From: Hoeflea sp. | GTDB taxonomy: Bacteria > Pseudomonadota > Alphaproteobacteria > Rhizobiales > Rhizobiaceae | Reading direction: 5' to 3' | DNA: 64,000 bases | NCBI GenBank assembly: GCA_965249925.1 | Contig: OZ252260.1 | Location: forward strand, 1,852,449 to 1,916,448 | Shown: in pieces, positions 1 through 64,000 of the stretch | Layout of the letters: the number at the start of each line of letters is the position of its first letter | Position numbering within the stretch: position 1 is the stretch's first letter | Notes under the pieces: model-generated | The model's database searches: none | What the model saw: only the letters and a program-made list of their open reading frames with translations | What the model was told of the DNA's origin: nothing | Position numbers and translations under genes: made by a program

Positions 1-135
1 TGGGGCTACAATTCCGGCGTCACCACCCACACGCTGGAAACCCACGTCTACCGCCTGCGCCAGAAAATCGAACGCGACCCGTCCAACGCCGAGATCCTGG
101 TGACCGAAAGCGGCGGCTACAAAATCATCCCCTGA
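1..135 (+). CDS. OmpR/PhoB-family response regulator, C-terminal winged helix (partial, runs off left edge)
   Basis: Frame 1 reads [44 protein letters not shown], a typical wHTH end (H-x-x-RLR-x-KIE ... GGY). Confidence 0.9.
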
Positions 136-210
136 TCTGCTAGCTAGTACGAGCTATCGCCCGGTTTTTGTCGCCCGTAGGCCAGGCAAAACGCGTGCGC
201 GGGAGAATGC

Positions 211-693
211 ATGGCGCTCAACGACGATATTTCGCTGCTGTCGAAAGTCTCGCTGTTCCACGGATTCAGTGAAGAGATGCTGCGGTTGGTCGCCTTCGGT
301 TCGGAGCGCCGCTCGATTACCCGCAACAAGCCGCTGTTTCACGAAGGGGCGGTGGCCGACAGCGCCTTCGTCGTCGCCTCCGGCCGTTTCACGCTGATGC
401 GCCGCGACCGCAACGGCAAGCTGGAGACCATCGGCCACGCCATGCCGGGCGATTTGCTCGGTGAACTCGCCGTCATCTCGTCCGCCAAGCGCAAGATGAC
501 CGCCATGGCCACGGATGACAGCGAGGTCATCCGCATCAACCGGCCGATGTTCCGCCGCATGATGGAGGAATACCCGGAAATCGCCCAGATGCTAAGCGAC
601 CGGATCAAGCGGAATCTCGCCTCCATGCTGCAAGAGGTCAACACCCTGCAGCCGCATTTCGACAAGCCGGAGGACGAAAAGGCTGAGGGTTGA
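211..693 (+). CDS. Cyclic nucleotide-binding (Crp-like cNMP) domain protein
   Basis: LFHEGAVADSAFVVASG ... GDLLGELAVI ... RKMTAMA cNMP-binding motifs; no HTH. Confidence 0.85.
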   Translation: MALNDDISLLSKVSLFHGFSEEMLRLVAFGSERRSITRNKPLFHEGAVADSAFVVASGRFTLMRRDRNGKLETIGHAMPGDLLGELAVISSAKRKMTAMATDDSEVIRINRPMFRRMMEEYPEIAQMLSDRIKRNLASMLQEVNTLQPHFDKPEDEKAEG

Positions 694-707
694 GCGCCTG
701 CTCCGAT

Positions 708-1211
708 CTAACCGATGCAGGCGCGCAAATAACGGTCCATCAGCGCCCGCACTCCCGTCAGGTCGGCTTGAAAGAGAAACCCGCTTGTGTTGCCCTCAGG
801 CATCACCTCCAACTTCTCTCCGACCATCAGAGTCTGAAGATCGTCAGGCCAGAGCCAGGTTGAGGGCATGGCGCCGATATAACCCCAATAGGCGAGCTCG
901 GCTTCTCTCTCGAACGGTTGCCCGCCCACTACGGTGAAGATCAGCCGTTGTCCGACCTCAAAGTCGTTCGGGATTTCGCGGTAAATCACCAAACGAACAC
1001 TGCGATCGAACGCGTAGCAGGTGATCTCGATCCCCGTGCTTTCCGCAGCCTCGGGATGATCCGCCGCAAGGCCATACCACACTTTACCGCCGTGCTCGTT
1101 CGACTGGCCGTGCCAGCGGAAGTCATCCGCGAGGCTCGTGCCTGCGCCAAGCTGAAGCCCGATCAGAGCAATCATCAAGCCGAAAGCAACTTTTCTTGCT
1201 TCACAGATCAC
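708..1211 (-). CDS. Hypothetical exported protein
   Basis: 167-aa ORF with a signal-peptide-like N-terminus (..TSLA|DD) and two Cys; no family recognised. Confidence 0.6.
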   Translation of the reverse strand: MICEARKVAFGLMIALIGLQLGAGTSLADDFRWHGQSNEHGGKVWYGLAADHPEAAESTGIEITCYAFDRSVRLVIYREIPNDFEVGQRLIFTVVGGQPFEREAELAYWGYIGAMPSTWLWPDDLQTLMVGEKLEVMPEGNTSGFLFQADLTGVRALMDRYLRACIG

Positions 1212-1373
1212 GGAGTATCGACCTCATTGTCAGGACTTCACACAGCGCGCGAGACCTCAACTTTTGAGCTAAAGTGATGGCATTTGCAACCATGTTCAGT
1301 GAACCCGCGTTGGAGAGGAAAGGATGTCAAAGACAAGTCGTGACGTTGGGGCATGTACAGCCGTTGCAAGAAC

Positions 1374-2183
1374 CTAAAGCGCAAACCGCGCCAGCACCGG
1401 CACATGATCCGACGGCCGTTCCCAGCCGCGCGCTTCGCGCATCACGGTGACGTCCCGCAGCACCGGCGACAGATCCGGCGACGACCAGATATGGTCGAGC
1501 CGCCGGCCGCGGTCCGACGCCTGCCAATCGCGCGCCCGGTAACTCCACCAGGTGTAGAGCTTCTGGTCCGCCGGCACGTGCTGGCGCATCAGATCGATCC
1601 AGCAGCCCCGCGCCTGCAACTCCTTCAGACCGTCGGTCTCGACCGGTGTGTGGCTGACCACTTTCAACAGTTGCTTGTGCGACCAGACATCGGTTTCCAG
1701 CGGCGCGATGTTGAGATCGCCAACCAGGATTGACGAGACGCCCGAAGCCGTTTCCGCCTCCGAATGCAGCTGTTTCATCTCGTCGATGAAGCCCAGCTTG
1801 TGGGCAAACTTCGGGTTGACGTCCGGATCCGGTTCGTCGCCGCCGGAGGGCACGTAGAAATTATGGATGCGGATGCGCCGGCCGCCGGTATCGACCACCG
1901 CCGAGATGTGGCGCGAATCGCCGACATTGCAGTAGTCGCGGCGCTCGATATCGGCCAGCGGCAGCCGCGAGATCAGCGCCACGCCGTGATACCCTTTTTG
2001 GCCGTGCACCTCGATATGGCGGTAACCGAGCGCCCGCAGTTTTTTCAGCGGAAACGCGCCGTTAGGACATTTGGTTTCCTGCAGGCACAGGACGTCTGGC
2101 GCCACTTCGACCAGCAGCCTCTTGACCAGCGGCAGCCGCAGCCGGACCGAGTTGATGTTCCAGGTGGCGATCGTGAATCCCAT
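1374..2183 (-). CDS. xth: Exodeoxyribonuclease III
   Basis: TWNINSVR, LCLQETK, NFYVPSG, GDLNIAP, YTWWSYR, RRLDH, PSDHVPV motifs. Confidence 0.95.
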   Translation of the reverse strand: MGFTIATWNINSVRLRLPLVKRLLVEVAPDVLCLQETKCPNGAFPLKKLRALGYRHIEVHGQKGYHGVALISRLPLADIERRDYCNVGDSRHISAVVDTGGRRIRIHNFYVPSGGDEPDPDVNPKFAHKLGFIDEMKQLHSEAETASGVSSILVGDLNIAPLETDVWSHKQLLKVVSHTPVETDGLKELQARGCWIDLMRQHVPADQKLYTWWSYRARDWQASDRGRRLDHIWSSPDLSPVLRDVTVMREARGWERPSDHVPVLARFAL

Positions 2184-2356
2184 CGCGACCGTGTAGAGCC
2201 TATCCGGGTGAAATGGAACCGTGTCGAGGCAGTTTGTTTGCCTCCCATGGATATTGACGGCTCAAGGCCCATATTGGCTTGCATAGGCAGATCGTTCGGT
2301 CTGCCCCCGCGGTTCGCCGGATAATCCAGCCCGGCGCTTTCCCTGAAGACCACACC

Positions 2357-3781
2357 ATGACGGCCTCACTACCACAATCCGTTGGACCAGTTCTTTTTGC
2401 CCGCGGCGCTGATCAAGATCGGTGTCGGTTCGCGGCGCTGGTTGTCCTTGCGCAGGGCCGAAAACCACCGGCGCTTCGTGTCATGGGCACCGAAACCATC
2501 GAACCCGCTTTGCTTTTGAAGCGCTTCGACCGCAACGTGTGGCGCTATGACTTTGCCCTTCCGGCGACACCTGACGCCGCTTACCGGTTCGATGGGGTCG
2601 ATTATCCGGTCGCCACCACGCTGACCGGCGACCTGCGCATCGCCTATGTCTCGTGCAATGGCCAGGAACATCACGACGAAAACCGGCCCACCGATGAGCG
2701 TAATCGCATGTGGCACCGTCTGCTGCAGGAGCAGGACCGGCAGCCGTTCTGCCTGTTGCTGCACGGCGGCGACCAGCTCTACGCCGATGAAGTTGTCGAG
2801 GCGCACCCCGCCCTTGCCGCCTGGGCCGATGCAGACATGGAGGACAAGCCCGAGCACGCGTTCACCGACGAGATGCGCACCGCGGCGGAACGCTATCTGT
2901 TTCGCCGCTACTGCGAACTCTGTACCCAATCGGACGTCGCGCGGCTTTTGGCCCACGTGCCCTCGATCATGATGTGGGATGATCACGACATCATTGACGG
3001 CTGGGGCAGCCACGATACCGCCATGCTCGACAGTCCCGTCGGCAAGGGCCTTTTTGCGGCGGCGCGCGACATGTTTCTGCTGTTTCAGACAGGGCGGACG
3101 GAGCAGGATCTGGATCCGGCTAACGGCAGCCTGACGACCCGTCACGATTTTCCCGGCTTTGACGTGATCGCTCCGGATTTACGGTCCGAGCGGCGCCCAA
3201 CCCGTGTCATGGGGCCCGACGGCTGGGCTGCCGTTACCCGGGCGTTTGCGGCCTCGAACACGCCGCGCCGCCTGCTCATGTCGAGCGTGCCGCTGCTGGG
3301 ACCGCGCCTCAGTTGGCTTGAACGGCTGATTGGCCTTGTGCCCAAACTGAGACGCTACGAAGATGATCTCCGCGATCAGTGGCAGAGCCGCGCGCATCGG
3401 GCCGAATGGCAACGCCTGCTGACGCTGATCGACCGAACCACGGCGGCGGGCGGCAGCACCTTTACGGTGCTTTCCGGTGAGATTCACCTCGCGACCCGTG
3501 CCGACATGGCGCTGGATGGCGGCCGCGTCCTGCATCAACTGGTGGCATCCGGAATCGCCCATCCGGCACCGCCGGCCTTCTATGCCCGCGGCCTCGGCTG
3601 GCTTGCCACGTTCGGCGAAGATCCGCTGCCGGAAAAACCGATCCGCATCAGGCCGCTGCCCGGCCAGCGGCAGACCTATATGGCGCAGCGCAATTACCTG
3701 GTGCTCGAACGGCAGGCCGAACGGTGGACAGCCAGTTGGGAACTCGAGCACAGCGGACGTACGCCGCCGGTCGAGATCTGA
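2357..3781 (+). CDS. PhoD-like metallophosphatase (alkaline phosphatase D family)
   Basis: YVSCNG, HGGDQLYAD, MMWDDHDIIDGWGS, VLSGEIH motifs; start set at ATG 2357. Confidence 0.8.
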   Translation: MTASLPQSVGPVLFARGADQDRCRFAALVVLAQGRKPPALRVMGTETIEPALLLKRFDRNVWRYDFALPATPDAAYRFDGVDYPVATTLTGDLRIAYVSCNGQEHHDENRPTDERNRMWHRLLQEQDRQPFCLLLHGGDQLYADEVVEAHPALAAWADADMEDKPEHAFTDEMRTAAERYLFRRYCELCTQSDVARLLAHVPSIMMWDDHDIIDGWGSHDTAMLDSPVGKGLFAAARDMFLLFQTGRTEQDLDPANGSLTTRHDFPGFDVIAPDLRSERRPTRVMGPDGWAAVTRAFAASNTPRRLLMSSVPLLGPRLSWLERLIGLVPKLRRYEDDLRDQWQSRAHRAEWQRLLTLIDRTTAAGGSTFTVLSGEIHLATRADMALDGGRVLHQLVASGIAHPAPPAFYARGLGWLATFGEDPLPEKPIRIRPLPGQRQTYMAQRNYLVLERQAERWTASWELEHSGRTPPVEI

Positions 3782-3796
3782 TCAAACGCCCTCTGG

Positions 3797-4471
3797 TCAG
3801 CGGTTGCTGCGGTCGCGCGCCTTGTAGACCTGGTCGTAGGGCACCTTGAAGACGTTGTCGGCGAACCGCACGTCGGTCTGAACGTTGAAAATCATCACCG
3901 TGGTGTTCTTGCCCTGGGCGTCGGTGATCGTCCACTGCCTTAGTTCGAAGGTCCTGGTATCGAACAGCATGGTGATGGTCGAATCACCGAAGATCGACTT
4001 GTCGCCAAGCACGACGGTGGTCAGATCCGGTTCGACGCTGACCGACCGGACCATCTTGCTGTCCAGGTCGATGCGCTCCGACAGCAGCAGCTTCAGCGGC
4101 GTTTTGCCCAGCGGATAGATGTCCCAGGTGCGCAGTTTACGATTGCCGATCACCACCGATTTGCCGTCGGCGATGACGCGTACCGGAGACGGATCCTCAT
4201 AGTTGAAGCGCAGTTTTCCCGGCCGCTCGATAAAGAACTTGCCGCCGGTCTGCTGCCCGGTCGGACCGAATTGAACGAACTCACCGGTCATCGTCTTCAC
4301 GGAGGAGAAATGATTGGCGATCTGATCCGCCGTGTTCGCGTCGGCGCGCGCCTCCTGGGGACCCGGTGCCGCGAAGGTCAGCACCAGCGCCGTCAGGCCG
4401 GCAGCCGCCATGCGGCCAGCGGCCTGAAACACGGATCGGGGAGCGGTGGCCGCGAATTGCATTAGGCTCAT
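3797..4471 (-). CDS. lolA: Outer-membrane lipoprotein carrier protein LolA
   Basis: MTGEFVQ..G..GKFFIERPGKLRFNY motif; downstream of ftsK; AGGAG RBS before ATG 4471. Confidence 0.9.
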   Translation of the reverse strand: MSLMQFAATAPRSVFQAAGRMAAAGLTALVLTFAAPGPQEARADANTADQIANHFSSVKTMTGEFVQFGPTGQQTGGKFFIERPGKLRFNYEDPSPVRVIADGKSVVIGNRKLRTWDIYPLGKTPLKLLLSERIDLDSKMVRSVSVEPDLTTVVLGDKSIFGDSTITMLFDTRTFELRQWTITDAQGKNTTVMIFNVQTDVRFADNVFKVPYDQVYKARDRSNR

Positions 4472-4564
4472 CTGATTCTCCTGAACATCGCGGTTTGACT
4501 TGGTCAAGGAACTGCGGCGCCAGTGTGGCGCGGTAGACGCCTGTTACACGAAAGATACGCGGAG

Positions 4565-7150
4565 CTACATCACATCTTCTTCAGTCGGCACCAGGATTTC
4601 ACGCTTGCCGGCGTGGTTGGCCGGACCGATAACGCCTTCCTCCTCCATGCGTTCGATCAGCGAAGCAGCCCTGTTGTAGCCGATTCCCAGTCGCCTTTGA
4701 ATATAGGAGGTGGACGCCTTGCCATCACGCAATACCACCGCGACCGCCTGATCGTAGGGATCGTCGGAGTCGCCCAGATTGCCGCCGCCACCGGAACCGC
4801 CGCCGTCGCCGGAGTCGTCCTCGTCGTCTTCGGTGATCGCATCGAGATATTCGGGCACGCCCTGTGCCTTCAGGAAGCTGACGATTTCCTCGACCTCGTT
4901 GTCGGACACGAACGGCCCGTGCACCCGCTGGATGCGGCCGCCGCCAGCCATATAGAGCATATCGCCCATGCCGAGCAGTTGTTCGGCACCCTGTTCGCCG
5001 AGAATGGTGCGCGAGTCGATTTTCGAGGTCACCTGGAACGAGATGCGGGTCGGGAAGTTGGCTTTGATGGTGCCGGTGATGACGTCCACCGAGGGCCGCT
5101 GCGTCGCCATGATGACATGGATGCCGGCGGCACGCGCCATTTGGGCAAGCCGCTGTACGGCGCCCTCGATGTCCTTGCCGGCGACCATCATCAGGTCGGC
5201 CATTTCGTCGATGATCACCACGATATAGGGCATCGGTGTCAAGTCGAATTCCTCGGTCTCGTAGATCGCCTCGCCGGTTTCGCGGTCAAAGCCGGTCTGC
5301 ACCGTGCGAGTGATCGCTTCGCCCTTCTTGCTGGCCTGATCGACGCGGCTGTTGAAACCGTCGATGTTACGCACGCCGATCTTCGACATTTTCTTGTAGC
5401 GGTCCTCCATCTCCCGCACCGTCCATTTGAGCGCCACGACCGCCTTCTTGGGATCGGTGACAACCGGCGCCAGCAGGTGCGGAATGCCGTCATAGACCGA
5501 GAGCTCCAGCATTTTCGGATCGATCATGATGAGTCGGCATTTTTCCGGCGGCAGCCGGTAGAGGATCGACAGGATCATCGTGTTGATCGCCACCGACTTA
5601 CCCGAGCCAGTGGTCCCGGCGACCAGCAGGTGGGGCATTTTGGCCAGGTCGGCGATCACCGCCTCGCCGCCGATCGTCTTGCCCAAAGACAGCGCCAGCT
5701 TGCTCTTCGTCGTCTCGAAGTCGCGGCTTGACAGCAGTTCCTGCAAATACACCATCTCGCGGCCCTGGTTGGGCAGCTCGATGCCGATGGCGTTGCGCCC
5801 CGGCACCACTGCCACACGCGCGGCGATGGCGCTCATCGAGCGGGCGATGTCGTCGGCGAGCCCGATGACCCGCGACGATTTGATGCCGGGCGCCGGCTCC
5901 AGTTCGTAAAGCGTCACCACCGGTCCGGGCCGCACCTGGATGATCTCGCCGCGCACGCCGAAATCTTCCAGAACGCCCTCCAGCATACGGGCGTTCTGCT
6001 CCAGTGCATCGGCCGACAGGCTTGCGTCCTTGGCAACGTTCTTGGGCTCGCTGAGAAGCCGCAGCGGCGGCAATTCGAAACCGGCGGCGCGGATCATCGA
6101 CGTCTGCGCCTCGCGCTGGACCCGGCCACCCGGTTTGGGCCGACCCGATTGCTGTACGACACGGTTTTGCGCCACCTGCGGCTCTACGGGTGCCGGTGCC
6201 TGCTGCGGCGCCCAGTCGGCAGCCGGATCGTCGATATCCATATCGGCGTCGAAAGGCGGGGTATCGTCATTGACCGGCATGGGCCGTGTCTTCTGGCCAA
6301 GGCCGTCGAACTCCGGTTCCACCCGCACCTCGCCATCGAGGCCGGTGAATTCCTCATTATTGAAATCGTAAGGGATCTCCGGCCGGGTCGGCCAGGGCGG
6401 CACTTTGCTGCCGCGGAGGCGCCGCCAGTGGGCGCGACCGATCAGCCAGAAGTGGGTGATGGCGCCGAGGAGCAACGCGCCGATGGCCTGCCCGGTGTCG
6501 TCGCTCTCCTGATCCTCGACATCCTCGTCGTCGCGTATCCGGCGGCGACGGTTTTTTTCGCTGGACTCCGCAGGCGGTGGCGCCACGATGAGGGCGCCGA
6601 ACAGCATCAGCCACAGCGCCGGCACGCAGAGCACCACGGCCAGCAGCAGCGCCAGGAACCCCGACGGGTAACCGCCGGTCAGCACCGACGGCATTTTCAG
6701 GATCATGTCGCCGAACACGCCGCCCAGTCCGGTCGGCAGCGGCCACTGGTCAGGAGCCGGAATGCAGGCAAGCACCGCGGCGGCGAGAACACTGCCGCCA
6801 AACCATGCGGCCAGCCGCGACAGGACTCGATCGACCGGGCGGCCGCGCAGGAGAAAAAGCCCCCAAAGGATCATCGGCAGCAATGCGGCGACGGCGGCGA
6901 GGCCGAAAAACTGCATCATCACATCGGCGAACGCCGCGCCGCCGTAACCCAGCACGTTGCCCGGGGCGTTGCCGGTGGCATAGCTGAAGCTCGGATCGGC
7001 AATGTTCCAGGTGGCGAGCGCTGCAACCGCCAGGACGAGGGCACTGAGCACGCAGGCACCAAGCACCATGCGAAGGGGCTTTTTCAGGAACTCCGGTATC
7101 CTCAGACCCAGCACATAGCCGCCGAACATCAGTGGATTGCCTGTCTGCAT
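4565..7150 (-). CDS. ftsK: DNA translocase FtsK
   Basis: N-terminal TM domain, [22 protein letters not shown] Walker [16 protein letters not shown], gamma domain [18 protein letters not shown]. Confidence 0.97.
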
Positions 7151-7222
7151 CGCAACGCCTCGAACTCAGAACCAAAGGGCGCGCGGATACCCCGCACGGC
7201 CCCGATCTTAGGCCGGTTTCAG

Positions 7223-7238
7223 TTAAAGGGGCATTAAC
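7223..7238. promoter_or_regulatory. CtrA-binding box upstream of ftsK
   Basis: TTAA-AGGGGCA-TTAAC matches the TTAA-N7-TTAAC consensus on both strands, about 75 bp upstream of the ftsK start. Confidence 0.7.
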
Positions 7239-7280
7239 CATGCAGCGCCGACCCGAAACCAGGCCGGCATCTTCGAGGCG

Positions 7281-8504
7281 TCAAAGGATTTCGGCCTCCG
7301 GATTGGCGCCGATCCTGTGAATGGCCAGGTCGGCACCGCGCATCTCATCCTCCTCGGTCAGCCGCAGGCCGAGGATCCGGTCGAGAAGCCAATAAACGAT
7401 GAATCCGGCGACGGCCGCATAAACGACACCGATCACCGACCCGACCAGCTGCGCGCCGAACGAAACACCGCCGATCCCGCCCAGCGCCTCAAGACCGAAA
7501 ATCCCGCAGGCGACGCCGCCCCAAAGACCGCACAGGCCGTGCAGCGGCCAGACTCCGAGCACGTCGTCGACCTTCAGCCGCTCCTGGCACCAGTGGAAAC
7601 CCCAGACGAACAGCAGTCCGGCACCGCCGCCGACGATCAGTGCGCCGATCGGATGGAACACGTCGGAACCGGCGCACACGGCCACCAGGCCGGCCAGCGC
7701 ACCGTTGTGGATGAAGCCCGGGTCGCAGCGCCCGGCGACAAGTGCCATGAAGATGCCGCCGACCATGGCCATCAGTGAATTGATGGCGACCAGGCCGCTG
7801 ACGCCCTCCAGCGACTGGGCGCTCATGACGTTGAAGCCGAACCAGCCGATGCACAGCAGCCAGGAGCCCAGCGCCAGCCACGGGATCGACGACGGTGCGA
7901 AGGGATGCGATTGGCCACCGGCACCGTAGCGGCCGCGTCGCGCACCGAGCAGGATCACTGCCGGCAGGGCGATCCAACCGCCAATGGCGTGCACCACGAT
8001 CGACCCGGCGAAATCATGGAACGGCACGCCGAACGTCGCTTCGATCACATCCTGAAAGCCATAATTGCCGTTCCACACCATGCCTTCGAAAAACGGATAG
8101 ACGAGGCTGACGATCACCACCGTCGCGACGCATTGCGGCTGAAAACGCATGCGTTCCGCGATGCCGCCGGAGATGATCGCCGGAATCGCCGCTGCGAAGG
8201 TGGTCAGGAAGAAGAACTTCACCAGGGTGAAACCCTGCGGCAGGAACACCTCGCCGCCGGCGGCACCCGACAGCGTCGCGGCGCTGACGAAGAATGTAAC
8301 GCCATAGGCGACCGCGAAGCCGATAAAGAAGTAGCTGATGGTCGACAGGGCGAAATCGCCCAGAATCTTGACCAGGGCATTGACCTGGCTTTTGTGGCGC
8401 ACGGTTCCGACTTCCAGAAACGCAAATCCGCCGTGCATGGCGAACACCAGGATTGCCCCCATAAGCACAAAAAAGACGTCGCCGCCGAGCTGTGGCTGTT
8501 CCAT
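7281..8504 (-). CDS. Ammonium transporter (second Amt paralogue)
   Basis: MHGGFAFLEVG, ISGGIAER, DFAGSIVVH, WFGFN, DDVLGVWPLH (twin His); start set at ATG 8504 after a GGAGAGG RBS. Confidence 0.92.
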   Translation of the reverse strand: MEQPQLGGDVFFVLMGAILVFAMHGGFAFLEVGTVRHKSQVNALVKILGDFALSTISYFFIGFAVAYGVTFFVSAATLSGAAGGEVFLPQGFTLVKFFFLTTFAAAIPAIISGGIAERMRFQPQCVATVVIVSLVYPFFEGMVWNGNYGFQDVIEATFGVPFHDFAGSIVVHAIGGWIALPAVILLGARRGRYGAGGQSHPFAPSSIPWLALGSWLLCIGWFGFNVMSAQSLEGVSGLVAINSLMAMVGGIFMALVAGRCDPGFIHNGALAGLVAVCAGSDVFHPIGALIVGGGAGLLFVWGFHWCQERLKVDDVLGVWPLHGLCGLWGGVACGIFGLEALGGIGGVSFGAQLVGSVIGVVYAAVAGFIVYWLLDRILGLRLTEEDEMRGADLAIHRIGANPEAEIL

Positions 8505-8540
8505 GAGTCCCTCTCCCCTTTCACTCACTGGCCGTCGGGA

Positions 8541-8657
8541 CTCAATTTTTGTGCCAATTCGGCAGAGACTGCCTTTTTGATAGGCAAGTTCGATCAATTC
8601 GCGGGCATTTGCCTGATTTTGCATCAGACGGACAACAGGCTGCCGCTTTTCTAGGCA
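8541..8657 (-). promoter_or_regulatory. Putative sigma54 promoter and NtrC-like sites of the second amt gene
   Basis: Minus strand TGGCAC-AAAAA-TTGAG (8541-8556); 17-bp dyads TGCCT-N7-AGGCA (8570-8586) and TGCCG-N7-AGGCA (8641-8657). Confidence 0.55.
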
Positions 8658-8676
8658 AATGGACTTCAGGGGCTGT

Positions 8677-8709
8677 CAAACAAAAGGGGCCCGCGCGAAC
8701 GGGCCCCTT
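8677..8709 (-). terminator. Intrinsic terminator after amtB
   Basis: Minus strand AAGGGGCCCG-TTCGCG-CGGGCCCCTT followed by TTGTTTG. Confidence 0.8.
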
Positions 8710-8733
8710 GCTTGCGGTGGTCTTGGGGGAGGA

Positions 8734-10092
8734 TCAGACCTTGGTAAACTCCGGATAGGCTTCGACACCGATTTCGTGCTTGTCGAGGCCATCCATTTCT
8801 TCTTCGTCGCTCACCCGGATGCCCATGACGCCATTGAGGATCAGCCAGACGGCGCCTGATGTCACGACCATGAACACACCGACGATGATGATGCCGGCCA
8901 GCTGGCCAACGATGGTGGCGTCGCCATTGGTGAACACCACCGCAATCGTGCCCCAGATACCGGCAAACAGGTGGACTGGGATGGCGCCGACAACGTCGTC
9001 GATTTTAAAGCGGTCGAGCATCGGCACTGCGAGCACGACGATGATCCCGCCAATGGCCCCGATGATGGTCGCCGCGCCAAGTGAAGGAGTGAGCGGCTCG
9101 GCGGTAATCGACACCAGGCCGGCAAGCGCACCGTTCAGGACCAGGGTGATGTCGACCTTCTTGTAGAGGATCTGGGTAAGCAGCAGCGCCGCGACGGCCC
9201 CGCCGGCGGCACCGGCGTTGGTGTTGGCGAAGATGCGCGACACGTCGGCAATATCACCGACCGAACCGGCGGCAAGCTGCGAGCCGCCATTGAAGCCGAA
9301 CCAGCCAAGCCACAGGATAAAGGTGCCCAGCGTGGCCAACGGCATATTAGAACCCGGGATCGGATGGGTGACGCCATTGGCATCATATTTGCCCTTGCGG
9401 GCGCCGAGGATGATGGCACCGGTCAAAGCCGCCCAGCCGCCGACGGAGTGCACGACTGTCGACCCGGCGAAGTCGAGGAAGCCCCATTGCGAATCGAGGA
9501 AACCGCCGCCCCATTTCCAGGATGCCTGGATCGGGTAAAGCAGGCCCGTCAACACAACGGTGAAGATGAGGAACGGCCAAAGCCGCAGTCGCTCGGCCAG
9601 GGCGCCGGAGACGATCGACGCGGTGGTGGCACAGAACATCAGCTGAAAGAAATAGTCCGAACCGGTCGAGGCGTAGGACAGGTCGTCGGCGGCATCGGCC
9701 GCCACGCCGACCGCTTCCAGGACCGCAACGCCGAAGGCGCCGAGATAACCGCCCGTATCATCCGTCCCGATCGTCCAGCTTCCGAGCGGGTACATCAGAT
9801 TGTAGCCGATCAGGTAGTACATGATGGCAGCGATCGAAAACAGCCCGATATTCTTGGTCAGCTGCATGGAGGTGTTTTTGGACCGGACAAAGCCGGCTTC
9901 CAGCATGGCGAAGCCGGCCGCCATCCACATCACCAGGAAACCGGAGATCAGGAACAGCATGGTGTTGAAGATGAACACCGAATGGGTGGGAACGGCCGTC
10001 GGCGCTGCCGTCTCCTGGGCGAGGGCCGGCGCGGCCATGGCACCGGTGATGAGCAGCACCGCGAGCGGCCTGACGAAGGAATTGACTTGCAT
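8734..10092 (-). CDS. amtB: Ammonium transporter AmtB
   Basis: Signal peptide, MAAGFAMLEAG, SGALAER, DFAGSTVVH, WFGFNGGS, DDVVGAIPVH; directly downstream of glnK. Confidence 0.96.
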   Translation of the reverse strand: MQVNSFVRPLAVLLITGAMAAPALAQETAAPTAVPTHSVFIFNTMLFLISGFLVMWMAAGFAMLEAGFVRSKNTSMQLTKNIGLFSIAAIMYYLIGYNLMYPLGSWTIGTDDTGGYLGAFGVAVLEAVGVAADAADDLSYASTGSDYFFQLMFCATTASIVSGALAERLRLWPFLIFTVVLTGLLYPIQASWKWGGGFLDSQWGFLDFAGSTVVHSVGGWAALTGAIILGARKGKYDANGVTHPIPGSNMPLATLGTFILWLGWFGFNGGSQLAAGSVGDIADVSRIFANTNAGAAGGAVAALLLTQILYKKVDITLVLNGALAGLVSITAEPLTPSLGAATIIGAIGGIIVVLAVPMLDRFKIDDVVGAIPVHLFAGIWGTIAVVFTNGDATIVGQLAGIIIVGVFMVVTSGAVWLILNGVMGIRVSDEEEMDGLDKHEIGVEAYPEFTKV

Positions 10093-10113
10093 GAATGTTG
10101 ACTCCAGTTGACT

Positions 10114-10482
<369 letters not shown>

Positions 10483-10609
10483 TCATGACCGCCGCCCGTC
10501 CCAAGGAAGGCTTACGGCCCCTCTCACCGCGCGTGCTGCGGTCGTCAGCGGCACGACGCGCGATCAAGCCAATGACACCCATGCGAGGCCGTTGGCTTGC
10601 GCTTACCGA

Positions 10610-10728
10610 ATCAAGGATTGTGCCAGTTCGAATCAGAATCCGTTAACTATCTGATTCCAATGATGTAATGAACGGAACCCGGCCGTTGCCCATAAAGCGG
10701 GCAGCGGCAAATGCACAAAATATAAGCA
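10610..10728 (-). promoter_or_regulatory. sigma54 promoter, IHF site and tandem NtrC sites of glnK-amtB
   Basis: Minus strand TGGCAC-AATCC-TTGAT (10610-10625); TAACTATCTGATT (10644-10656), 1 mismatch to the IHF consensus YAANNNNTTGATW; TGCCC-N7-GGGCA (10687-10703) and TGCAC-N7-AAGCA (10712-10728). Confidence 0.75.
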
Positions 10729-10750
10729 GACTCACTGCGATGCCCGCTGA

Positions 10751-11617
10751 TTAGTCTTTAGCGCGCCTACGGATCAGTCCTTCCTGCGCCACCGAGGCGA
10801 TCAGCATGCCATCGCGGGTGTAAAGACCGCCGCGGTTGAGGCCGCGGGCGCCGCTGGCGCTGGGGCTGTCCTGGGCGTAGAGCATCCAATCGTCGAGGTC
10901 GCAAGCCCGATGAAACCACATCGAATGGTCGAGGCTCGCCGCCTGGATCTTGCCGCTGAAAACCGAAATGCCATGGGCGAACAGCGACGTGTCGAGCAAC
11001 GTCATGTCCGACAGGTAAGCGAGCACCGCCGACTGGATGCGGCGATCATTCGGCACCGGGCCGTTGGCGCGCACCCAGATGTTTTGCAACGGTGCCAGTT
11101 TTTCGCGGGAAATATAGTGTTCCAGTGAAATCGGCCGCATTTCGATCGGCCGCTCGCGCTCCCAATATCGGCGCACGTTTTCCGGCGCGTTTTTCAGGAA
11201 CTTCGCCTTCAGATCCGCCTCGCCGATGAGGCTTTCAGGCACCGGCACGTCGGGCATGTCGATCTGGTGGTCGAAACCCGGTTCCTCCACCTGGAAAGAA
11301 GCCGACAGCGAAAAGATGGCCCGCCCATGCTGAATGGCGACGACGCGCCGCGTGGTGAAGCTCGACCCGTCGCGGATGCGATCGACCTCGTAGACGATCG
11401 GCACCGCCGGATCGCCGGGCAGCAGAAAATAGGAATGCAACGAATGCACGAAGCGGCTGTCTTCGACGGTTCTTTGCGCCGCCACCAGCGCCTGGGCGAT
11501 CACCTGCCCCCCGAAGACACGCTGCCAGCCGCCTTTTGGACTGGTGCCGCGGAACAGGTCGACTTCGAGACGCTCGAGATCGAGGATAGACAGCAGCTTT
11601 TCCATGGCGCGCGACAT
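10751..11617 (-). CDS. tesB: Acyl-CoA thioesterase II
   Basis: RVFGGQVIAQAL, HSLHSYFLLPGD, RDGSSF, AYLSDMTLL, SLDHSMWFH, SVAQEGL. Confidence 0.95.
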   Translation of the reverse strand: MSRAMEKLLSILDLERLEVDLFRGTSPKGGWQRVFGGQVIAQALVAAQRTVEDSRFVHSLHSYFLLPGDPAVPIVYEVDRIRDGSSFTTRRVVAIQHGRAIFSLSASFQVEEPGFDHQIDMPDVPVPESLIGEADLKAKFLKNAPENVRRYWERERPIEMRPISLEHYISREKLAPLQNIWVRANGPVPNDRRIQSAVLAYLSDMTLLDTSLFAHGISVFSGKIQAASLDHSMWFHRACDLDDWMLYAQDSPSASGARGLNRGGLYTRDGMLIASVAQEGLIRRRAKD

Positions 11618-11724
11618 TTTGAACTCCGGATGGGTGTTTTTTTGGCCATATCGGGCCTGTATAGTCGGGACTTACAGGATGCGGTCTGCGGATCGCAACA
11701 GGCGATTGCCGGAGAAATCACATC

Positions 11725-12951
11725 ATGGCGGAAGAGATTATGGACGTTCTGGTTGGCGGCGGCGGTTATGTCGGCCTGTCGGCCGCCGTGGCCATCAAGG
11801 CGGCGGCACCGCATCTCGACATCCGGGTTGTCGATGCCGCGCCGCCCGAGGTCTGGAAGAAGGACGAGCGGGCCTCGGCCATCGCCGCCGGCGCCTGCCG
11901 CATGCTGCAGCAGATGCAGGCGTGGTCCGACATCGAGCCGCAGGCACAGCCGATTACCGACATGATCGTCACCGATTCGCGCACCGGCGATCCGGTTCGG
12001 CCGGTGTTCCTGACCTTCGACGGCGATGTCGCGCCCGGCGAACCCTTCGCCCACATGGTGCCCAACGTCGCGCTGGTCGGCGCCTTGCGCAAGCGCGCCG
12101 AGGCGCTTGGCATCCCCGTCGAACAGGGCGTCACCGTCGAGGCGTTCCGGTCCGACGAGCCGGCGCTGGAGGTAACGCTGGGCGACGGGCGTGTTTTGCG
12201 AACCCGCCTGCTGGTCGCCGCCGACGGTGTGCGCTCCAGGCTGCGCGACATGGCCGGCATCAAGACCCTGCATTGGTCCTACGGCCAGTCGGGCATCGTC
12301 ACCACGGTCGCTCACGAGCGGCCGCACGAGGGCCGCGCCGAGGAACATTTCCTGCCCGCCGGCCCGTTCGCCATCCTGCCGCTCACCGGCAACCGGTCGT
12401 CGCTCGTGTGGACCGAGCGCACCGCCGAAGCCGACCGGCTGGTCGCCGCCGACGATCTGCTGTTCGAAGCCGAACTGGAGCGCCGTTTCGGGCATCGGCT
12501 CGGCGCTCTGGAACTGGTCGGCGGCCGCAAGGCGTTTCCGCTCGGACTGACGCTGGCCCGCGACTTCGTGGCACCGCGCCTGGCGCTGGCCGGCGACGCC
12601 GCGCACGGTATTCACCCGATCGCCGGACAGGGCCTCAATCTCGGTTTTCGCGACGTGGCGGCGCTCGCCGAAACCGTCGTCGAGGCCGACCGGCTGGGCC
12701 TCGACATCGGCGCCATGTCGGTGCTTGAGCGCTACCAGGTGTGGCGGCGCTTCGACACCTTCCAGATGGGCGTCACCACCGACGTGCTCAACCGGCTGTT
12801 CTCCAACGACATCGGCCCGGTGCGTGCGCTGCGCGATATCGGCCTCGGCCTGGTCGAGCGCATGCCGCCGCTCAAGAGCTTTTTCATCCGCCAGGCCGCC
12901 GGCCTGTCCGGCCCGCAGGGCCCGCGCCTGCTGCGTGGCGAGGCAATTTGA
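11725..12951 (+). CDS. UbiH/UbiF/Coq6-family FAD-dependent ubiquinone hydroxylase
   Basis: GGGYVG, DERASAI, AADGVRS, GPFAILPL, LAGDAAHGIHPIAGQGLNLG. Confidence 0.92.
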   Translation: MAEEIMDVLVGGGGYVGLSAAVAIKAAAPHLDIRVVDAAPPEVWKKDERASAIAAGACRMLQQMQAWSDIEPQAQPITDMIVTDSRTGDPVRPVFLTFDGDVAPGEPFAHMVPNVALVGALRKRAEALGIPVEQGVTVEAFRSDEPALEVTLGDGRVLRTRLLVAADGVRSRLRDMAGIKTLHWSYGQSGIVTTVAHERPHEGRAEEHFLPAGPFAILPLTGNRSSLVWTERTAEADRLVAADDLLFEAELERRFGHRLGALELVGGRKAFPLGLTLARDFVAPRLALAGDAAHGIHPIAGQGLNLGFRDVAALAETVVEADRLGLDIGAMSVLERYQVWRRFDTFQMGVTTDVLNRLFSNDIGPVRALRDIGLGLVERMPPLKSFFIRQAAGLSGPQGPRLLRGEAI

Positions 12952-12986
12952 CAGTTTGAGAGTGAAACTCGATCTGTCGAGACCGC

Positions 12987-13073
12987 AAATTCGGTGACAG
13001 TTTACTTAATTCTTTCAGATACTTACCGTTAAACTAACCTTTGAGTGGAATTAAGTAAACTGTCACCGAATTT
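12987..13073. repeat. 87-bp element with perfect 26-bp inverted arms (REP/MITE-like)
   Basis: AAATTCGGTGACAGTTTACTTAATTC (12987-13012) and its exact reverse complement (13048-13073) around a 35-bp AT-rich spacer. Confidence 0.85.
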
Positions 13074-13090
13074 CTGGCACTGCGGTGCCC

Positions 13091-13155
13091 CCAACGACAT
13101 CGGCCTGGGGCGTGCGCTACGCGATATCGGCCTGCTGCGTGGCGAGGCGATATAG
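13091..13155 (+). pseudogene. Degenerate, internally deleted duplicate of the ubiH-like 3' end
   Basis: 13091-13133 matches 12803-12845 at 40/43 nt; 13130-13155 matches 12926-12951 and still encodes LLRGEAI*. Confidence 0.8.
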
Positions 13156-13200
13156 GGCACAACCAGTCTGTCGCTTTCAACGTCGTGAGGGATATGCTAC

Positions 13201-13213
13201 TGAGTAGTACTCA
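13201..13213. promoter_or_regulatory. Putative antitoxin operator
   Basis: TGAGTA-G-TACTCA dyad 20 bp upstream of the antitoxin ATG, just after a TATGCT -10-like hexamer. Confidence 0.5.
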
Positions 13214-13233
13214 TGTAATTTTGACGGTGCACA

Positions 13234-13503
13234 ATGTCGATCAAAGCCTCAGTGTCAATTTCAAAACAGCAAAGTGTATTCGCGCGCAGACTGGTGGAGC
13301 AGGGACGTTATGCGAGCCTGAGTGCAGTCGTTCAACGCGGTCTTGAACTCGTGCGGGCGGAGTCGGAATTGAAGGACGCTGAGTTGGCGGCCCTGCGGGA
13401 ACTGCTTAAGCAAAGAGCGCAAGGGGAGTTTGAATCGCTCGAAGAAGGGCGCGCGCGTACGGACGCCATGATTGCCGCAAAGCGACGGGAACATGGCCTA
13501 TAA
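13234..13503 (+). CDS. parD: ParD-like ribbon-helix-helix antitoxin
   Basis: SVSISK..SVFARRLVEQGRYASLSAVVQRGL pattern (cf. GRYxSxSEVVRxAL); overlaps the toxin gene. Confidence 0.8.
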   Translation: MSIKASVSISKQQSVFARRLVEQGRYASLSAVVQRGLELVRAESELKDAELAALRELLKQRAQGEFESLEEGRARTDAMIAAKRREHGL

Positions 13504-13840
13504 GGTCGTCCGTTCCAAGCAGTGCCTATCGGATCTAACACTGATTTTCGACCATTTATTCGAAAGCTACATCGGTCTTGGCGATACGCCAGGAGAGGCA
13601 CTGGAACGGGCATCAAAACGCGTCCGATCCATCGAAGACCTCATGGCTTCCTTAGCGGGGGCACCGTTCCAGGGAACATTGCAGCCGGACCTAATGCCTG
13701 GCCTTCGCCACGTGACAAAAAAGCGCGTGGTTTTCTACTTCACCGTGGATGAGTACGCCAAAGAGATTCGTGTTCTGGCCGTGTTTTTTGGCGGACAGGA
13801 TCACCGGCGCCACATGCTGGTTCGATTAATGACCGGTTAA
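13493..13840 (+). CDS. parE: ParE/RelE-family toxin
   Basis: YKVVRSKQCLSDL..IFDHL ... LA.APFQG ... GLRH ... VVFY ... IRVLAVFFGGQD; start set at ATG 13493. Confidence 0.8.
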   Translation: MAYKVVRSKQCLSDLTLIFDHLFESYIGLGDTPGEALERASKRVRSIEDLMASLAGAPFQGTLQPDLMPGLRHVTKKRVVFYFTVDEYAKEIRVLAVFFGGQDHRRHMLVRLMTG

Positions 13841-13905
13841 GCGAAGTCTCGCATTCGTAGACCGACCAACCAATCAACCGCACATATGCAACCCTGGCGA
13901 CAACA

Positions 13906-13959
13906 TTGACAAATCACCATCGATTTATCATATAAGTAAATGACCGGTCATTTACTTAT
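13906..13959 (+). promoter_or_regulatory. sigma70 promoter with a 28-bp palindromic TetR operator
   Basis: TTGACA at 13906-13911; perfect palindrome ATAAGTAAATGACCGGTCATTTACTTAT at 13932-13959. Confidence 0.8.
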
Positions 13960-13970
13960 GGAGGACGCGC

Positions 13971-14612
13971 GTGACAGGCATGGTTGAACCCAAATGGCGC
14001 CGCCGCGCCGATGCGCGGCCCGACGAGGTGCTCGACGCGGCCTTGCGGCTGTTCGTGCGCAACGGATTCGCCGCCACCAAGGTGGAGGAGATCGCCACCG
14101 ATGCGGGGCTCTCAAAGGGTGCCATCTATCGTTATTTCTCCAGCAAGGAGGAGATTTTCGAGCAGCTGGTAAAGCGCGCGCTGGCGCCGGTCGCGCAGGC
14201 CAGCACGGAGCTCGCACACACCTCCACGCAACCGCCGCCGATGCTGCTGAAAGCCATCATGACCATGGTGATGAACCGCATGGCCGATCCCGACACGATG
14301 GCGCTGCCACGCCTGGTCTTGATGGAAGCCGGCCGCTTTCCCGCGTTGGCGCAAGCCTATCGCCGGCAGGTCATCGACCGGGCGATCGATGCGCTCGAGA
14401 CCATCCTTCAGCGCGGCATCGACGAGGGCATCTTCCGGCCCGTCGACACCCGGCTGACCGTGCGCAACGTCATCGGCCCGATGCTCGCCCATGCCTTGCT
14501 CACTCAGATCTTCGGCATCGACGAAGCTGCCGGAGACTCGCCACAGACCTTTGTCGAAAGCCATTTCGATATTCTGCTCAACGGATTGTCTGCCCAAAAG
14601 GATGGAGGTTGA
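13971..14612 (+). CDS. TetR/AcrR-family regulator
   Basis: LDAALRLFVRNGFAATKVEEIATDAGLSKGAIYRYFSSKEEIF HTH. Confidence 0.92.
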   Translation: MTGMVEPKWRRRADARPDEVLDAALRLFVRNGFAATKVEEIATDAGLSKGAIYRYFSSKEEIFEQLVKRALAPVAQASTELAHTSTQPPPMLLKAIMTMVMNRMADPDTMALPRLVLMEAGRFPALAQAYRRQVIDRAIDALETILQRGIDEGIFRPVDTRLTVRNVIGPMLAHALLTQIFGIDEAAGDSPQTFVESHFDILLNGLSAQKDGG

Positions 14613-14613
14613 C

Positions 14614-15588
14614 ATGGATACTGTCCAAGCCTGGATCGTCGCCCTCTTCACCGCCCTCTGGCCGTTCGGCGATGACGCCGTTCAGGATGCGCGCTTCTAT
14701 GGTTATGTGGAGGGCCGATATGTCTATGTGGCGCCGCAGAGCTCTGGAATCCTCGAGACCCTCTCGGTAACCCGCGGCGACACGGTGAAGGAAAACGCCC
14801 CGCTGTTTTCGCTCGACGACAACAAGCAGCGTGTCGCCATGATGAAGTCGCTCGCCAGTCTTTCCGTCGCCGAGGCCGACCTGGAAAACGAGAGCACCGG
14901 CAAGCGTCCGGCCGAAATCGCCGTGATCGTGGAGCAGTTGCGCAGCGCCGAGGCACAGCTGGCGCTGGCCGAAGTGAACTACAAGCGCTCCAGCGAACTC
15001 GCTTCGCTGGATTTTGTCGCCAGCAGCAAGCTCGACCAGGACCACGCGTCCCGGGATGCCGCGGCGGCCGCCGTTGATGAGCAGCGGGCCCAGCTCGACG
15101 TGGCCCGCCTGCCGGCCCGCACCGCCCAGCTCAAGGCCGCCAAATACCAGGTCCGTGCGGCCGAGCAGGATGTCGTCCGCTCGGAGATCGATCTCGCCGA
15201 GCGGCTTGTCTGGGCACCGGCTTCCGGATACGTCCAGGAAACCTACTATCTGCCCGGCGAATATGTCGCGGCGGGCACGCCGGTCGTTTCCATTCTGCCC
15301 CCCGGCGAAATCCGGTTCCTGTTCTATGTCGGCGAACCGCAACGCGCCGGCCTGCGCTTGGGAACCCCGGTCCTGATCGGATGCGACGGCTGTGCCGAAC
15401 CGGTCAGGGCGAGAATCTCCTATCTGTCGTCGGATGCCGAGTTCACGCCGCCGGTGATCTACAGCCTGGAGGACCGCTCGAAACTGGTGTTCCGCGCCGA
15501 GGCGCTGCCGGATCAACCGACCACCCTGCTCCCCGGGCAGCCGATCGATGTGCGGGTGGCGCCCGCAAGCACCACGGTGCACAAATGA
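14614..15588 (+). CDS. HlyD-family periplasmic adaptor (YbhG-like)
   Basis: GYVEGRYVYVAP..G.L..L.V..G, coiled-coil hairpin, APASG.V, EFTPPVIYS..RSKLVF. Confidence 0.88.
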   Translation: MDTVQAWIVALFTALWPFGDDAVQDARFYGYVEGRYVYVAPQSSGILETLSVTRGDTVKENAPLFSLDDNKQRVAMMKSLASLSVAEADLENESTGKRPAEIAVIVEQLRSAEAQLALAEVNYKRSSELASLDFVASSKLDQDHASRDAAAAAVDEQRAQLDVARLPARTAQLKAAKYQVRAAEQDVVRSEIDLAERLVWAPASGYVQETYYLPGEYVAAGTPVVSILPPGEIRFLFYVGEPQRAGLRLGTPVLIGCDGCAEPVRARISYLSSDAEFTPPVIYSLEDRSKLVFRAEALPDQPTTLLPGQPIDVRVAPASTTVHK

Positions 15589-16526
15589 GCGAACCGGTCA
15601 TCGAGGTCACCGGCCTGGTCAAACGCTTCGGCGACAAGACCGTCGTCGACCACTTCGATATCAGTGTGCCGAAGGGGGCGATCTACGGCTTTCTCGGACC
15701 CAATGGCAGCGGCAAGACGACCACCATCCGCATGTTGTGCGGCCTGCTGACGCCGGACGCCGGCGAAGGCCGCTGCCTCGGCTACGACATTCTGAAGCAA
15801 TCCGACAGCATCAAGGAGCATGTCGGCTACATGACCCAGAAGTTCTCGCTCTATGCGGACCTGACGATCCGCGAGAACCTGGATTTCATCGGCCGCATGT
15901 ACCGCATCAAGGAGCGACGCAGGCGGGTCTCCGAAGCGCTCGAAGGGCTCGGCCTGGCCGACCGGGCTGGCCAGTTGGCCGGTGAACTGTCGGGCGGCTG
16001 GAAGCAGCGCCTGGCGCTGGCGGCCTGTCTGCTGCATGACCCGGACCTGCTGTTGCTCGACGAACCGACCGCCGGCGTCGATCCCAAGGCGCGACGCGAT
16101 TTCTGGGACGAGATCCGCCGCCTCTCCGACAACGGGGTCACCGTGCTGGTCTCCACCCATTACATGGACGAGGCGGTCCAGTGCGACAACATCGCCTATA
16201 TCGCCTATGGCAAGAAGCTGATCGACGGTCCGGCCAAGCAGATCCCCGACATGGTCGGCCTCCACACCTGGCGGGTCGAAGGCCCGGGCCTGGCCGACCT
16301 CGCACACCGCCTCGACGGGCTGCCGGGTATCGAACAGGTGGCGCGTTTCGGTTCGGTCCTGCATGTCTCGGGCACCGACGAGTCGGCTCTGAAAAAGGCT
16401 ATCAAGCCCTTCCGCTCGGACAAGACCTATCGCTGGTCGAAGCGCCCGGCCGGGCTCGAGGAAGTCTTCATCCATCTGATGGCGGGTTCGACCGACAATT
16501 ATGCCTCCGCCAGGAAGGCGGCATGA
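15585..16526 (+). CDS. ABC exporter ATP-binding protein
   Basis: GPNGSGKT, LSGGWKQRL, LLLDEPTAGVD, STHYMDEA. Confidence 0.93.
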   Translation: MSEPVIEVTGLVKRFGDKTVVDHFDISVPKGAIYGFLGPNGSGKTTTIRMLCGLLTPDAGEGRCLGYDILKQSDSIKEHVGYMTQKFSLYADLTIRENLDFIGRMYRIKERRRRVSEALEGLGLADRAGQLAGELSGGWKQRLALAACLLHDPDLLLLDEPTAGVDPKARRDFWDEIRRLSDNGVTVLVSTHYMDEAVQCDNIAYIAYGKKLIDGPAKQIPDMVGLHTWRVEGPGLADLAHRLDGLPGIEQVARFGSVLHVSGTDESALKKAIKPFRSDKTYRWSKRPAGLEEVFIHLMAGSTDNYASARKAA

Positions 16527-16527
16527 G

Positions 16528-17658
16528 ATGAGCCTGTCGTTCGGAAGATTCAGCGCGGTCCTGACGAAGGAATTCATTCAGATGCGGCGCGACCGCATGA
16601 CCTTCGCCATGATGATCGCCATTCCGATCATGCAGCTGATGCTGTTCGGCTTCGCCATCAACTCCGATCCCCGGCACATGCCGACCCTGGTCGAGGTCCA
16701 CGACAGCGGACCATTCACCCGTGCCTTCCTAGCGGCAATGCAAACGTCGACCTATTTCGATTTCCAAGGCACCGTCGACAACGGCCGCGAGGCCGACCGG
16801 GTGCTGATCACCGGCGGCGCCTCTTTCGTCGTCACCATCCCCGAAAACTTCGAGCGCGATGTGATCCGGGGCGCTCGCCCAGCGATCCTGGTCGACGCCG
16901 ACGCCTCCGATCCCTCCACCTCGGGGGCCGCGGTCAGCGCGCTCACCCAGATCGCGCAAAACAGCATTGCGACCCTGTCGACCGGTCCGCTCGCCTATCT
17001 GGCGCCGCAACCGGACGCCTTCGACGTGGTGCCACACCGGCGCTACAATCCGGCCGGTAAGACCAGCTTCAACATCGTGCCGGGGCTGCTGGCCGTGATC
17101 ATTTCGATGACCATGGTGATGATTACAGCGATGGCCATCGTACGCGAGAGCGAGCGCGGTACCATGGAAACGCTGCTGGCGACGCCGGTGCGCGCGCCGG
17201 AGGTGATGCTCGGTAAAATCACGCCCTATGTGCTGGTCGGCTACGTCCAGACCTGCGTGTTCCTGATTCTGGCCTTCTGGGTATTCTCCGTGCCCTTTGT
17301 CGGCCCGGTCGTGCCGTTTCTCATCGGTCTCAACGTCTTCATCGTCGTCAACCTGGCGCTCGGCTTCCTGTTCTCGACCGTGGCGCACAACCAGATGCAG
17401 GCAATGCAGATGTCGTTTTTCTACCTGCTGCCCTCGATCCTGCTGTCGGGGTTCATGTTCCCGTTCGCGGCGATGCCCGGCTGGGCGCAGGCACTCGGCC
17501 ACATCATCCCGTCGACGCATTTCATCCGCATCACCCGCAAGGTGATGCTGAAGGGTGCCGATCTGTCCGACATCGTGCCGGATCTGCGCGCCCTGCTGGT
17601 CATCCTGATGGTGATCACCCTGCTCGCCATGCTGCGCTACCGGCGCACGCTGGATTAG
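16528..17658 (+). CDS. ABC-2 type permease (YbhR/YhhJ-like)
   Basis: KEFIQMRRDR, RYNP, IVPGLL, RESERGTMETLLATP, LLSGFMFP. Confidence 0.92.
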   Translation: MSLSFGRFSAVLTKEFIQMRRDRMTFAMMIAIPIMQLMLFGFAINSDPRHMPTLVEVHDSGPFTRAFLAAMQTSTYFDFQGTVDNGREADRVLITGGASFVVTIPENFERDVIRGARPAILVDADASDPSTSGAAVSALTQIAQNSIATLSTGPLAYLAPQPDAFDVVPHRRYNPAGKTSFNIVPGLLAVIISMTMVMITAMAIVRESERGTMETLLATPVRAPEVMLGKITPYVLVGYVQTCVFLILAFWVFSVPFVGPVVPFLIGLNVFIVVNLALGFLFSTVAHNQMQAMQMSFFYLLPSILLSGFMFPFAAMPGWAQALGHIIPSTHFIRITRKVMLKGADLSDIVPDLRALLVILMVITLLAMLRYRRTLD

Positions 17659-17663
17659 ACCCC

Positions 17664-18113
17664 TTAGTCCGCGACGGTCTTGCGAAAATCGGTATGGCAG
17701 TCTGAACAGGTCTGGCCGAGGGCCATGAATTGTGGCCGGATGGCGCTGACGGCCGACGCCGCCGCAGCCGCATCCGACAGGACGGCGGCTTTGATCCTCA
17801 TCTCTTCAGACAGCGCCATGAAGGCGTCCCAATTCTGCCAAATCGCCGCCGTCGCCTCGCTTGGATGATCCATCGACCCTTCCGGGAAAACAACCGCGAC
17901 GCCCTGCGCGTGAACACCGATGGCGTCGGCGGCAGACGCCGCGGCGACGGCATCGAAGGCACTTTGACCCTTCACCATGTCGCCGATCGTCTTCATCTGC
18001 GCCGCGACGCTCTTCATCAGGTCCATGCGGTCCTTCACCACCCCGGTCGCCCCGCTGTGCGCCAGCGCGGCGGCGGTTGGAACCAGAATCAAAAACAGCA
18101 GGAGAAAGCGCAT
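17664..18113 (-). CDS. Cytochrome c' / c556 (class II cytochrome c)
   Basis: Signal peptide, R..LMK, FPEGS, AIWQNW..F, C-terminal CSDCH heme motif; start set at ATG 18113. Confidence 0.9.
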   Translation of the reverse strand: MRFLLLFLILVPTAAALAHSGATGVVKDRMDLMKSVAAQMKTIGDMVKGQSAFDAVAAASAADAIGVHAQGVAVVFPEGSMDHPSEATAAIWQNWDAFMALSEEMRIKAAVLSDAAAAASAVSAIRPQFMALGQTCSDCHTDFRKTVAD

Positions 18114-18231
18114 GGTCCATGCTGGCGGAAGCATGGAGCGAAAGTCAAGAAAGGATCGACTTGATGGCGCATTGTTTGCTGCCTGCGGCACCGGGAAAGC
18201 CCCGGCGCGGAGGGCGCCGGGGCGAGCGGCC

Positions 18232-18816
18232 TCACTCGGCCGGAACGCGCGTGTCCGCGCCGGAAAGCCGCTCCGGGAGCAGGAAGGCGATGCCGATGAA
18301 GGCGAGGCCGAGCACGATGCCGAGCAGGTCGCCCGGCAGGGCGGTCACGCCCTCGAACGTGGCGCCGGGCACCGTGCCGAGCGTTACCTTGCCCCCGGCA
18401 ATTGCCTCGAGCAGACCGGTCGCCTTGACCGCCGGATAGGTGGCCATGTAGGCGGCGGCGCCCAACAGTCCGCCGGCCACGAAGGCCACGGCATCGCGAC
18501 GGCCAGCGCCGACGGCAACGATGCCGGTGCCCGGGCAATAGCCTGACAGGGCCCAGCCGAAGCCGAGCAGCAGGCCACCGACGAAGACACCGATATAGGC
18601 GGTCTTGACCGACATGTGGCCGACATCGACGAGGCCGATCATCTGGCCGCCGAACATCAGTACCGATCCGACGCCGATGGCCAGAAGGATCGTTTTCATC
18701 AGTTTCAGGTCGATCAGCGCCAGCATGCGGCCGATGACACTCGGGTTGGAAGCCCCGATGCGGTCGAGCACCGCACCGAAAGCGGCACCGACCAGAATGG
18801 CAATCAGGATTTGCAT
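18232..18816 (-). CDS. YeeE/YedE (sulfur-compound transporter) family protein
   Basis: G.AFG.VL, GGLLLGFGWALSGYCPGT motif; multiple TM segments. Confidence 0.88.
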   Translation of the reverse strand: MQILIAILVGAAFGAVLDRIGASNPSVIGRMLALIDLKLMKTILLAIGVGSVLMFGGQMIGLVDVGHMSVKTAYIGVFVGGLLLGFGWALSGYCPGTGIVAVGAGRRDAVAFVAGGLLGAAAYMATYPAVKATGLLEAIAGGKVTLGTVPGATFEGVTALPGDLLGIVLGLAFIGIAFLLPERLSGADTRVPAE

Positions 18817-18819
18817 GGC

Positions 18820-19371
18820 TCAGGCCTCCTTGCGATAGAGCACGAGGGCGGTCGGGACCGCGGCGGCAAAAGCGCCGGCGGCAAAGATGTAGCCCGAAAG
18901 CGACGTCTGCAGCATGCCGGACATCATGTGTCCGGACGTGCAACCACCGGCGAGCCGCGCCCCGTAAAGAACGATAAATCCACCGGCGAAAGCCATGGTA
19001 TAGCGCTTTGCGGCACTTTCACCGAAATTGGCGCGCCACAGCACCGGGATCCGCCGGTCCGCCTTTTCGACGCCGCCACGCAACCACACCGAGACGGCGC
19101 CGCCGACCAGCATGGCCAAAACGAAGACGAAACCGTAATTGACCGGATTCGCCACCGCTTTGGCGTATTTGCCACCGGACTTTGCCAGATAGGCGTTCGA
19201 CGATGTGAACCCGTCTTCCGTCTGGGTGACAACGGAACCGTCGACGGCATTCCATAAAATCCCGTCGAGAATCACGAACTGCGTTGAAACTCCGATCGGC
19301 TTGGCCAACAGGACCGCCAGGAAGAAGACCAGTCCAAGAGCCAGCCCTCCCACTCTCCAGTCGAGCGTCAT
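18820..19371 (-). CDS. YeeE/YedE family protein
   Basis: PIGVSTQF, GGFIVLYGARLAGGCTSGH motif; GGAGG RBS before ATG 19371. Confidence 0.88.
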   Translation of the reverse strand: MTLDWRVGGLALGLVFFLAVLLAKPIGVSTQFVILDGILWNAVDGSVVTQTEDGFTSSNAYLAKSGGKYAKAVANPVNYGFVFVLAMLVGGAVSVWLRGGVEKADRRIPVLWRANFGESAAKRYTMAFAGGFIVLYGARLAGGCTSGHMMSGMLQTSLSGYIFAAGAFAAAVPTALVLYRKEA

Positions 19372-19380
19372 GAGTGCCTC

Positions 19381-19414
19381 CATAGATACATTCATTAATA
19401 TGAATATATCTATG
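19381..19414. promoter_or_regulatory. 15-4-15 inverted repeat containing an ATTC-N8-GAAT (SqrR/BigR-type) operator
   Basis: CATAGATACATTCAT-TAAT-ATGAATATATCTATG (1 mismatch), immediately upstream of the yeeE pair. Confidence 0.65.
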
Positions 19415-19450
19415 TTTTACGTGAAGCTTTTGATTTGAATCAACTGAATG

Positions 19451-20071
19451 TCAATCGGATTTGAGGATTGCAACCGGATCAGCCGGCAGCGGGCGGACCG
19501 GAAACGCCGAACTGGACAAAGCCTCCGCCGCATCGGAACTGCCCACGAACCAGCCGGCTTTCAGGCCCGCGCGGCTGCCCGCCTCCATGTCGCTCGGCTT
19601 GTCGCCGACGATGACGGACGTCGCAAGGTCGGCACCGGTCAGCGCAGCGCCGCGCAGCAGCATGCCGGGATTGGGTTTGCGCAACGGATGATCGCCGCTC
19701 GCAAAGGGCGCCACACCGTCCTCGTGATAAGCACAGGCCAGGATGCAGTCGAGCCGCGCCCCGGCCTTGGCGAGCAGCGCTTCGATGCGGTCGGTCACGG
19801 CGACATAATCTGGCCAGCCCATGTAGCCGCGGCCGACGCCGGACTGGTTGCTCACGACGATCACCGGCAGCCCGCGCAGGTTGGCCTCGCGGATCAGCGG
19901 CATGGTGGCGCCGATCATCACGATCTCGTCCGGGTCAGACGGATAGCCGGTGTCGGCGTTGATCACCCCGTCGCGGTCGAGAAACAGGCCCGGCTGCCCG
20001 GCAAAGGCACCCGTCTCGACATTGCACCGCACCCACAGGCCGGTGTCCTCGAGCCCGTCCATCCGCGTCAT
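19451..20071 (-). CDS. gmhB: D-glycero-D-manno-heptose 1,7-bisphosphate phosphatase
   Basis: LFLDRDGVIN, VSNQSGVGRG, RKPNPGM, VGDKPSDMEAG. Confidence 0.92.
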   Translation of the reverse strand: MTRMDGLEDTGLWVRCNVETGAFAGQPGLFLDRDGVINADTGYPSDPDEIVMIGATMPLIREANLRGLPVIVVSNQSGVGRGYMGWPDYVAVTDRIEALLAKAGARLDCILACAYHEDGVAPFASGDHPLRKPNPGMLLRGAALTGADLATSVIVGDKPSDMEAGSRAGLKAGWFVGSSDAAEALSSSAFPVRPLPADPVAILKSD

Positions 20072-20076
20072 ATCGG

Positions 20077-20649
20077 TCAGGTTCCCGACAGCCGTTCCTC
20101 GACCTGGTCGCACAGGTGATGGTAGAGGCAGGCATGCCCCTGCTGGACCAGCGGGGTCGTTTCGGCCGCCACGTTGAACAGTACGTCGCAGCGCCCGGTC
20201 AGCGCGCCGCCGGTCGAACCGGTCATGCCGATCGTACCGAGACCCATGTCGCGGGCCTTGTCGATCGCCAGCACGACGTTGCGGGAATTGCCGCTGGTCG
20301 ACAGGGCAAGCAGCACGCCGCCGCCGCCGCCGTAGGCCTCCACCTGGCGTTCGAACACATGCTCGAAGCCTTTGTCGTTGCTCCAGGCGGTCAGGGTAGC
20401 CACATCGGCAGGCAGTGCGATGACGTTGAAGCCTCTGCGATCCCGGGTAAACCGACCGACCAGTTCGCCGGCGATATGCAGCGCGTCGGCGGCCGATCCG
20501 CCGTTGCCGCAGGTGAGCAGCGGCCGGCCGGCTCGCAGAGCCGAAACGATCATCTCGCAGGCCCGGTCCATCTCGGTCGAAAAGTCCCGCTGCGCCATGC
20601 CGTCCAACACGGCGGCGGAGCGCATCAGATAGTCATGCAGTCGATCCAT
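20077..20649 (-). CDS. gmhA: Sedoheptulose 7-phosphate isomerase
   Basis: CGNGGSAADALHIAGELVGRF, TAWSND.GF..VFERQV, LSTSGNS. Confidence 0.93.
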   Translation of the reverse strand: MDRLHDYLMRSAAVLDGMAQRDFSTEMDRACEMIVSALRAGRPLLTCGNGGSAADALHIAGELVGRFTRDRRGFNVIALPADVATLTAWSNDKGFEHVFERQVEAYGGGGGVLLALSTSGNSRNVVLAIDKARDMGLGTIGMTGSTGGALTGRCDVLFNVAAETTPLVQQGHACLYHHLCDQVEERLSGT

Positions 20650-20658
20650 CGTCTCGTC

Positions 20659-22116
20659 CTATGCGCGGTCCGCCTTCAGGCTGCGGATCGTGTCGGTGGT
20701 GCTGCGGTCGGGCAGCAGTTCCGCCAGCACCACGCGGCCGCCGGCCGCCGTCACCACATCCGCCCCGACCACCTGGTCGATCGTATAGTCGGCGCCCTTG
20801 ACCAGCACGTCCGGCAGCAGCGTCGCGATCAACGCCGCCGGCGTGTCGTCGTTGAACAATACCACGGCATCGACGGATTTGAGCGCCGACAACACCGCCG
20901 CCCGGTCGTCCTGCGTGTTGACCGGGCGATCCTGTCCCTTCAGCCGGCGCACCGAATCGTCGGTGTTGAGCCCGACGATAAGACGGTCGCATTCGGCTCG
21001 CGCCTGACGCAGCAACGAGATATGGCCGGCATGCAGGATATCGAAGCAGCCGTTGGTGAAACCGACGGTGAGGTCGCGGCTCTTCCAACTGTCGACCAGC
21101 CGCCGGGCGTGGTCGACATCCACGGCACCGGGTTTCTCCACGTAACCGTTGAGCTGCGTCAGGATTTCGTCGCGGGTCACCTGGGCGGTGCCGCGCTTGG
21201 CGACGACCACGCCGGCCGCGGCATTGGCCAGCGTGCCGGCCGCCTGCAGATCGAGCCCGGCGGCCAATGCCAGGGCAAACGAGGCTATCACCGTATCGCC
21301 GGCGCCCGACACGTCGAAGACCTCCTGGACCGGTGTCGCCACGTGGTGGGCGAAGTCTGCGCCGACCACGCTCATGCCGTCTTCGCTGCGGGTCGCGACG
21401 ACGAAATCGAAATCGTGCGTCGCCGCCAGATGGCGCGCCGCATCTTCGACCTCGGCATCGGCCACCGCCGCACGTCCGCTCGCCTCGGCGAGTTCGCTGC
21501 GATTGGGCGTCACCGCCGTCGCTCCGGCATAGAGGCCGTAATCGGGGCCCTTAGGATCGACCAGCACCGGCGTTGCGGCGGCATTGCAGCGGGCGATGAT
21601 GTCGGCGGCCACGCCGTTACCGAGCACGCCCTTGCCGTAATCCGACAGGATGACGACGTCGGCCCGTGCGACGAGGGTGGGCAGATGTTGCAGCAGACGG
21701 GAACGGTCGTCGTCGACGAGCGAGCCGCGATCCTCCTCGTCGAAACGCAGCACCTGCTGGCGTTGCGCGACAAAGCGGGTTTTCTGCGAAGTCTGCCGTC
21801 CGTCGCTCGCCAGCACACCGGCGGTTTCGACATCCAGCGCCGCGAGCATAGCTGTCATGTCGGCGCCGGCAGTGTCGCGGCCGATCACGCTTAACGGCAA
21901 CGCGGTTGCGCCCAAGGTCACCAGATTGGCCACGACATTGCCGCCGCCGCCGAGCATCTGCCGCTGGTCGCTGCCGCGCAGGATTGGTATCGGCGCCTCC
22001 GGCGAAATGCGCTCCAGATCGCCGTAGATGAAGCGGTCGAGCATGAAATCGCCGATAACCAGCACCGTCAGGTCGGCGAATCCGGCAATGGCGTCCTGGA
22101 TGGTTTCGAGCTGCAT
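20659..22116 (-). CDS. hldE: Bifunctional heptose 7-phosphate kinase / heptose 1-phosphate adenylyltransferase
   Basis: GDFMLDRFIYG..ERISPEAPIP, VFDVSGAGDTV, FTNGCFDILHAGH; start set at ATG 22116. Confidence 0.95.
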   Translation of the reverse strand: MQLETIQDAIAGFADLTVLVIGDFMLDRFIYGDLERISPEAPIPILRGSDQRQMLGGGGNVVANLVTLGATALPLSVIGRDTAGADMTAMLAALDVETAGVLASDGRQTSQKTRFVAQRQQVLRFDEEDRGSLVDDDRSRLLQHLPTLVARADVVILSDYGKGVLGNGVAADIIARCNAAATPVLVDPKGPDYGLYAGATAVTPNRSELAEASGRAAVADAEVEDAARHLAATHDFDFVVATRSEDGMSVVGADFAHHVATPVQEVFDVSGAGDTVIASFALALAAGLDLQAAGTLANAAAGVVVAKRGTAQVTRDEILTQLNGYVEKPGAVDVDHARRLVDSWKSRDLTVGFTNGCFDILHAGHISLLRQARAECDRLIVGLNTDDSVRRLKGQDRPVNTQDDRAAVLSALKSVDAVVLFNDDTPAALIATLLPDVLVKGADYTIDQVVGADVVTAAGGRVVLAELLPDRSTTDTIRSLKADRA

Positions 22117-22229
22117 GCGGCGTGGAGGTCCATCTGTTCGGGCACGGGGCTTTGTGCTAATGCGCGACACCATTACAATCTGGAATCACGGCGAGCAAGC
22201 GATAGAAGGCCGTTGAGAAAGGGCGTCTG

Positions 22230-23183
22230 ATGATCCTGGTCACCGGCGGCGCGGGCATGATCGGCAGCAATCTGGTGGCGGCGCTGAACGCCGCTGGCCA
22301 CGACGACATCCTGGTCGTCGACGATCTGACCGACGGCACCAAATTCCGCAACATCGCCGATCTCGCCATCGCCGACTACGAGGACAAGGACGACTTTCTG
22401 GCTCGCCTGCAGGGCGGCGGCGTCCATGGCATCAGCGCGGTCTTTCACCAGGGCGCCTGTTCCACCACCACCGAGTGGGACGGCCGCTACATGATGCGCG
22501 ACAACTACAGCTACTCGAAAGCCCTGCTCGCCTTCTGCCAGGTGGGCGGTATTCCGTTCATCTACGCCTCGTCGGCGGCCGTCTATGGCGGTGGCGATCA
22601 GTTCGCCGAGGAAAGCGGCAACGAGCGGCCGCTCAACGTCTACGGCTACTCGAAAAAACTCTTCGACGACCATGTGCGGCGCGCCGTGCTGTCGCAAAGC
22701 GATCACGCGCCGGTGGTCGGCCTGCGTTATTTCAATGTCTACGGGCCGCGCGAGGCGCACAAGGGATCGATGGCCTCGGTCGCCTTCCACCTCTTTGGTC
22801 AGGTGACGAAAGGCGAAAACCCGAAGCTGTTCGGCGCCCATGATGGCTACGGCCCCGGCGAACAGAGCCGCGATTTCATCCACGTCGCCGACGTCGCCGA
22901 TGTCGTTCTGTGGTGCTGGCGTCGTGGCATTAGCGGCATTTTCAACTGCGGCACCGGCCGGGCCGAACCCTTCCGCGCCGTCGCCGAGGCGGTGATCGGC
23001 ACACTGGGTCGCGGCGAGATCGACTACATTGATTTCCCCGACCATCTGAAGGGCCGCTATCAGAGTTTCACCCAGGCCGATATCAGCCGCCTGCGGGCCG
23101 CCGGTTACAACGGTTCGTTGCGGGACGTGGCGACCGGCGTCAGGGACTATGTCGAATGGCTGCAGACCCAACCATCCTGGTGA
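22230..23183 (+). CDS. hldD: ADP-L-glycero-D-manno-heptose 6-epimerase
   Basis: [62 protein letters not shown]. Confidence 0.96.
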
Positions 23184-24166
23184 TCGGCCCGCGCTGGGTC
23201 GGCGACATGGTTATGGCGCAGTGCCTGTTTGCCGCGCTCAAGGACCGTTTCGAGGGTGCGTCAATCGACGTCATGGCGCCATCCTTCCTGGCACCGCTGG
23301 TCAGGCGCATGCCGGAGGTTACGGGTTTCGTTGACGATCCGCTGCCGCGCGGCAGCGTCGCATTGCGCCAACGCTGGCGGATCGGCAGCGCCATGCGCGG
23401 CAGCTACAGCCGAGCCTACGTCATGCAGGGCAACTGGAAATCGGCGCTGATCCCGTTTTTTGCCGGCGTCGGCACCCGCACCGGCTATCGCAAGGAAATG
23501 CGCTACGGCCTGCTCAACAACATTCTGCCGCTGCCGAAGGCGCGCAAGCGACGTACCGCCGAGATGTTCTTCCACCTGGCCGAAGGCGGTACGTTCCGCA
23601 ATCCGAAGCTCAATGTCGATGCCGATAATCAGGCCCGTCTGTTGCAGGCCCATGGCCTGGCGTCGACGCGCTATGTGGCGATGATGCCGGGCGCCGAATA
23701 CGGCCCGGCCAAGCGCTGGCCGCCGGCACATTATGCCGGGCTGGCCGAACGCCTGGCGCAACGCGGCCTCGATATCGTGCTGCTCGGATCGCCGAAGGAC
23801 GCCGCGGTCACCGAAGAGATTGCCCGGCCGGCGCCGCAGGCGCGCGACCTGGCCGGCCAGACGACACTAAATGACGCCATCGATCTGCTGGCCGGCGCCC
23901 GGCTGGCGGTGACCAATGACAGCGGCCTGATGCATATCGCCGCCGCGGTCGGCACGCCGGTGCTCGCCGTCTACGGATCGACGGCACCGCACAACACGCC
24001 ACCGCTCACCGACCGGCGGGAACTGCTGTGGCTCGACCTCGCGTGTTCACCTTGCCACAAGCGCACCTGTCCGCTCGGTCATCTGGACTGCATGAATCGG
24101 CTCGACGTTGCGCAGGTCGCCGCTGCCGCCGACCGGCTGCTGCAAACGGACGGACATCCGGCATGA
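23156..24166 (+). CDS. waaF: LPS heptosyltransferase II
   Basis: [59 protein letters not shown]. Confidence 0.92.
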
Positions 24167-25170
24167 AGGTGCTGCTGGTCAAGACCTCCTCGATGGGCGA
24201 TGTGATCCATACCTTTCCGGCGCTCACCGACGCGCTCGCGGCCCGACCGGAGCTGGAAATCGACTGGTGTGTCGAGGAGCCGTTCACCGATCTGGTACGG
24301 CTGCATCCGGGCGTCGGGCGCATCCACAGGGTCGCCGTACGCCGCTGGCGCTCAACCTTGCTGTCGCCGACGACCCGCCGCGAGATTCTCGACTTCTGGC
24401 GCACCATGCGCGGTGAACGCTACGACCTGGTCATCGACGCGCAGGGTCTCGTTAAAAGCGCCGTACTGTCCCGTCTGGCCGGGCCCAGGGTCGCCGGTCT
24501 CGACCGCGGAAGCGCCCGCGAATCGGCGGCGACGGCCTTCTACCGGCACAAACACCCGGTTGAGCGGAACCGCCACGCGATCGACCGCACACGCCTGCTG
24601 CTCGGCCGCGTTCTGGACTACGAGCCGGATCTCGAGATCCTCGACTACGGACTGGCGCGCGCCACCGGCCGTGCCAGGCCGGAACGGGACGTGTTCCTTC
24701 TGCATGGTACCAGCTGGGCGAGCAAACACTGGCATACGGACGGGTGGATCGATCTGGGCCGGGCCCTGGTCGACGCCGGCCTGCGTCCGGTGGTCACCTA
24801 CGGCAATCCGGCGGAACGACGGGTCACCGAAGCGCTGGCCAGCGCCGTGCCGCAGACACGGGTGGTCCAAAAAACCAGTCTCGGCGAGATCGCCGACGTC
24901 CTGAAAGGATGCACGGCGGCGGTCGGTACCGACAGCGGCCTGACGCATCTCGCCTGCGCGCTGGATTTGCCGACGGTTCAGATCGCCCTCAGCACCGCAC
25001 CCGGTCTCACCGGTCCGCGCGGCCGCAGCGTCGACGTCGTCGCCACGTCGATCGACTGCGCGCCCTGCCGCAAGCGCGAGTGCCCACTGGTCGCTTTGGG
25101 CGAAGTGCAGCCGTGCGCATCAACGGTCACGGCGGACGACCTCATGCGGCGGCTGCAGGCCATGCTGTAG
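24163..25170 (+). CDS. waaC: LPS heptosyltransferase I
   Basis: VKTSSMGDVIHTFPALTD, YDLVIDAQGLVKSA, HAIDRTR, LHGTSW..KHW, GTDSGLTHLA. Confidence 0.9.
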   Translation: MKVLLVKTSSMGDVIHTFPALTDALAARPELEIDWCVEEPFTDLVRLHPGVGRIHRVAVRRWRSTLLSPTTRREILDFWRTMRGERYDLVIDAQGLVKSAVLSRLAGPRVAGLDRGSARESAATAFYRHKHPVERNRHAIDRTRLLLGRVLDYEPDLEILDYGLARATGRARPERDVFLLHGTSWASKHWHTDGWIDLGRALVDAGLRPVVTYGNPAERRVTEALASAVPQTRVVQKTSLGEIADVLKGCTAAVGTDSGLTHLACALDLPTVQIALSTAPGLTGPRGRSVDVVATSIDCAPCRKRECPLVALGEVQPCASTVTADDLMRRLQAML

Positions 25171-25190
25171 GCCTGGTACGGAGGAACAGT

Positions 25191-25589
25191 GTGAACGAGC
25201 CTTGTCCCTGTGGAAGCGAGCGGCCGTTTTCCGACTGCTGCGACCGGTTTCTGAATGGCGGCCAGCGGCCGCGGACGGCCGAACAGCTGATGCGGTCGCG
25301 CTACAGCGCCTTTGCAAGGGGGAACATCGCCTATCTGCGCGATACGCTGTGGCCGAAACACCAGCCCCAACTCGATGAAGCGGCGGTCGCCCGCTGGGCG
25401 GCGGACAATCATTGGGCCGGCCTGACGGTCATCGAGACATCGGGTGGCGGCGAGACCGACCGTGAGGGAACCGTGCTGTTCGAGGCGCGGTACCTGGCGG
25501 GCGGATCGCTGCACACCCACCGTGAGCGCAGCCGGTTCAGAAAAAAAGCCGGCCGCTGGTACTACGTAGAGGCATTGCCAGAAGCGTGA
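25191..25589 (+). CDS. ychJ: YchJ family protein (SEC-C motif)
   Basis: CPCGS...CC, TAEQLMRSRYSAF, WAGLTVI, ERSRF...GRWYY; GGAGG RBS before GTG 25191. Confidence 0.9.
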   Translation: MNEPCPCGSERPFSDCCDRFLNGGQRPRTAEQLMRSRYSAFARGNIAYLRDTLWPKHQPQLDEAAVARWAADNHWAGLTVIETSGGGETDREGTVLFEARYLAGGSLHTHRERSRFRKKAGRWYYVEALPEA

Positions 25590-25600
25590 CCGGCGCTCAG

Positions 25601-26173
25601 TCAGTTGGCTTGCACAATGCGCTGTTCGGCGCGGCGGAAGCTTTCCGCAAGCACCGTGGCATCGCCCAGCGCATGGGCCAGCGATATGCCGCCCTGCCAT
25701 TCGACGACGATGGCGCGGGCTTTGGCGAGCGCGGTCGACGGACGGGCGCCGGTGCGCTGCAGTTCGCGGCCGATAAAGCCGATCAGCAGGTCGAAGGATT
25801 CGGCGGCGCGTTGCGAGGCGTCCGGCGCGCAGTCCCGGAAGTCACGCACCGCCAGGGCGATCGGACAGCCCCTTTCGACCCGGCTGCGGTTCGATTCCGA
25901 CAGCCTGCGGATCAGCGCTAACACACGGCGGCGCGGTTCCGATTCGGCCTCGGCGATCTCCGACAGCATCGACTGCGTCTCGGAAACGAAGATATCGGCG
26001 ACGCCACGCGCAATATCCTGCTTGGTGCGGAAATAGTAGTAAACATTGCCGAGCGGCACTTCGGCGTCACCGGCGATGTCGGCGAGGCTGGTGCTGCCGT
26101 AGCCGAACTGCCAGAAACGGTTGGCCGCGGCGGCCAGCAATCGCTGCCGCCGCAATGTGCCGCGTTTGCCCAC
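25601..26173 (-). CDS. TetR-family regulator (NemR/LmrA-like)
   Basis: FWQFGYGSTSLADIAGDAEVPLGNVYYYFRTK; GCP motif. Confidence 0.9.
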   Translation of the reverse strand: MGKRGTLRRQRLLAAAANRFWQFGYGSTSLADIAGDAEVPLGNVYYYFRTKQDIARGVADIFVSETQSMLSEIAEAESEPRRRVLALIRRLSESNRSRVERGCPIALAVRDFRDCAPDASQRAAESFDLLIGFIGRELQRTGARPSTALAKARAIVVEWQGGISLAHALGDATVLAESFRRAEQRIVQAN

Positions 26174-26176
26174 CGT

Positions 26177-26398
26177 CTACGCCTTTCCGCCGCTGTGCGT
26201 ATCGCCCTCGTCCAGCGGACGCGCCTCCGAGGGCAGCATGATCGGAATGCCGTCCCTGATCGGATAGGCGAGCCCCGCCTGGCGCGACACCAGTTCGTCT
26301 TTCGCCTCGTCGTGTTCCAGTGGCCCCTTCGTCAGGGGACAGACCAGAAGGTCGAGCATTTTGGGATCGATATTTGCCGAGCGCCGCGCTTCAGTCAT
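26177..26398 (-). CDS. Trm112/YcaR family protein
   Basis: [13 protein letters not shown]...[13 protein letters not shown]. Confidence 0.92.
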
Positions 26399-26407
26399 CT
26401 GCCTGGT

Positions 26408-27085
26408 CTATTGCAGCGTGGTGTCGTAATCGTCGTTGTCGCGCGCCAGGGCGATCTCAGTCATCGCAATCAGCGTATCGGCACGCGTTTTCAGGTCCGG
26501 CGCTTCGAGCAGCGCCTGTTTTTCGGCCGGGCCGTAAGGAGCCATCATCGACATGGTGTTGACCAGCGTGGCGTTGCTCGCCTGCTCGACGCTTTCCCAG
26601 TCCGCCTCCAGGTCATTGGCTTCCAGATAGGCGCGAAAACTGTCCAGCAGCGCCGACCGGTTGACATTCTCTTCGCCGGTATCCGAACTCAGATCGTTGA
26701 GGAAAGGCGCGATCCGGCCCTGGCGGTAGGCCTTCTTTTGCGGCGCTTCGTCGATCAGCCGGAAGCGGCAGATGCCGATCAGCGAGATGATGTACCGGCC
26801 GTCGCCGGTTTCCGACAGCGAGGTAATGCGTCCGAGGGTGCCGACGGAACACAGTTGCGGGGCGTCGCAGCGTTCGATCTGACCGTTTGCGTCGAACCGT
26901 GGCTGTATCACCGCAACGATGCGGTTGGACGCAATGGCGTCGTCGATCATGGCCAGGTAGCGCGGCTCGAAAATATTGAGCGGCATCTGGCCGCAGGGCA
27001 GCAGCAGGGCACCGGAAAGCGGAAACAGCGGCACCTGATCCGGTATGTCCCTATCGGTTCGGTAATGCACGTTTCCAGCAAGCAC
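26408..27085 (-). CDS. LON peptidase N-terminal (substrate-binding) domain protein
   Basis: PLFPL, LNIFEPRYLAM, VGTLGRI, GICRFR; start approximate (GTG). Confidence 0.88.
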   Translation of the reverse strand: MLAGNVHYRTDRDIPDQVPLFPLSGALLLPCGQMPLNIFEPRYLAMIDDAIASNRIVAVIQPRFDANGQIERCDAPQLCSVGTLGRITSLSETGDGRYIISLIGICRFRLIDEAPQKKAYRQGRIAPFLNDLSSDTGEENVNRSALLDSFRAYLEANDLEADWESVEQASNATLVNTMSMMAPYGPAEKQALLEAPDLKTRADTLIAMTEIALARDNDDYDTTLQ

Positions 27086-27179
27086 GTCCGCGCCCCGGTC
27101 TGAAATGACTGATACTAGAGGATTTGGGCAGCGGCGCGCAATTCTCAAGACCCCAACCGGAGATTCTGCAACCCGGCGA

Positions 27180-28148
27180 TCAGGAGAACATCAATGAAGA
27201 GAGCTTGCGTCTTGCCGCCAGCGTTGCCGGGTCGCTGGCACCCCATGCCTCGAAGAAGGTGAGCAGCTGTTTGCGCGCCGCGTCATCCTGCCACTGCCGG
27301 TCGGCTTTCATGATGTGCAGCAGGTAATCCGCCGCCTTCTCGCGCTCGTTCATCGCGTTGAGGATCTTGGCCATGTCGAGACGCGCCTCGTGGTCGTCCG
27401 GATTGGCGGCCAGCCGCGCCTCCAGGGCCTGCGGATCGCCCAGCCCGGCAACCTGTTCTTCCAGGGCGAAACGGGCCAGGATGGCGGCGACGTCCGGATC
27501 GGATTTCTGAGCGTCGCTCAGGCCGTCGAGCATCTCCCGCGCCCGGTCCTTCTCACCGGCGGCGATCAGGCATTCGGCCATGCCGGCGGTCGCCTTGGCA
27601 TTGTCCGGCTCGGCCTGCAGGATCGCCCCGAATATCTGCGCCGCGGTGTTGATGTCGCCAGCCTCGAGCGTCGCTTTGGCTTCGGCCAGCATGGCAGCCG
27701 TGTCGGCGGCGCCGTTGTCGCGCACCAGTTTGTCGATGAACTGGCGGATCTGGCTTTCCGGTACCGCGCCCATGAAGGCGTCGACCGGCCGGCCGTCGGC
27801 GAAGGCCACCACCGCCGGGATAGACTGGATGCCCATCTGGCCGGGGATCGACGGGTGGTCGTCGATGTTGAGTTTGACCAGCTTCACCTTGCCGGCCGAT
27901 TCATTGACCACCTTCTCGATGATCGGCGTGAGCTGTTTGCACGGGCCGCACCACGGCGCCCAGAAATCGACGAGCACCGGCTGGTTGCGTGATTCAGCGA
28001 TCACGTCGTTGGTGAAGTCGGCCGTCGTCGTTTCCTTGATCAGCGCTCCGCCGGCAACCGCGCCGTCACCCGACTGATCGCCGAAATTGACGGAGCCGAC
28101 CGTCGCGTTCCCGTAGGAACCGCCATAGGGATTATCGCCATTCTGCAT
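27180..28148 (-). CDS. Thioredoxin-TPR co-chaperone (CnoX/YbbN family)
   Basis: WAPWCGPCKQL active site followed by TPR-like repeats ending RRKLSSLMFS. Confidence 0.92.
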   Translation of the reverse strand: MQNGDNPYGGSYGNATVGSVNFGDQSGDGAVAGGALIKETTTADFTNDVIAESRNQPVLVDFWAPWCGPCKQLTPIIEKVVNESAGKVKLVKLNIDDHPSIPGQMGIQSIPAVVAFADGRPVDAFMGAVPESQIRQFIDKLVRDNGAADTAAMLAEAKATLEAGDINTAAQIFGAILQAEPDNAKATAGMAECLIAAGEKDRAREMLDGLSDAQKSDPDVAAILARFALEEQVAGLGDPQALEARLAANPDDHEARLDMAKILNAMNEREKAADYLLHIMKADRQWQDDAARKQLLTFFEAWGASDPATLAARRKLSSLMFS

Positions 28149-28232
28149 GATTGTCTCCGGGTCGCGGGCCGCCGGTCCGGCCCCTGTCCTTCATATGTGT
28201 TGACCGTAAAATCGCCCCTTCGGGCGTCATTT

Positions 28233-28748
28233 TCAAGACAAGGCCACAATCAGCGGTGTGTGGCCGGTCGATTCCAGGAAGCGGACGAGGTCGTCGCGGC
28301 CGATGGAGGTCGTGGCGTCATTGCGCAGCGGATGGGCGTTGATAACGTCATGCTGCATCAGCGCTGCGTCGAGAACCACCGTCACCAGGCCATTGGTGTC
28401 GTTGACGGCCCCGAAGGCGGTGACCGCGCCGGGTACCACGCCGAGCAGGTCCATCAGCGGCTCGGGCTTGCCGAACGACACCCGCCCCTTGGCGCCGATT
28501 CGGTGGTGGATCGATTTCAGGTCGATCTCCGCATCCTCCTCGACGGTGACCAGGAAGAACTGCCCCTTTTTGTCCTTCAGGAACAGGTTCTTGGTATGGC
28601 CGCCGGGAATGGCATCGCGCAGCGACTGCGATTCCGACACTGTGAAGACCGGCGGATGTTCCTTGGTGCTGTGGGCGATGCCCATCGCGTCCAGCCGGGC
28701 AAACAGCGCATCGGAGGTCAGCGGCGATTTGGTGGTCTCGGCGGTCAT
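28233..28748 (-). CDS. Prolyl-tRNA editing protein (PrdX/ProX, YbaK superfamily)
   Basis: HPPVFTV, HTKNLFLKDKK, LGVVPGAVTAF, HPLRNDAT. Confidence 0.9.
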   Translation of the reverse strand: MTAETTKSPLTSDALFARLDAMGIAHSTKEHPPVFTVSESQSLRDAIPGGHTKNLFLKDKKGQFFLVTVEEDAEIDLKSIHHRIGAKGRVSFGKPEPLMDLLGVVPGAVTAFGAVNDTNGLVTVVLDAALMQHDVINAHPLRNDATTSIGRDDLVRFLESTGHTPLIVALS

Positions 28749-28848
28749 TGCGGGGCCTCGCGGTCAATCGATTTCAACGACAGGGTGATAGGCGCACGGC
28801 GGCGTTTTCGCAATGGCCGGCACACCGTTGGCGCGTTTCATTTTCCTG

Positions 28849-28877
28849 TTGCATTTGTCCTGTCGTTAGGCCATATA
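28849..28877 (+). promoter_or_regulatory. Putative sigma70 promoter of tRNA-Gly
   Basis: TTGCAT-N17-CATATA followed by a GC-rich discriminator. Confidence 0.6.
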
Positions 28878-28946
28878 CCGCCGGGCGCAGGGCTCGGCCC
28901 TGCCCTTACCCCGGCCGGTATCGCCTCGGCGTTCCGGCGCACCCGA

Positions 28947-29021
28947 GCGGGCGTAGCTCAGGGGTAGAGCACAACCTTGCCAAGGTTGGGGTCGTGAGTT
29001 CGAATCTCATCGCCCGCTCCA
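28947..29021 (+). tRNA. tRNA-Gly (GCC)
   Basis: GCGGGCG acceptor stem, CAACC-TTGCCAA-GGTTG anticodon arm, GTTCGAA T-loop, encoded CCA end. Confidence 0.98.
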
Positions 29022-29204
29022 GTTTTCCTATAATTTTCAGTTGCTTATTGACGTCATGAGAGCGCCGTATAGTCACCATGTAGGCACCGAAGAGGTTTTC
29101 CGGGTGATTTGGTGTCTATCGACAGACGACGTTCCGGGTCTGTTTCGTCGTTTTTATCGTGCCCGCACCATAAAGCAATCAGATCCGCCCTCTCATCAGG
29201 ATTG

Positions 29205-29630
29205 CTACTCAGGCATTCCCGCACGCCGCAGCCCTTCGTAAATCGGTCGGCATCTTCATCGAAGTGAAACATCACACCCGCTCGTGTCGATGATAGAGTT
29301 GCATTTGGTAAAACCCGTTGGATCCCGTCGTAGGTCTCTTTGGCCTCTTCAATTCTGTGAAGCATACCCAGCGCCTCCGCCTTTCCTCGCAAGATCGAGA
29401 TGTTGCTGGGCGCTATACGGTGCCCCTCGTTGAGATAAACAAGTGCGGCCTCATCCTCACCACCAAAAAAACGAATCATACCTCGATGAGCTACGAAGCA
29501 GCTGGTCCACACTTCCCGAGGGCTGAAACGAGCAGCCGCCTGCAACAGGCCTTCCGCCCTCTCGTCATGAAGGTACGTCAGTATCATGCCGAGGATGCCC
29601 AGAGCCATTGGATCGTCCGCACGATCATCG
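29205..29630 (-). pseudogene. 5'-truncated, frameshifted TPR (TolB-like/adenylate-cyclase-associated) gene remnant
   Basis: TPR-like DDPMALGILG..ARFSPRE..AEALGMLHRIEEA; a 1-nt shift after GACCGATTT restores EGLRRAGMPE* (TAG at 29205-29207). Confidence 0.65.
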
Positions 29631-29743
29631 ATATGAATTGATGTATCGAATCGAAGCGGGTACACCGATAAGTCTATAGTGGATGGGCGCCGGTTTGAGC
29701 GGGAGAATTTCGGAAGTGAGCCGGACGGCAAGGAGCTGTGGGA

Positions 29744-30847
29744 ATGAGCAAAGCCGACGGGATTGATGGTTCCGACGTGCTTCCAGCGCTGACGTTCGAT
29801 ACGGATGACTACGAGCCGTCAGAGCGCTTCGACGCGATGAACGACGTAACTAAAGGTCTCCAATCATACCGTATCATTGAGAACGACGGATGCGGTGAGA
29901 CCGGCATCGGTGAACGGGTCCCGATGCTCAAAGCCAAGGCCTGGTCGGTTGGCGCCACGGCCGCGATCGCCTTCCAAAACTCGCCGGTGATCATCGAGAC
30001 ATCGCAAAAAGGAGATTCTATCTTTACCGAGTCCCTGATCGTCCTGGTCCCCAGGAGAGGGCGGCACATGGTCTCAAGCGATGCTGGCGAGGCCTTGCTG
30101 CGCCCCGGTATGGTCTACTTGATCAATAACCGACGGACTGTGTACGAAACCGATTCCTGTTCCGGGATCTCTTTACGCGTTCCGTACGATCTCCTGGGCT
30201 ATGACCCGCTTCGACAATCCGGGGTTCTTTCGTACAGCTCGGATCGTTGGGTTGGAAACGTCGTCGAGACGGCGATGCATTCGCTTTTCGAAGCATTGCC
30301 AACCATGACCCAGGCGGAAGCGCGAACCGCGGAACCATGCATGACAGCGCTCATCAAGAGCCTCCTGTGTGCCGGCAGGCCGGACGACGAGGCGCAGGCG
30401 GCAATTGGGCGCTCGGTCGCGCATGCGATGAAGCGGTATGTCCTTGAACACTTGGGCGACCAGGATCTTGATGCGCATCGGCTTCAATGCGTCTTCAACA
30501 GTTCGCGCGCCAGTGTCTATCGTGCCTTCAAGGATGTCGGCGGCGTCGCGGCATTCATCCGCCAGGAGCGCCTTGCAGCGTGTCACCGCGAGTTGTCGGG
30601 GGCTGCGCGTCGGCACGGTACAATCCGCCATATTGCCGGGAAATACGGCTACTGGGATCAGGGTGTGTTCTCGCGGGCGTTTCTGAACCAATATGGTGTT
30701 CGTCCGAGCGAAATGCTGGGAACGGGTCATCCGTCCCGCGATCCGGCGGCGTCAGCCTCGGAGACCCCGCCGGGATCCGGCATGAAGAGCCTTGCCTCCT
30801 TCTGGTCGGCCAATTGTACGAGCCAGCTTCAGCCCGTTGCCACCTGA
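29744..30847 (+). CDS. AraC-family transcriptional regulator
   Basis: C-terminal SRASVYRAF...FIRQERL...IRHIAGKYGYWDQGVFSRAFLNQYGVRPSE; AGGAG RBS. Confidence 0.9.
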   Translation: MSKADGIDGSDVLPALTFDTDDYEPSERFDAMNDVTKGLQSYRIIENDGCGETGIGERVPMLKAKAWSVGATAAIAFQNSPVIIETSQKGDSIFTESLIVLVPRRGRHMVSSDAGEALLRPGMVYLINNRRTVYETDSCSGISLRVPYDLLGYDPLRQSGVLSYSSDRWVGNVVETAMHSLFEALPTMTQAEARTAEPCMTALIKSLLCAGRPDDEAQAAIGRSVAHAMKRYVLEHLGDQDLDAHRLQCVFNSSRASVYRAFKDVGGVAAFIRQERLAACHRELSGAARRHGTIRHIAGKYGYWDQGVFSRAFLNQYGVRPSEMLGTGHPSRDPAASASETPPGSGMKSLASFWSANCTSQLQPVAT

Positions 30848-31024
30848 TCGTGAGCGCACCGTTCCGAAGTCACAACCTGGCTCAGCCATTCCTCGCGGAC
30901 GAATAGGGGCTGAGGCTACTCGACGGCGTTAAAGCGTGACACGTACAACCTCGCCTGTCATAGTTCGGCTATTCGATTCATATCATCAAATCATCTTTGG
31001 GCGCCTCGAACCATTGGAGTAAAA

Positions 31025-31822
31025 ATGGTTGACGTTTCAGGTTATCCGATCGTCGAGAACTGGTTCACCGTCACAAAAGTCGATACCTCTACGGATATGT
31101 TGCTGGAACCGCACGTCCATGTTCTGGAGCAGGCGAACATGTTTTTCGTGCGCGGGTCTGAGCGCGATATGATTGTTGATACGGGGATGGGCATCGTCCC
31201 GATCGCACCTTACGTCGATCCCCTTTCAGCCAAACCGCATTCGGAAATCATCTGCGTGTCGACCCACACGCATATCGATCATATCGGCGGCGTGCATGAG
31301 TTCGACATCCGCCTGGTGCATCCGATAGAAGCGGACGAAATGGCCTCGCCCTCCATCATGAACACCATCATTCGCGATGAAATTGACCCGGTTTTGCTGG
31401 AGCTTTTCGCCGCTTCCGGCTATCCGCCACTTGATGAGGTGTTGATCACCGCTTTGCCCTATGACGGGTATGATCCCTCCTCTTACACGCTCAAGGGAGC
31501 GCCGGCGACAGGGCTTCTGGAAGAAGGCGACACCGTCGACTTAGGCGACCGGCAGTTCACGGTTTTGCATGTGCCAGGGCATTCACCGGGCAGCATCGCG
31601 CTCTTCGAAGACAAGACCGGCATCTTGTTCGCGGGCGACGCGATCTACGATGGGCCGCTCATCTATGACGGGCCTGGAATGAGCGTTGAAGACTATGTGG
31701 TGACCATGAAGAAGCTGCAGGCGCTCGATGTATCGATCGTTCACGGTGGCCACGATCCAAGCTTCGACAAGAAGCGCTTGGATGAAATCGTCGAGAAATA
31801 CTTCAAGATTTGGGGCGTTTGA
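31025..31822 (+). CDS. Metallo-beta-lactamase-fold hydrolase (MBLAC2-like)
   Basis: THTHIDHIGG (HxHxDH), HVPGHSPGS, FAGD, HGGH. Confidence 0.9.
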   Translation: MVDVSGYPIVENWFTVTKVDTSTDMLLEPHVHVLEQANMFFVRGSERDMIVDTGMGIVPIAPYVDPLSAKPHSEIICVSTHTHIDHIGGVHEFDIRLVHPIEADEMASPSIMNTIIRDEIDPVLLELFAASGYPPLDEVLITALPYDGYDPSSYTLKGAPATGLLEEGDTVDLGDRQFTVLHVPGHSPGSIALFEDKTGILFAGDAIYDGPLIYDGPGMSVEDYVVTMKKLQALDVSIVHGGHDPSFDKKRLDEIVEKYFKIWGV

Positions 31823-31832
31823 GCAGTCTTCT

Positions 31833-32648
31833 TCACGCCCAGGAATCGATATCCGTCGTGGTCCAGTCACGCCGGACCGCTTGGCCATCGAAGCTCAGAT
31901 GATGGGTGACGAGCGTACCATCGGTTGCTTGGAGATCGTCGCTGAGCATGGCGCCGACGCGGTTGGGATGGCTCGATAGCTCAATCACCGCGGCTCCGCC
32001 CTCCAGCCGGCCGAAACTGTATTCCGGCTGGAACAGGACGGTGAGCTGGTCCTGGTCGCCCTCGGCAAGCGCTTGGGAAAGTGCCCGGTTCCAAGGGGTC
32101 TTCAGCGCCTTGCGAGCCGGTTGATCGCAGGCGAAAAGAAAGTGCGTCGGCGACGTGATCAAACAGCCCAGAAAAGTGTCGCCGCAGATGAAAACGCGGC
32201 CTTCGGCGGCGCGCCCATTGGTCTGCTCATCCAGCCAGAGCTCAACGAAATCTGCTTCAATACCATATTCGAACAGACCGCCTGGCGCTCGCTCCAGACG
32301 ACCGATGTCGCGAGCCTCTTCTGGCCCTTGTAGATTGATGACCCGTTGCCAGGTGCACACGCCACCAACGACCGTGGCCCGGCCGGCGAAGCCTTCAGAG
32401 GCTGCAAGCGCCAGCAAGTCATCGCGAGCCAGGTCTGAAAGAGACGCTGCAGACAAACCAGCTGCGAAACGCGCCGGAATACGCAAATCCGCATAAAGAC
32501 CATCCGCCTGGAACCAATAGACGTGGGTGTCGTGGTCCTCAAAGCTCGGGTCCTTTGCGGGCGCTTTGATATAGGCGCGCCGCCAAAGACCGCGGATATC
32601 GGCGTTCGAAACAGGCACGTCCGCCGTGCCGGAAACAACCGCCATCAA
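31833..32648 (-). CDS. Conserved-looking hypothetical protein (HRI1-like pattern)
   Basis: 271-aa ORF overlapping the cysteine hydrolase stop (ATGA); YADLRIP, GFAG, WQRVIN, DIG, EYG..FVELW. Confidence 0.7.
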   Translation of the reverse strand: MMAVVSGTADVPVSNADIRGLWRRAYIKAPAKDPSFEDHDTHVYWFQADGLYADLRIPARFAAGLSAASLSDLARDDLLALAASEGFAGRATVVGGVCTWQRVINLQGPEEARDIGRLERAPGGLFEYGIEADFVELWLDEQTNGRAAEGRVFICGDTFLGCLITSPTHFLFACDQPARKALKTPWNRALSQALAEGDQDQLTVLFQPEYSFGRLEGGAAVIELSSHPNRVGAMLSDDLQATDGTLVTHHLSFDGQAVRRDWTTTDIDSWA

Positions 32649-33286
32649 GCCGCCGCGGCTTTGTGGGAGCCGAACGCTGTAATGATCTCGTCTGAATGAC
32701 GCACGGCGCCCGTCTGCAGATACTCCATTGCGTCGAGAGCTGCAGCATGCGCGTCGGGGTCAGACCCGCCGACGCAATCCTTTACCACGCGGCAATAAAA
32801 GTCCTTCTGATGGCCTTCGGCGAAGGTGTAGTGGACGCAAACATTGGTCAGCCCGCCGACCATCACCAGCGTGTCGGCTTTCAGGCCACGCAGCAAAATG
32901 TCCAGATCAGTGCCGATGAAGCAGGAATACCGCCGCTTCCTGATGACATAGTCATCCGGTCTCAGGCCAACGATTTCATCGGCGATCTCCGTGCCTTCGC
33001 GCCCTTCAACGCAATGCACATCCTCAGTGCCATCCAATTCCCGGCCAAAGTCGACCATGTTGGGGCGATGGGCCTCCTGAAAGAAGATCACCGGGACATC
33101 GTTCGCGCGCGCGGCGTCGATCACCGAACGGGCCTGGCGCATCGCGTTCGTATAGGCGGACATTTTCGGAATGCCGCCATCATAGTTTTCCAGAAACGCG
33201 CTCTTTTGAATGTCGATCACCAACAAAACCGGGTTGCCGACAAGGAGGGGCTGCTGAGCCATGTTTTTGTCCTTCTTGAGAATCAT
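32645..33286 (-). CDS. Isochorismatase-family cysteine hydrolase
   Basis: Triad-bearing LVIDIQ, IRKRRYSCF, TNVCVHYT; alternative start at ATG 33262. Confidence 0.92.
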   Translation of the reverse strand: MILKKDKNMAQQPLLVGNPVLLVIDIQKSAFLENYDGGIPKMSAYTNAMRQARSVIDAARANDVPVIFFQEAHRPNMVDFGRELDGTEDVHCVEGREGTEIADEIVGLRPDDYVIRKRRYSCFIGTDLDILLRGLKADTLVMVGGLTNVCVHYTFAEGHQKDFYCRVVKDCVGGSDPDAHAAALDAMEYLQTGAVRHSDEIITAFGSHKAAAA

Positions 33287-34089
33287 GAATCTTTGCGAGC
33301 GGGGTCAGCTCCAAGCAGGCGGGGCAAGTCGCCATAGCGCGCCACCGCGCCGAAAACAGCCAGAGAAATCAATAGGAAGGTGATCGCACCGACGGCCATG
33401 GTCGGCGTGAAACCGTTGCGCAACGAGTTGAAGATCTGCAGCGTCACTGTGCTGTAGGCGGAGGCGGACACGAAGAAAATGACGATGAACTCGTGGAAGC
33501 TCAGCACCACCACGAAGAAGAAGCCGGACAATGTGTAAGACAGAGTCTGCGGCAGGATGATCGTGCGCAGGATTGTCGGCTCGTCCGCGCCCATGGTTTG
33601 TGCCGCGTCCAGATGGAACTTGTCGATCGATTGAAGTCCGATCGAAATTGTGACGAGCGGAAGGGCTGCGAGCAAGGCCGTGTGGCTCAGGATGCCGGTG
33701 AAGATGTTGCCAAGCCCGCCAACAAAGGTCCACAAAAAACTGAGGCCAACCCCAAAGACGATCGGCGGCAGGGCGAATGGCAGCCCGGCAAGCCCGGCAA
33801 GGGCGCGCGAAAACGGGGTGTTGCGTTTCCACTGATCGTACGCAATCGGCCAGGTGATCAGCACTGCCAAGGTGGCGCTGGCGAGCGCGACGATTACCGA
33901 GTTTTCCAGTGAGCGAAGCCAGACCGGCTCCGACACGAAAAACTCCCAGAAACGCGCAAGTGTCGGATCTTTCGGCGGGAACAGCATGGAGCGTCCGCCA
34001 TTGAGGGCCGACATGCACACAATGACGATCGGCAGGCTGATATAGGCGGCGCAAATCAGCATAAAGCCTTGTTTCAGAGCGGTTTTCAT
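33283..34089 (-). CDS. ABC transporter permease (PotC-like)
   Basis: SLENSVIVA, PFALPPIV, LDAAQTMGAD EAA loop, SFHEF. Confidence 0.9.
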   Translation of the reverse strand: MKTALKQGFMLICAAYISLPIVIVCMSALNGGRSMLFPPKDPTLARFWEFFVSEPVWLRSLENSVIVALASATLAVLITWPIAYDQWKRNTPFSRALAGLAGLPFALPPIVFGVGLSFLWTFVGGLGNIFTGILSHTALLAALPLVTISIGLQSIDKFHLDAAQTMGADEPTILRTIILPQTLSYTLSGFFFVVVLSFHEFIVIFFVSASAYSTVTLQIFNSLRNGFTPTMAVGAITFLLISLAVFGAVARYGDLPRLLGADPARKDS

Positions 34090-35108
34090 CAGCTCCGTTT
34101 CTCCGCAAGACGGCTGAGCCACAGGCTTGCCAGAATGAACACACCGGCTGTGGTCAACAGCACCACGGCTTGCGCCGCGCCAAAGGGCGCGTTGAGTGTC
34201 GCGCCGCGGATCGCTTCATAAATCGAGACCGGCAGTGTTTGGTGGGCGGGCTCCGCGAAATAGGTGACGGTCACATAAGCGCCGAGCAGATAGACAAACA
34301 GCAGCAACAGAGTGCCCATGACCGGGATGCGGACCACCGGCAAAATGACCGTTCGCATCACCGTGAAGGAACCAGCCCCCATGGTGCGCGCGGCTTCAAT
34401 CATCGAGCGATCGATGCGCGACAGCGGTGCGTACAGCAAAATCACCGCATAAGGCCAAACCAGGTAGGCCATCGTAAGGACGGTCGCCAGCTGGGAGGTT
34501 TTGAATTTCACGTTGCGCGGGTTCGCCAGGCCCCAGTCTTTAAGGACTTCAAGCCAACCGGTTTCCTTTAGCCACGCCGTCGCGCCCGTTGCCTTGAAAA
34601 CCGCCGGCAAGCCTGAGCGGTTGGACAGCATGATGTCCCAGCCCATGACGATGAAGACTTCCGACATGGAGAGGCTGGCCAATATGAAGACCAGCCAGGC
34701 AGCCTGCACCCGGCGCGAACATTGGCTCAGGAAATAGGTAAAGGGAAAGGCAAACGCGATGGCGATCAGCGAGCCAAAAACGGCATAGGCCAGCGTGTAG
34801 CCGAGCTTGTAGGTGTAAAGCAGTGTGATCTCATCCGGCCAGCCGATGCCCACGAAGACGCGCGCATAGTTGCTCGGATCGAAGGCCCAGACCCAGCTCG
34901 CACCCTCGATTTTCTCACCGAAACTGACAGCGACCACCAGCAGGATCGGCGTCAGGAACACGAACAGCAAAACGGCAGTGACCGTGGATGTGACAATCGA
35001 TCTTGCGCCGAAGCGAGCAAACCGATGAATCGGCTTGTTTATGGATTTTTCGAGGCGAGCGGGTTCCCGCATTTGCGTTGGGGACGAAGGGGCCGCCAGG
35101 TCACTCAT
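34089..35108 (-). CDS. ABC transporter permease (PotB-like)
   Basis: SNYARVF, LYAPLSRIDRSMIEAARTMGA EAA loop. Confidence 0.9.
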   Translation of the reverse strand: MSDLAAPSSPTQMREPARLEKSINKPIHRFARFGARSIVTSTVTAVLLFVFLTPILLVVAVSFGEKIEGASWVWAFDPSNYARVFVGIGWPDEITLLYTYKLGYTLAYAVFGSLIAIAFAFPFTYFLSQCSRRVQAAWLVFILASLSMSEVFIVMGWDIMLSNRSGLPAVFKATGATAWLKETGWLEVLKDWGLANPRNVKFKTSQLATVLTMAYLVWPYAVILLYAPLSRIDRSMIEAARTMGAGSFTVMRTVILPVVRIPVMGTLLLLFVYLLGAYVTVTYFAEPAHQTLPVSIYEAIRGATLNAPFGAAQAVVLLTTAGVFILASLWLSRLAEKRS

Positions 35109-36238
35109 GCAGCGATCGTCTCGCGCTGACTGGCCCGCGCTACTGACAGTCCGCTGGTGGCGGCAGTCATCGATCCTCCGGTCGCCGTTTGCTTGGGGAA
35201 ACACAGCAAAGAGCTCGATTTCAGACGGACACCCGCGGTTTCGCCTTGGCGGACGGATACGCCGGTCGACGATGGCATTTCGCAGATCACCTGACCGGCG
35301 CGTGTCTCGACAAAGACCTCGCGCGTCGGTCCAACATCACGTACGAATGTGACGGAGCCGGTTAGTGTGTTCGGTGCCTCAGTATCCGATTCGCACAAGT
35401 CGACGTTTTCCGGCCGGCAAACCAGTTGCACTAACGCGCCATCCACGAACGGCGCAGGTTCTTTCAACTCAAACGCACTGTCGCCGATGATCACACGGCC
35501 GCCGCGCACGACGCCATCCATAAAGTTCGCCTTGCCGATGAAGGACGCTACAAACGGCGTTTCAGGACGCTGATAAATGTCCGTCGGCGAACCGACTTGC
35601 TCTGCAAGCCCATTGCTCATGACCACGATCTCGTCAGCCATGGTCATCGCCTCGCGCTGATCGTGGGTGACGACGATCGTTGTGATGTTCAATTGTTGCT
35701 GCAACAGGCGGAGCTCGACCTGCATGGTTTCGCGCAATTGAGCATCGAGCGCAGACATGGGTTCGTCCAGTAGAAATACCTCGGGCTCTTGTGCGAGCGC
35801 CCGCGCGATCGCAACGCGCTGGCGCTGGCCGCCCGACAGCTGGCCGATCCGGCGGTCTTGAAAGTCTGCCATCTGGACAAGGTCCAACAGCTCCAATGCG
35901 CGCGCGGAGCGGGTCCGCTTGTCGACGCCCGAGATCGCCATGCTGTAAGCGACATTCTCACCGACGGAGAGATGCGGAAACAAGGCAAAGGATTGAAACA
36001 CCATGCCAGATTTCCGCTTGTTGGCGGGCAGCGAGGTGATATCGGTGCCGTTGAGTGAGAGGCTACCTCGGGTCGGCGCCTCTAGCCCTGCAATGATTCG
36101 CAGCAACGTGGTCTTGCCGCAGCCTGACGGCCCCAGCAACGCGGTAAGCTTGCCCGTTTGGAATACCAAATCGATGTTTTGCAGCGCGGTCACCGCGCCA
36201 TAGGTCTTCCTGATATCCTTCAAGACCAGTCCGGCCAT
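35105..36238 (-). CDS. ABC transporter ATP-binding protein (PotA-like, TOBE domain)
   Basis: GPSGCGKT, VFQSFALFPH, LSGGQRQR, LLDEPMSALD. Confidence 0.94.
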   Translation of the reverse strand: MAGLVLKDIRKTYGAVTALQNIDLVFQTGKLTALLGPSGCGKTTLLRIIAGLEAPTRGSLSLNGTDITSLPANKRKSGMVFQSFALFPHLSVGENVAYSMAISGVDKRTRSARALELLDLVQMADFQDRRIGQLSGGQRQRVAIARALAQEPEVFLLDEPMSALDAQLRETMQVELRLLQQQLNITTIVVTHDQREAMTMADEIVVMSNGLAEQVGSPTDIYQRPETPFVASFIGKANFMDGVVRGGRVIIGDSAFELKEPAPFVDGALVQLVCRPENVDLCESDTEAPNTLTGSVTFVRDVGPTREVFVETRAGQVICEMPSSTGVSVRQGETAGVRLKSSSLLCFPKQTATGGSMTAATSGLSVARASQRETIAA

Positions 36239-36404
36239 GACCTGCCTCCTTCGGTACCCAACAGTGGGAGGTTTCCAGCGGTCATTATGGGCTGCCGCCG
36301 GAAACAAAACACACTTGAGTACGGGTTGCCCGAGCGGTGCGGGCTCATCGGCAAAGGATCCGAGAAGGGATCTGCTTCTGAACGGCCCAACCCGAACGAC
36401 GCGG

Positions 36405-37517
36405 CTAGGCGCTAGCCAGCATCACGTCCCACTTCTCCTTAATGAAGGTCTCGTTATCGAGATAAGACTCATAAGCCGGCGTGATGATCGGTGACCCGGA
36501 GACAAACGCGAACTCGTCATCCGTCAAATCAGTCAATTCCTTGGCGACCAGCGGCGCAGTGCCGATATTGCGTGACATCAGCGCCTGAGTCGCCGGATCG
36601 CAGGAGAACGCCATGAACGCGTTGGCTTCGTCGGTCTTCGCTGACAGCGGGCTCAAGCACCAGGAGCCGTAGCCGATCGGATTGCCCTCAACCGGGAAGA
36701 TCGGTTTGATCGGGAAGCCGTCCGAAGCCATGATGTTAGCGACGTCCAGATAGTAGGAGCCGGCGATAACGTCTTCGTTCTTCATCGCCTGTTCCATCTG
36801 GCTTTCAGCCGCCCACCAAAGCGCCACATGCGGCTTCAGTTCGGCGACTTTATCCAGCACCGCAGCGATCCCGTCTTCCGTCATCAGCGTTTCAGCACCG
36901 TCGAAGTAGGTCGCAGCGGTGATGTCGAGCAAGCGGCCATCGACCTTTTTGGAGATGCCAAGCGAGCCTTCGAAGTCTGAGTTTTCCCAGAACTCTTTCC
37001 AGCTGGTCGGGGCGGGGGTCACTAGGTTCGGGTTGATCACCATGGCGTTGAACCAGGCCATGGAGCCGACGCCAACGAGGCCTTCTGGGCCCTCGTAAAG
37101 GAATTCCGCTTCCAGGTTGGTCGCACCAGGGATTTTCGACACATCAAGCGGTTTCAGCATTTCGCCGATGCGAGTCGCCTTGATCATGGTGTCCTTGCCA
37201 TAGAGCGACAAGTCAGCCGGCACGGTTCCGGAGGCTGCTGCTTGCTGCATCGTCACCAGCCAGTCGCTGGAGTTGGGCTGGGTGACGGATTCGACCGTGA
37301 TGCCGGTCGCTTCGGTGAAGGCCGGGTAGACGAACTTCTTGAAGCTGTCCTCGAAATAGCCGCCATAGGAGCCGATTTTGATCGACCGTGCCTGAGCGAT
37401 TGCGGGCATGGCCAGCAACGAGCTGCTCGCTGCCAGTGCGGCGGTGCCCGCCGCCCCTTTCAGGATCGACCGGCGGGATAGGTTGGCTGCTTGCGATTTT
37501 TTGAATTTCTGTGTCAT
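36405..37517 (-). CDS. Tat-exported PotD/PotF-like substrate-binding protein
   Basis: Twin-arginine SRRSILKG signal; SYGGYF, PTSWKEFW, PVEG...YGSW. Confidence 0.88.
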   Translation of the reverse strand: MTQKFKKSQAANLSRRSILKGAAGTAALAASSSLLAMPAIAQARSIKIGSYGGYFEDSFKKFVYPAFTEATGITVESVTQPNSSDWLVTMQQAAASGTVPADLSLYGKDTMIKATRIGEMLKPLDVSKIPGATNLEAEFLYEGPEGLVGVGSMAWFNAMVINPNLVTPAPTSWKEFWENSDFEGSLGISKKVDGRLLDITAATYFDGAETLMTEDGIAAVLDKVAELKPHVALWWAAESQMEQAMKNEDVIAGSYYLDVANIMASDGFPIKPIFPVEGNPIGYGSWCLSPLSAKTDEANAFMAFSCDPATQALMSRNIGTAPLVAKELTDLTDDEFAFVSGSPIITPAYESYLDNETFIKEKWDVMLASA

Positions 37518-37839
37518 TCAGCACGTTCCCCTGAATTATGGTCAGCCTGTTTGCCGACTTTGGTGGAGCCTCATTGAGATTGAGGTTTTCCCCACTTGGC
37601 GAAGCACGTCACATGCCAAGTCGTAATGTTTATTACTTTCAATGTTTTATCTGAAATTCAGTGCTGACTCCCTCAGTGTCGTTGGGGAAATGATAATCGA
37701 TTTGCCCATTTTTTGTTCAGACCTAATGATTGTGCAATTGGGCGTAAATGATATCTTGAAGATCGCGCTTGCGCCCTGATCCTCGCTCAAGACGTGCCCA
37801 TTCGACCTCAGTTGCCGCGCCAAACCACGGAACCTTGTC

Positions 37840-38958
37840 ATGCGTGATCTCATGGACCCAAAGACACTCGCCTCCGAGGCACCGGCCGATGGAACTGATG
37901 ATCAGATCGCTTTGAGTTCAGAACATGTGACGCTGCCGGTCATTGACTTGTCTGGGCTCCACACCGGCGACCGATCGGATATGGCAGCGGTCGCCGGGGC
38001 GTTAGGCAATGCGGCGAAGACGTCCGGCTTCTTTTACATCAAGAACCATGGTGTTGATCAGGCGCTGATTGATGATGCGTTAGCCGCGTCCCGCGCGTTC
38101 CACACCCAGTCGCGGCGCTACAAGATGAAGTATTGGTGCGGCTTCAGCACCAATCACCGTGGGTATGTGCCGTTTGAGGAAAACGGCGGCGCGTTTCCCA
38201 AGACGATCAACTACAACGAAGCCTGGGACATGTCCTTCGAAGCGCCGGCCGATCACCCGGATTATCTGGCCGGCTGGCGGATGACGGGACCCAATGTGTG
38301 GCCGGACTTGCCAGGCTGGAAGGACACAATCTCGCGCTACTATGACGCTATCTTTGGGCTCGGTCTGAAACTACTGGGCGCGCTTGAATATGAGTTGGGC
38401 GTCGAAGCTGGAACGCTGAAGAAACACGTAAACTGCCCCACGTCCCAGTTGCGTCTGATGCGCTATCTGGAAAATGACGTGCCTGCGAGCAAAGATTTCG
38501 TCGGGATTGAGGCGCACTCCGACTTTGAGTGCTTCACTATCCTGCTTCAGGGCGGCCCCGGCCTTCAGGTGCTCAACACCGATGATTATTGGATGGAGGC
38601 ACCACCCGTCCCCGGCACCTTTATCGTCAATATCGGCGACATTTTCGAGACTTGGTCAGGTGGTCTTTACAAGTCCACCCAACACCGCGTGGTAAACACC
38701 GGCAAAGAGCGCTATTCAATGCCACTGTTCTTCGGCCTTGATTACGACACCGTCGTTGAGCCGCTGCCGAAGTTTAAGACGGCAGAAACCGCTGCAAAGT
38801 ATCCGCCAATCAAAGCCGGGGACCACCTGATGCGCATGACCGTCGGCGCCTTTCGGTATATTTCAGACGCCGTTGACAAAGGCGAGATTAAGCTGGATTT
38901 CGCCGTTCCCGACGCCAATCCCTTCAAGCGTCCGGCAAAGCAGATTTCCGAAAGGTGA
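37840..38958 (+). CDS. 2-oxoglutarate/Fe(II) dioxygenase (IPNS/DIOX family)
   Basis: GFFYIKNHGV, AHSD (HxD), TQHRVV (His), RYS (RxS); alternative start at ATG 37852. Confidence 0.93.
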   Translation: MRDLMDPKTLASEAPADGTDDQIALSSEHVTLPVIDLSGLHTGDRSDMAAVAGALGNAAKTSGFFYIKNHGVDQALIDDALAASRAFHTQSRRYKMKYWCGFSTNHRGYVPFEENGGAFPKTINYNEAWDMSFEAPADHPDYLAGWRMTGPNVWPDLPGWKDTISRYYDAIFGLGLKLLGALEYELGVEAGTLKKHVNCPTSQLRLMRYLENDVPASKDFVGIEAHSDFECFTILLQGGPGLQVLNTDDYWMEAPPVPGTFIVNIGDIFETWSGGLYKSTQHRVVNTGKERYSMPLFFGLDYDTVVEPLPKFKTAETAAKYPPIKAGDHLMRMTVGAFRYISDAVDKGEIKLDFAVPDANPFKRPAKQISER

Positions 38959-39326
38959 TGGGTTTTAACTTCTCATAACGCGCCGAACCTAATGTGGCGC
39001 TTCTGCGCCATCGGCCTGGCGGGTTGATGCCCCATCGGTGTCACACGAGTTGAAAGTCGTCCCATGCTGGAGGGCGCATAGTGTGGGCAACCCGCACTAA
39101 GACGTCTTATCTCCTTCCAGCCCCCGATGGTTCTGCTACTCAAACCAAGCACGCCCGCCGATCAACTGCCGTATTGAGCCCGACACACCGGCCAGACACG
39201 CCTTCTACAGCGCATCAAATCAGGAGAAAGCAGACTGTGTGCGAAATCACTGGTAAAGCGAAGTGTCCATCGACGCGCGAGATGGCTACGTAGAAGGGGT
39301 GAAACCGACACGTCACGGAGACTCGG

Positions 39327-39752
39327 ATGACAGACAAAGACGATGTGCTGAAGGCGTCTGAGGCCTTTTACGCGGCTCTCAATCAGATGCTTGCCGGTGA
39401 CGCTGGTGCGTTACCTGGTCTGTGGGTACAGAGCCCAGAGGCCACGACAATGCATCCAATCGGCAGCCGGGAGGTAGGTTGGGATGATATCAAGGCGTCT
39501 TTTGAACGCGTGGCACGCTCAAGTGCGGGCGGACACGTTGAAATGACTGAGCGTCTCGTCCGGGTACACGGGGACGTGGCTTATGAGGTTGGGGTGGAAT
39601 TGGCCCAGTTCTCGGTCGCCGGCACGCCGCTCCACGTAAACTCGCGCGTTACGAACATCTATTATCGTGTCGACGGTCAGTGGAAGATTGTGCACCATCA
39701 CGGTGACAAGTCGCCCGGAATCGCAGAAGCACTGGCAAAAGCAGATGGCTAG
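39327..39752 (+). CDS. SnoaL/NTF2-like (DUF4440) protein
   Basis: FYAALN, HPIG...GWDDI..SF, GDVAY, RVTNIY...GQWKIVHHH. Confidence 0.85.
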   Translation: MTDKDDVLKASEAFYAALNQMLAGDAGALPGLWVQSPEATTMHPIGSREVGWDDIKASFERVARSSAGGHVEMTERLVRVHGDVAYEVGVELAQFSVAGTPLHVNSRVTNIYYRVDGQWKIVHHHGDKSPGIAEALAKADG

Positions 39753-40342
39753 TCGTCGATGAACGGGATCTACCAAAGCCGTCCTTGGGGCGGTTTTCGA
39801 AGCGTCCGATTACCTTAGCGAAAAAGGCTGGTCGTGATCCTTTGTGCAGCATAGCGCTGCTTAAGCGCAGCCTCGGGGTCCGCGATGCGCCGCAGTATCT
39901 CGCGGGTCTTGCGCTGTGCTTCGACAATGGACACAAGTCCCTATGCTTGTGCAGTGGTGAACTCGCTTGCCGGCAATCGAAAACTAAGCGTTGCAGCGAC
40001 AGGGCCGCGAAACTCAAGTGGAGCACTATGTTGCTTGTATGAACGCAACAAACCTAGACCTTGGTGTTCGCTGAATTCTATTGAAAGCCAAGACGATTGC
40101 GGCCCATTGTATCTACCGGCTGCTGTCCGCAACTGAATTCCGGCATAGACCTGGGATTCGCGAGTCTCCACAACCAGCAATGGCCGCTATTCTAACAAGC
40201 TATGGGCGACGGGCGTGTTGTAGATATTCCGGCGAACAGCACGGCAGCGTCCGTCGGTTCGTCCGCGCTATGCATCTTCGTCGTCAGTGTCCGGTTTCTT
40301 CTACGGATTGACCGGTGACCGTTCGAGGTCCGGGATAACACA

Positions 40343-40358
40343 ATCCCCAATTGGGGAT
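40343..40358. promoter_or_regulatory. Perfect 16-bp palindrome upstream of the vWA gene
   Basis: ATCCCCAATTGGGGAT. Confidence 0.6.
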
Positions 40359-40492
40359 ATCCCATCCTACGCCTCACGGCTAGTGAGTATTCAGTACAAC
40401 ACTGAGTGCCGTGGTGCCTGTCAACAGAACTCTGTATCCGGTATATGATTGACGGTTATTGATGGTGGAAATATTGCCAAGGAACATATTTT

Positions 40493-42403
40493 ATGCATTT
40501 TTCAAAGACCGTCGCTTTAGCCTTCGCAGTGATGTTCAAGGCAGCGGCATTCATCGCATCGAGCAGCGTCGCCGCGGCAGCGGATGAAGGCAATAAACTC
40601 CTGATCATCTACGATTCCTCCAACTCGATGTGGGGAGAACTGTCGGATGGGGCAAGGAAGTATGAAGCCGGTCGCGAGGCACTTTCGACACTTCTCGACA
40701 GCGATCTTTCAGGTCGGAAAATCGGATTGCGCGCCTACGGCCACAGGCGCGCCAAGGATTGTCGCGACTCTGAACTCGTTGTGTCCTTTGGCGACCGATC
40801 CACGACGACGGATCGTATCGGTACAGCCGTGTCCGGCATCGTTCCAAAAGGCCAAACACCGATAACCTACAGCCTTCAGGAAGGACTGAAGGATATGGAC
40901 GGTGTCGAGGGAGACATTCTGCTGATCACCGACGGTCTGGAGACCTGCGACGCGGACCCGTGCGCCCTGACAGCGCAGTGGCGCGATTCCGATGTCGACA
41001 TTCGTGTGCATGTCGTCGGTGTTGGACTTTCGGAAAAGGAACGCATAGCCATCGGCTGTATCGCGGATAACACAGGCGGAAGTTACTTCGATGCCTCCTC
41101 AGCGGCAGGTTTTGTGACCGCGCTTGATGAAGCCGTTGAAACTGTTGCGCAGCAGCCGGCGCCATCGCCGAAGGATCAACTGACCGAGTTCGAAATCCGG
41201 ATGATCGGGCGCGATCCGCAGGGGCGCGAATATCGTATCGGCGGTGTCCTCAAAGGCGATGGAGAAGACGATCGCCAGGTAGACAGTGGTGGGCGCACAA
41301 CAGTGAAGCAGCCCGGAAGCTACGTTCTTAAAGTCGGCCCGGTTCTGGAAGACGGCAGTATCTTTCAGCCGGTCGAGCGCGAGTTTTCAGTCTCGCCAGA
41401 CGCGGCGCTGACCGAGGTGGTGGTGCCCGTCATGCGCCCGGCAGTCGTCTCGGCAACATTCAGCGAAGCCGGTCAACCCCATCCGGGCGACGTGATTCGC
41501 GTGTTCTCAGACGGAGCGGAACTCTTTACCTTCCTGCCCGGTCCGATGGACCAAAGGCGCGAAGTTTTCATGCGGCCCGGCACCTATGAATTCCGTTCGT
41601 CTCCTAACGCCGACAACAGGCTGGCGGTGACCGAGACGGTCGACACGGCAAACGGGACAGAAATACTCTTTGAGCTCAGCACAACTTTTGAAGTGCGTAT
41701 CCAATTCGAACTCGCCGATGGGCAGATCTTCAAGCGGAACTCGGAACTGTGGCGGGATGGTGAGCTTCAGTATGAAGTGCAGTGGCGAGATGGTGCCCGC
41801 ATAAAATCAGGCACCTATGAACTGTACTCAGACGATGTCCTGCTGCCTGTGACGGTGGAGAGCCTTGAGCTCTCGCCGGATGAAAAGGAAGTCACCGTTC
41901 CCGTCGAGGCAGGGTTTATTCAGGTCACCTATGCCGACACACCCGAGCACTATCTCTCGGAACCGAACCGCGCATTCTTGAGCCCGGGCGGAAGCAACGC
42001 CCGTGAGCTCGTCAAACCGGGCGAGGTGATCACGGTCAAGCCGGGCATATACGAAATCGCGCCATGGGATAAGGCCGGTTACTTCGATGATCTGCAGCCC
42101 GTTGAAGTCATGAAGGGACAAACCGCAAGGATTGAGATTGCGCCCTTGCCGCTCGGCACGCTCATTGTCGGATATGCCGAAGACGGCGAATATTCCACGT
42201 CCCCCGACCGGGCGTTTGCCAAGGCGCTTGACGGCCAGCCGCTGAAGAAGGGTTTTATGCGCCCGGGAAAGCCGCTCAAAGTCGTGCCCGGAACGTATCT
42301 GGTCACGCCGAAAAAGGGGATCGACATTGAGCCCCGGCAGGTCGAAGTGCTTGCCGGGGAAACAACTCAGGTCATTTTGCGCCCCGTTGAAACCAATAAT
42401 TGA
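40493..42403 (+). CDS. Exported vWA-domain protein with C-terminal beta-sandwich repeats
   Basis: Signal peptide; MIDAS motifs YDSSNSM, GQTP, ITDG; five (P/S)GxY repeats. Confidence 0.88.
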   Translation: MHFSKTVALAFAVMFKAAAFIASSSVAAAADEGNKLLIIYDSSNSMWGELSDGARKYEAGREALSTLLDSDLSGRKIGLRAYGHRRAKDCRDSELVVSFGDRSTTTDRIGTAVSGIVPKGQTPITYSLQEGLKDMDGVEGDILLITDGLETCDADPCALTAQWRDSDVDIRVHVVGVGLSEKERIAIGCIADNTGGSYFDASSAAGFVTALDEAVETVAQQPAPSPKDQLTEFEIRMIGRDPQGREYRIGGVLKGDGEDDRQVDSGGRTTVKQPGSYVLKVGPVLEDGSIFQPVEREFSVSPDAALTEVVVPVMRPAVVSATFSEAGQPHPGDVIRVFSDGAELFTFLPGPMDQRREVFMRPGTYEFRSSPNADNRLAVTETVDTANGTEILFELSTTFEVRIQFELADGQIFKRNSELWRDGELQYEVQWRDGARIKSGTYELYSDDVLLPVTVESLELSPDEKEVTVPVEAGFIQVTYADTPEHYLSEPNRAFLSPGGSNARELVKPGEVITVKPGIYEIAPWDKAGYFDDLQPVEVMKGQTARIEIAPLPLGTLIVGYAEDGEYSTSPDRAFAKALDGQPLKKGFMRPGKPLKVVPGTYLVTPKKGIDIEPRQVEVLAGETTQVILRPVETNN

Positions 42404-42412
42404 GAGGAGATA

Positions 42413-43021
42413 TTGGTGTTCTCACGTATATTGCTTTTTACATTTTCCATTGCTGCCATGGTTTCGAGCGGCCCGGTTTCAGCTGAAACCAAGTTTCATC
42501 CGCTGGAGAGACTATGCATCACCTATGAACTGACCGGACAGGTTATGACCGGGACGAAGACGCGATGCCATCGAGCCTTCGGTCTGGAGTGGTTCGAGAT
42601 CGAACGCACCCAGGTTGGCAAGGGAGCTTTCGCCCAAAAGCAGAACAATCACAGAATCGGTTTGGCGGAACGGACCTATACGATCAACCTCGATGACAAC
42701 ACCGGTTCGATGATCGTCAACCCCCGGTTCGAACAGGTTAAAAAAACCATGCAGAGGCATGGTGACGATCCGATGAAGATGGGCCTGATGCTTCTTCAGG
42801 GTCTTGGCCTGGCGCCGACCGGTGAAACCCGGACCGTCGCTGGCAAGACATGCCAGTACTATAAATCAAGCCAGGGGTCCGAGGCATGCGTGACGCAGGA
42901 GGACGGACTGGTGCTCTTTCTCAGCGTGTTCGGCTCAGTTCAGACGGCAACGGACGTCTCCATTGGCGATGACGGCGGCGATGAAAACTATTCGCTGTTT
43001 GAAAGGGCGCAGATGCGATAG
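42413..43021 (+). CDS. Exported hypothetical protein (DUF4412-like)
   Basis: Signal peptide ending VSA|E; TGETRTVAGKTCQYY motif; GAGG RBS, 9 bp after the vWA stop. Confidence 0.7.
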   Translation: MVFSRILLFTFSIAAMVSSGPVSAETKFHPLERLCITYELTGQVMTGTKTRCHRAFGLEWFEIERTQVGKGAFAQKQNNHRIGLAERTYTINLDDNTGSMIVNPRFEQVKKTMQRHGDDPMKMGLMLLQGLGLAPTGETRTVAGKTCQYYKSSQGSEACVTQEDGLVLFLSVFGSVQTATDVSIGDDGGDENYSLFERAQMR

Positions 43022-43176
43022 TTCCGGCCAGCCAGGCGAATACAGGATCCGCACGATAGCCGTTGGCTTGCACCTGTCGGGCTGAACCTGAAACAGCCCA
43101 CAGGCAGGCTTGCCAGCCCCTGCCCACAGCGCGCGACAACCGCAAATTGTGCTTTTCCGTATAAGTGCCGATACAG

Positions 43177-43190
43177 TCCCCAATTGGGAG
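43177..43190. promoter_or_regulatory. Second copy of the CCCAATTGGG palindrome
   Basis: TCCCCAATTGGGAG shares 12 consecutive nt with 40344-40355. Confidence 0.55.
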
Positions 43191-43588
43191 TATTCGTAAA
43201 ACCGTTCCTTTATTACAGCCCGGTTGGGGGTTTGCCGGTCTGTTTACCGGGGTCGGAGGAGATTCTTTATCGAGACGTGGCGAACGCCATCTAAGCGGAC
43301 GGTTCGCAGACTGTTTTCAACCAAAAGTATTTTTGAAATCGGGGGATTCAGACATTGAATAGGACACGAAACTCCATGGTTTTCGCAACGGCTGCCCTCG
43401 GGGGCTGGCTCGCCAGGACGTATTCTGTGTTGGTCCATGGCGCAGTTCCTGGACCGGCCCCGCAAAGCTCGTTTGCCGGAAACGTCGTATATCATGGGCA
43501 ACAGAAGCCATCCTCTACCCGCATATGGGGTCATTTCAATAACCAGAAAAGAAATGCCGGAAATCTGATCTGTGCTTGGGGGGCATCG

Positions 43589-45532
43589 ATGCGAAGTCTG
43601 CGAAACCTGTGGCTCGTCCTGGTTGTTTGTTTCGTAGCCCCGTTTGTCGGATTATCGACGGCAGGTGCCCAGGTCCCGGCATATGAATTACGGCTGGCCG
43701 AAGCGCGCGGGGCATTAAAGAGAGCCTGCGAGAAGTACGACCGGGACAGCGCGGCGCTTACGGAAATCCAAGAAAACCTTGTGTCGGCAAGGTCTCAGAT
43801 CGTAGCCATTCGTGCAAAGATCAACGAAACCGAAATGTCCCACTACGAGGGTTTGGTGGCGTTGGGTCAACGGTCGGATCTTTCCGGCTCCGAGATACTG
43901 GAACACCGTCAGAGTCTAAATTTCTTCTTCGGCACCGTCATGTCGAGCCTCCGCGACGAGTTGGCCTACTCAGTCAGTTGGGAGCAGAGCACGTTGCGAC
44001 GGATTTACGATGAAAGTGCGCGCAGGCATGAGAAAGCGCGCCTCGCGAAGCAAAAGGCCCTGGATCTTCTGAACGATATTGAAAAAAGGCGGAAGCCCCC
44101 TCATACCAGCGTCCGGGCGCCGACGCCTCCGCTCACTCCGCAGGAAGAGGCGAAACTGAACGAACTCGTCGACCGTCTGCTCGACGAGATTGACGATATG
44201 TTGGCCGCGCAGGTGCCCGGGTCGCCGGATTATGTAGATCCGGACGATCTTGATAGGATCGCTTCCGGCCTCAAAAACGATCTCGAGCGGGGCAACAGGG
44301 CGATTCAGGCCGCGGATGAATTCATCCAGCACGATCCCGCCAACCCGCCGCCCGGCGGCGGAAACTTCGACAGCACTGCGGCGACCGGTACGGACGAAGA
44401 AGCGGAAGTCGGCGAAAGAGAACCGTTCAAGCGCCCCCGCCCCGATCCGCAAGGCACCAGGTTCCCGGAAGAAGAGAATGAATATGATCCATTTGAGCGA
44501 GCGGAGCCGAACCCGGCGGTAACAGTGGAATTCGATGTAAACCGCTTCAATCTTCCCAACTCGTACTTCTCGACCGTTAATGCGACGACCGGCGATCCCA
44601 ACATGGTGCCGCTGGGGCCGTCAAGCGTCACCGGTTTCGGCGGCCGGGTTGGTGTTATCATTCCCCCGTTCTGGAGTGACGGTGCGCCGCAACCTTCGCT
44701 TCCGGTCATTGAGACCCAGCCGAACGACGTGTCGGCCTTCATGCAGACCGACGTCGTCTCGATCACCGATGGTCAGCTCCTTTATGTCGGCTACAACCAC
44801 TATAGTGGCGATGCCACCAGCCAATACGTCCAGCCGGCCGGTGTCCAGCAAGTTGTGACCAGCGTTGGTGGCACTGGCACGCCCTTCGGTCTCAACGATC
44901 TGACCACGTTTAACACCGAAATTGAAAGCAACGGCGTCGAATTCGGCACCCGGTTGACGACGAACCTGCTGAGTGGCGAGCACGCCGGTGTCGGGGCATT
45001 TTTCGGCCTGCACGGAGAATACAATCGTAGAACCCTGGATGTCGATTACAACACGACCGACGGCACGATGAGCTACAACAGTTATCTCGACATCGTCGAG
45101 AAGACAGGCGTCATCAGGCCGACCTTTGGCCTTAGCGGCAGCTATTCGCCAGACTGGGCGGATCACTTTGAATTCGGCGCCAGATTTGAAATCGGCCCAT
45201 CGGTTTACTTCAACCGTGTGAACTATTCCGATTGCGGCAGTACAGACCCGACCGGGGGAGCCTGCAATGGCGGCTTTTTCCGGTCGAGCGCGAGTGACAG
45301 TTCCGTCGATTGGGAACTGTTCGCAATGCTCACGGCCTTTGCCATAGTCAACATAAATGATAATTCAGCTTTCAAGCTTTTCGGCTCGGTTCAGACCGAA
45401 CATGTGAACGGATTTCAGGTGCCCAACACGATACCGGGCAGCCCCGCGGGGACCTGGAACGGCAAGCCCCTTTATTATGGCAAGACGACAGCCAGCTATT
45501 CGGGCGGCATCAGTTGGATTCATGAGTTTTGA
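43589..45532 (+). CDS. Putative outer-membrane beta-barrel protein with an N-terminal coiled-coil/acidic region
   Basis: Signal peptide from ATG 43589; long amphipathic helices; Pro/acidic linker; C-terminal ~330 aa of alternating strands ending SGGISWIHEF. Confidence 0.7.
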   Translation: MRSLRNLWLVLVVCFVAPFVGLSTAGAQVPAYELRLAEARGALKRACEKYDRDSAALTEIQENLVSARSQIVAIRAKINETEMSHYEGLVALGQRSDLSGSEILEHRQSLNFFFGTVMSSLRDELAYSVSWEQSTLRRIYDESARRHEKARLAKQKALDLLNDIEKRRKPPHTSVRAPTPPLTPQEEAKLNELVDRLLDEIDDMLAAQVPGSPDYVDPDDLDRIASGLKNDLERGNRAIQAADEFIQHDPANPPPGGGNFDSTAATGTDEEAEVGEREPFKRPRPDPQGTRFPEEENEYDPFERAEPNPAVTVEFDVNRFNLPNSYFSTVNATTGDPNMVPLGPSSVTGFGGRVGVIIPPFWSDGAPQPSLPVIETQPNDVSAFMQTDVVSITDGQLLYVGYNHYSGDATSQYVQPAGVQQVVTSVGGTGTPFGLNDLTTFNTEIESNGVEFGTRLTTNLLSGEHAGVGAFFGLHGEYNRRTLDVDYNTTDGTMSYNSYLDIVEKTGVIRPTFGLSGSYSPDWADHFEFGARFEIGPSVYFNRVNYSDCGSTDPTGGACNGGFFRSSASDSSVDWELFAMLTAFAIVNINDNSAFKLFGSVQTEHVNGFQVPNTIPGSPAGTWNGKPLYYGKTTASYSGGISWIHEF

Positions 45533-45629
45533 GGGTTACGCTTTCTTTGTATGACACGGCGGGCCAGGTGTGTTTCGGATCACATCCGGCTTGCTGCGCT
45601 TGAAGCAAACATCCGGTCCGATTTTTTTA

Positions 45630-47375
45630 ATGACCGATCTCACCAAACGAAATGGCGATGATCGTGCCGCCATCAGCGAGGCGGAACTCGTCCAACGGCT
45701 TTACGAAGCGGTCGCGGACAATTCCCTGTGGCCCGAAATGATTTCGGAAGTCATGGAGCACATCGAGTCGACGCCTGCCGACGGAGGAGACCGGGCAAAC
45801 GAGCAATTCGAGGGTCTGGTGCGGCATTTCGAACGTGCGATGCGTCTTAGCGAGAACATCATCTCGCTCCAGGAACGCAACGCAACGATTGAGGGTGTTC
45901 TCGACAGCCTTTCTTTCGGCATAAGCGTGTACGACCGCAAAGGTCGGCAACTCTATGCCAATGCCGCAGCTATCGAACCCGGTGCCTTCGATCGGCGCAT
46001 TGTGCCGATGGCACAGCAAGTCGCCAGGGCCTCGCGCCTGGACACCTCACTACCCACGCTCACACGTTTCTCGGATACGCCGACCGACGTTGCTTTCATA
46101 CCCGCTGCGTGTCTGAAGAAGGTACTCCTGCCGGCAAATGCGGCGATGATTGTCGTATCTATGCCGGCCATTCCGGAACACACACTGGATCATATCAGAC
46201 GCAGTCACTACCTGACAGATACGGAGGGACAGCTCCTCGGTGCACTGTATCGGCTTAAGAATCTGCGCAAGGCTGGCGATTCGATTGGCATCACATATGA
46301 AACCGCGAGGACATATATCAAACGGATCTACGCGAAAACGGGCGTGAACAGCCAGTCGGCCTTGATGGGCCTGATGCAACAAAGCCCGATGTCCCTTATC
46401 CAGCATGTGGAAATGATAAAACCGAGGGAAAACCCGGTTCGTCATGACCTGTTGCTCCCGGACGGACGCAATCTTGAATACTTCGCGCTTGGTTCCCGCG
46501 AGGCCTCACCGGTGCTACATTTCGATGCGCTGACCGGTGTCGCGGTGGATCTGCTCGGAGCCGCGGAGATCTACCGCCCGGTTCTTGAAGAGCTGAATCT
46601 CCAGATAATCGTCCCCTGCCGACCCGGAACGTTCCGGAGCGATTTCAAGAAGATGGGAGGGCTGAGCGAGTTTACACCCGACCTGCTGTACTTGATGGAA
46701 CGACTCGGTCTGCAGCGGGCGTCGCTTCTGTCGCAGGCGTTCGGATCGTGCTCGGCACTGGCTTTTGCGGCAACAGCGCCGGAGCGTGTTGAACGTGTTG
46801 TACTATGCGCCCCCAGCTATCCCCGTTACGAGCCACCCGATTGGCGCAAGATGGACTTGTTCTACATCATCAGCGGCGTTATCGGTCGCAGGGCGCCTAC
46901 GCTCCTGAAAGCCATTGTCCCGTTTCTCATGCGATCGGTGATGCAGAACACGAAAAAATACCTGGAACGGCACATTGCCCGCTCGATCTGTCCCGCCGAT
47001 ATCGAAGTCCTTGGCAGCCCGACACTGCAAAAACGAATTCCGGAAATGCTTGCCGCGCGCACTGTGCTGGGCACCGACGGTCTGGTACAGGAGAATTTCC
47101 TCAATACCCACGGATGGGACTTCGACCCTGCTGAAATCGAGGCGCCGGTGCATATTCTGCAAGGTGAACTCGACAACGTCTCACACCCTGAAGGAGGGCG
47201 GAAGCTCGCCAGCGCGCTAAAGAAAGCGCACTATCATTCATTCCCGGACCTGGGTCAGTACCTGATTTTCTCACAATGGCCATGGATATTCGAGGTATGT
47301 GCCGGCGCGAACGCCGACGAACTTGCAGAAATGGCCAGACAGACTGTCGTTTCGCTGCCGCCGGGGAAAGCTTGA
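45630..47375 (+). CDS. PAS-like + LuxR HTH + alpha/beta-hydrolase-fold regulator
   Basis: VLDSLSFGISVYD...LYAN (PAS); LTDTE...GITYETARTYIKRIYAKTGVNSQSAL (LuxR HTH); LPDGRNLEY..G hydrolase start. Confidence 0.85.
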   Translation: MTDLTKRNGDDRAAISEAELVQRLYEAVADNSLWPEMISEVMEHIESTPADGGDRANEQFEGLVRHFERAMRLSENIISLQERNATIEGVLDSLSFGISVYDRKGRQLYANAAAIEPGAFDRRIVPMAQQVARASRLDTSLPTLTRFSDTPTDVAFIPAACLKKVLLPANAAMIVVSMPAIPEHTLDHIRRSHYLTDTEGQLLGALYRLKNLRKAGDSIGITYETARTYIKRIYAKTGVNSQSALMGLMQQSPMSLIQHVEMIKPRENPVRHDLLLPDGRNLEYFALGSREASPVLHFDALTGVAVDLLGAAEIYRPVLEELNLQIIVPCRPGTFRSDFKKMGGLSEFTPDLLYLMERLGLQRASLLSQAFGSCSALAFAATAPERVERVVLCAPSYPRYEPPDWRKMDLFYIISGVIGRRAPTLLKAIVPFLMRSVMQNTKKYLERHIARSICPADIEVLGSPTLQKRIPEMLAARTVLGTDGLVQENFLNTHGWDFDPAEIEAPVHILQGELDNVSHPEGGRKLASALKKAHYHSFPDLGQYLIFSQWPWIFEVCAGANADELAEMARQTVVSLPPGKA

Positions 47376-47456
47376 TCGATGAGCGGGTTTCACGGGCTCC
47401 GGACGCCAAATGGCGAATAATGCAATTCTCGTTCCAACAAGACTGAGAGGGGTGTC

Positions 47457-49049
47457 CTATTCAGGCATTCCTGCCAGCCTCATATCATTGAGCCATCGAT
47501 CCTGCGTGTTTGTGTCTGTCCACTGCTTGCCTACAAATTCTGCTTCCACCGCAAGCGTTCGATTTGGGCGCTTCTTTAGATAGACTTTCATCGCTTCTTT
47601 GGCATCTTCAAACCTGTTGAGACAAGAATAAATGGCGGCCAGCATCGTCTGAGAGTCAGGGTGGGGAGATGCCATGCTGAGCATGGCTTCCAAGCCTTTG
47701 TCACACTCGTTGTTCTGCCAATATGCCCAACCTAACTGCCACAGCAGAAAATCACCATGCAGCGGGTCCACCGCCTTCGCCTCGAGCAGAGCTGAAATCG
47801 CTTGGTCCACTTCGCCGATATTAAGAAGCGGAATGGACGTCGCGATGAGAACCATTGAGTCGGATGGGTTCAATTGAGCAGCTCTTTGAAAGTGTAGCAG
47901 GGCCTCCGCATGATCCCGGCGCGTCGTGAGGACCCGAGCCAGAGCATAGTGCGACATGTAATTTTCGGGTGAGATGGCCAGCGCCTTTTGGGCAAGTTCG
48001 GTGGCCTCCTCCAAGGCATCGTTGGGTGGTTGGTCTGTCCATTTGTGAAATGCCCCGACATTGAGCATCAGAGACTTTCCGATGTATCCCCACGGAGACG
48101 CCGGGTCTTCCGTGATGGAGATCTCCTCAAGAGCAAGTGCCTTTTGCCAGTTCTCCCTGGTAAGAACACGCATCATTTGTCGTGCTTGCAGGCTGCGCAG
48201 GAGTGAATTGACGTCCTGTTTCGTTCGCTTTGTTGGAATGTGCGTCAGAACGGACCCGCCGACTCTGGATGCAACGTGGCTGACGATTTGATCTTGCATC
48301 GCGAACAGGTCGTCAATTGTTCGATCCAACTTCTCCGAAAGCAGATGGGTTCCCGAGCTGGAATCGATCAACTGAACGGTCACGCGCAGCCGCTCTCCAT
48401 CGATTTGCTGGCTGCCTTCAATGATGTAATCCGCACCGAGGATTTCTCCGATCTGCCGGACATCGGTTGGCGCACCGCGAAACTGAAAACTTGAGTTCCT
48501 CGCAATGACCTTGAATTGAGGGAATCGCGCCAGTTCAGTGATGAGGCCTTCACTGAGAGCGTCGCTGAGGTAACCCTTGTGGTTGGCGTCACTCAGATCA
48601 TCCAACGGAAGTACGGCGACGACAAACGGTTTGCTTATGTGAGGCGGGCGCTGAATGCTGACATATCCGACAACCGTTGCAATAAGCACGAATACAGCCA
48701 GGCCAGCAGCCAGCACATATCTTCGCGTAGAACCGGTCACCTTGTCAGGCGCCGACAGACGATAACCGACACGCGGCACCGTTTCGACAATTCGCTTGTC
48801 GGTATCTCCCAATACTTTTCTGATGTCGGCAACACATTGGGCCAGATTGTCTTCGCTGACGTGATCCTGTGCCCAAACCGTCTCAATCAATTCCTGCTTC
48901 GGAAAAGTCTCTCCGATCCTGGAGGCAAGCGCCAAAAGAACATCCATCGACTTGTAACGCAATTCGGCCTGCCGACCGTTGCGATCTTTCAACCGGCGTC
49001 CGGAGGTATCCAAGATCATGGAACCCAATGAAATTTCAGAGGATTTCAA
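47457..49049 (-). CDS. CadC/ToxR-like membrane regulator: wHTH + TM + TolB-like + TPR
   Basis: ELIETVW..VSEDNL..CVADIRKVLGD..VETVPRVGYRL; TM YVLAAGLAVFVLIATVVGYV; VAVLPL..LS, VIARNSSFQF; TPRs ending AGMPE. Confidence 0.88.
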   Translation of the reverse strand: MKSSEISLGSMILDTSGRRLKDRNGRQAELRYKSMDVLLALASRIGETFPKQELIETVWAQDHVSEDNLAQCVADIRKVLGDTDKRIVETVPRVGYRLSAPDKVTGSTRRYVLAAGLAVFVLIATVVGYVSIQRPPHISKPFVVAVLPLDDLSDANHKGYLSDALSEGLITELARFPQFKVIARNSSFQFRGAPTDVRQIGEILGADYIIEGSQQIDGERLRVTVQLIDSSSGTHLLSEKLDRTIDDLFAMQDQIVSHVASRVGGSVLTHIPTKRTKQDVNSLLRSLQARQMMRVLTRENWQKALALEEISITEDPASPWGYIGKSLMLNVGAFHKWTDQPPNDALEEATELAQKALAISPENYMSHYALARVLTTRRDHAEALLHFQRAAQLNPSDSMVLIATSIPLLNIGEVDQAISALLEAKAVDPLHGDFLLWQLGWAYWQNNECDKGLEAMLSMASPHPDSQTMLAAIYSCLNRFEDAKEAMKVYLKKRPNRTLAVEAEFVGKQWTDTNTQDRWLNDMRLAGMPE

Positions 49050-49057
49050 AGAATTTC
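49033..49057. promoter_or_regulatory. Three ATTTC direct repeats at an exact 10-bp period
   Basis: ATTTC at 49033, 49043 and 49053, at the 5' end of the wHTH regulator. Confidence 0.5.
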
Positions 49058-49167
49058 GTTTGATGAGAACAGGTCCCTGTCCGTTTCCTGGATTTGCTGC
49101 AAATCACCGCGAGGTGAACACAGGACTTTGCCGCAACTGCGATCATTCTATCATGGAGTGCACAATT

Positions 49168-49740
49168 ATGGGCTCTTACAAACGATCAATCCGTCGAGCC
49201 GTACTGGCAATGACCACGATGGCCTTTCTACCCATGACATCCGTTGTTTCACAGGGAGGCGATTGCCATGATCAACTCACGTCAGGGATCGCTCCAGTTC
49301 ATCAATGGTATTTGACCAAAGCCCGTGAGTTTGAGCGTCACGCGGAACGCCTTGTGCATCTGCAAACCCAATCTCTTCTGCTGAGCTACGCCAATGAACA
49401 ATCATCCGACGGCACCCAAGGGGTCAACAGCCCGAGCGACACGCTGAAGCAGGCGATTTCGGATCAGGAGAGCCGCGTTCGATATACAGTCGAAGCGATG
49501 GCGCGCAACACATCGGCACATGAGGATTGGCATCTCCTCGTTGGTGAATTGGTCGGGGCGTATGGCGCCATGAGCGAGACGTCACAAGAGGTTGCCGAAT
49601 TGATTGACGTGGGTCATATCGACGACGCGAATGCCGTTCATCGCGCCAGGTCGATGGACCTCTACAACCAGATCGCGCGTACCACCGGCACTCTCGCGGC
49701 CAACATCGAAGACGTCATGTTTCGACGTGTTATCCCGTAG
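49168..49740 (+). CDS. Hypothetical exported all-helical protein (four-helix-bundle-like)
   Basis: GGAG RBS before ATG 49168; basic/hydrophobic N-terminus; amphipathic helices; divergent from the CadC-like gene. Confidence 0.55.
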   Translation: MGSYKRSIRRAVLAMTTMAFLPMTSVVSQGGDCHDQLTSGIAPVHQWYLTKAREFERHAERLVHLQTQSLLLSYANEQSSDGTQGVNSPSDTLKQAISDQESRVRYTVEAMARNTSAHEDWHLLVGELVGAYGAMSETSQEVAELIDVGHIDDANAVHRARSMDLYNQIARTTGTLAANIEDVMFRRVIP

Positions 49741-49799
49741 GACATTGTGGGCATTGTGAATGTCTCTCGTGAACGCTTTGAGGCGGCTTCTTCAGGCGC

Positions 49800-49875
49800 C
49801 TCAAGTCGCGAACGGATGATAGCCTTGCTACAATGACAAAAGGCTTCTTCCACGCGGACCAACAAACCCATGAGC
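49800..49875 (-). pseudogene. Fragment of a pyridoxamine 5'-phosphate oxidase-like (MSMEG_1061-type) gene
   Basis: LLVRVEEAFCHCSKAIIRSRL resembles the family motif VEEAFFHCxKxxIRSxLW; no surrounding gene. Confidence 0.55.
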
Positions 49876-49939
49876 CATTCAGCGAGGACTCAAGTCGTAG
49901 CGTTTGACTGTCGCAGGGTTTGTGAAATCGGAGGCAAAC

Positions 49940-50743
49940 ATGGATTGGGATGAAATGGCGCGCCCGTGGCTCGAAGCTGCGCCGGATTTAGAAGCTTCGT
50001 TTCGGGACATATTTGAATTGCTTTTTGCTGCGGCAAGGCTCGAGACCGGAGAAAATGTCCTTGATGTGGGGTGCGGTACCGGCCCCACGCTGTTGGTCGC
50101 GTCGGAGGCCGTCGGAGAGACGGGACGCGTGTTGGGCATTGACATTGCGCCGCCACTGATCGCGCGTGCAGCGGAGCGTGTACCGGACAATGTCGATTTG
50201 ATTGTTGGCGATGCAGGCTCTCATGCCTATGAGAGTGAAGCCTTCGACGTCATACTGGCGAACTTCGGGATCATGTTTTTTGAAGACAACGCCGCCGCGT
50301 TCCGGAACCTCCGAAACGCTGTGCGACCGGGTGGGCGTCTTGCCGCTACCGCCTGGGCAACACCCGATGTCAATCCGTGGTTCTCCATGCCGCGCCGGAT
50401 TATTGATGAGCGTATAGCAGACGTGCCAAGACCCGATCCGTTAGGACCGGGACCGATGCGCTTTGGCGATCCATCCATTCTGGAAGGCCATCTGGAGAAT
50501 TCGGGTTGGAAACCCGACATACGATCTGTTGATGTTCTTTTGCATCCGCCGGGCACCGCCGAAAGAGTGGCAGATCTACACATGAAGGTTACCGTTGGAA
50601 TGATGCTGAAAGGCGTCGACGTTGCCGACAGCGAACTTGAACGGATCAAGGAAACGGTCGCGGACGCCATCCGAGAGTTTGAAACCGACGGCTCTATTCG
50701 AGTCCCCGCTAAAATTCATATCGTTTCAGCTGTGGCGTGCTAG
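49940..50743 (+). CDS. Class I SAM-dependent methyltransferase
   Basis: VLDVGCGTG, VLGIDIA, GDA, FDVILANFGIMFF; GGAGG RBS. Confidence 0.92.
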   Translation: MDWDEMARPWLEAAPDLEASFRDIFELLFAAARLETGENVLDVGCGTGPTLLVASEAVGETGRVLGIDIAPPLIARAAERVPDNVDLIVGDAGSHAYESEAFDVILANFGIMFFEDNAAAFRNLRNAVRPGGRLAATAWATPDVNPWFSMPRRIIDERIADVPRPDPLGPGPMRFGDPSILEGHLENSGWKPDIRSVDVLLHPPGTAERVADLHMKVTVGMMLKGVDVADSELERIKETVADAIREFETDGSIRVPAKIHIVSAVAC

Positions 50744-51003
50744 CGTTGCCAGGCGGCCAGTTGGTTTCGGCTGCCAATGGCACGATCAGCCCAGGCACGC
50801 CGTCGAGCGATGTGACGGTTGAGCTCGAGCCACTTGGGCCGCTTGACCTACGGGATGAGCAGGGAGTTCGGTGTGGTGATCTACGGCTGCGGTCGGACTT
50901 TTAAAGCCGACATTGGCCTGGCTCGCATATCCCGTCACTCTGGGCTCGAGGACGTAGCCGCTCGCGCGGCACACGTATATCTGCTCTCCTGAACCAGTTC
51001 GCG

Positions 51004-51909
51004 CTACATCTCCTGCGCGTACTCAACCAGATAGTCGATCAACAGCCGAACAGCCGGAATGCTGGATCGCCGCGGCGGAAACACTGCGAAGATCTCAATA
51101 TTGCCCATTCTCATTTGCGGAAGCACCTGGACCACGCCGCCCCGACGAACTTGCTCGTCACCGAATAGCGCCGGCAACATCGTTAGGCCCGCACCCGATG
51201 CAATCATGCCAAGCGCGACGGTGGGGTCTCCCACAGAAATCTGTGGCGGCGTATTGAAAACAAGCCGTTGCTTCCCATCCCCGGAAGACAAGTGCCAATC
51301 TTGCGGGGCTCCGGGCACGTCGATGCAAATCCTCGGAAGCGAGACAATCCGCGACGGATCATCGATGGGGTTCGTTCGAGCGAATTCAGCGCCGCAATAC
51401 AGTTGCATCGGTGTGGAGGCGATCCGACGCGCAATAAGATAAGGTTCCTTAGGCCGGCCGAGACGCAGGACCATGTCCAAATCCTCTGCCAGTGGATCCG
51501 GTCCGGCACCGGTAACCTCGATGCGAGCCCTCACTTCTGGAAAATTCTTCGTTAGCCGCGCAACCACAGGGCCTAGCAGGTGTTGCCCACTGAGTGCACT
51601 CGCCGCCACGCGAAGCGTACCACGCGGCTCCTCTGTGACAGCTCGCAAGAGCTCATCGGCTTGACTTCCGGCTTCTGTCGCGCGCCGCGCCGCATCGAGA
51701 AGTGTTTCGCCAGCGGACGTCAGCCGGACACCCCTGCTCACCCGATCGAATAATGGTCCGCGAGCCCTCTTCTCAAGCCGTGTCAGTGCTCGGGAAAGTG
51801 TTGCTTTCGGTATCCCAAACTGGCGTTGTGCAGCGCTGACACCGCCAGCTTCGGCGATCAAGTAAAAGTTCCGAAGGTCATCCAGACCAATTGCCGATCT
51901 CATTGGCAT
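51004..51909 (-). CDS. LysR-family regulator (CrgA/DmlR-like)
   Basis: LDDLRNF..IAEAGGVSAA..GIPKATLSRALTRLE...LFDR..R.V.LTSAG. Confidence 0.92.
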   Translation of the reverse strand: MPMRSAIGLDDLRNFYLIAEAGGVSAAQRQFGIPKATLSRALTRLEKRARGPLFDRVSRGVRLTSAGETLLDAARRATEAGSQADELLRAVTEEPRGTLRVAASALSGQHLLGPVVARLTKNFPEVRARIEVTGAGPDPLAEDLDMVLRLGRPKEPYLIARRIASTPMQLYCGAEFARTNPIDDPSRIVSLPRICIDVPGAPQDWHLSSGDGKQRLVFNTPPQISVGDPTVALGMIASGAGLTMLPALFGDEQVRRGGVVQVLPQMRMGNIEIFAVFPPRRSSIPAVRLLIDYLVEYAQEM

Positions 51910-51990
51910 GAGAACCTCCTTTGGAGCTTAAGCTTTCCAAGACGCGTGTCACATTGGCGTTGTCGCAGATTCACACGCAGCATATCGACC

Positions 51991-52006
51991 GTTCCTAATA
52001 TGAAAC
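51991..52006. promoter_or_regulatory. Putative LysR recognition site
   Basis: GTTCC-TAATAT-GAAAC dyad containing T-N11-A, between the divergent lysR and RND adaptor genes. Confidence 0.5.
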
Positions 52007-52080
52007 AACTGATTTCAAAAGCGATGCTTTTTGAAACCCATCAGGGGCCTCATATGTCCGACACATAAGGAGGCGAGGCT

Positions 52081-53604
52081 ATGGGACTCTACGACTACGC
52101 AATTATTGCCGGACTCGTTCTTTTTTCATCACTTTGCTTTCGAAGCGGGTTCGTCTCGACCGCGATGTTCGCGGTCGGCTTGCTCGCCATCGTCGCTGTT
52201 GCCTTGTCGGTTGGTACGACCCAGATGCTTTTGACGCTGTTGGCGGCCTGGTGTCTGGTCGCAATGCTGGTGCTCGTCTTTCATCGCCGATGGGGGTGGT
52301 ACGCTCGAACCGGGTCGGCAAGAGCAGCGGCTATCCTGTTTGGTATCGGACAGTTCGCCGTGGTGGCTGTTCTTGCGACCGGTGGGCTTGCCATGTACAT
52401 GCCGGAGCGTTTCGAGGCGCTACGAAAGTCTTCGACATATTCCTTTGTCGTGGAACTCGTCTCACGGGCAGCCGCTGCCGACAATCCGGCAATTGCGATC
52501 CCCGCGGTCATGCTAAACTTTCCCGAACCCGTTGAGCCGGAGCCGAAGTCTGGGCTGGTGAATGTCGACCCAACGGTCCGGCCAATTGAATGGGCGGAAG
52601 TAACGGTGTTTGACAACCGGGTCACCCGCATACTGACCGGCACTACGGTGGCCGCCGACCGAGCGCCGATTTCGTTCGAAGCGGGTGGTACCTTGCTTCA
52701 TGTACATGCCGAATTGGGCCAGGCTTTCTCGGCGGGTGATGTTCTTGCCGAATTAGACCCGACACCCCTTGAAATCGCACTGGATGAACGCCGTGCTGCG
52801 CTGATCGAGGCAGAAGCCATGGTGCACGAAGCGAACCTTACGCTGAAACGTCAACGACAACTGATCAAACGCGGCGTTGTATCTCAAGCCGGTTTGGACC
52901 GAGCAGAGGCTTCAGCCAGTTCTGCGCAGAGCCGTTTGGCAATAACCAAGGCCAGCATCCGCTCCGCCGAGGATAGGCTGGCCGACACCGTGCTTTATGC
53001 GCCATTCGACGGGATTATCTCCAATCGCATGATAGAGCCCGCTCAGTCGGTGCAGGCCGGTGTGCCGGTTTTTGAGATCCAAGGCGCCAGTGCAGGTTTT
53101 CAAATCGAGATCATCGTACCCGAGACGTTGATCGGGCGTATCCAGGCAGGCGCCGAGTATCGCGCGATTGTGCTGGATGGCGATGACAGTCCAATCGTGG
53201 CGCAGGTGCATGAAATCGGTAGCCGCGCGAATGCGACAACTGGGTTCCCGGTGACGCTTAATATTGTGACAAACAGCGCACCAATTCGCGCCGGTGTAAC
53301 GGTCGAGGTCTACCTTTCACTTCCACTGTCCAACGACAGCGAGGGCCGCGTCGGGTTGGCGGCCATTCCCTATACCGCCGTCCTTCCCGGCAACGGCGCG
53401 GACCATGTGAGTTTTGTCTACGACACCGAAGCAGGAACGTTGGAACGCAGGGCCATTACCGTTGCCGCCCGGGAAGGCGAGACTGCTCTGATCTCTGAAG
53501 GCTTGGAACCCGGTGAAATCGTCGCGACACGCGGTTTGCTCTTCCTGCAAGACGGTCAGCCCGTGGCGCTCCGCGGTGTTGGCATCGCCCGCTACGACAA
53601 TTGA
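52081..53604 (+). CDS. RND periplasmic adaptor (MFP) with a multi-TM N-terminal extension
   Basis: ISFEAGG.L..V..G, LAELD, LYAPFDGIIS, VRAG/GLEPGE.VATRG; about 105 hydrophobic N-terminal residues. Confidence 0.88.
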   Translation: MGLYDYAIIAGLVLFSSLCFRSGFVSTAMFAVGLLAIVAVALSVGTTQMLLTLLAAWCLVAMLVLVFHRRWGWYARTGSARAAAILFGIGQFAVVAVLATGGLAMYMPERFEALRKSSTYSFVVELVSRAAAADNPAIAIPAVMLNFPEPVEPEPKSGLVNVDPTVRPIEWAEVTVFDNRVTRILTGTTVAADRAPISFEAGGTLLHVHAELGQAFSAGDVLAELDPTPLEIALDERRAALIEAEAMVHEANLTLKRQRQLIKRGVVSQAGLDRAEASASSAQSRLAITKASIRSAEDRLADTVLYAPFDGIISNRMIEPAQSVQAGVPVFEIQGASAGFQIEIIVPETLIGRIQAGAEYRAIVLDGDDSPIVAQVHEIGSRANATTGFPVTLNIVTNSAPIRAGVTVEVYLSLPLSNDSEGRVGLAAIPYTAVLPGNGADHVSFVYDTEAGTLERRAITVAAREGETALISEGLEPGEIVATRGLLFLQDGQPVALRGVGIARYDN

Positions 53605-53615
53605 GGGAACAGACC

Positions 53616-56600
53616 ATGCTGACGCAGCTTGCCTACCGAAACCAACGCATTGTGTATGCCATCGTCGCGATCCTGATGGCCTTCGGGGCCTGGAGCTATT
53701 TCAACCTACCCGCTCAGGAAGACCCGGCAATCACGATCCGGCAAGCGGTGGTGCAAACCTTCTATCCCGGACTCAGCCCCGAGCGCGTGGAAGAACTCGT
53801 CACCCGCCCCTTGGAACGCGCGATCCGACGTTTGCCGGAAGTGGAAGAAATTCGCTCCTCCTCCGTCTCTGGCCTCTCGATTATCCATGTCGAAGTGTAT
53901 GATCGTTTCTTCGAGCTTGACCAGATCTGGGACGATCTCCGCGCGGAAATCCAGGTGGCAGCGGCCGCATTGCCGGAAGGCACCCGCCCCCCGCAAGTCT
54001 TGACGGACACCGGGGATGTGGCCGTTGTCACCGCTGCTTTACGTTCGCCCGATCACACCATCGCCGAGCTCGGCGACATGGCGACCTACGTCCGAGATCA
54101 GCTCTACGCTGTGGACGGGGTCAAGGCGATCGACATTGTTGGGACCCAGGCCGAACAGATCTACATCGAGACCCGAAACGCGGTTCTGGCACAGATGGGT
54201 ATCAGTTCAGAGGTCATTGCCGACACGCTTGCTGCGCAAAACATCATTCGCCCCGGAGGGCAAATCGACCTAGGGGAGCGCGCCATACTGATCGAGCCCA
54301 CGGGCGATTTCCGCAGCATCGAGGCGATTCGAAACACGCTGATCGAAATCCCAGGCACCCGGGAGACAATCGCCCTGCGAGACGTGGCCGAGATACGGCG
54401 CGATCTGGTGGATCCTGCGCCTCAGGCGGTGTTTTACCAGGGTGACCCGGCAGTGATGTTCGCTATCGCCATGCAGGAGGGACGCAACGTCCTTGAATTT
54501 GGCCCGGCCATGGCGGACGCATTGGAGGACCTCGAGCAGACATTGCCCGTGGGCTTCACCATCGACATCGCGACCTTCCAGGCCGATCAGGTAGAACAGG
54601 CAGTCTTCGGCGTGTCCTTCAACGTCCTGCAGACGCTCGTCCTGGTTCTGGCCATTGTGATCCTGCTGCTGGGTCTACGGACGGGCCTCATCGTCGGTGC
54701 CATAATCCCTGTGATTACGCTCGCAACACTCGCGATCATGGGTGTGTTTGGCATGCCGTTGGAAAGGATGAGCCTTGCGACGCTGGTGATCGCGCTCGGC
54801 ATCCTGGTCGATAACGGCATCGTCGTGGCCGAAGACTTCAAGCGCCGTATCGGTGAAGGCGAAAGCCGCGACGAAGCGCTAAGAAATGTAGGCTCGACGC
54901 TCGCTCTGCCGCTCTTCGTGTCAACTTCAGTAACGATCCTGGTGTTTCTACCACTGATGCTGGCCGAACACGTTGCGGGAGAGTACACGCGCTCCATCAG
55001 TCTGGTCATTGCGATTACGCTGTCGGTGTCGTGGCTTATCGCGATGATGGTCACTCCACTTCTCAGCCACAAGTTTGCAACGTCGCCCGACCCCAAAGCC
55101 AAGCGCCCGCTTTACGAGCGTGCTTTCGATCCACTGATCGCGGGCTACGACATCACAATAAGATGGGCCTTGCGCAACCGCATACTCTTTCTGGGCGGCA
55201 TGATTGTGGCACTTATCGCTTCAGCCGCAGCCATTGCCACAGCACCGAGCCGGTTTTTCCCAGGCTCAGACCGGGCACAGATCATCACCTATCTCGACCT
55301 ACCTGCCGATGTGACCACAAACGCCACCCGGAACGAGGTCGAGGCAATGCTGCTCACGCTTACACCTGAGCGGTTTGATTGGCTGGTCGATCATGTCGCC
55401 TATGTTGGCTTCGGTGGCCCGCGTTTCGTGCTGTCGCTCACGCCAGTTGATCCCGCACCAAACCGCGCCGTTTTGGTGATGAATGTCGACAGCCCTGATA
55501 GCATGGACCGCGCAGTGACCGAGTTGCGCGACCATCTCGACACGGAATTCGGTCATATCTCCAGCCGGGTAACGACCATGTTCCTCGGACCGTCGGATTC
55601 GTCGGTTCTGGAGGTCCAGATCATCGGGCCCGACCGCGACTTTATCTACGCAACCGCCCGGAAGGTAGAGGCGATCATCGCCGAAAACGTGCCCGGAGCC
55701 CGAGACATTCGTCAGAATTGGGAGAATCGAATCGCGCGACTGGTGGTGGAGGTGGATCAGGCCAGGGCGCGGCGGTCCGGTGTCACATCCGCCGATATCG
55801 CGCGCACCATGTCTGCGTACTTCAACGGGCGCGCCGTATCGGAATACCGCGAAGGCGATGACGTTATTCCCATCGTTGCCCGCGCGGTCGATACCGAACG
55901 CACGGATCTCAATCACATCCGTACATTGTCGATCTTCGGCGCGAACGGCGCTGTGGTGCCGCTGGCGCAGGTCGCAGACGTGGATTTCGTAAACGGTTTC
56001 AGCCGCATCGAGCGCGAAAATCTCGCCCGGACCGTGACCATTGAGGCGCGCTCGGACCAGATTGGGGCCGAAGATATGGTGCCGCTGTTGGAAGGTCGAC
56101 TGGCCAAGCTTAATGCCGCCATGCCGCCCGGCCATTCGATCGAATTCGACGGGATAATCACCCAATCTGCGGAGGGGCGCGCAGCGCTTTTGGCGAACAT
56201 GCCGCTGAGTTTTGGGGTGATCCTGCTGCTTTTGGTGATGCAGTTCAATTCCTTCCGTCGCCCGGCAATCCTGATCATGACCATCCCGCTCATCCTGGTA
56301 GGAGTGGCGATTGGGTTGCGCGGGTTTGGGGCCGATTTCGGCTTCATGCCGATCCTTGGAATGCTGTCACTTGCAGGTATCGTGATGTGCAATGCGATCG
56401 TGCTTATCGATCGGATCGAAATCGAAAGAGCGAATGGCTACACGGGGCTTGAGCCCATCGTCCGGGCGGGCAAGCGCCGATTGCGGCCCATCCTGATGAC
56501 AACCGTCACCACAGTTCTAGGGCTGATGCCCCTGATCCTGTCTGTCGATCCGCTCTTTTTCGGGATGGCGACAGTTATGGCGGCTGGCTTGACGATGGGA

Positions 56601-56720
56601 GCAATCCTGACACTCGGTTTCGTTCCGGTCGTCTACTCGCTCTTCTTTGCAAAGGAACTGCAACGGGCTGTTCCAAACACACAGGCGTCGACCCGAGACG
56701 CTATCGTCCCGGCCGAATGA
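53616..56720 (+). CDS. RND efflux permease (AcrB/AcrD/AcrF family)
   Basis: LPAQEDP, LGILVDNGIVV, RLRPILMTT, 12-TM architecture. Confidence 0.95.
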   Translation: MLTQLAYRNQRIVYAIVAILMAFGAWSYFNLPAQEDPAITIRQAVVQTFYPGLSPERVEELVTRPLERAIRRLPEVEEIRSSSVSGLSIIHVEVYDRFFELDQIWDDLRAEIQVAAAALPEGTRPPQVLTDTGDVAVVTAALRSPDHTIAELGDMATYVRDQLYAVDGVKAIDIVGTQAEQIYIETRNAVLAQMGISSEVIADTLAAQNIIRPGGQIDLGERAILIEPTGDFRSIEAIRNTLIEIPGTRETIALRDVAEIRRDLVDPAPQAVFYQGDPAVMFAIAMQEGRNVLEFGPAMADALEDLEQTLPVGFTIDIATFQADQVEQAVFGVSFNVLQTLVLVLAIVILLLGLRTGLIVGAIIPVITLATLAIMGVFGMPLERMSLATLVIALGILVDNGIVVAEDFKRRIGEGESRDEALRNVGSTLALPLFVSTSVTILVFLPLMLAEHVAGEYTRSISLVIAITLSVSWLIAMMVTPLLSHKFATSPDPKAKRPLYERAFDPLIAGYDITIRWALRNRILFLGGMIVALIASAAAIATAPSRFFPGSDRAQIITYLDLPADVTTNATRNEVEAMLLTLTPERFDWLVDHVAYVGFGGPRFVLSLTPVDPAPNRAVLVMNVDSPDSMDRAVTELRDHLDTEFGHISSRVTTMFLGPSDSSVLEVQIIGPDRDFIYATARKVEAIIAENVPGARDIRQNWENRIARLVVEVDQARARRSGVTSADIARTMSAYFNGRAVSEYREGDDVIPIVARAVDTERTDLNHIRTLSIFGANGAVVPLAQVADVDFVNGFSRIERENLARTVTIEARSDQIGAEDMVPLLEGRLAKLNAAMPPGHSIEFDGIITQSAEGRAALLANMPLSFGVILLLLVMQFNSFRRPAILIMTIPLILVGVAIGLRGFGADFGFMPILGMLSLAGIVMCNAIVLIDRIEIERANGYTGLEPIVRAGKRRLRPILMTTVTTVLGLMPLILSVDPLFFGMATVMAAGLTMGAILTLGFVPVVYSLFFAKELQRAVPNTQASTRDAIVPAE

Positions 56721-56846
56721 CTGTACGGAACAGGGAAGACGGATCGCCCCAGCCATCGATGGCCAAGCAAGCCAACAATGGGCTCAACATCAAAAGATTA
56801 GCTGTCAGACCTCAACAAACAACCAGCTCATAAAAGGAGATCAATC

Positions 56847-57482
56847 ATGAAAGAGATCGCTTGGGACATGAATGGCCAGACTATTGTTCGAAAGGTCAAC
56901 GCAGTGCCGCATCAGGACACGCTGCCTGAGCCCTCACTGCAGAAGGTTATGCAGGGTGAGCGGATGCGCTTTGACGCGCATGTCAACGTCGAGACGATGC
57001 CCCAGGGTATGCATCTGAAGAAGGTCACGATCTTCTCCAACGTCCCCAATGGTGGCACTTGGGAGTTGATCTCAGATGAGGGGACTGCAGTGGGAGGGCG
57101 CGGCACGGCCCCGTCTCCGCTGATGTATTTCGCGGCCGGCCTAGGGCTGTGCATGATGAGCCATGTGGAGATGCTCGGTAAATCCCAGGATTTTGAGATC
57201 ACTTCGGCGCGGTTGGAACAACGCAGCACCTGGACTACGACCATGGATCTGGGCGGTGTCGACCCGACAGACAGCTATGGCAAGGGCGAACACATGCAGC
57301 TCAATCTAATCATCGAGAGCCCCGAGACACCGGAAAGACTGGCCGAGTTTGTCGCCTATTGCCGCCAGGCTTGCATGGCGTTGCAAACCGTCGCCGCGGC
57401 GACCCCGGTGGCCACAGGGCTTTACGTGAATGGTCACCAGATCGGTGAAGTGGGTGGCACCGGTCCGTATCGGCACGCCTAA
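56847..57482 (+). CDS. OsmC/Ohr-like protein
   Basis: SDEG..VGG.G.APSPLMYF.AGLGLC and a second Cys in CRQAC. Confidence 0.8.
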   Translation: MKEIAWDMNGQTIVRKVNAVPHQDTLPEPSLQKVMQGERMRFDAHVNVETMPQGMHLKKVTIFSNVPNGGTWELISDEGTAVGGRGTAPSPLMYFAAGLGLCMMSHVEMLGKSQDFEITSARLEQRSTWTTTMDLGGVDPTDSYGKGEHMQLNLIIESPETPERLAEFVAYCRQACMALQTVAAATPVATGLYVNGHQIGEVGGTGPYRHA

Positions 57483-57533
57483 TCTGGCCGATCCTGATGC
57501 GTTCGGAGATGTCTCTCCACCTCGCGGACGCCA

Positions 57534-57569
57534 TGGCCGGAGCGGGTGGAGGATGGACCGCTCCGGTCA
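57534..57569. other. GC-rich hairpin (12-bp stem)
   Basis: TGGCCGGAGCGG-GTGGAGGATGGA-CCGCTCCGGTCA (one G-U pair); no U-tract. Confidence 0.4.
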
Positions 57570-57607
57570 CCCCTTCCATTGAGCACAAACAAGGAGACCG
57601 AAAATCG

Positions 57608-57706
57608 ATGTCGACGATCCCGATTCTAGCTGCCCTGCAGGGCGGTGGATCTCACTGGGCGTTGGCCTGGCGGGTCGACCGTAGTGCAATTGTTTTCCTG
57701 TTTTAG
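57608..57706 (+). pseudogene. 5' stub of a patatin-like phospholipase gene
   Basis: AAGGAG RBS, then MSTIPILAALQGGGSHWALAWRVDR, resembling the patatin motif LALQGGGAHGAFTWGVLDRL. Confidence 0.55.
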
Positions 57707-57720
57707 CCGTGAACTCGGAT

Positions 57721-58473
57721 TCAGTATGTCGCACGGCCACCGGAAAGATCGAATACTGCCCCGGTTGTGAAGGAATTCTCGCGCGAGGCCAGCCAACAGA
57801 TCATGGCCGCTGCCTCATCCACCTCAAGGAACCGGCCGCGCGGAATTTTGGACAGCATATAGTCGATATGCTCCTGGCTCATCTGGTCGAAGATGCGCGT
57901 GCGGGCTGCTGCCGGGGTTACGCAATTGACCGCGATGTCACGCCCCGCCTCCTCCTTGCCGATGGACTTCGTCAGCCCCACGACCGCCGCCTTAGTGGCA
58001 CTGTAGGCAGGCGCATTGGAATTGCCTTCCTTGCCCGCAATCGAGGCGATGTTGACGATGCGACCGTAACCGCGGAAGCGCATTGTACCCAGAACGGCGC
58101 GATTGACGTAGAACGTTCCGTCAAGATTGATGCGGACGATTTCCCGCCACGCATCGATCGGATAGTCGGCGGTGGCGGCGTTGGGTCCGGCGATGCCAGC
58201 GGAGTGCACAAGGACCTCGACCGACTGGTTTTCATCCAGCGTTGTCTTCAGCGCCGCCTCGACCGCCTCATATTCCGAAATATCAACCTGGACCGGCAAA
58301 ACCGCATCTCCCAGTTCAGCAGCCGCGACGTCAAGCGCGGACCTGTCGGAATCCCAAATCGCCACCTTTGCACCATTGGCCAGCAGTCGCTCGACCACGG
58401 CGCGACCGATGCCCTGGGCGCCGCCCGTTACCACTGCGGTTTGCCCCTGGAAAGTGTCTGGACCAGCCGACAT
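57721..58473 (-). CDS. SDR oxidoreductase, probable 2-keto-3-deoxy-L-rhamnonate dehydrogenase type
   Basis: TGGAQGIG, YSATK, C-terminal GAVFDLSGGRATY; in a cluster with a rhamnonate-type dehydratase. Confidence 0.8.
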   Translation of the reverse strand: MSAGPDTFQGQTAVVTGGAQGIGRAVVERLLANGAKVAIWDSDRSALDVAAAELGDAVLPVQVDISEYEAVEAALKTTLDENQSVEVLVHSAGIAGPNAATADYPIDAWREIVRINLDGTFYVNRAVLGTMRFRGYGRIVNIASIAGKEGNSNAPAYSATKAAVVGLTKSIGKEEAGRDIAVNCVTPAAARTRIFDQMSQEHIDYMLSKIPRGRFLEVDEAAAMICWLASRENSFTTGAVFDLSGGRATY

Positions 58474-58474
58474 G

Positions 58475-59257
58475 TCATTCATGGGCCTTTTTCCGTTCTT
58501 CAATGGTTGTGGCTTCGATGTTCTTGATGTGGGCGTGCTGGGCCGCTTCGGCGCGGTCTGCGTCGCGGACCGCGAGCGCGGCAGCGATTTCGTTGTGTTC
58601 CGCAACGCTGCGCGCGACATTCTCCGGATTCTGCGTGGCAGCCCGCCGCCAATTCAATCCGAGCTCGTAAAGCGCCTGCGACATGCGCAGCAGCAGTATG
58701 TTCCTGGCCGCCGCGTTGATGGCTGAATGAAACTCGAAATCGAGCAGGCGAAAGGCGATCGGATCGTGGATCGTGGCTTCGCCCTTTTCGGCGAGCAGGT
58801 TTATCTTGGCGATATCCTCGTCCGTCGCTCTGTCGCAGGCAATGCGGATGAGCTGGCAATCAATGACGTCGCGCGCCTCGTAGTGAACGGCGGGATCGTA
58901 GTCCTCCATACTGGTGAGGAAATGCAGCGGCCGGATAAGTTTTTCCGGCTTCAGATCCGTAATCACATGCGCACCGCCCCGCCGAGATTCGGTGAGGCCC
59001 ATGACCGACAACATCTTGAGCGCTTCGCGCAGCACCGGCCGGCTGACACCCAGCGCTTCGGCCATCTTGGTTTCAACCGGCAGTTGGTCGCCGGGCAACA
59101 GGTTGCCCACCTGGATCAACCGGCTGATCCGCATCACAAGCTCTTCCGAGAGCGAGCGGCGGGGCAACCCTCCGGCTCCGCCGTCCAACTCCATGGCAAC
59201 CGCAAGGTTGCCCTGTGCCAATATGTCGGCCAGTTTCTCGGCTGTAATCTTGTTCAT
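58475..59257 (-). CDS. FadR/GntR-family regulator
   Basis: PGDQLPVE..MAEALGVSRPVLREAL; FCD domain LDFEFH...H..I. Confidence 0.92.
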   Translation of the reverse strand: MNKITAEKLADILAQGNLAVAMELDGGAGGLPRRSLSEELVMRISRLIQVGNLLPGDQLPVETKMAEALGVSRPVLREALKMLSVMGLTESRRGGAHVITDLKPEKLIRPLHFLTSMEDYDPAVHYEARDVIDCQLIRIACDRATDEDIAKINLLAEKGEATIHDPIAFRLLDFEFHSAINAAARNILLLRMSQALYELGLNWRRAATQNPENVARSVAEHNEIAAALAVRDADRAEAAQHAHIKNIEATTIEERKKAHE

Positions 59258-60285
59258 TGCGGTGCCTCCCGGCGCATTTGCGCATTTTGGGCTTCGTCCA
59301 GTTTGTCCAGCGCCTTTACCAAATTGCGGCGATTTGCAAGTGTCGTTATCAGATGCGGTATCGCAAGTGCCAGGATCAGTAAGGCGCCGACCACAGCCAA
59401 CTGGATTTCCGCGCCGACATTTTCAAGCATCATGGCTGTCTGGATCAGAACCAAAAGCCAGAACGCCGTGAAAGCGCCGAATATGGACCCTACCCCGCCG
59501 GTGATCGCCGCACCGCCCAGAACCGCAATCACCACGATCTGCAATTCACCGCCCGTGGCAAGATCATAGCGCACGGAACCGAGCCGCGACGACATCATCA
59601 ATCCCGCCAGCGCACAGGCAAGGCCCGTAGCCATGTAAAGTCCGAAGCGCACCACATCGGTGTTGATCCCGACGCGCCTGGCAGCGGAGGCGTTGACACC
59701 GATCTGAAAGATGGCCCGACCGATCCGGCTGCCATGCAGCACGAGAGCGGCAAGCGCTGTCGCACAAAGGAAGATCACAATCGACAGCGGAAGTCCCAGA
59801 AACGTCAGGTAGTCGATCCCGTACCACCAGTCGGGAAAGCGCGTGACGGAACGGTCTCCAAGCAGCACCTGGGCAAGACCGCGATAGAGCGTTAGCGTTC
59901 CGATCGTGGCAATCAGAGCGGGAAGCCCGAAGCGTACAATGGCCACTGCATTCACCATGCCCAAGACCAGGCCAAGCCCCATTGTCAGTGCAACCGCCAG
60001 CGGTATGTGCAGGCCGGATTCCTGCAGTACCCCAAATACACAGGCCGTCAGCGCGATTTGCGACGCCACCGACAAGTCGATCTCGCCGCCAATGATAAGC
60101 ATTGTCATGAACAGGGCGACCAGCCCGTATTCGGCAAAGAACGTAGCTGACAGCAGCAGGAAGCCCGGATCGGCAAACCGGGGCGAGACCAGTGTCGCAA
60201 CGATCACGACCAGCACGGTCAGCGTCACGGTCAGGGTTTCGTTGCGCAACAGGAGCCGTGCAAGCGGGTGATCGCTCCGGGTCAT
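59254..60285 (-). CDS. Sugar ABC permease (RhaQ/RbsC-like)
   Basis: GGEIDLSV, PALIATIGTLTLYRG, ELQIVVIAVLGG..ITGG.G. Confidence 0.92.
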   Translation of the reverse strand: MTRSDHPLARLLLRNETLTVTLTVLVVIVATLVSPRFADPGFLLLSATFFAEYGLVALFMTMLIIGGEIDLSVASQIALTACVFGVLQESGLHIPLAVALTMGLGLVLGMVNAVAIVRFGLPALIATIGTLTLYRGLAQVLLGDRSVTRFPDWWYGIDYLTFLGLPLSIVIFLCATALAALVLHGSRIGRAIFQIGVNASAARRVGINTDVVRFGLYMATGLACALAGLMMSSRLGSVRYDLATGGELQIVVIAVLGGAAITGGVGSIFGAFTAFWLLVLIQTAMMLENVGAEIQLAVVGALLILALAIPHLITTLANRRNLVKALDKLDEAQNAQMRREAPQ

Positions 60286-61265
60286 GCAGCCGCTCCCTCC
60301 GGTGCCGTATGCCCTGCCCTGCTGCGCCGCTGAACGAGACGGTCGATTCCCAGCGCGCCCAGCACGATGAGACCGAAAATCACATCCTGCCAGACCCGCG
60401 AGACGCCAATCTTCGGCATGACGACCTCAATCGCCGCGATCAGCATGACGCCCAGCACACAGCCCGCGACGGTCCCGCGTCCGCCGGAAATTGAAACGCC
60501 GCCAACCACAACGGCCGAAATGACCTGCAACTCGAATCCCGCGCCGGTCGCAGCCGGATTCACATAGCCGAAGCGCGAGGCGAACAGCACACTGGTCAGC
60601 CCGACAAGCGCGCCCGAAATCACGAAGGCCAGCACCACGAACCGCTCGGCCGGAATGCCGCGCATCCGGGCGGCATGTTCATTCGAGCCGATGGCAAAAA
60701 ATGTTCCACCAATGCCGCTGCGGTGGATCACAACGAACATGGCCAGCACCACCGCAACCACCAGAAGCGTGATCGGAGGAATGCCCCAGCTTCCAACCTG
60801 CGAAAGCTCGATCAAATCAGCCGGCAGGTCATTGGGATCAACCTGACGGCTGTCCGATACGATGAAAGTCAGGCCGCGAAACAGGCTGAGCGTGCCGAGC
60901 GTAACCACGATGGAGTGGATCTTGAGGATGCTGACCAACAGACCGTTTACCGAACCGAGCACTGCACCGACCCCCGCACCAAGCGCGAAACCGAGGAGGA
61001 TCGGCATCTCCGGAAAGCTGCGGAACGTCATGCCCACGATGATGGCGCTCAACGCCAGCAGCGAACCGATGGAGATATCGACATGTCCACACAACAGAAC
61101 CGGCAACTGCCCCATGGCGGCGGTCATGACGAGCGGCATGGCCAGGATCCAGATCACAAACGTGTCCACGCTTGCTGCGCGTGAGTCGATCAGCGCTGCC
61201 AGACCGAACACCATCAGAAGCGACAGGAGCAGCCCCAACTCCTGTTTCCGAGTATCGCTCATCAT
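60282..61265 (-). CDS. Sugar ABC permease (RhaP/RbsC-like)
   Basis: GHVDISIGS, SIVVTLGTLSLFRG, GFELQVISAVVVGGVSISGGRG. Confidence 0.92.
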   Translation of the reverse strand: MMSDTRKQELGLLLSLLMVFGLAALIDSRAASVDTFVIWILAMPLVMTAAMGQLPVLLCGHVDISIGSLLALSAIIVGMTFRSFPEMPILLGFALGAGVGAVLGSVNGLLVSILKIHSIVVTLGTLSLFRGLTFIVSDSRQVDPNDLPADLIELSQVGSWGIPPITLLVVAVVLAMFVVIHRSGIGGTFFAIGSNEHAARMRGIPAERFVVLAFVISGALVGLTSVLFASRFGYVNPAATGAGFELQVISAVVVGGVSISGGRGTVAGCVLGVMLIAAIEVVMPKIGVSRVWQDVIFGLIVLGALGIDRLVQRRSRAGHTAPEGAAA

Positions 61266-62785
61266 ACCGCTGCCCGCCCGAGATGTTCATGCGCGCCAGC
61301 AACTGCCGCCCGCATGACATTGTCCTCGGTCATGGTCTCGCCGGTCAGTTCGGCGGTCACCGCGCCTTCGCAGAAAACGATGATCCGATCGCTGAGCGCC
61401 AACAGCTCGGTCATGTCGGACGAAATCAGCAGCACCGCCCGTCCGGCGTCGGCCAGAGCATTGATCTTGCGATAAATCTCTTCCTTGGCCCCGACATCCA
61501 CTCCGCGCGTCGGCTCGTCCAGGATCAGCACCTCCGGATCGTTCAAAAGCCAGCGGGCAAGGATCGCCTTTTGCTGATTGCCCCCTGACAGGTTGGAAAC
61601 GGCCGCTTCGGGCGAAGGTGTCTTGATGTCATGGTCCCGAATCGCGGCTACCGTCGTCTCGCGCTCGCGCCGGGTCGACAGGAAAGCGCTGCGACTGAAG
61701 CTGGAGGGGTTTGCGGCGGTGATGTTGGCTGCCACCGACATCGACAGGAACAGGCCGTCCTTGGCGCGATCCTCGGGTACGAATGCCAGCCCGCACCGGA
61801 TAGCGTCTCGGGGCGAAGCGACGCGGACCGGCTCACCGCCCAACTCGATATGACCTGAGTCGGAATGGATCACGCCGAACAGGGTTTCAGCGACGGCGGT
61901 GCGCCCGGCCCCGACAAGCCCGCCGAAACCCAGGATCTCGCCCCTATGTACTTGGAAGCTGACATCGCGGTAGTCGCCATCGCGCGAGAGACCGCGGCAG
62001 GCCAGCGCCACGGTCTCGCGGCTGGCGTCGCGCCGCGCGTGCGGGGCGATGTTCCGACCGATCATCAACCGCACCAGGTGGTCGACGCCCTCCACCTGGT
62101 CGCGACGCAACGTGGCAACATGGCAACCGTCGCGCAGCACCATGACCCGATCGCTGATCTCTACGATTTCGTTCAGCCTGTGGCTGATAAAGACCACGGC
62201 GCGGCCTTCGTCCTTGAGTTGGCGCATGAAACCGAAAAGGCGCTCCGTCTCGGACGGTGTCAGCGGCGCGGTCGGCTCGTCCATGATGATCACCCGGGCG
62301 TCCCGGGCTAGCGAACAAACGATCTCGACAAGTTGCTGATCAGCGATGGACAGCCTCGACATCGGTGTGTTCGGATCGATCGATACGCTAAACCGGTCCA
62401 GCACCTGCCGTGCCCGCATCGTCACCTGTCGCGGTGAGCGCAATTGGCCGGGGCGCAGCGCGCCAGTGCCGATCTCGATATTCTGTGCCACTGTCAGGTC
62501 CTGGAACGAGACCGGTTCCTGGTGGATCAGCGCGACACCGGCTTCCTGAGCCTGCTCCGGGTTTCTGAACCTGACCTTACGCCCGTCCATATGCACCGAA
62601 CCGCGGCTGGGCAGGTGAATTCCGGCCAGAATTTTCATCAGGGTGGACTTGCCTGCCCCGTTCTCACCTACAATCGAGAACACCTCGCCGGGATTGAGGT
62701 CGAGGGAGATGTCCCGCAAAACGACGGTTTGTCCAAACGCCTTGGACACCGAGTACGCCGACAGGATAGGCGCCGTCTCGCTCAT
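61262..62785 (-). CDS. Sugar ABC ATP-binding protein (tandem NBD, RhaT/RbsA-like)
   Basis: GENGAGKST, MDEPTA, LSGGNQQK, LDEPTRGVDVGAK. Confidence 0.94.
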   Translation of the reverse strand: MSETAPILSAYSVSKAFGQTVVLRDISLDLNPGEVFSIVGENGAGKSTLMKILAGIHLPSRGSVHMDGRKVRFRNPEQAQEAGVALIHQEPVSFQDLTVAQNIEIGTGALRPGQLRSPRQVTMRARQVLDRFSVSIDPNTPMSRLSIADQQLVEIVCSLARDARVIIMDEPTAPLTPSETERLFGFMRQLKDEGRAVVFISHRLNEIVEISDRVMVLRDGCHVATLRRDQVEGVDHLVRLMIGRNIAPHARRDASRETVALACRGLSRDGDYRDVSFQVHRGEILGFGGLVGAGRTAVAETLFGVIHSDSGHIELGGEPVRVASPRDAIRCGLAFVPEDRAKDGLFLSMSVAANITAANPSSFSRSAFLSTRRERETTVAAIRDHDIKTPSPEAAVSNLSGGNQQKAILARWLLNDPEVLILDEPTRGVDVGAKEEIYRKINALADAGRAVLLISSDMTELLALSDRIIVFCEGAVTAELTGETMTEDNVMRAAVAGAHEHLGRAAV

Positions 62786-63648
62786 GCATGCAGCCCCAAC
62801 CGATAAACCCGGTTCGCATTAACGCGATAAAACTTGCGAAGTTCGGCCTCTGACACGCCGTCGAAATGACTGTCCAGAAGATCGACCCAGCGCGACAGCG
62901 TTGTTGCCTGGGTGCACACCGGCCAGTCGCCTGCATAGATCAGGCGCTCGAAGCCGAAAATGTCGACCACGGCGTCGATATAGGGTTTCAGCTCGTCCTC
63001 GGTCCAGCGCGCGTGATCGGCCTCGACAGGCAGATCGGAGAGCTTGCAGAAAAGATTGGGGTTTTCAGCCATTCGTTGCAGATTCTTCTTCCATTCCGAG
63101 ATTTCGCCGTCCTTTATGCCGGGCTTGCCGCAATGGTCGAGGATCATCACCGTTTCAGGCACCTGTTCCACGAATTCAGCCGCCTTTGCAGCCTGCGTGT
63201 GGTGGATGTTCACATCAAAACTCAATCCGTATTCGCTGAGTAGCTTTACCCCGTCGATGAAACCGGGGCGCAAGCAGAAGTCCTCGTCCGCCTGGAACTC
63301 GATCAGCCGGCGAATGCCGTGGACCGCCGGGTGTCTGTCCGCCAGACGGTCAAGAAAAGGGCGCATGTCATGGCCGGTCTCGACCGGCGCCTGCGCGACA
63401 ATCGCCTTAATGCGCGGCTCGGCCTTGGCGTATTCCTCGACGAAGGCAACTTCCTTGAGAAACTCGCCCTGATCGACGAAGCACTCCACGAACACCATCG
63501 CTTCGACCTCCACCGGTCCGCAGTCTCTTACATAGTCAGCGGGCAGCAAGGGTCGGCCGAGCGCGTCGTTTCCGGCTTGCCAGCCGATACGGATACGGCC
63601 GGGATCCCAAATATGCAGGTGCGCGTCGACGATGGGGAAATTCGGCAT
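62782..63648 (-). CDS. Amidohydrolase-family sugar lactonase (L-rhamnono-/L-fuconolactonase-like)
   Basis: VDAHLHIWD, GIRRL, LDHCGKP, CKLS, GDWPV; GGAG RBS before ATG 63648. Confidence 0.85.
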   Translation of the reverse strand: MPNFPIVDAHLHIWDPGRIRIGWQAGNDALGRPLLPADYVRDCGPVEVEAMVFVECFVDQGEFLKEVAFVEEYAKAEPRIKAIVAQAPVETGHDMRPFLDRLADRHPAVHGIRRLIEFQADEDFCLRPGFIDGVKLLSEYGLSFDVNIHHTQAAKAAEFVEQVPETVMILDHCGKPGIKDGEISEWKKNLQRMAENPNLFCKLSDLPVEADHARWTEDELKPYIDAVVDIFGFERLIYAGDWPVCTQATTLSRWVDLLDSHFDGVSEAELRKFYRVNANRVYRLGLHA

Positions 63649-63673
63649 GGTCTCGTCCTCCCTTCCTGCCGGC

Positions 63674-64000
63674 TCAGGCAATCAACCGGAAATTCTCAGG
63701 CACCGGTTCCTTGAGCGTCAGCCCCATGCCAGGCACTTCGTCCCTGACATCGACAAAGCCGTTGTCCGCCTCCGGCTCGCCGTCGAAGATGTACCAGAAC
63801 AGCTCGTTCCCAACCTCGACCGGCACCTGCGGGAAGTATTCTGCGAAAGGCGCGGCGACCGAAGATATGGAGATGTGATAGTTGTGCATCTGCCCGGCAT
63901 GGGGCATGACAGCAACGTCATAAGCTTCACACATATGGGCAATCTTAGCCGCCGCTGTGACTCCGCCGACGCGGTTCGTATCGAACTGGGCGAAATCTAC
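63674..64000 (-). CDS. Enolase-superfamily acid-sugar dehydratase, L-rhamnonate dehydratase type (partial, runs off right edge)
   Basis: QFDTNRVGG, PHAGQMHNYH, AEYFP, GNELFWYIFDGEP, PGMGL. Confidence 0.82.
   Translation of the reverse strand, partial: VDFAQFDTNRVGGVTAAAKIAHMCEAYDVAVMPHAGQMHNYHISISSVAAPFAEYFPQVPVEVGNELFWYIFDGEPEADNGFVDVRDEVPGMGLTLKEPVPENFRLIA

Follow-up and report, generated by a model that had tools for sequence, protein, structure and literature searches.

The region between positions 40343 and 49740 of the window (the whole 64,000-nucleotide stretch of Hoeflea sp. DNA that was analysed) consists of two regulatory units and is not a single apparatus. The first unit contains gene D, which encodes a rare LuxR-type regulator whose hydrolase-like sensor domain is catalytically dead. 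Judging from sequence comparison, a palindrome is most likely the site through which D controls two adjacent operons that encode exported envelope proteins.

Organization of the region

An earlier note on this DNA had described six genes, four of them exported, and a shared palindrome preceding both structural transcription units. We found all six open reading frames (A to F) and both CCCAATTGGG palindromes where it had placed them; A, B, C and F have signal sequences (of the Sec type at the start of A, B and C, as read from the translations), and exact copies of CCCAATTGGG occur in the window at 40346 and 43179 only. What the note had observed is confirmed, and its interpretation is partly supported. 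In the anatomy seen directly here, Unit 1 (40343-47375) comprises A-B and C-D with two operators, and Unit 2 (47457-49740) the divergent regulator E and the exported protein F. We consider it rather probable that Unit 1 is a dedicated D regulon and Unit 2 an independent E-F pair. The GC content of the region is 53-58%, as compared with 60.9% for the genome, and the fall starts at a tRNA-Gly gene; both units probably lie in a patch of low GC on a chromosome of Hoeflea-like (Rhizobiaceae) type.

A palindrome conserved with the D family

Operator 1 (40343..40358, no strand assigned) is a perfect 16-bp palindrome, ATCCCCAATTGGGGAT, which matches the family consensus and is followed by the start codon of A 142 bp downstream. 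Operator 2 (43178..43189, no strand assigned), CCCCAATTGGGA, carries the 12-mer core with one mismatch and lies upstream of C, 171 bp from the TTG at 43355 and 405 bp from the ATG at 43589. Across the genome the 10-mer CCCAATTGGG is not enriched (6 copies in 7.8 Mb for about 9 expected), so that two neighbouring copies taken alone are weak evidence (about P = 0.01).

The significance of the operator comes from the comparison with other genomes, in which its conservation with D was observed directly. Among 14 other D-family loci (protein identity 35-73%), 10 contain a match to CCCCAATTGGGG with at most one mismatch, located 7-83 bp past the D stop codon, for a chance rate of about 7e-4 per 300-bp interval, and the conserved flanks extend the family consensus to tGTCCCCAATTGGGGATAtc. 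The fetched loci, 1.01 Mb in total, contain a single further match with at most one mismatch, and it lacks these flanks. Flanked sites in the Hoeflea genome are the two of the window only, and in a Phaeobacter genome the sole other exact copy sits, without flanks, within an EamA gene. In genome G003, no operator of this kind accompanies the four D paralogues that lie in tandem. The palindrome was not found upstream of A-B orthologues in other genomes, so that A-B is connected to D by the Hoeflea genome alone. By these alignments, the palindrome is a real, conserved cis-element accompanying the D family in many marine bacteria. Our literature search found no paper on the architecture of D or on the site CCCCAATTGGGG.

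The genes that follow the operator were also compared. D orthologues with 58-73% identity have the same operator directly 3', then a vWA operon or a C-family gene. In loci L067-L072, D is followed by genes for a vWA protein (458-463 aa, PF00092), an SH3_3 protein and large exported proteins, and in L062 and L063 by a C-family member; the target downstream of D and the operator is usually a vWA and SH3_3 operon and in one case a C relative. In a distant D branch, the gene past the operator is not obviously exported. A -10-like element is present at four sites, namely window site 1 and those of L068, L069 and L072 (CTAGTGAGT, 35 nt past the start of operator 1; CTAGt, 35-38 nt past the operator start in the four sites). 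The distance from the operator to the next start codon is constant, at 70-85 nt.

Could the genes be mere neighbours in a horizontally acquired island, and the palindrome no protein operator at all? It might be an RNA or DNA hairpin, for instance a weak terminator or a processing site, or else a scar of recombination at the 3' end of D-family genes. The GC drop from the tRNA-Gly gene would suit an island, a scan for terminators reports a stem-loop at site 1, and the sites differ from one another mostly in the central AATT, where a hairpin would have its loop. However, the sequence of the CCCC/GGGG arms and of the ATA flanks does not vary down to 35% D protein identity, with no compensatory changes in the arms among the aligned D-family sites; the window copies are upstream of A and C and not after D; and the constant spacing together with the -10-like element suits a promoter. 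We consequently judge this explanation unlikely.

Gene D encodes a regulator with an inactivated hydrolase fold

Gene D (45630..47375, + strand, alternative start 45570) encodes a cytoplasmic one-component regulator of 581 aa with neither a signal sequence nor a transmembrane segment. Its N-terminal region is helical and PAS-like; a helix-turn-helix of the GerE/LuxR type then occupies residues 195-256 (nt 46212-46397), and residues 272-560 form an alpha/beta-hydrolase fold. The latter matches Abhydrolase_1 with 33.2 bits for a cut-off of 25.8; GerE reaches 16.2 bits in D, under the threshold, and 32.3 bits in the homologue from L074. The nucleophile serine is replaced by alanine (S-Q-A-F-G) and the catalytic histidine by glutamine, so that the description of D as a LuxR pseudo-hydrolase holds. 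The same Ala and Gln are found in 19 of 23 aligned homologues (at least 49% identity); among the other four, three have Gly at the serine position and the fourth is missing from the alignment. Since the nucleophile and the histidine are lost, the fold probably serves solely as a ligand-binding sensor. A distant branch retains the Ser-Asp-His triad, indicating that catalysis is ancestral in the D family.

This retained triad would also fit an enzyme-regulator hybrid, in which D hydrolyses its substrate via other residues; against it stand the Ala and Gln of the window D and of most aligned homologues. Alternatively, D could be a signal-released repressor, as the position of the operator would allow promoter occlusion if the true -35 overlaps it, but the operator is centred near -43, which is the classical position of the activator site in the LuxR/TraR family. 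Taken together, these two variants appear improbable, though less so than a hairpin or scar, and we retain D as a probable activator whose sensor domain would be devoid of catalysis.

D shares with LuxR/GerE regulators (LuxR solos, CsgD, VpsT, MalT-type) the GerE-type helix-turn-helix, a putative palindromic operator of about 12-18 bp near -43 and the presumed local control of envelope or matrix genes. It differs from them in having no autoinducer-binding or receiver domain and in the position of its helix-turn-helix, in the middle of the protein between the PAS-like N-terminus and the hydrolase fold. The use of a hydrolase fold for signal perception is known from plant D14/KAI2 and GID1 and from RsbQ of Bacillus subtilis, and the D family has triad-bearing and triad-less members, as in D14 versus GID1. 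A D-family profile weakly matches RsbQ (1wom, E = 7e-5). Unlike these receptors, D joins the fold directly to a DNA-binding domain, and any kinship would be at the fold level only.

Exported proteins A, B and C

Gene A (40493..42403, + strand) encodes an exported protein of 636 aa with an N-terminal vWA domain. As the earlier note had proposed, its MIDAS motif is intact (D41-x-S43-x-S45, T122 and D147, all invariant columns). The protein also has four conserved cysteines and five beta-rich repeats of about 80 residues, each with a PGxY motif. VWA_2 is matched by 7 of 29 family members, residues 36-226 are 37% identical to a PF00092-positive vWA protein, and more than 120 full-length relatives exist. 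Gene B (42413..43021, + strand) encodes an exported protein of 202 aa with four invariant cysteines. Its AlphaFold2 model (19 sequences; pLDDT 89, pTM 0.80), compared with the PDB by Foldseek (E = 1e-5, TM about 0.5), has a predicted half-barrel fold like that of LolA, LolB, RseB, VioE and LprG. None of the 19 members matches a LolA-clan Pfam family, no Pfam family matches B, and the label "DUF4412-like" given to B earlier has no profile support.

The adjacency of A and B is kept in 22 other loci, which makes them a widespread cassette, usually adjoining a hybrid histidine kinase and a NarL-type response regulator; this pair is absent from the Hoeflea genome. A resembles periplasmic vWA proteins (BatA/BatB, YfbK) in being exported with an intact MIDAS motif. 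In contrast to them, it lacks a membrane anchor, contains five beta-sandwich repeats with PGxY and has a fixed partner of LolA fold, and its family is usually coupled to the hybrid kinase and NarL-type regulator. Some database sources name the A family "Ca-activated chloride channel family".

Gene C (43355..45532, + strand; best start ATG 43589) encodes a signal peptide, about 220 aa of helical, coiled-coil sequence and a linker that is acidic and rich in Pro; the conserved C-terminal domain measures about 330 aa and ends in ...WIHEF. Read in frame from 43355, the protein gains an extension similar to the N-terminal end of relative P0122. Structure prediction gave helices at 31-247 (pLDDT 55-90), the model lacking the C-terminus, and a profile search of solved structures found no match. 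This domain is presumed to be an outer-membrane beta-barrel: the beta-barrel of the earlier note is favoured only indirectly, by the final Phe and by weak, sub-threshold Autotransporter and OMP_b-brl matches in C relatives, and lacks a usable model. Only six relatives were found among 1.84 billion representatives.

C has the domain order of OmpM/SlpA-type outer-membrane tethers, namely a signal peptide, periplasmic SLH and/or coiled coil and a C-terminal beta-barrel (PMC10628300, PMC9388160), with an SLH domain substituting for the coiled coil in the family member of G002 and a long helical region in C. This SLH domain points to a periplasmic N-terminus of C, as in OmpM, and makes export of a coiled-coil stalk by the barrel doubtful. 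C itself has no SLH domain, its barrel is presumed, no sequence match between C and OmpM was detected, and OmpM-type tethers are known from Terrabacteria, whereas the host of C is alphaproteobacterial. With classical (type Va) autotransporters, C shares an N-terminal region that varies and a conserved C-terminal domain (about 300 aa) closing with Phe, and two relatives give sub-threshold Autotransporter HMM matches. However, no C-family member reaches the Pfam threshold, the conserved double-Cys motif DCGSTDxTGGxCNGGFF is foreign to autotransporters, and the relative with the SLH domain speaks against an exported N-terminus.

The window copy of C contains an insertion of about 34 codons (44675..44776, + strand) that is absent from all seven other C-family members. 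In its core, 21 of 27 residues are identical to those of the genome's own ATP synthase alpha subunit (LPVIETQ.NDVSAF..T.V.SITDGQ); the insertion matches TIGR00962 (E = 7e-8) and aligns to atpA.

E and F form a separate pair

We directly observed that A, B, C and D are linked beyond the Hoeflea genome, so the case in which the genes are never found together elsewhere does not apply. A-type vWA genes adjoin the C family in 3 of 8 family loci (the window, L061, where A' is 80% identical over 60 aa, and G002), which may all come from one genus, and D does so in 1 of 8.

Gene E (47457..49049, - strand) encodes a regulator of ToxR/CadC topology: its N-terminal winged helix matches Trans_reg_C with 52.4 bits, and it has a single hydrophobic span (YVLAAGLAVFVLIATVVGYVSI) as well as TPR repeats; its description as CadC-like and membrane-spanning proved correct. 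Intergenic conservation suggests that its true start is likely the ATG at 49019. E shares with ToxR/CadC/HilA-type regulators the OmpR-type winged helix, single span and periplasmic C-terminus. Weak NCBIfam matches to HilA and CadC cover the DNA-binding part only, and the periplasmic part consists of TPR repeats and not of the CadC sensor domain. The Hoeflea genome encodes at least seven E paralogues. Gene F (49168..49740, + strand), divergent from E, encodes an exported protein of 190 aa that matches no known family and is conserved solely as the partner of E. In the Hoeflea-related G002, an E orthologue (68% identical) adjoins an F orthologue, and A-B is on another contig; between the two genomes, the F proteins are just 48% identical, the E-F intergenic DNA 82%. 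This DNA contains three direct repeats ATTTC(A/G) with exact 10-bp spacing (49033..49058, no strand assigned), which are candidate E sites.

The earlier note had united all six genes in one signal-controlled surface apparatus, with a barrel-exported stalk, A as adhesin and both regulators acting on the palindrome. The genes are indeed contiguous within the shared low-GC patch, and A, C and D are linked in other loci. The linkage of A, B, C and D stands, but E and F are found elsewhere as a divergent pair of their own, without these four genes and without the palindrome, which never accompanies E-F pairs; neither E nor F is present in 43 A-type and 15 D-type loci. In addition, direct repeats, the normal targets of OmpR-type winged helices, are found in E's own intergenic region, and the SLH domain of the C-family member argues for a periplasmic N-terminus. 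Nothing points to two regulators integrating cues on one apparatus, which we hold to be very unlikely.

Proposed mechanism

In the model of two units, a D dimer would bind the palindrome (TAT)CCCC-AATT-GGGG(ATA) some 43 bp before the point where transcription presumably starts, a class II activator geometry as for LuxR and TraR. We infer that D, upon sensing a ligand, activates from the two operator copies the transcription units A-B and C-D; D would be autoregulated, because the palindrome precedes the C-D unit. E probably binds the three ATTTC repeats, controlling its own gene and F. A would be secreted or periplasmic, with a MIDAS vWA domain and five Ig-like repeats; B would be a periplasmic protein of LolA fold and C an outer-membrane protein with a variable, probably periplasmic, N-terminal stalk. 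A, B and C may interact and are probably jointly active in the cell envelope.

Gene layout and base composition

Translation of the open reading frames and an exact search of the window confirmed the six genes and two palindromes described in the earlier note. Genes A (40493-42403), B (42413-43021) and C (43589-45532) are encoded on the plus strand, each with a Sec-type signal sequence at its start, and are followed on the same strand by gene D (45630-47375), whose product has neither signal nor membrane segment. The product of gene E (47457-49049, minus strand) joins a winged-helix DNA-binding domain to a single membrane span and TPR repeats; gene F (49168-49740, plus strand) is divergent from E and carries a signal sequence. 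By its relatives, the host is a Hoeflea-like member of the Rhizobiaceae. An Rfam scan of 39700-50000 gave no matches.

The GC content of the A-F region is 53-58%, against a genome average of 60.9%. The drop, from about 64% to 53-59%, coincides exactly with a tRNA-Gly gene (28947-29021), and the GC content remains low for about 30 kb (29000-58000), a stretch that includes all of genes A-F and may be a horizontally acquired island.

Gene D combines a degenerate hydrolase fold with a probable LuxR-type domain

Gene D had been described as a LuxR-type regulator with a pseudo-hydrolase domain, and its sequence largely agrees with this description. We observed an alpha/beta-hydrolase fold (Abhydrolase_1, 33.2 bits) whose nucleophile elbow reads S-Q-A-F-G, with Ala in place of the catalytic Ser, and in which Gln occupies the His position and the Asp is kept; the Ser-Asp-His triad with a GxSxG elbow, characteristic of active alpha/beta hydrolases, is thus absent. 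The same Ala and Gln are found in 19 of the 23 aligned homologues that are at least 49% identical to D; among the other four homologues in this range, Gly replaces the Ser in three, and one is missing from the alignment. The GerE helix-turn-helix profile (PF00196) matches the centre of D over its whole length with a sub-threshold score of 16.2 bits (cut-off 23.5), and scores 32.3 and 22.1 bits in homologues. Neither D nor its homologues have a Pfam match to the autoinducer-binding domain of quorum-sensing LuxR receptors.

A more distant branch (loci L073-L080, 34-40% identical to D) has an AxSxG elbow, the Asp and the catalytic His. Since this branch keeps both Ser and His, the family spans potentially active and dead hydrolase domains. 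It accounts for about 50 protein clusters among 5.8 billion and, being absent from 400 other sampled genomes of the class, must be considered rare. One genome, G003, has four tandem paralogues (L059 5915-14538), 38-41% identical to D, which adjoin a divergent Omp85/POTRA gene; no copy of the operator CCCCAATTGGGG discussed below was found near them.

The closest analogy to D is provided by LuxR solos on the DNA side, and by the hydrolase-fold receptors D14/KAI2, GID1 and RsbQ on the sensor side. Regulators with a dead-enzyme sensor are well known in plants and poorly charted in bacteria. In the literature we found nothing relevant on the LuxR-hydrolase architecture or on the operator string.

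A conserved palindrome accompanies gene D

The string CCCAATTGGG has only two exact copies in the 64-kb window, one starting at 40346 before A and the other at 43179 before C, both in non-coding DNA; the first copy is part of a perfect 16-mer palindrome, ATCCCCAATTGGGGAT. Across the whole genome (7.8 Mb) there are six copies for about nine expected from base composition, that is, no enrichment, and the chance of finding two of the six within 2.8 kb is about 0.01. Taken alone, the two neighbouring palindromes are therefore only weakly significant, and the promoters of A orthologues all lack the palindrome.

The D family gave a different kind of evidence. Exact copies of CCCAATTGGG lie between the D-type gene and the next gene in three loci (L062, L068 and L069), and a site with at most one mismatch to CCCCAATTGGGG is found 7-83 bp after the D stop codon in 10 of the 14 D-family loci. 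Three further loci have variants altered only in the central four bases or in one arm, and the distant branch still has the operator behind the gene. No second match to CCCCAATTGGGG with at most one mismatch is present elsewhere in the 14 loci, and in the 1.01 Mb of all fetched loci the only other operator match is without flanks. The consensus is tGTCCCCAATTGGGGATAtc. The arms and the ATA flanks are invariant down to 35% protein identity and show no compensatory changes, which fits recognition by a protein rather than an RNA hairpin. We consider it likely, from this conservation, that D itself binds the site.

In operons where D is followed by a vWA gene, 70-85 nt separate the beginning of the site from the start codon, and the operator start is followed after 35-38 nt by a -10-like CTAGt; the same arrangement is seen at the site before A (40343-40358). 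With this spacing the centre of the operator falls near -43, where the sites of LuxR/TraR-type activators classically lie, so that by analogy the operator would be placed for activation by D. When we looked for further regulon sites in the window's genome and in a Phaeobacter genome, only flankless or intragenic matches were found.

Genes A and B belong to a widespread cassette

The claim that A contains a vWA domain with a metal site (MIDAS) finds support in its relatives. In 29 of them the residues D41, S43, S45, T122 and D147 are invariant, so that A carries the DxSxS...T...D signature that marks such a Rossmann-like domain of about 190 residues, and four cysteines are likewise invariant. 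Five invariant Gly/Tyr pairs, about 80 residues apart, mark five PGxY beta-sandwich repeats. Gene A alone has no profile match at E <= 10, the vWA profiles PF00092, PF13519 and PF13768 included; among the 29 relatives, VWA_2 matches seven, VWA_3 four and VWA three, and A is 37% identical to a PF00092-positive protein. A phmmer search against solved structures returned only spurious nanobody matches. The family has more than 120 full-length members in marine Proteobacteria.

B, annotated previously as DUF4412-like, does not bear this name out: neither B nor 18 relatives match PF14371 at E <= 1, or any other Pfam family. An AlphaFold2 model built on a 19-sequence alignment (pLDDT 89, pTM 0.80) has 46 PDB matches at E <= 0.001, with E down to 1e-5 and TM 0.4-0.55, which include VioE, LolA, RseB, LprG and an ependymin-related protein. 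According to this model, the fold of B is a LolA/LolB/RseB-like unclosed beta-barrel with an internal helical lid, the likeness being at the level of the fold only. Such LolA-type half-barrels usually hold acyl chains or other hydrophobic ligands.

B adjoins A in 22 of the 43 loci that encode A relatives, and in 17 of the 43 the pair is flanked by a hybrid histidine kinase and a NarL/LuxR-type response regulator; these taxa are Hoeflea, Henriciella, Hyphomonas, Robiginitomaculum, Parvularculaceae, Maricaulaceae, a Rhodobiaceae isolate and Gammaproteobacteria. The resulting four-gene cassette (hybrid kinase, divergent response regulator, vWA protein and LolA-fold protein) is widespread in marine Alpha- and Gammaproteobacteria (L017, L019-L021, L025, L027, L031-L033, L039, L042, L043, L046, L049 and L050) and appears to be undescribed. 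The window's genome retains only its vWA and LolA-fold genes, and has no orthologue of either the kinase or the NarL-type regulator.

Among 60 related genomes, the full-length A-B pair is found in four, all of the same genus, D in one and C in none. The only full-length A relative outside the genus in this set (G059:C2:273535-275205, 35% identity) contains an in-frame TAA and may be a pseudogene. We dropped the reading that these 60-genome searches had suggested, namely that only A-B is conserved, when the contexts of C- and D-family genes revealed further links.

Gene C is a presumed outer-membrane protein of a near-orphan family

The earlier note had also proposed a beta-barrel with a coiled coil for gene C. 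The protein starts with a signal peptide, MRSLRNLWLVLVVCFVAPFVGLSTAGA|Q, and ends in ...GGISWIHEF, with the aromatic-ended C-terminal beta-signal that, together with a signal peptide, typifies outer-membrane beta-barrel proteins; the terminal Phe is found in five of the eight family members. Autotransporter and OMP_b-brl profiles have only sub-threshold matches, in relatives of C, which fits an outer-membrane barrel. On the other side, an AlphaFold2 model made without an alignment is unusable over residues 249-647 (pLDDT about 20), and a profile search of the C-terminal domain against solved structures in the PDB gave no match at E <= 10. We therefore speak of C as a presumed outer-membrane beta-barrel protein.

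A word-indexed search of 5.8 billion proteins with C returned only itself, and among 1.84 billion representatives it has six true relatives, a seventh match being an AtpA fragment. The family shares a C-terminal domain of about 330 residues with the motifs LGPxDxDGFGG, QAPGTQQ, FGLNxxTTFxT, DCGSTDxTGGxCNGGFF and the terminal Phe. The N-terminal halves vary: C and four others have a coiled coil, the relative P0122 has Pro/Asp/Ser-rich repeats, and the copy in the Rhizobiaceae genome G002 (L046 5929-7899) begins with an SLH domain (37.2 bits, cut-off 20.8), for which C itself has no match. Proteins that combine SLH and a barrel, such as OmpM and SlpA, are typical of Terrabacteria and unusual in Alphaproteobacteria. 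The SLH-bearing relative suggests that the N-terminus of C stays periplasmic. With such a topology, C would resemble the outer-membrane tethers OmpM and SlpA (PMC10628300, PMC9388160) more than an autotransporter passenger.

Two local features of C were also observed. At 44675-44776 there is an in-frame insertion of about 34 codons, unique to this copy, encoding LPVIETQPNDVSAFMQTDVVSITDGQ; 21 of 27 residues agree with the ATP synthase alpha subunit of the same genome (genome 1607434-1607547). At the DNA level the identity is about 74%, and the third codon position accounts for most of the differences. The insertion has the appearance of an atpA fragment that was captured long ago and now forms part of a loop in the presumed barrel. 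In addition, an open frame 5' of the best start (43355-43588) encodes MNRTRNSMVFATAALGGWLA... and resembles the N-terminus of P0122, MN(TSMN)ALAVATVALGGWLT...; the start of C may therefore lie at 43355 or 43376, which would give the protein two hydrophobic N-terminal segments.

Neighbourhoods link C- and D-family genes to vWA proteins

The C relative P0123 is preceded by a D orthologue (73% identical). Downstream of P0122 lies an A relative with 80% identity over the 60 residues that remain up to the contig end, and the SLH-bearing relative of G002 lies directly between the response regulator and A-B. That C-family and A-type genes recur as neighbours under two different regulators suggests a joint role for their products in the envelope; the three loci that tie the C family to A-type genes may all come from one genus.

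D orthologues 58-62% identical to D occur in three further assemblies, one of them a Phaeobacter isolate, and in three metagenome contigs. There the next gene always encodes a canonical vWA protein of 458-463 aa, whose N-terminal domain is 34-38% identical to that of A, and then follow an SH3_3 protein in four of the loci and larger exported proteins in three. The link of A-B to D was seen in the window's genome alone, and the distant D branch has no clear target gene.

Genes E and F form a separate unit

That E is a CadC-like regulator proved correct as to its architecture. It has a Trans_reg_C domain (52.4 bits, residues 26-98), a single hydrophobic span at about 110-131 and then TPR repeats, that is, the predicted ToxR/CadC topology of an OmpR-type winged helix, one span and a periplasmic sensor. 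We ruled out that E is a CadC orthologue: the CadC model NF007540 matches residues 23-103 only, with 62.7 bits against a cut-off of 400.

The placing of E and F in the same module as the surface genes was not upheld. The only other F gene found, in G002, lies beside a 68% identical E on a contig other than that of the G002 A-B pair, and neither E nor F occurs in any of the A-type or D-type loci examined. The E-F intergenic DNA is 82% identical between the window and G002, and three copies of ATTTC(A/G), set 10 bp apart, are conserved in it, a layout that would be expected of sites for an OmpR-type winged helix. Within 49019-49058, the first ten codons of E as read from TTG 49049 overlap these three perfectly phased repeats; the intergenic conservation with G002 suggests ATG 49019 as the more likely start.

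Proposed model and its meaning

We propose that D is a dedicated, probably ligand-gated regulator which would bind the palindromic operator in dimeric form. The copy just behind D would, in most genomes, drive one adjacent operon for exported proteins. In the window's genome, where operators precede both A-B and C-D, D would control the vWA/LolA-fold cassette (elsewhere the target of a two-component system) as well as the stalked outer-membrane protein C and its own gene. We favour this model as a whole, with somewhat less assurance than the binding of D to its site. Physical association of A, B and C in one complex is doubtful, and we have low confidence in the possibility of a metal-dependent scaffold in the periplasm that is held by an outer-membrane anchor.

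Every part comes from a known superfamily: vWA, LolA fold, outer-membrane barrel, LuxR/GerE, alpha/beta hydrolase and ToxR-like regulator. As far as the profile libraries and literature searches show, the architecture of D, the operator, the envelope regulon, the C family and the kinase-regulator-A-B cassette are undescribed.

The D family is well defined, with an operator conserved to about one mismatch in most loci and a tiny regulon. It links three uncharacterised envelope families, namely the widespread vWA and LolA-fold cassette, a near-orphan stalked outer-membrane protein and the vWA and SH3_3 operons. It also offers a case of regulatory rewiring, since in most taxa a two-component system governs the A-B cassette, a role that D apparently has here. 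A bolder reading, which we put forward as speculative and rather improbable, is that the D family represents an unrecognised class of bacterial signal receptors: the hydrolase fold, catalytic in an older branch and dead in the branch to which D belongs, would perceive a small ester- or lactone-like molecule and directly gate the fused LuxR-type DNA-binding domain, so that a single protein would be the bacterial equivalent of D14/KAI2 signalling in plants. The envelope proteins that it would switch on in marine bacteria (a vWA protein, a partner with a LolA fold or SH3 domain, and a stalked outer-membrane protein) may assemble into a periplasm-spanning, metal-dependent complex.
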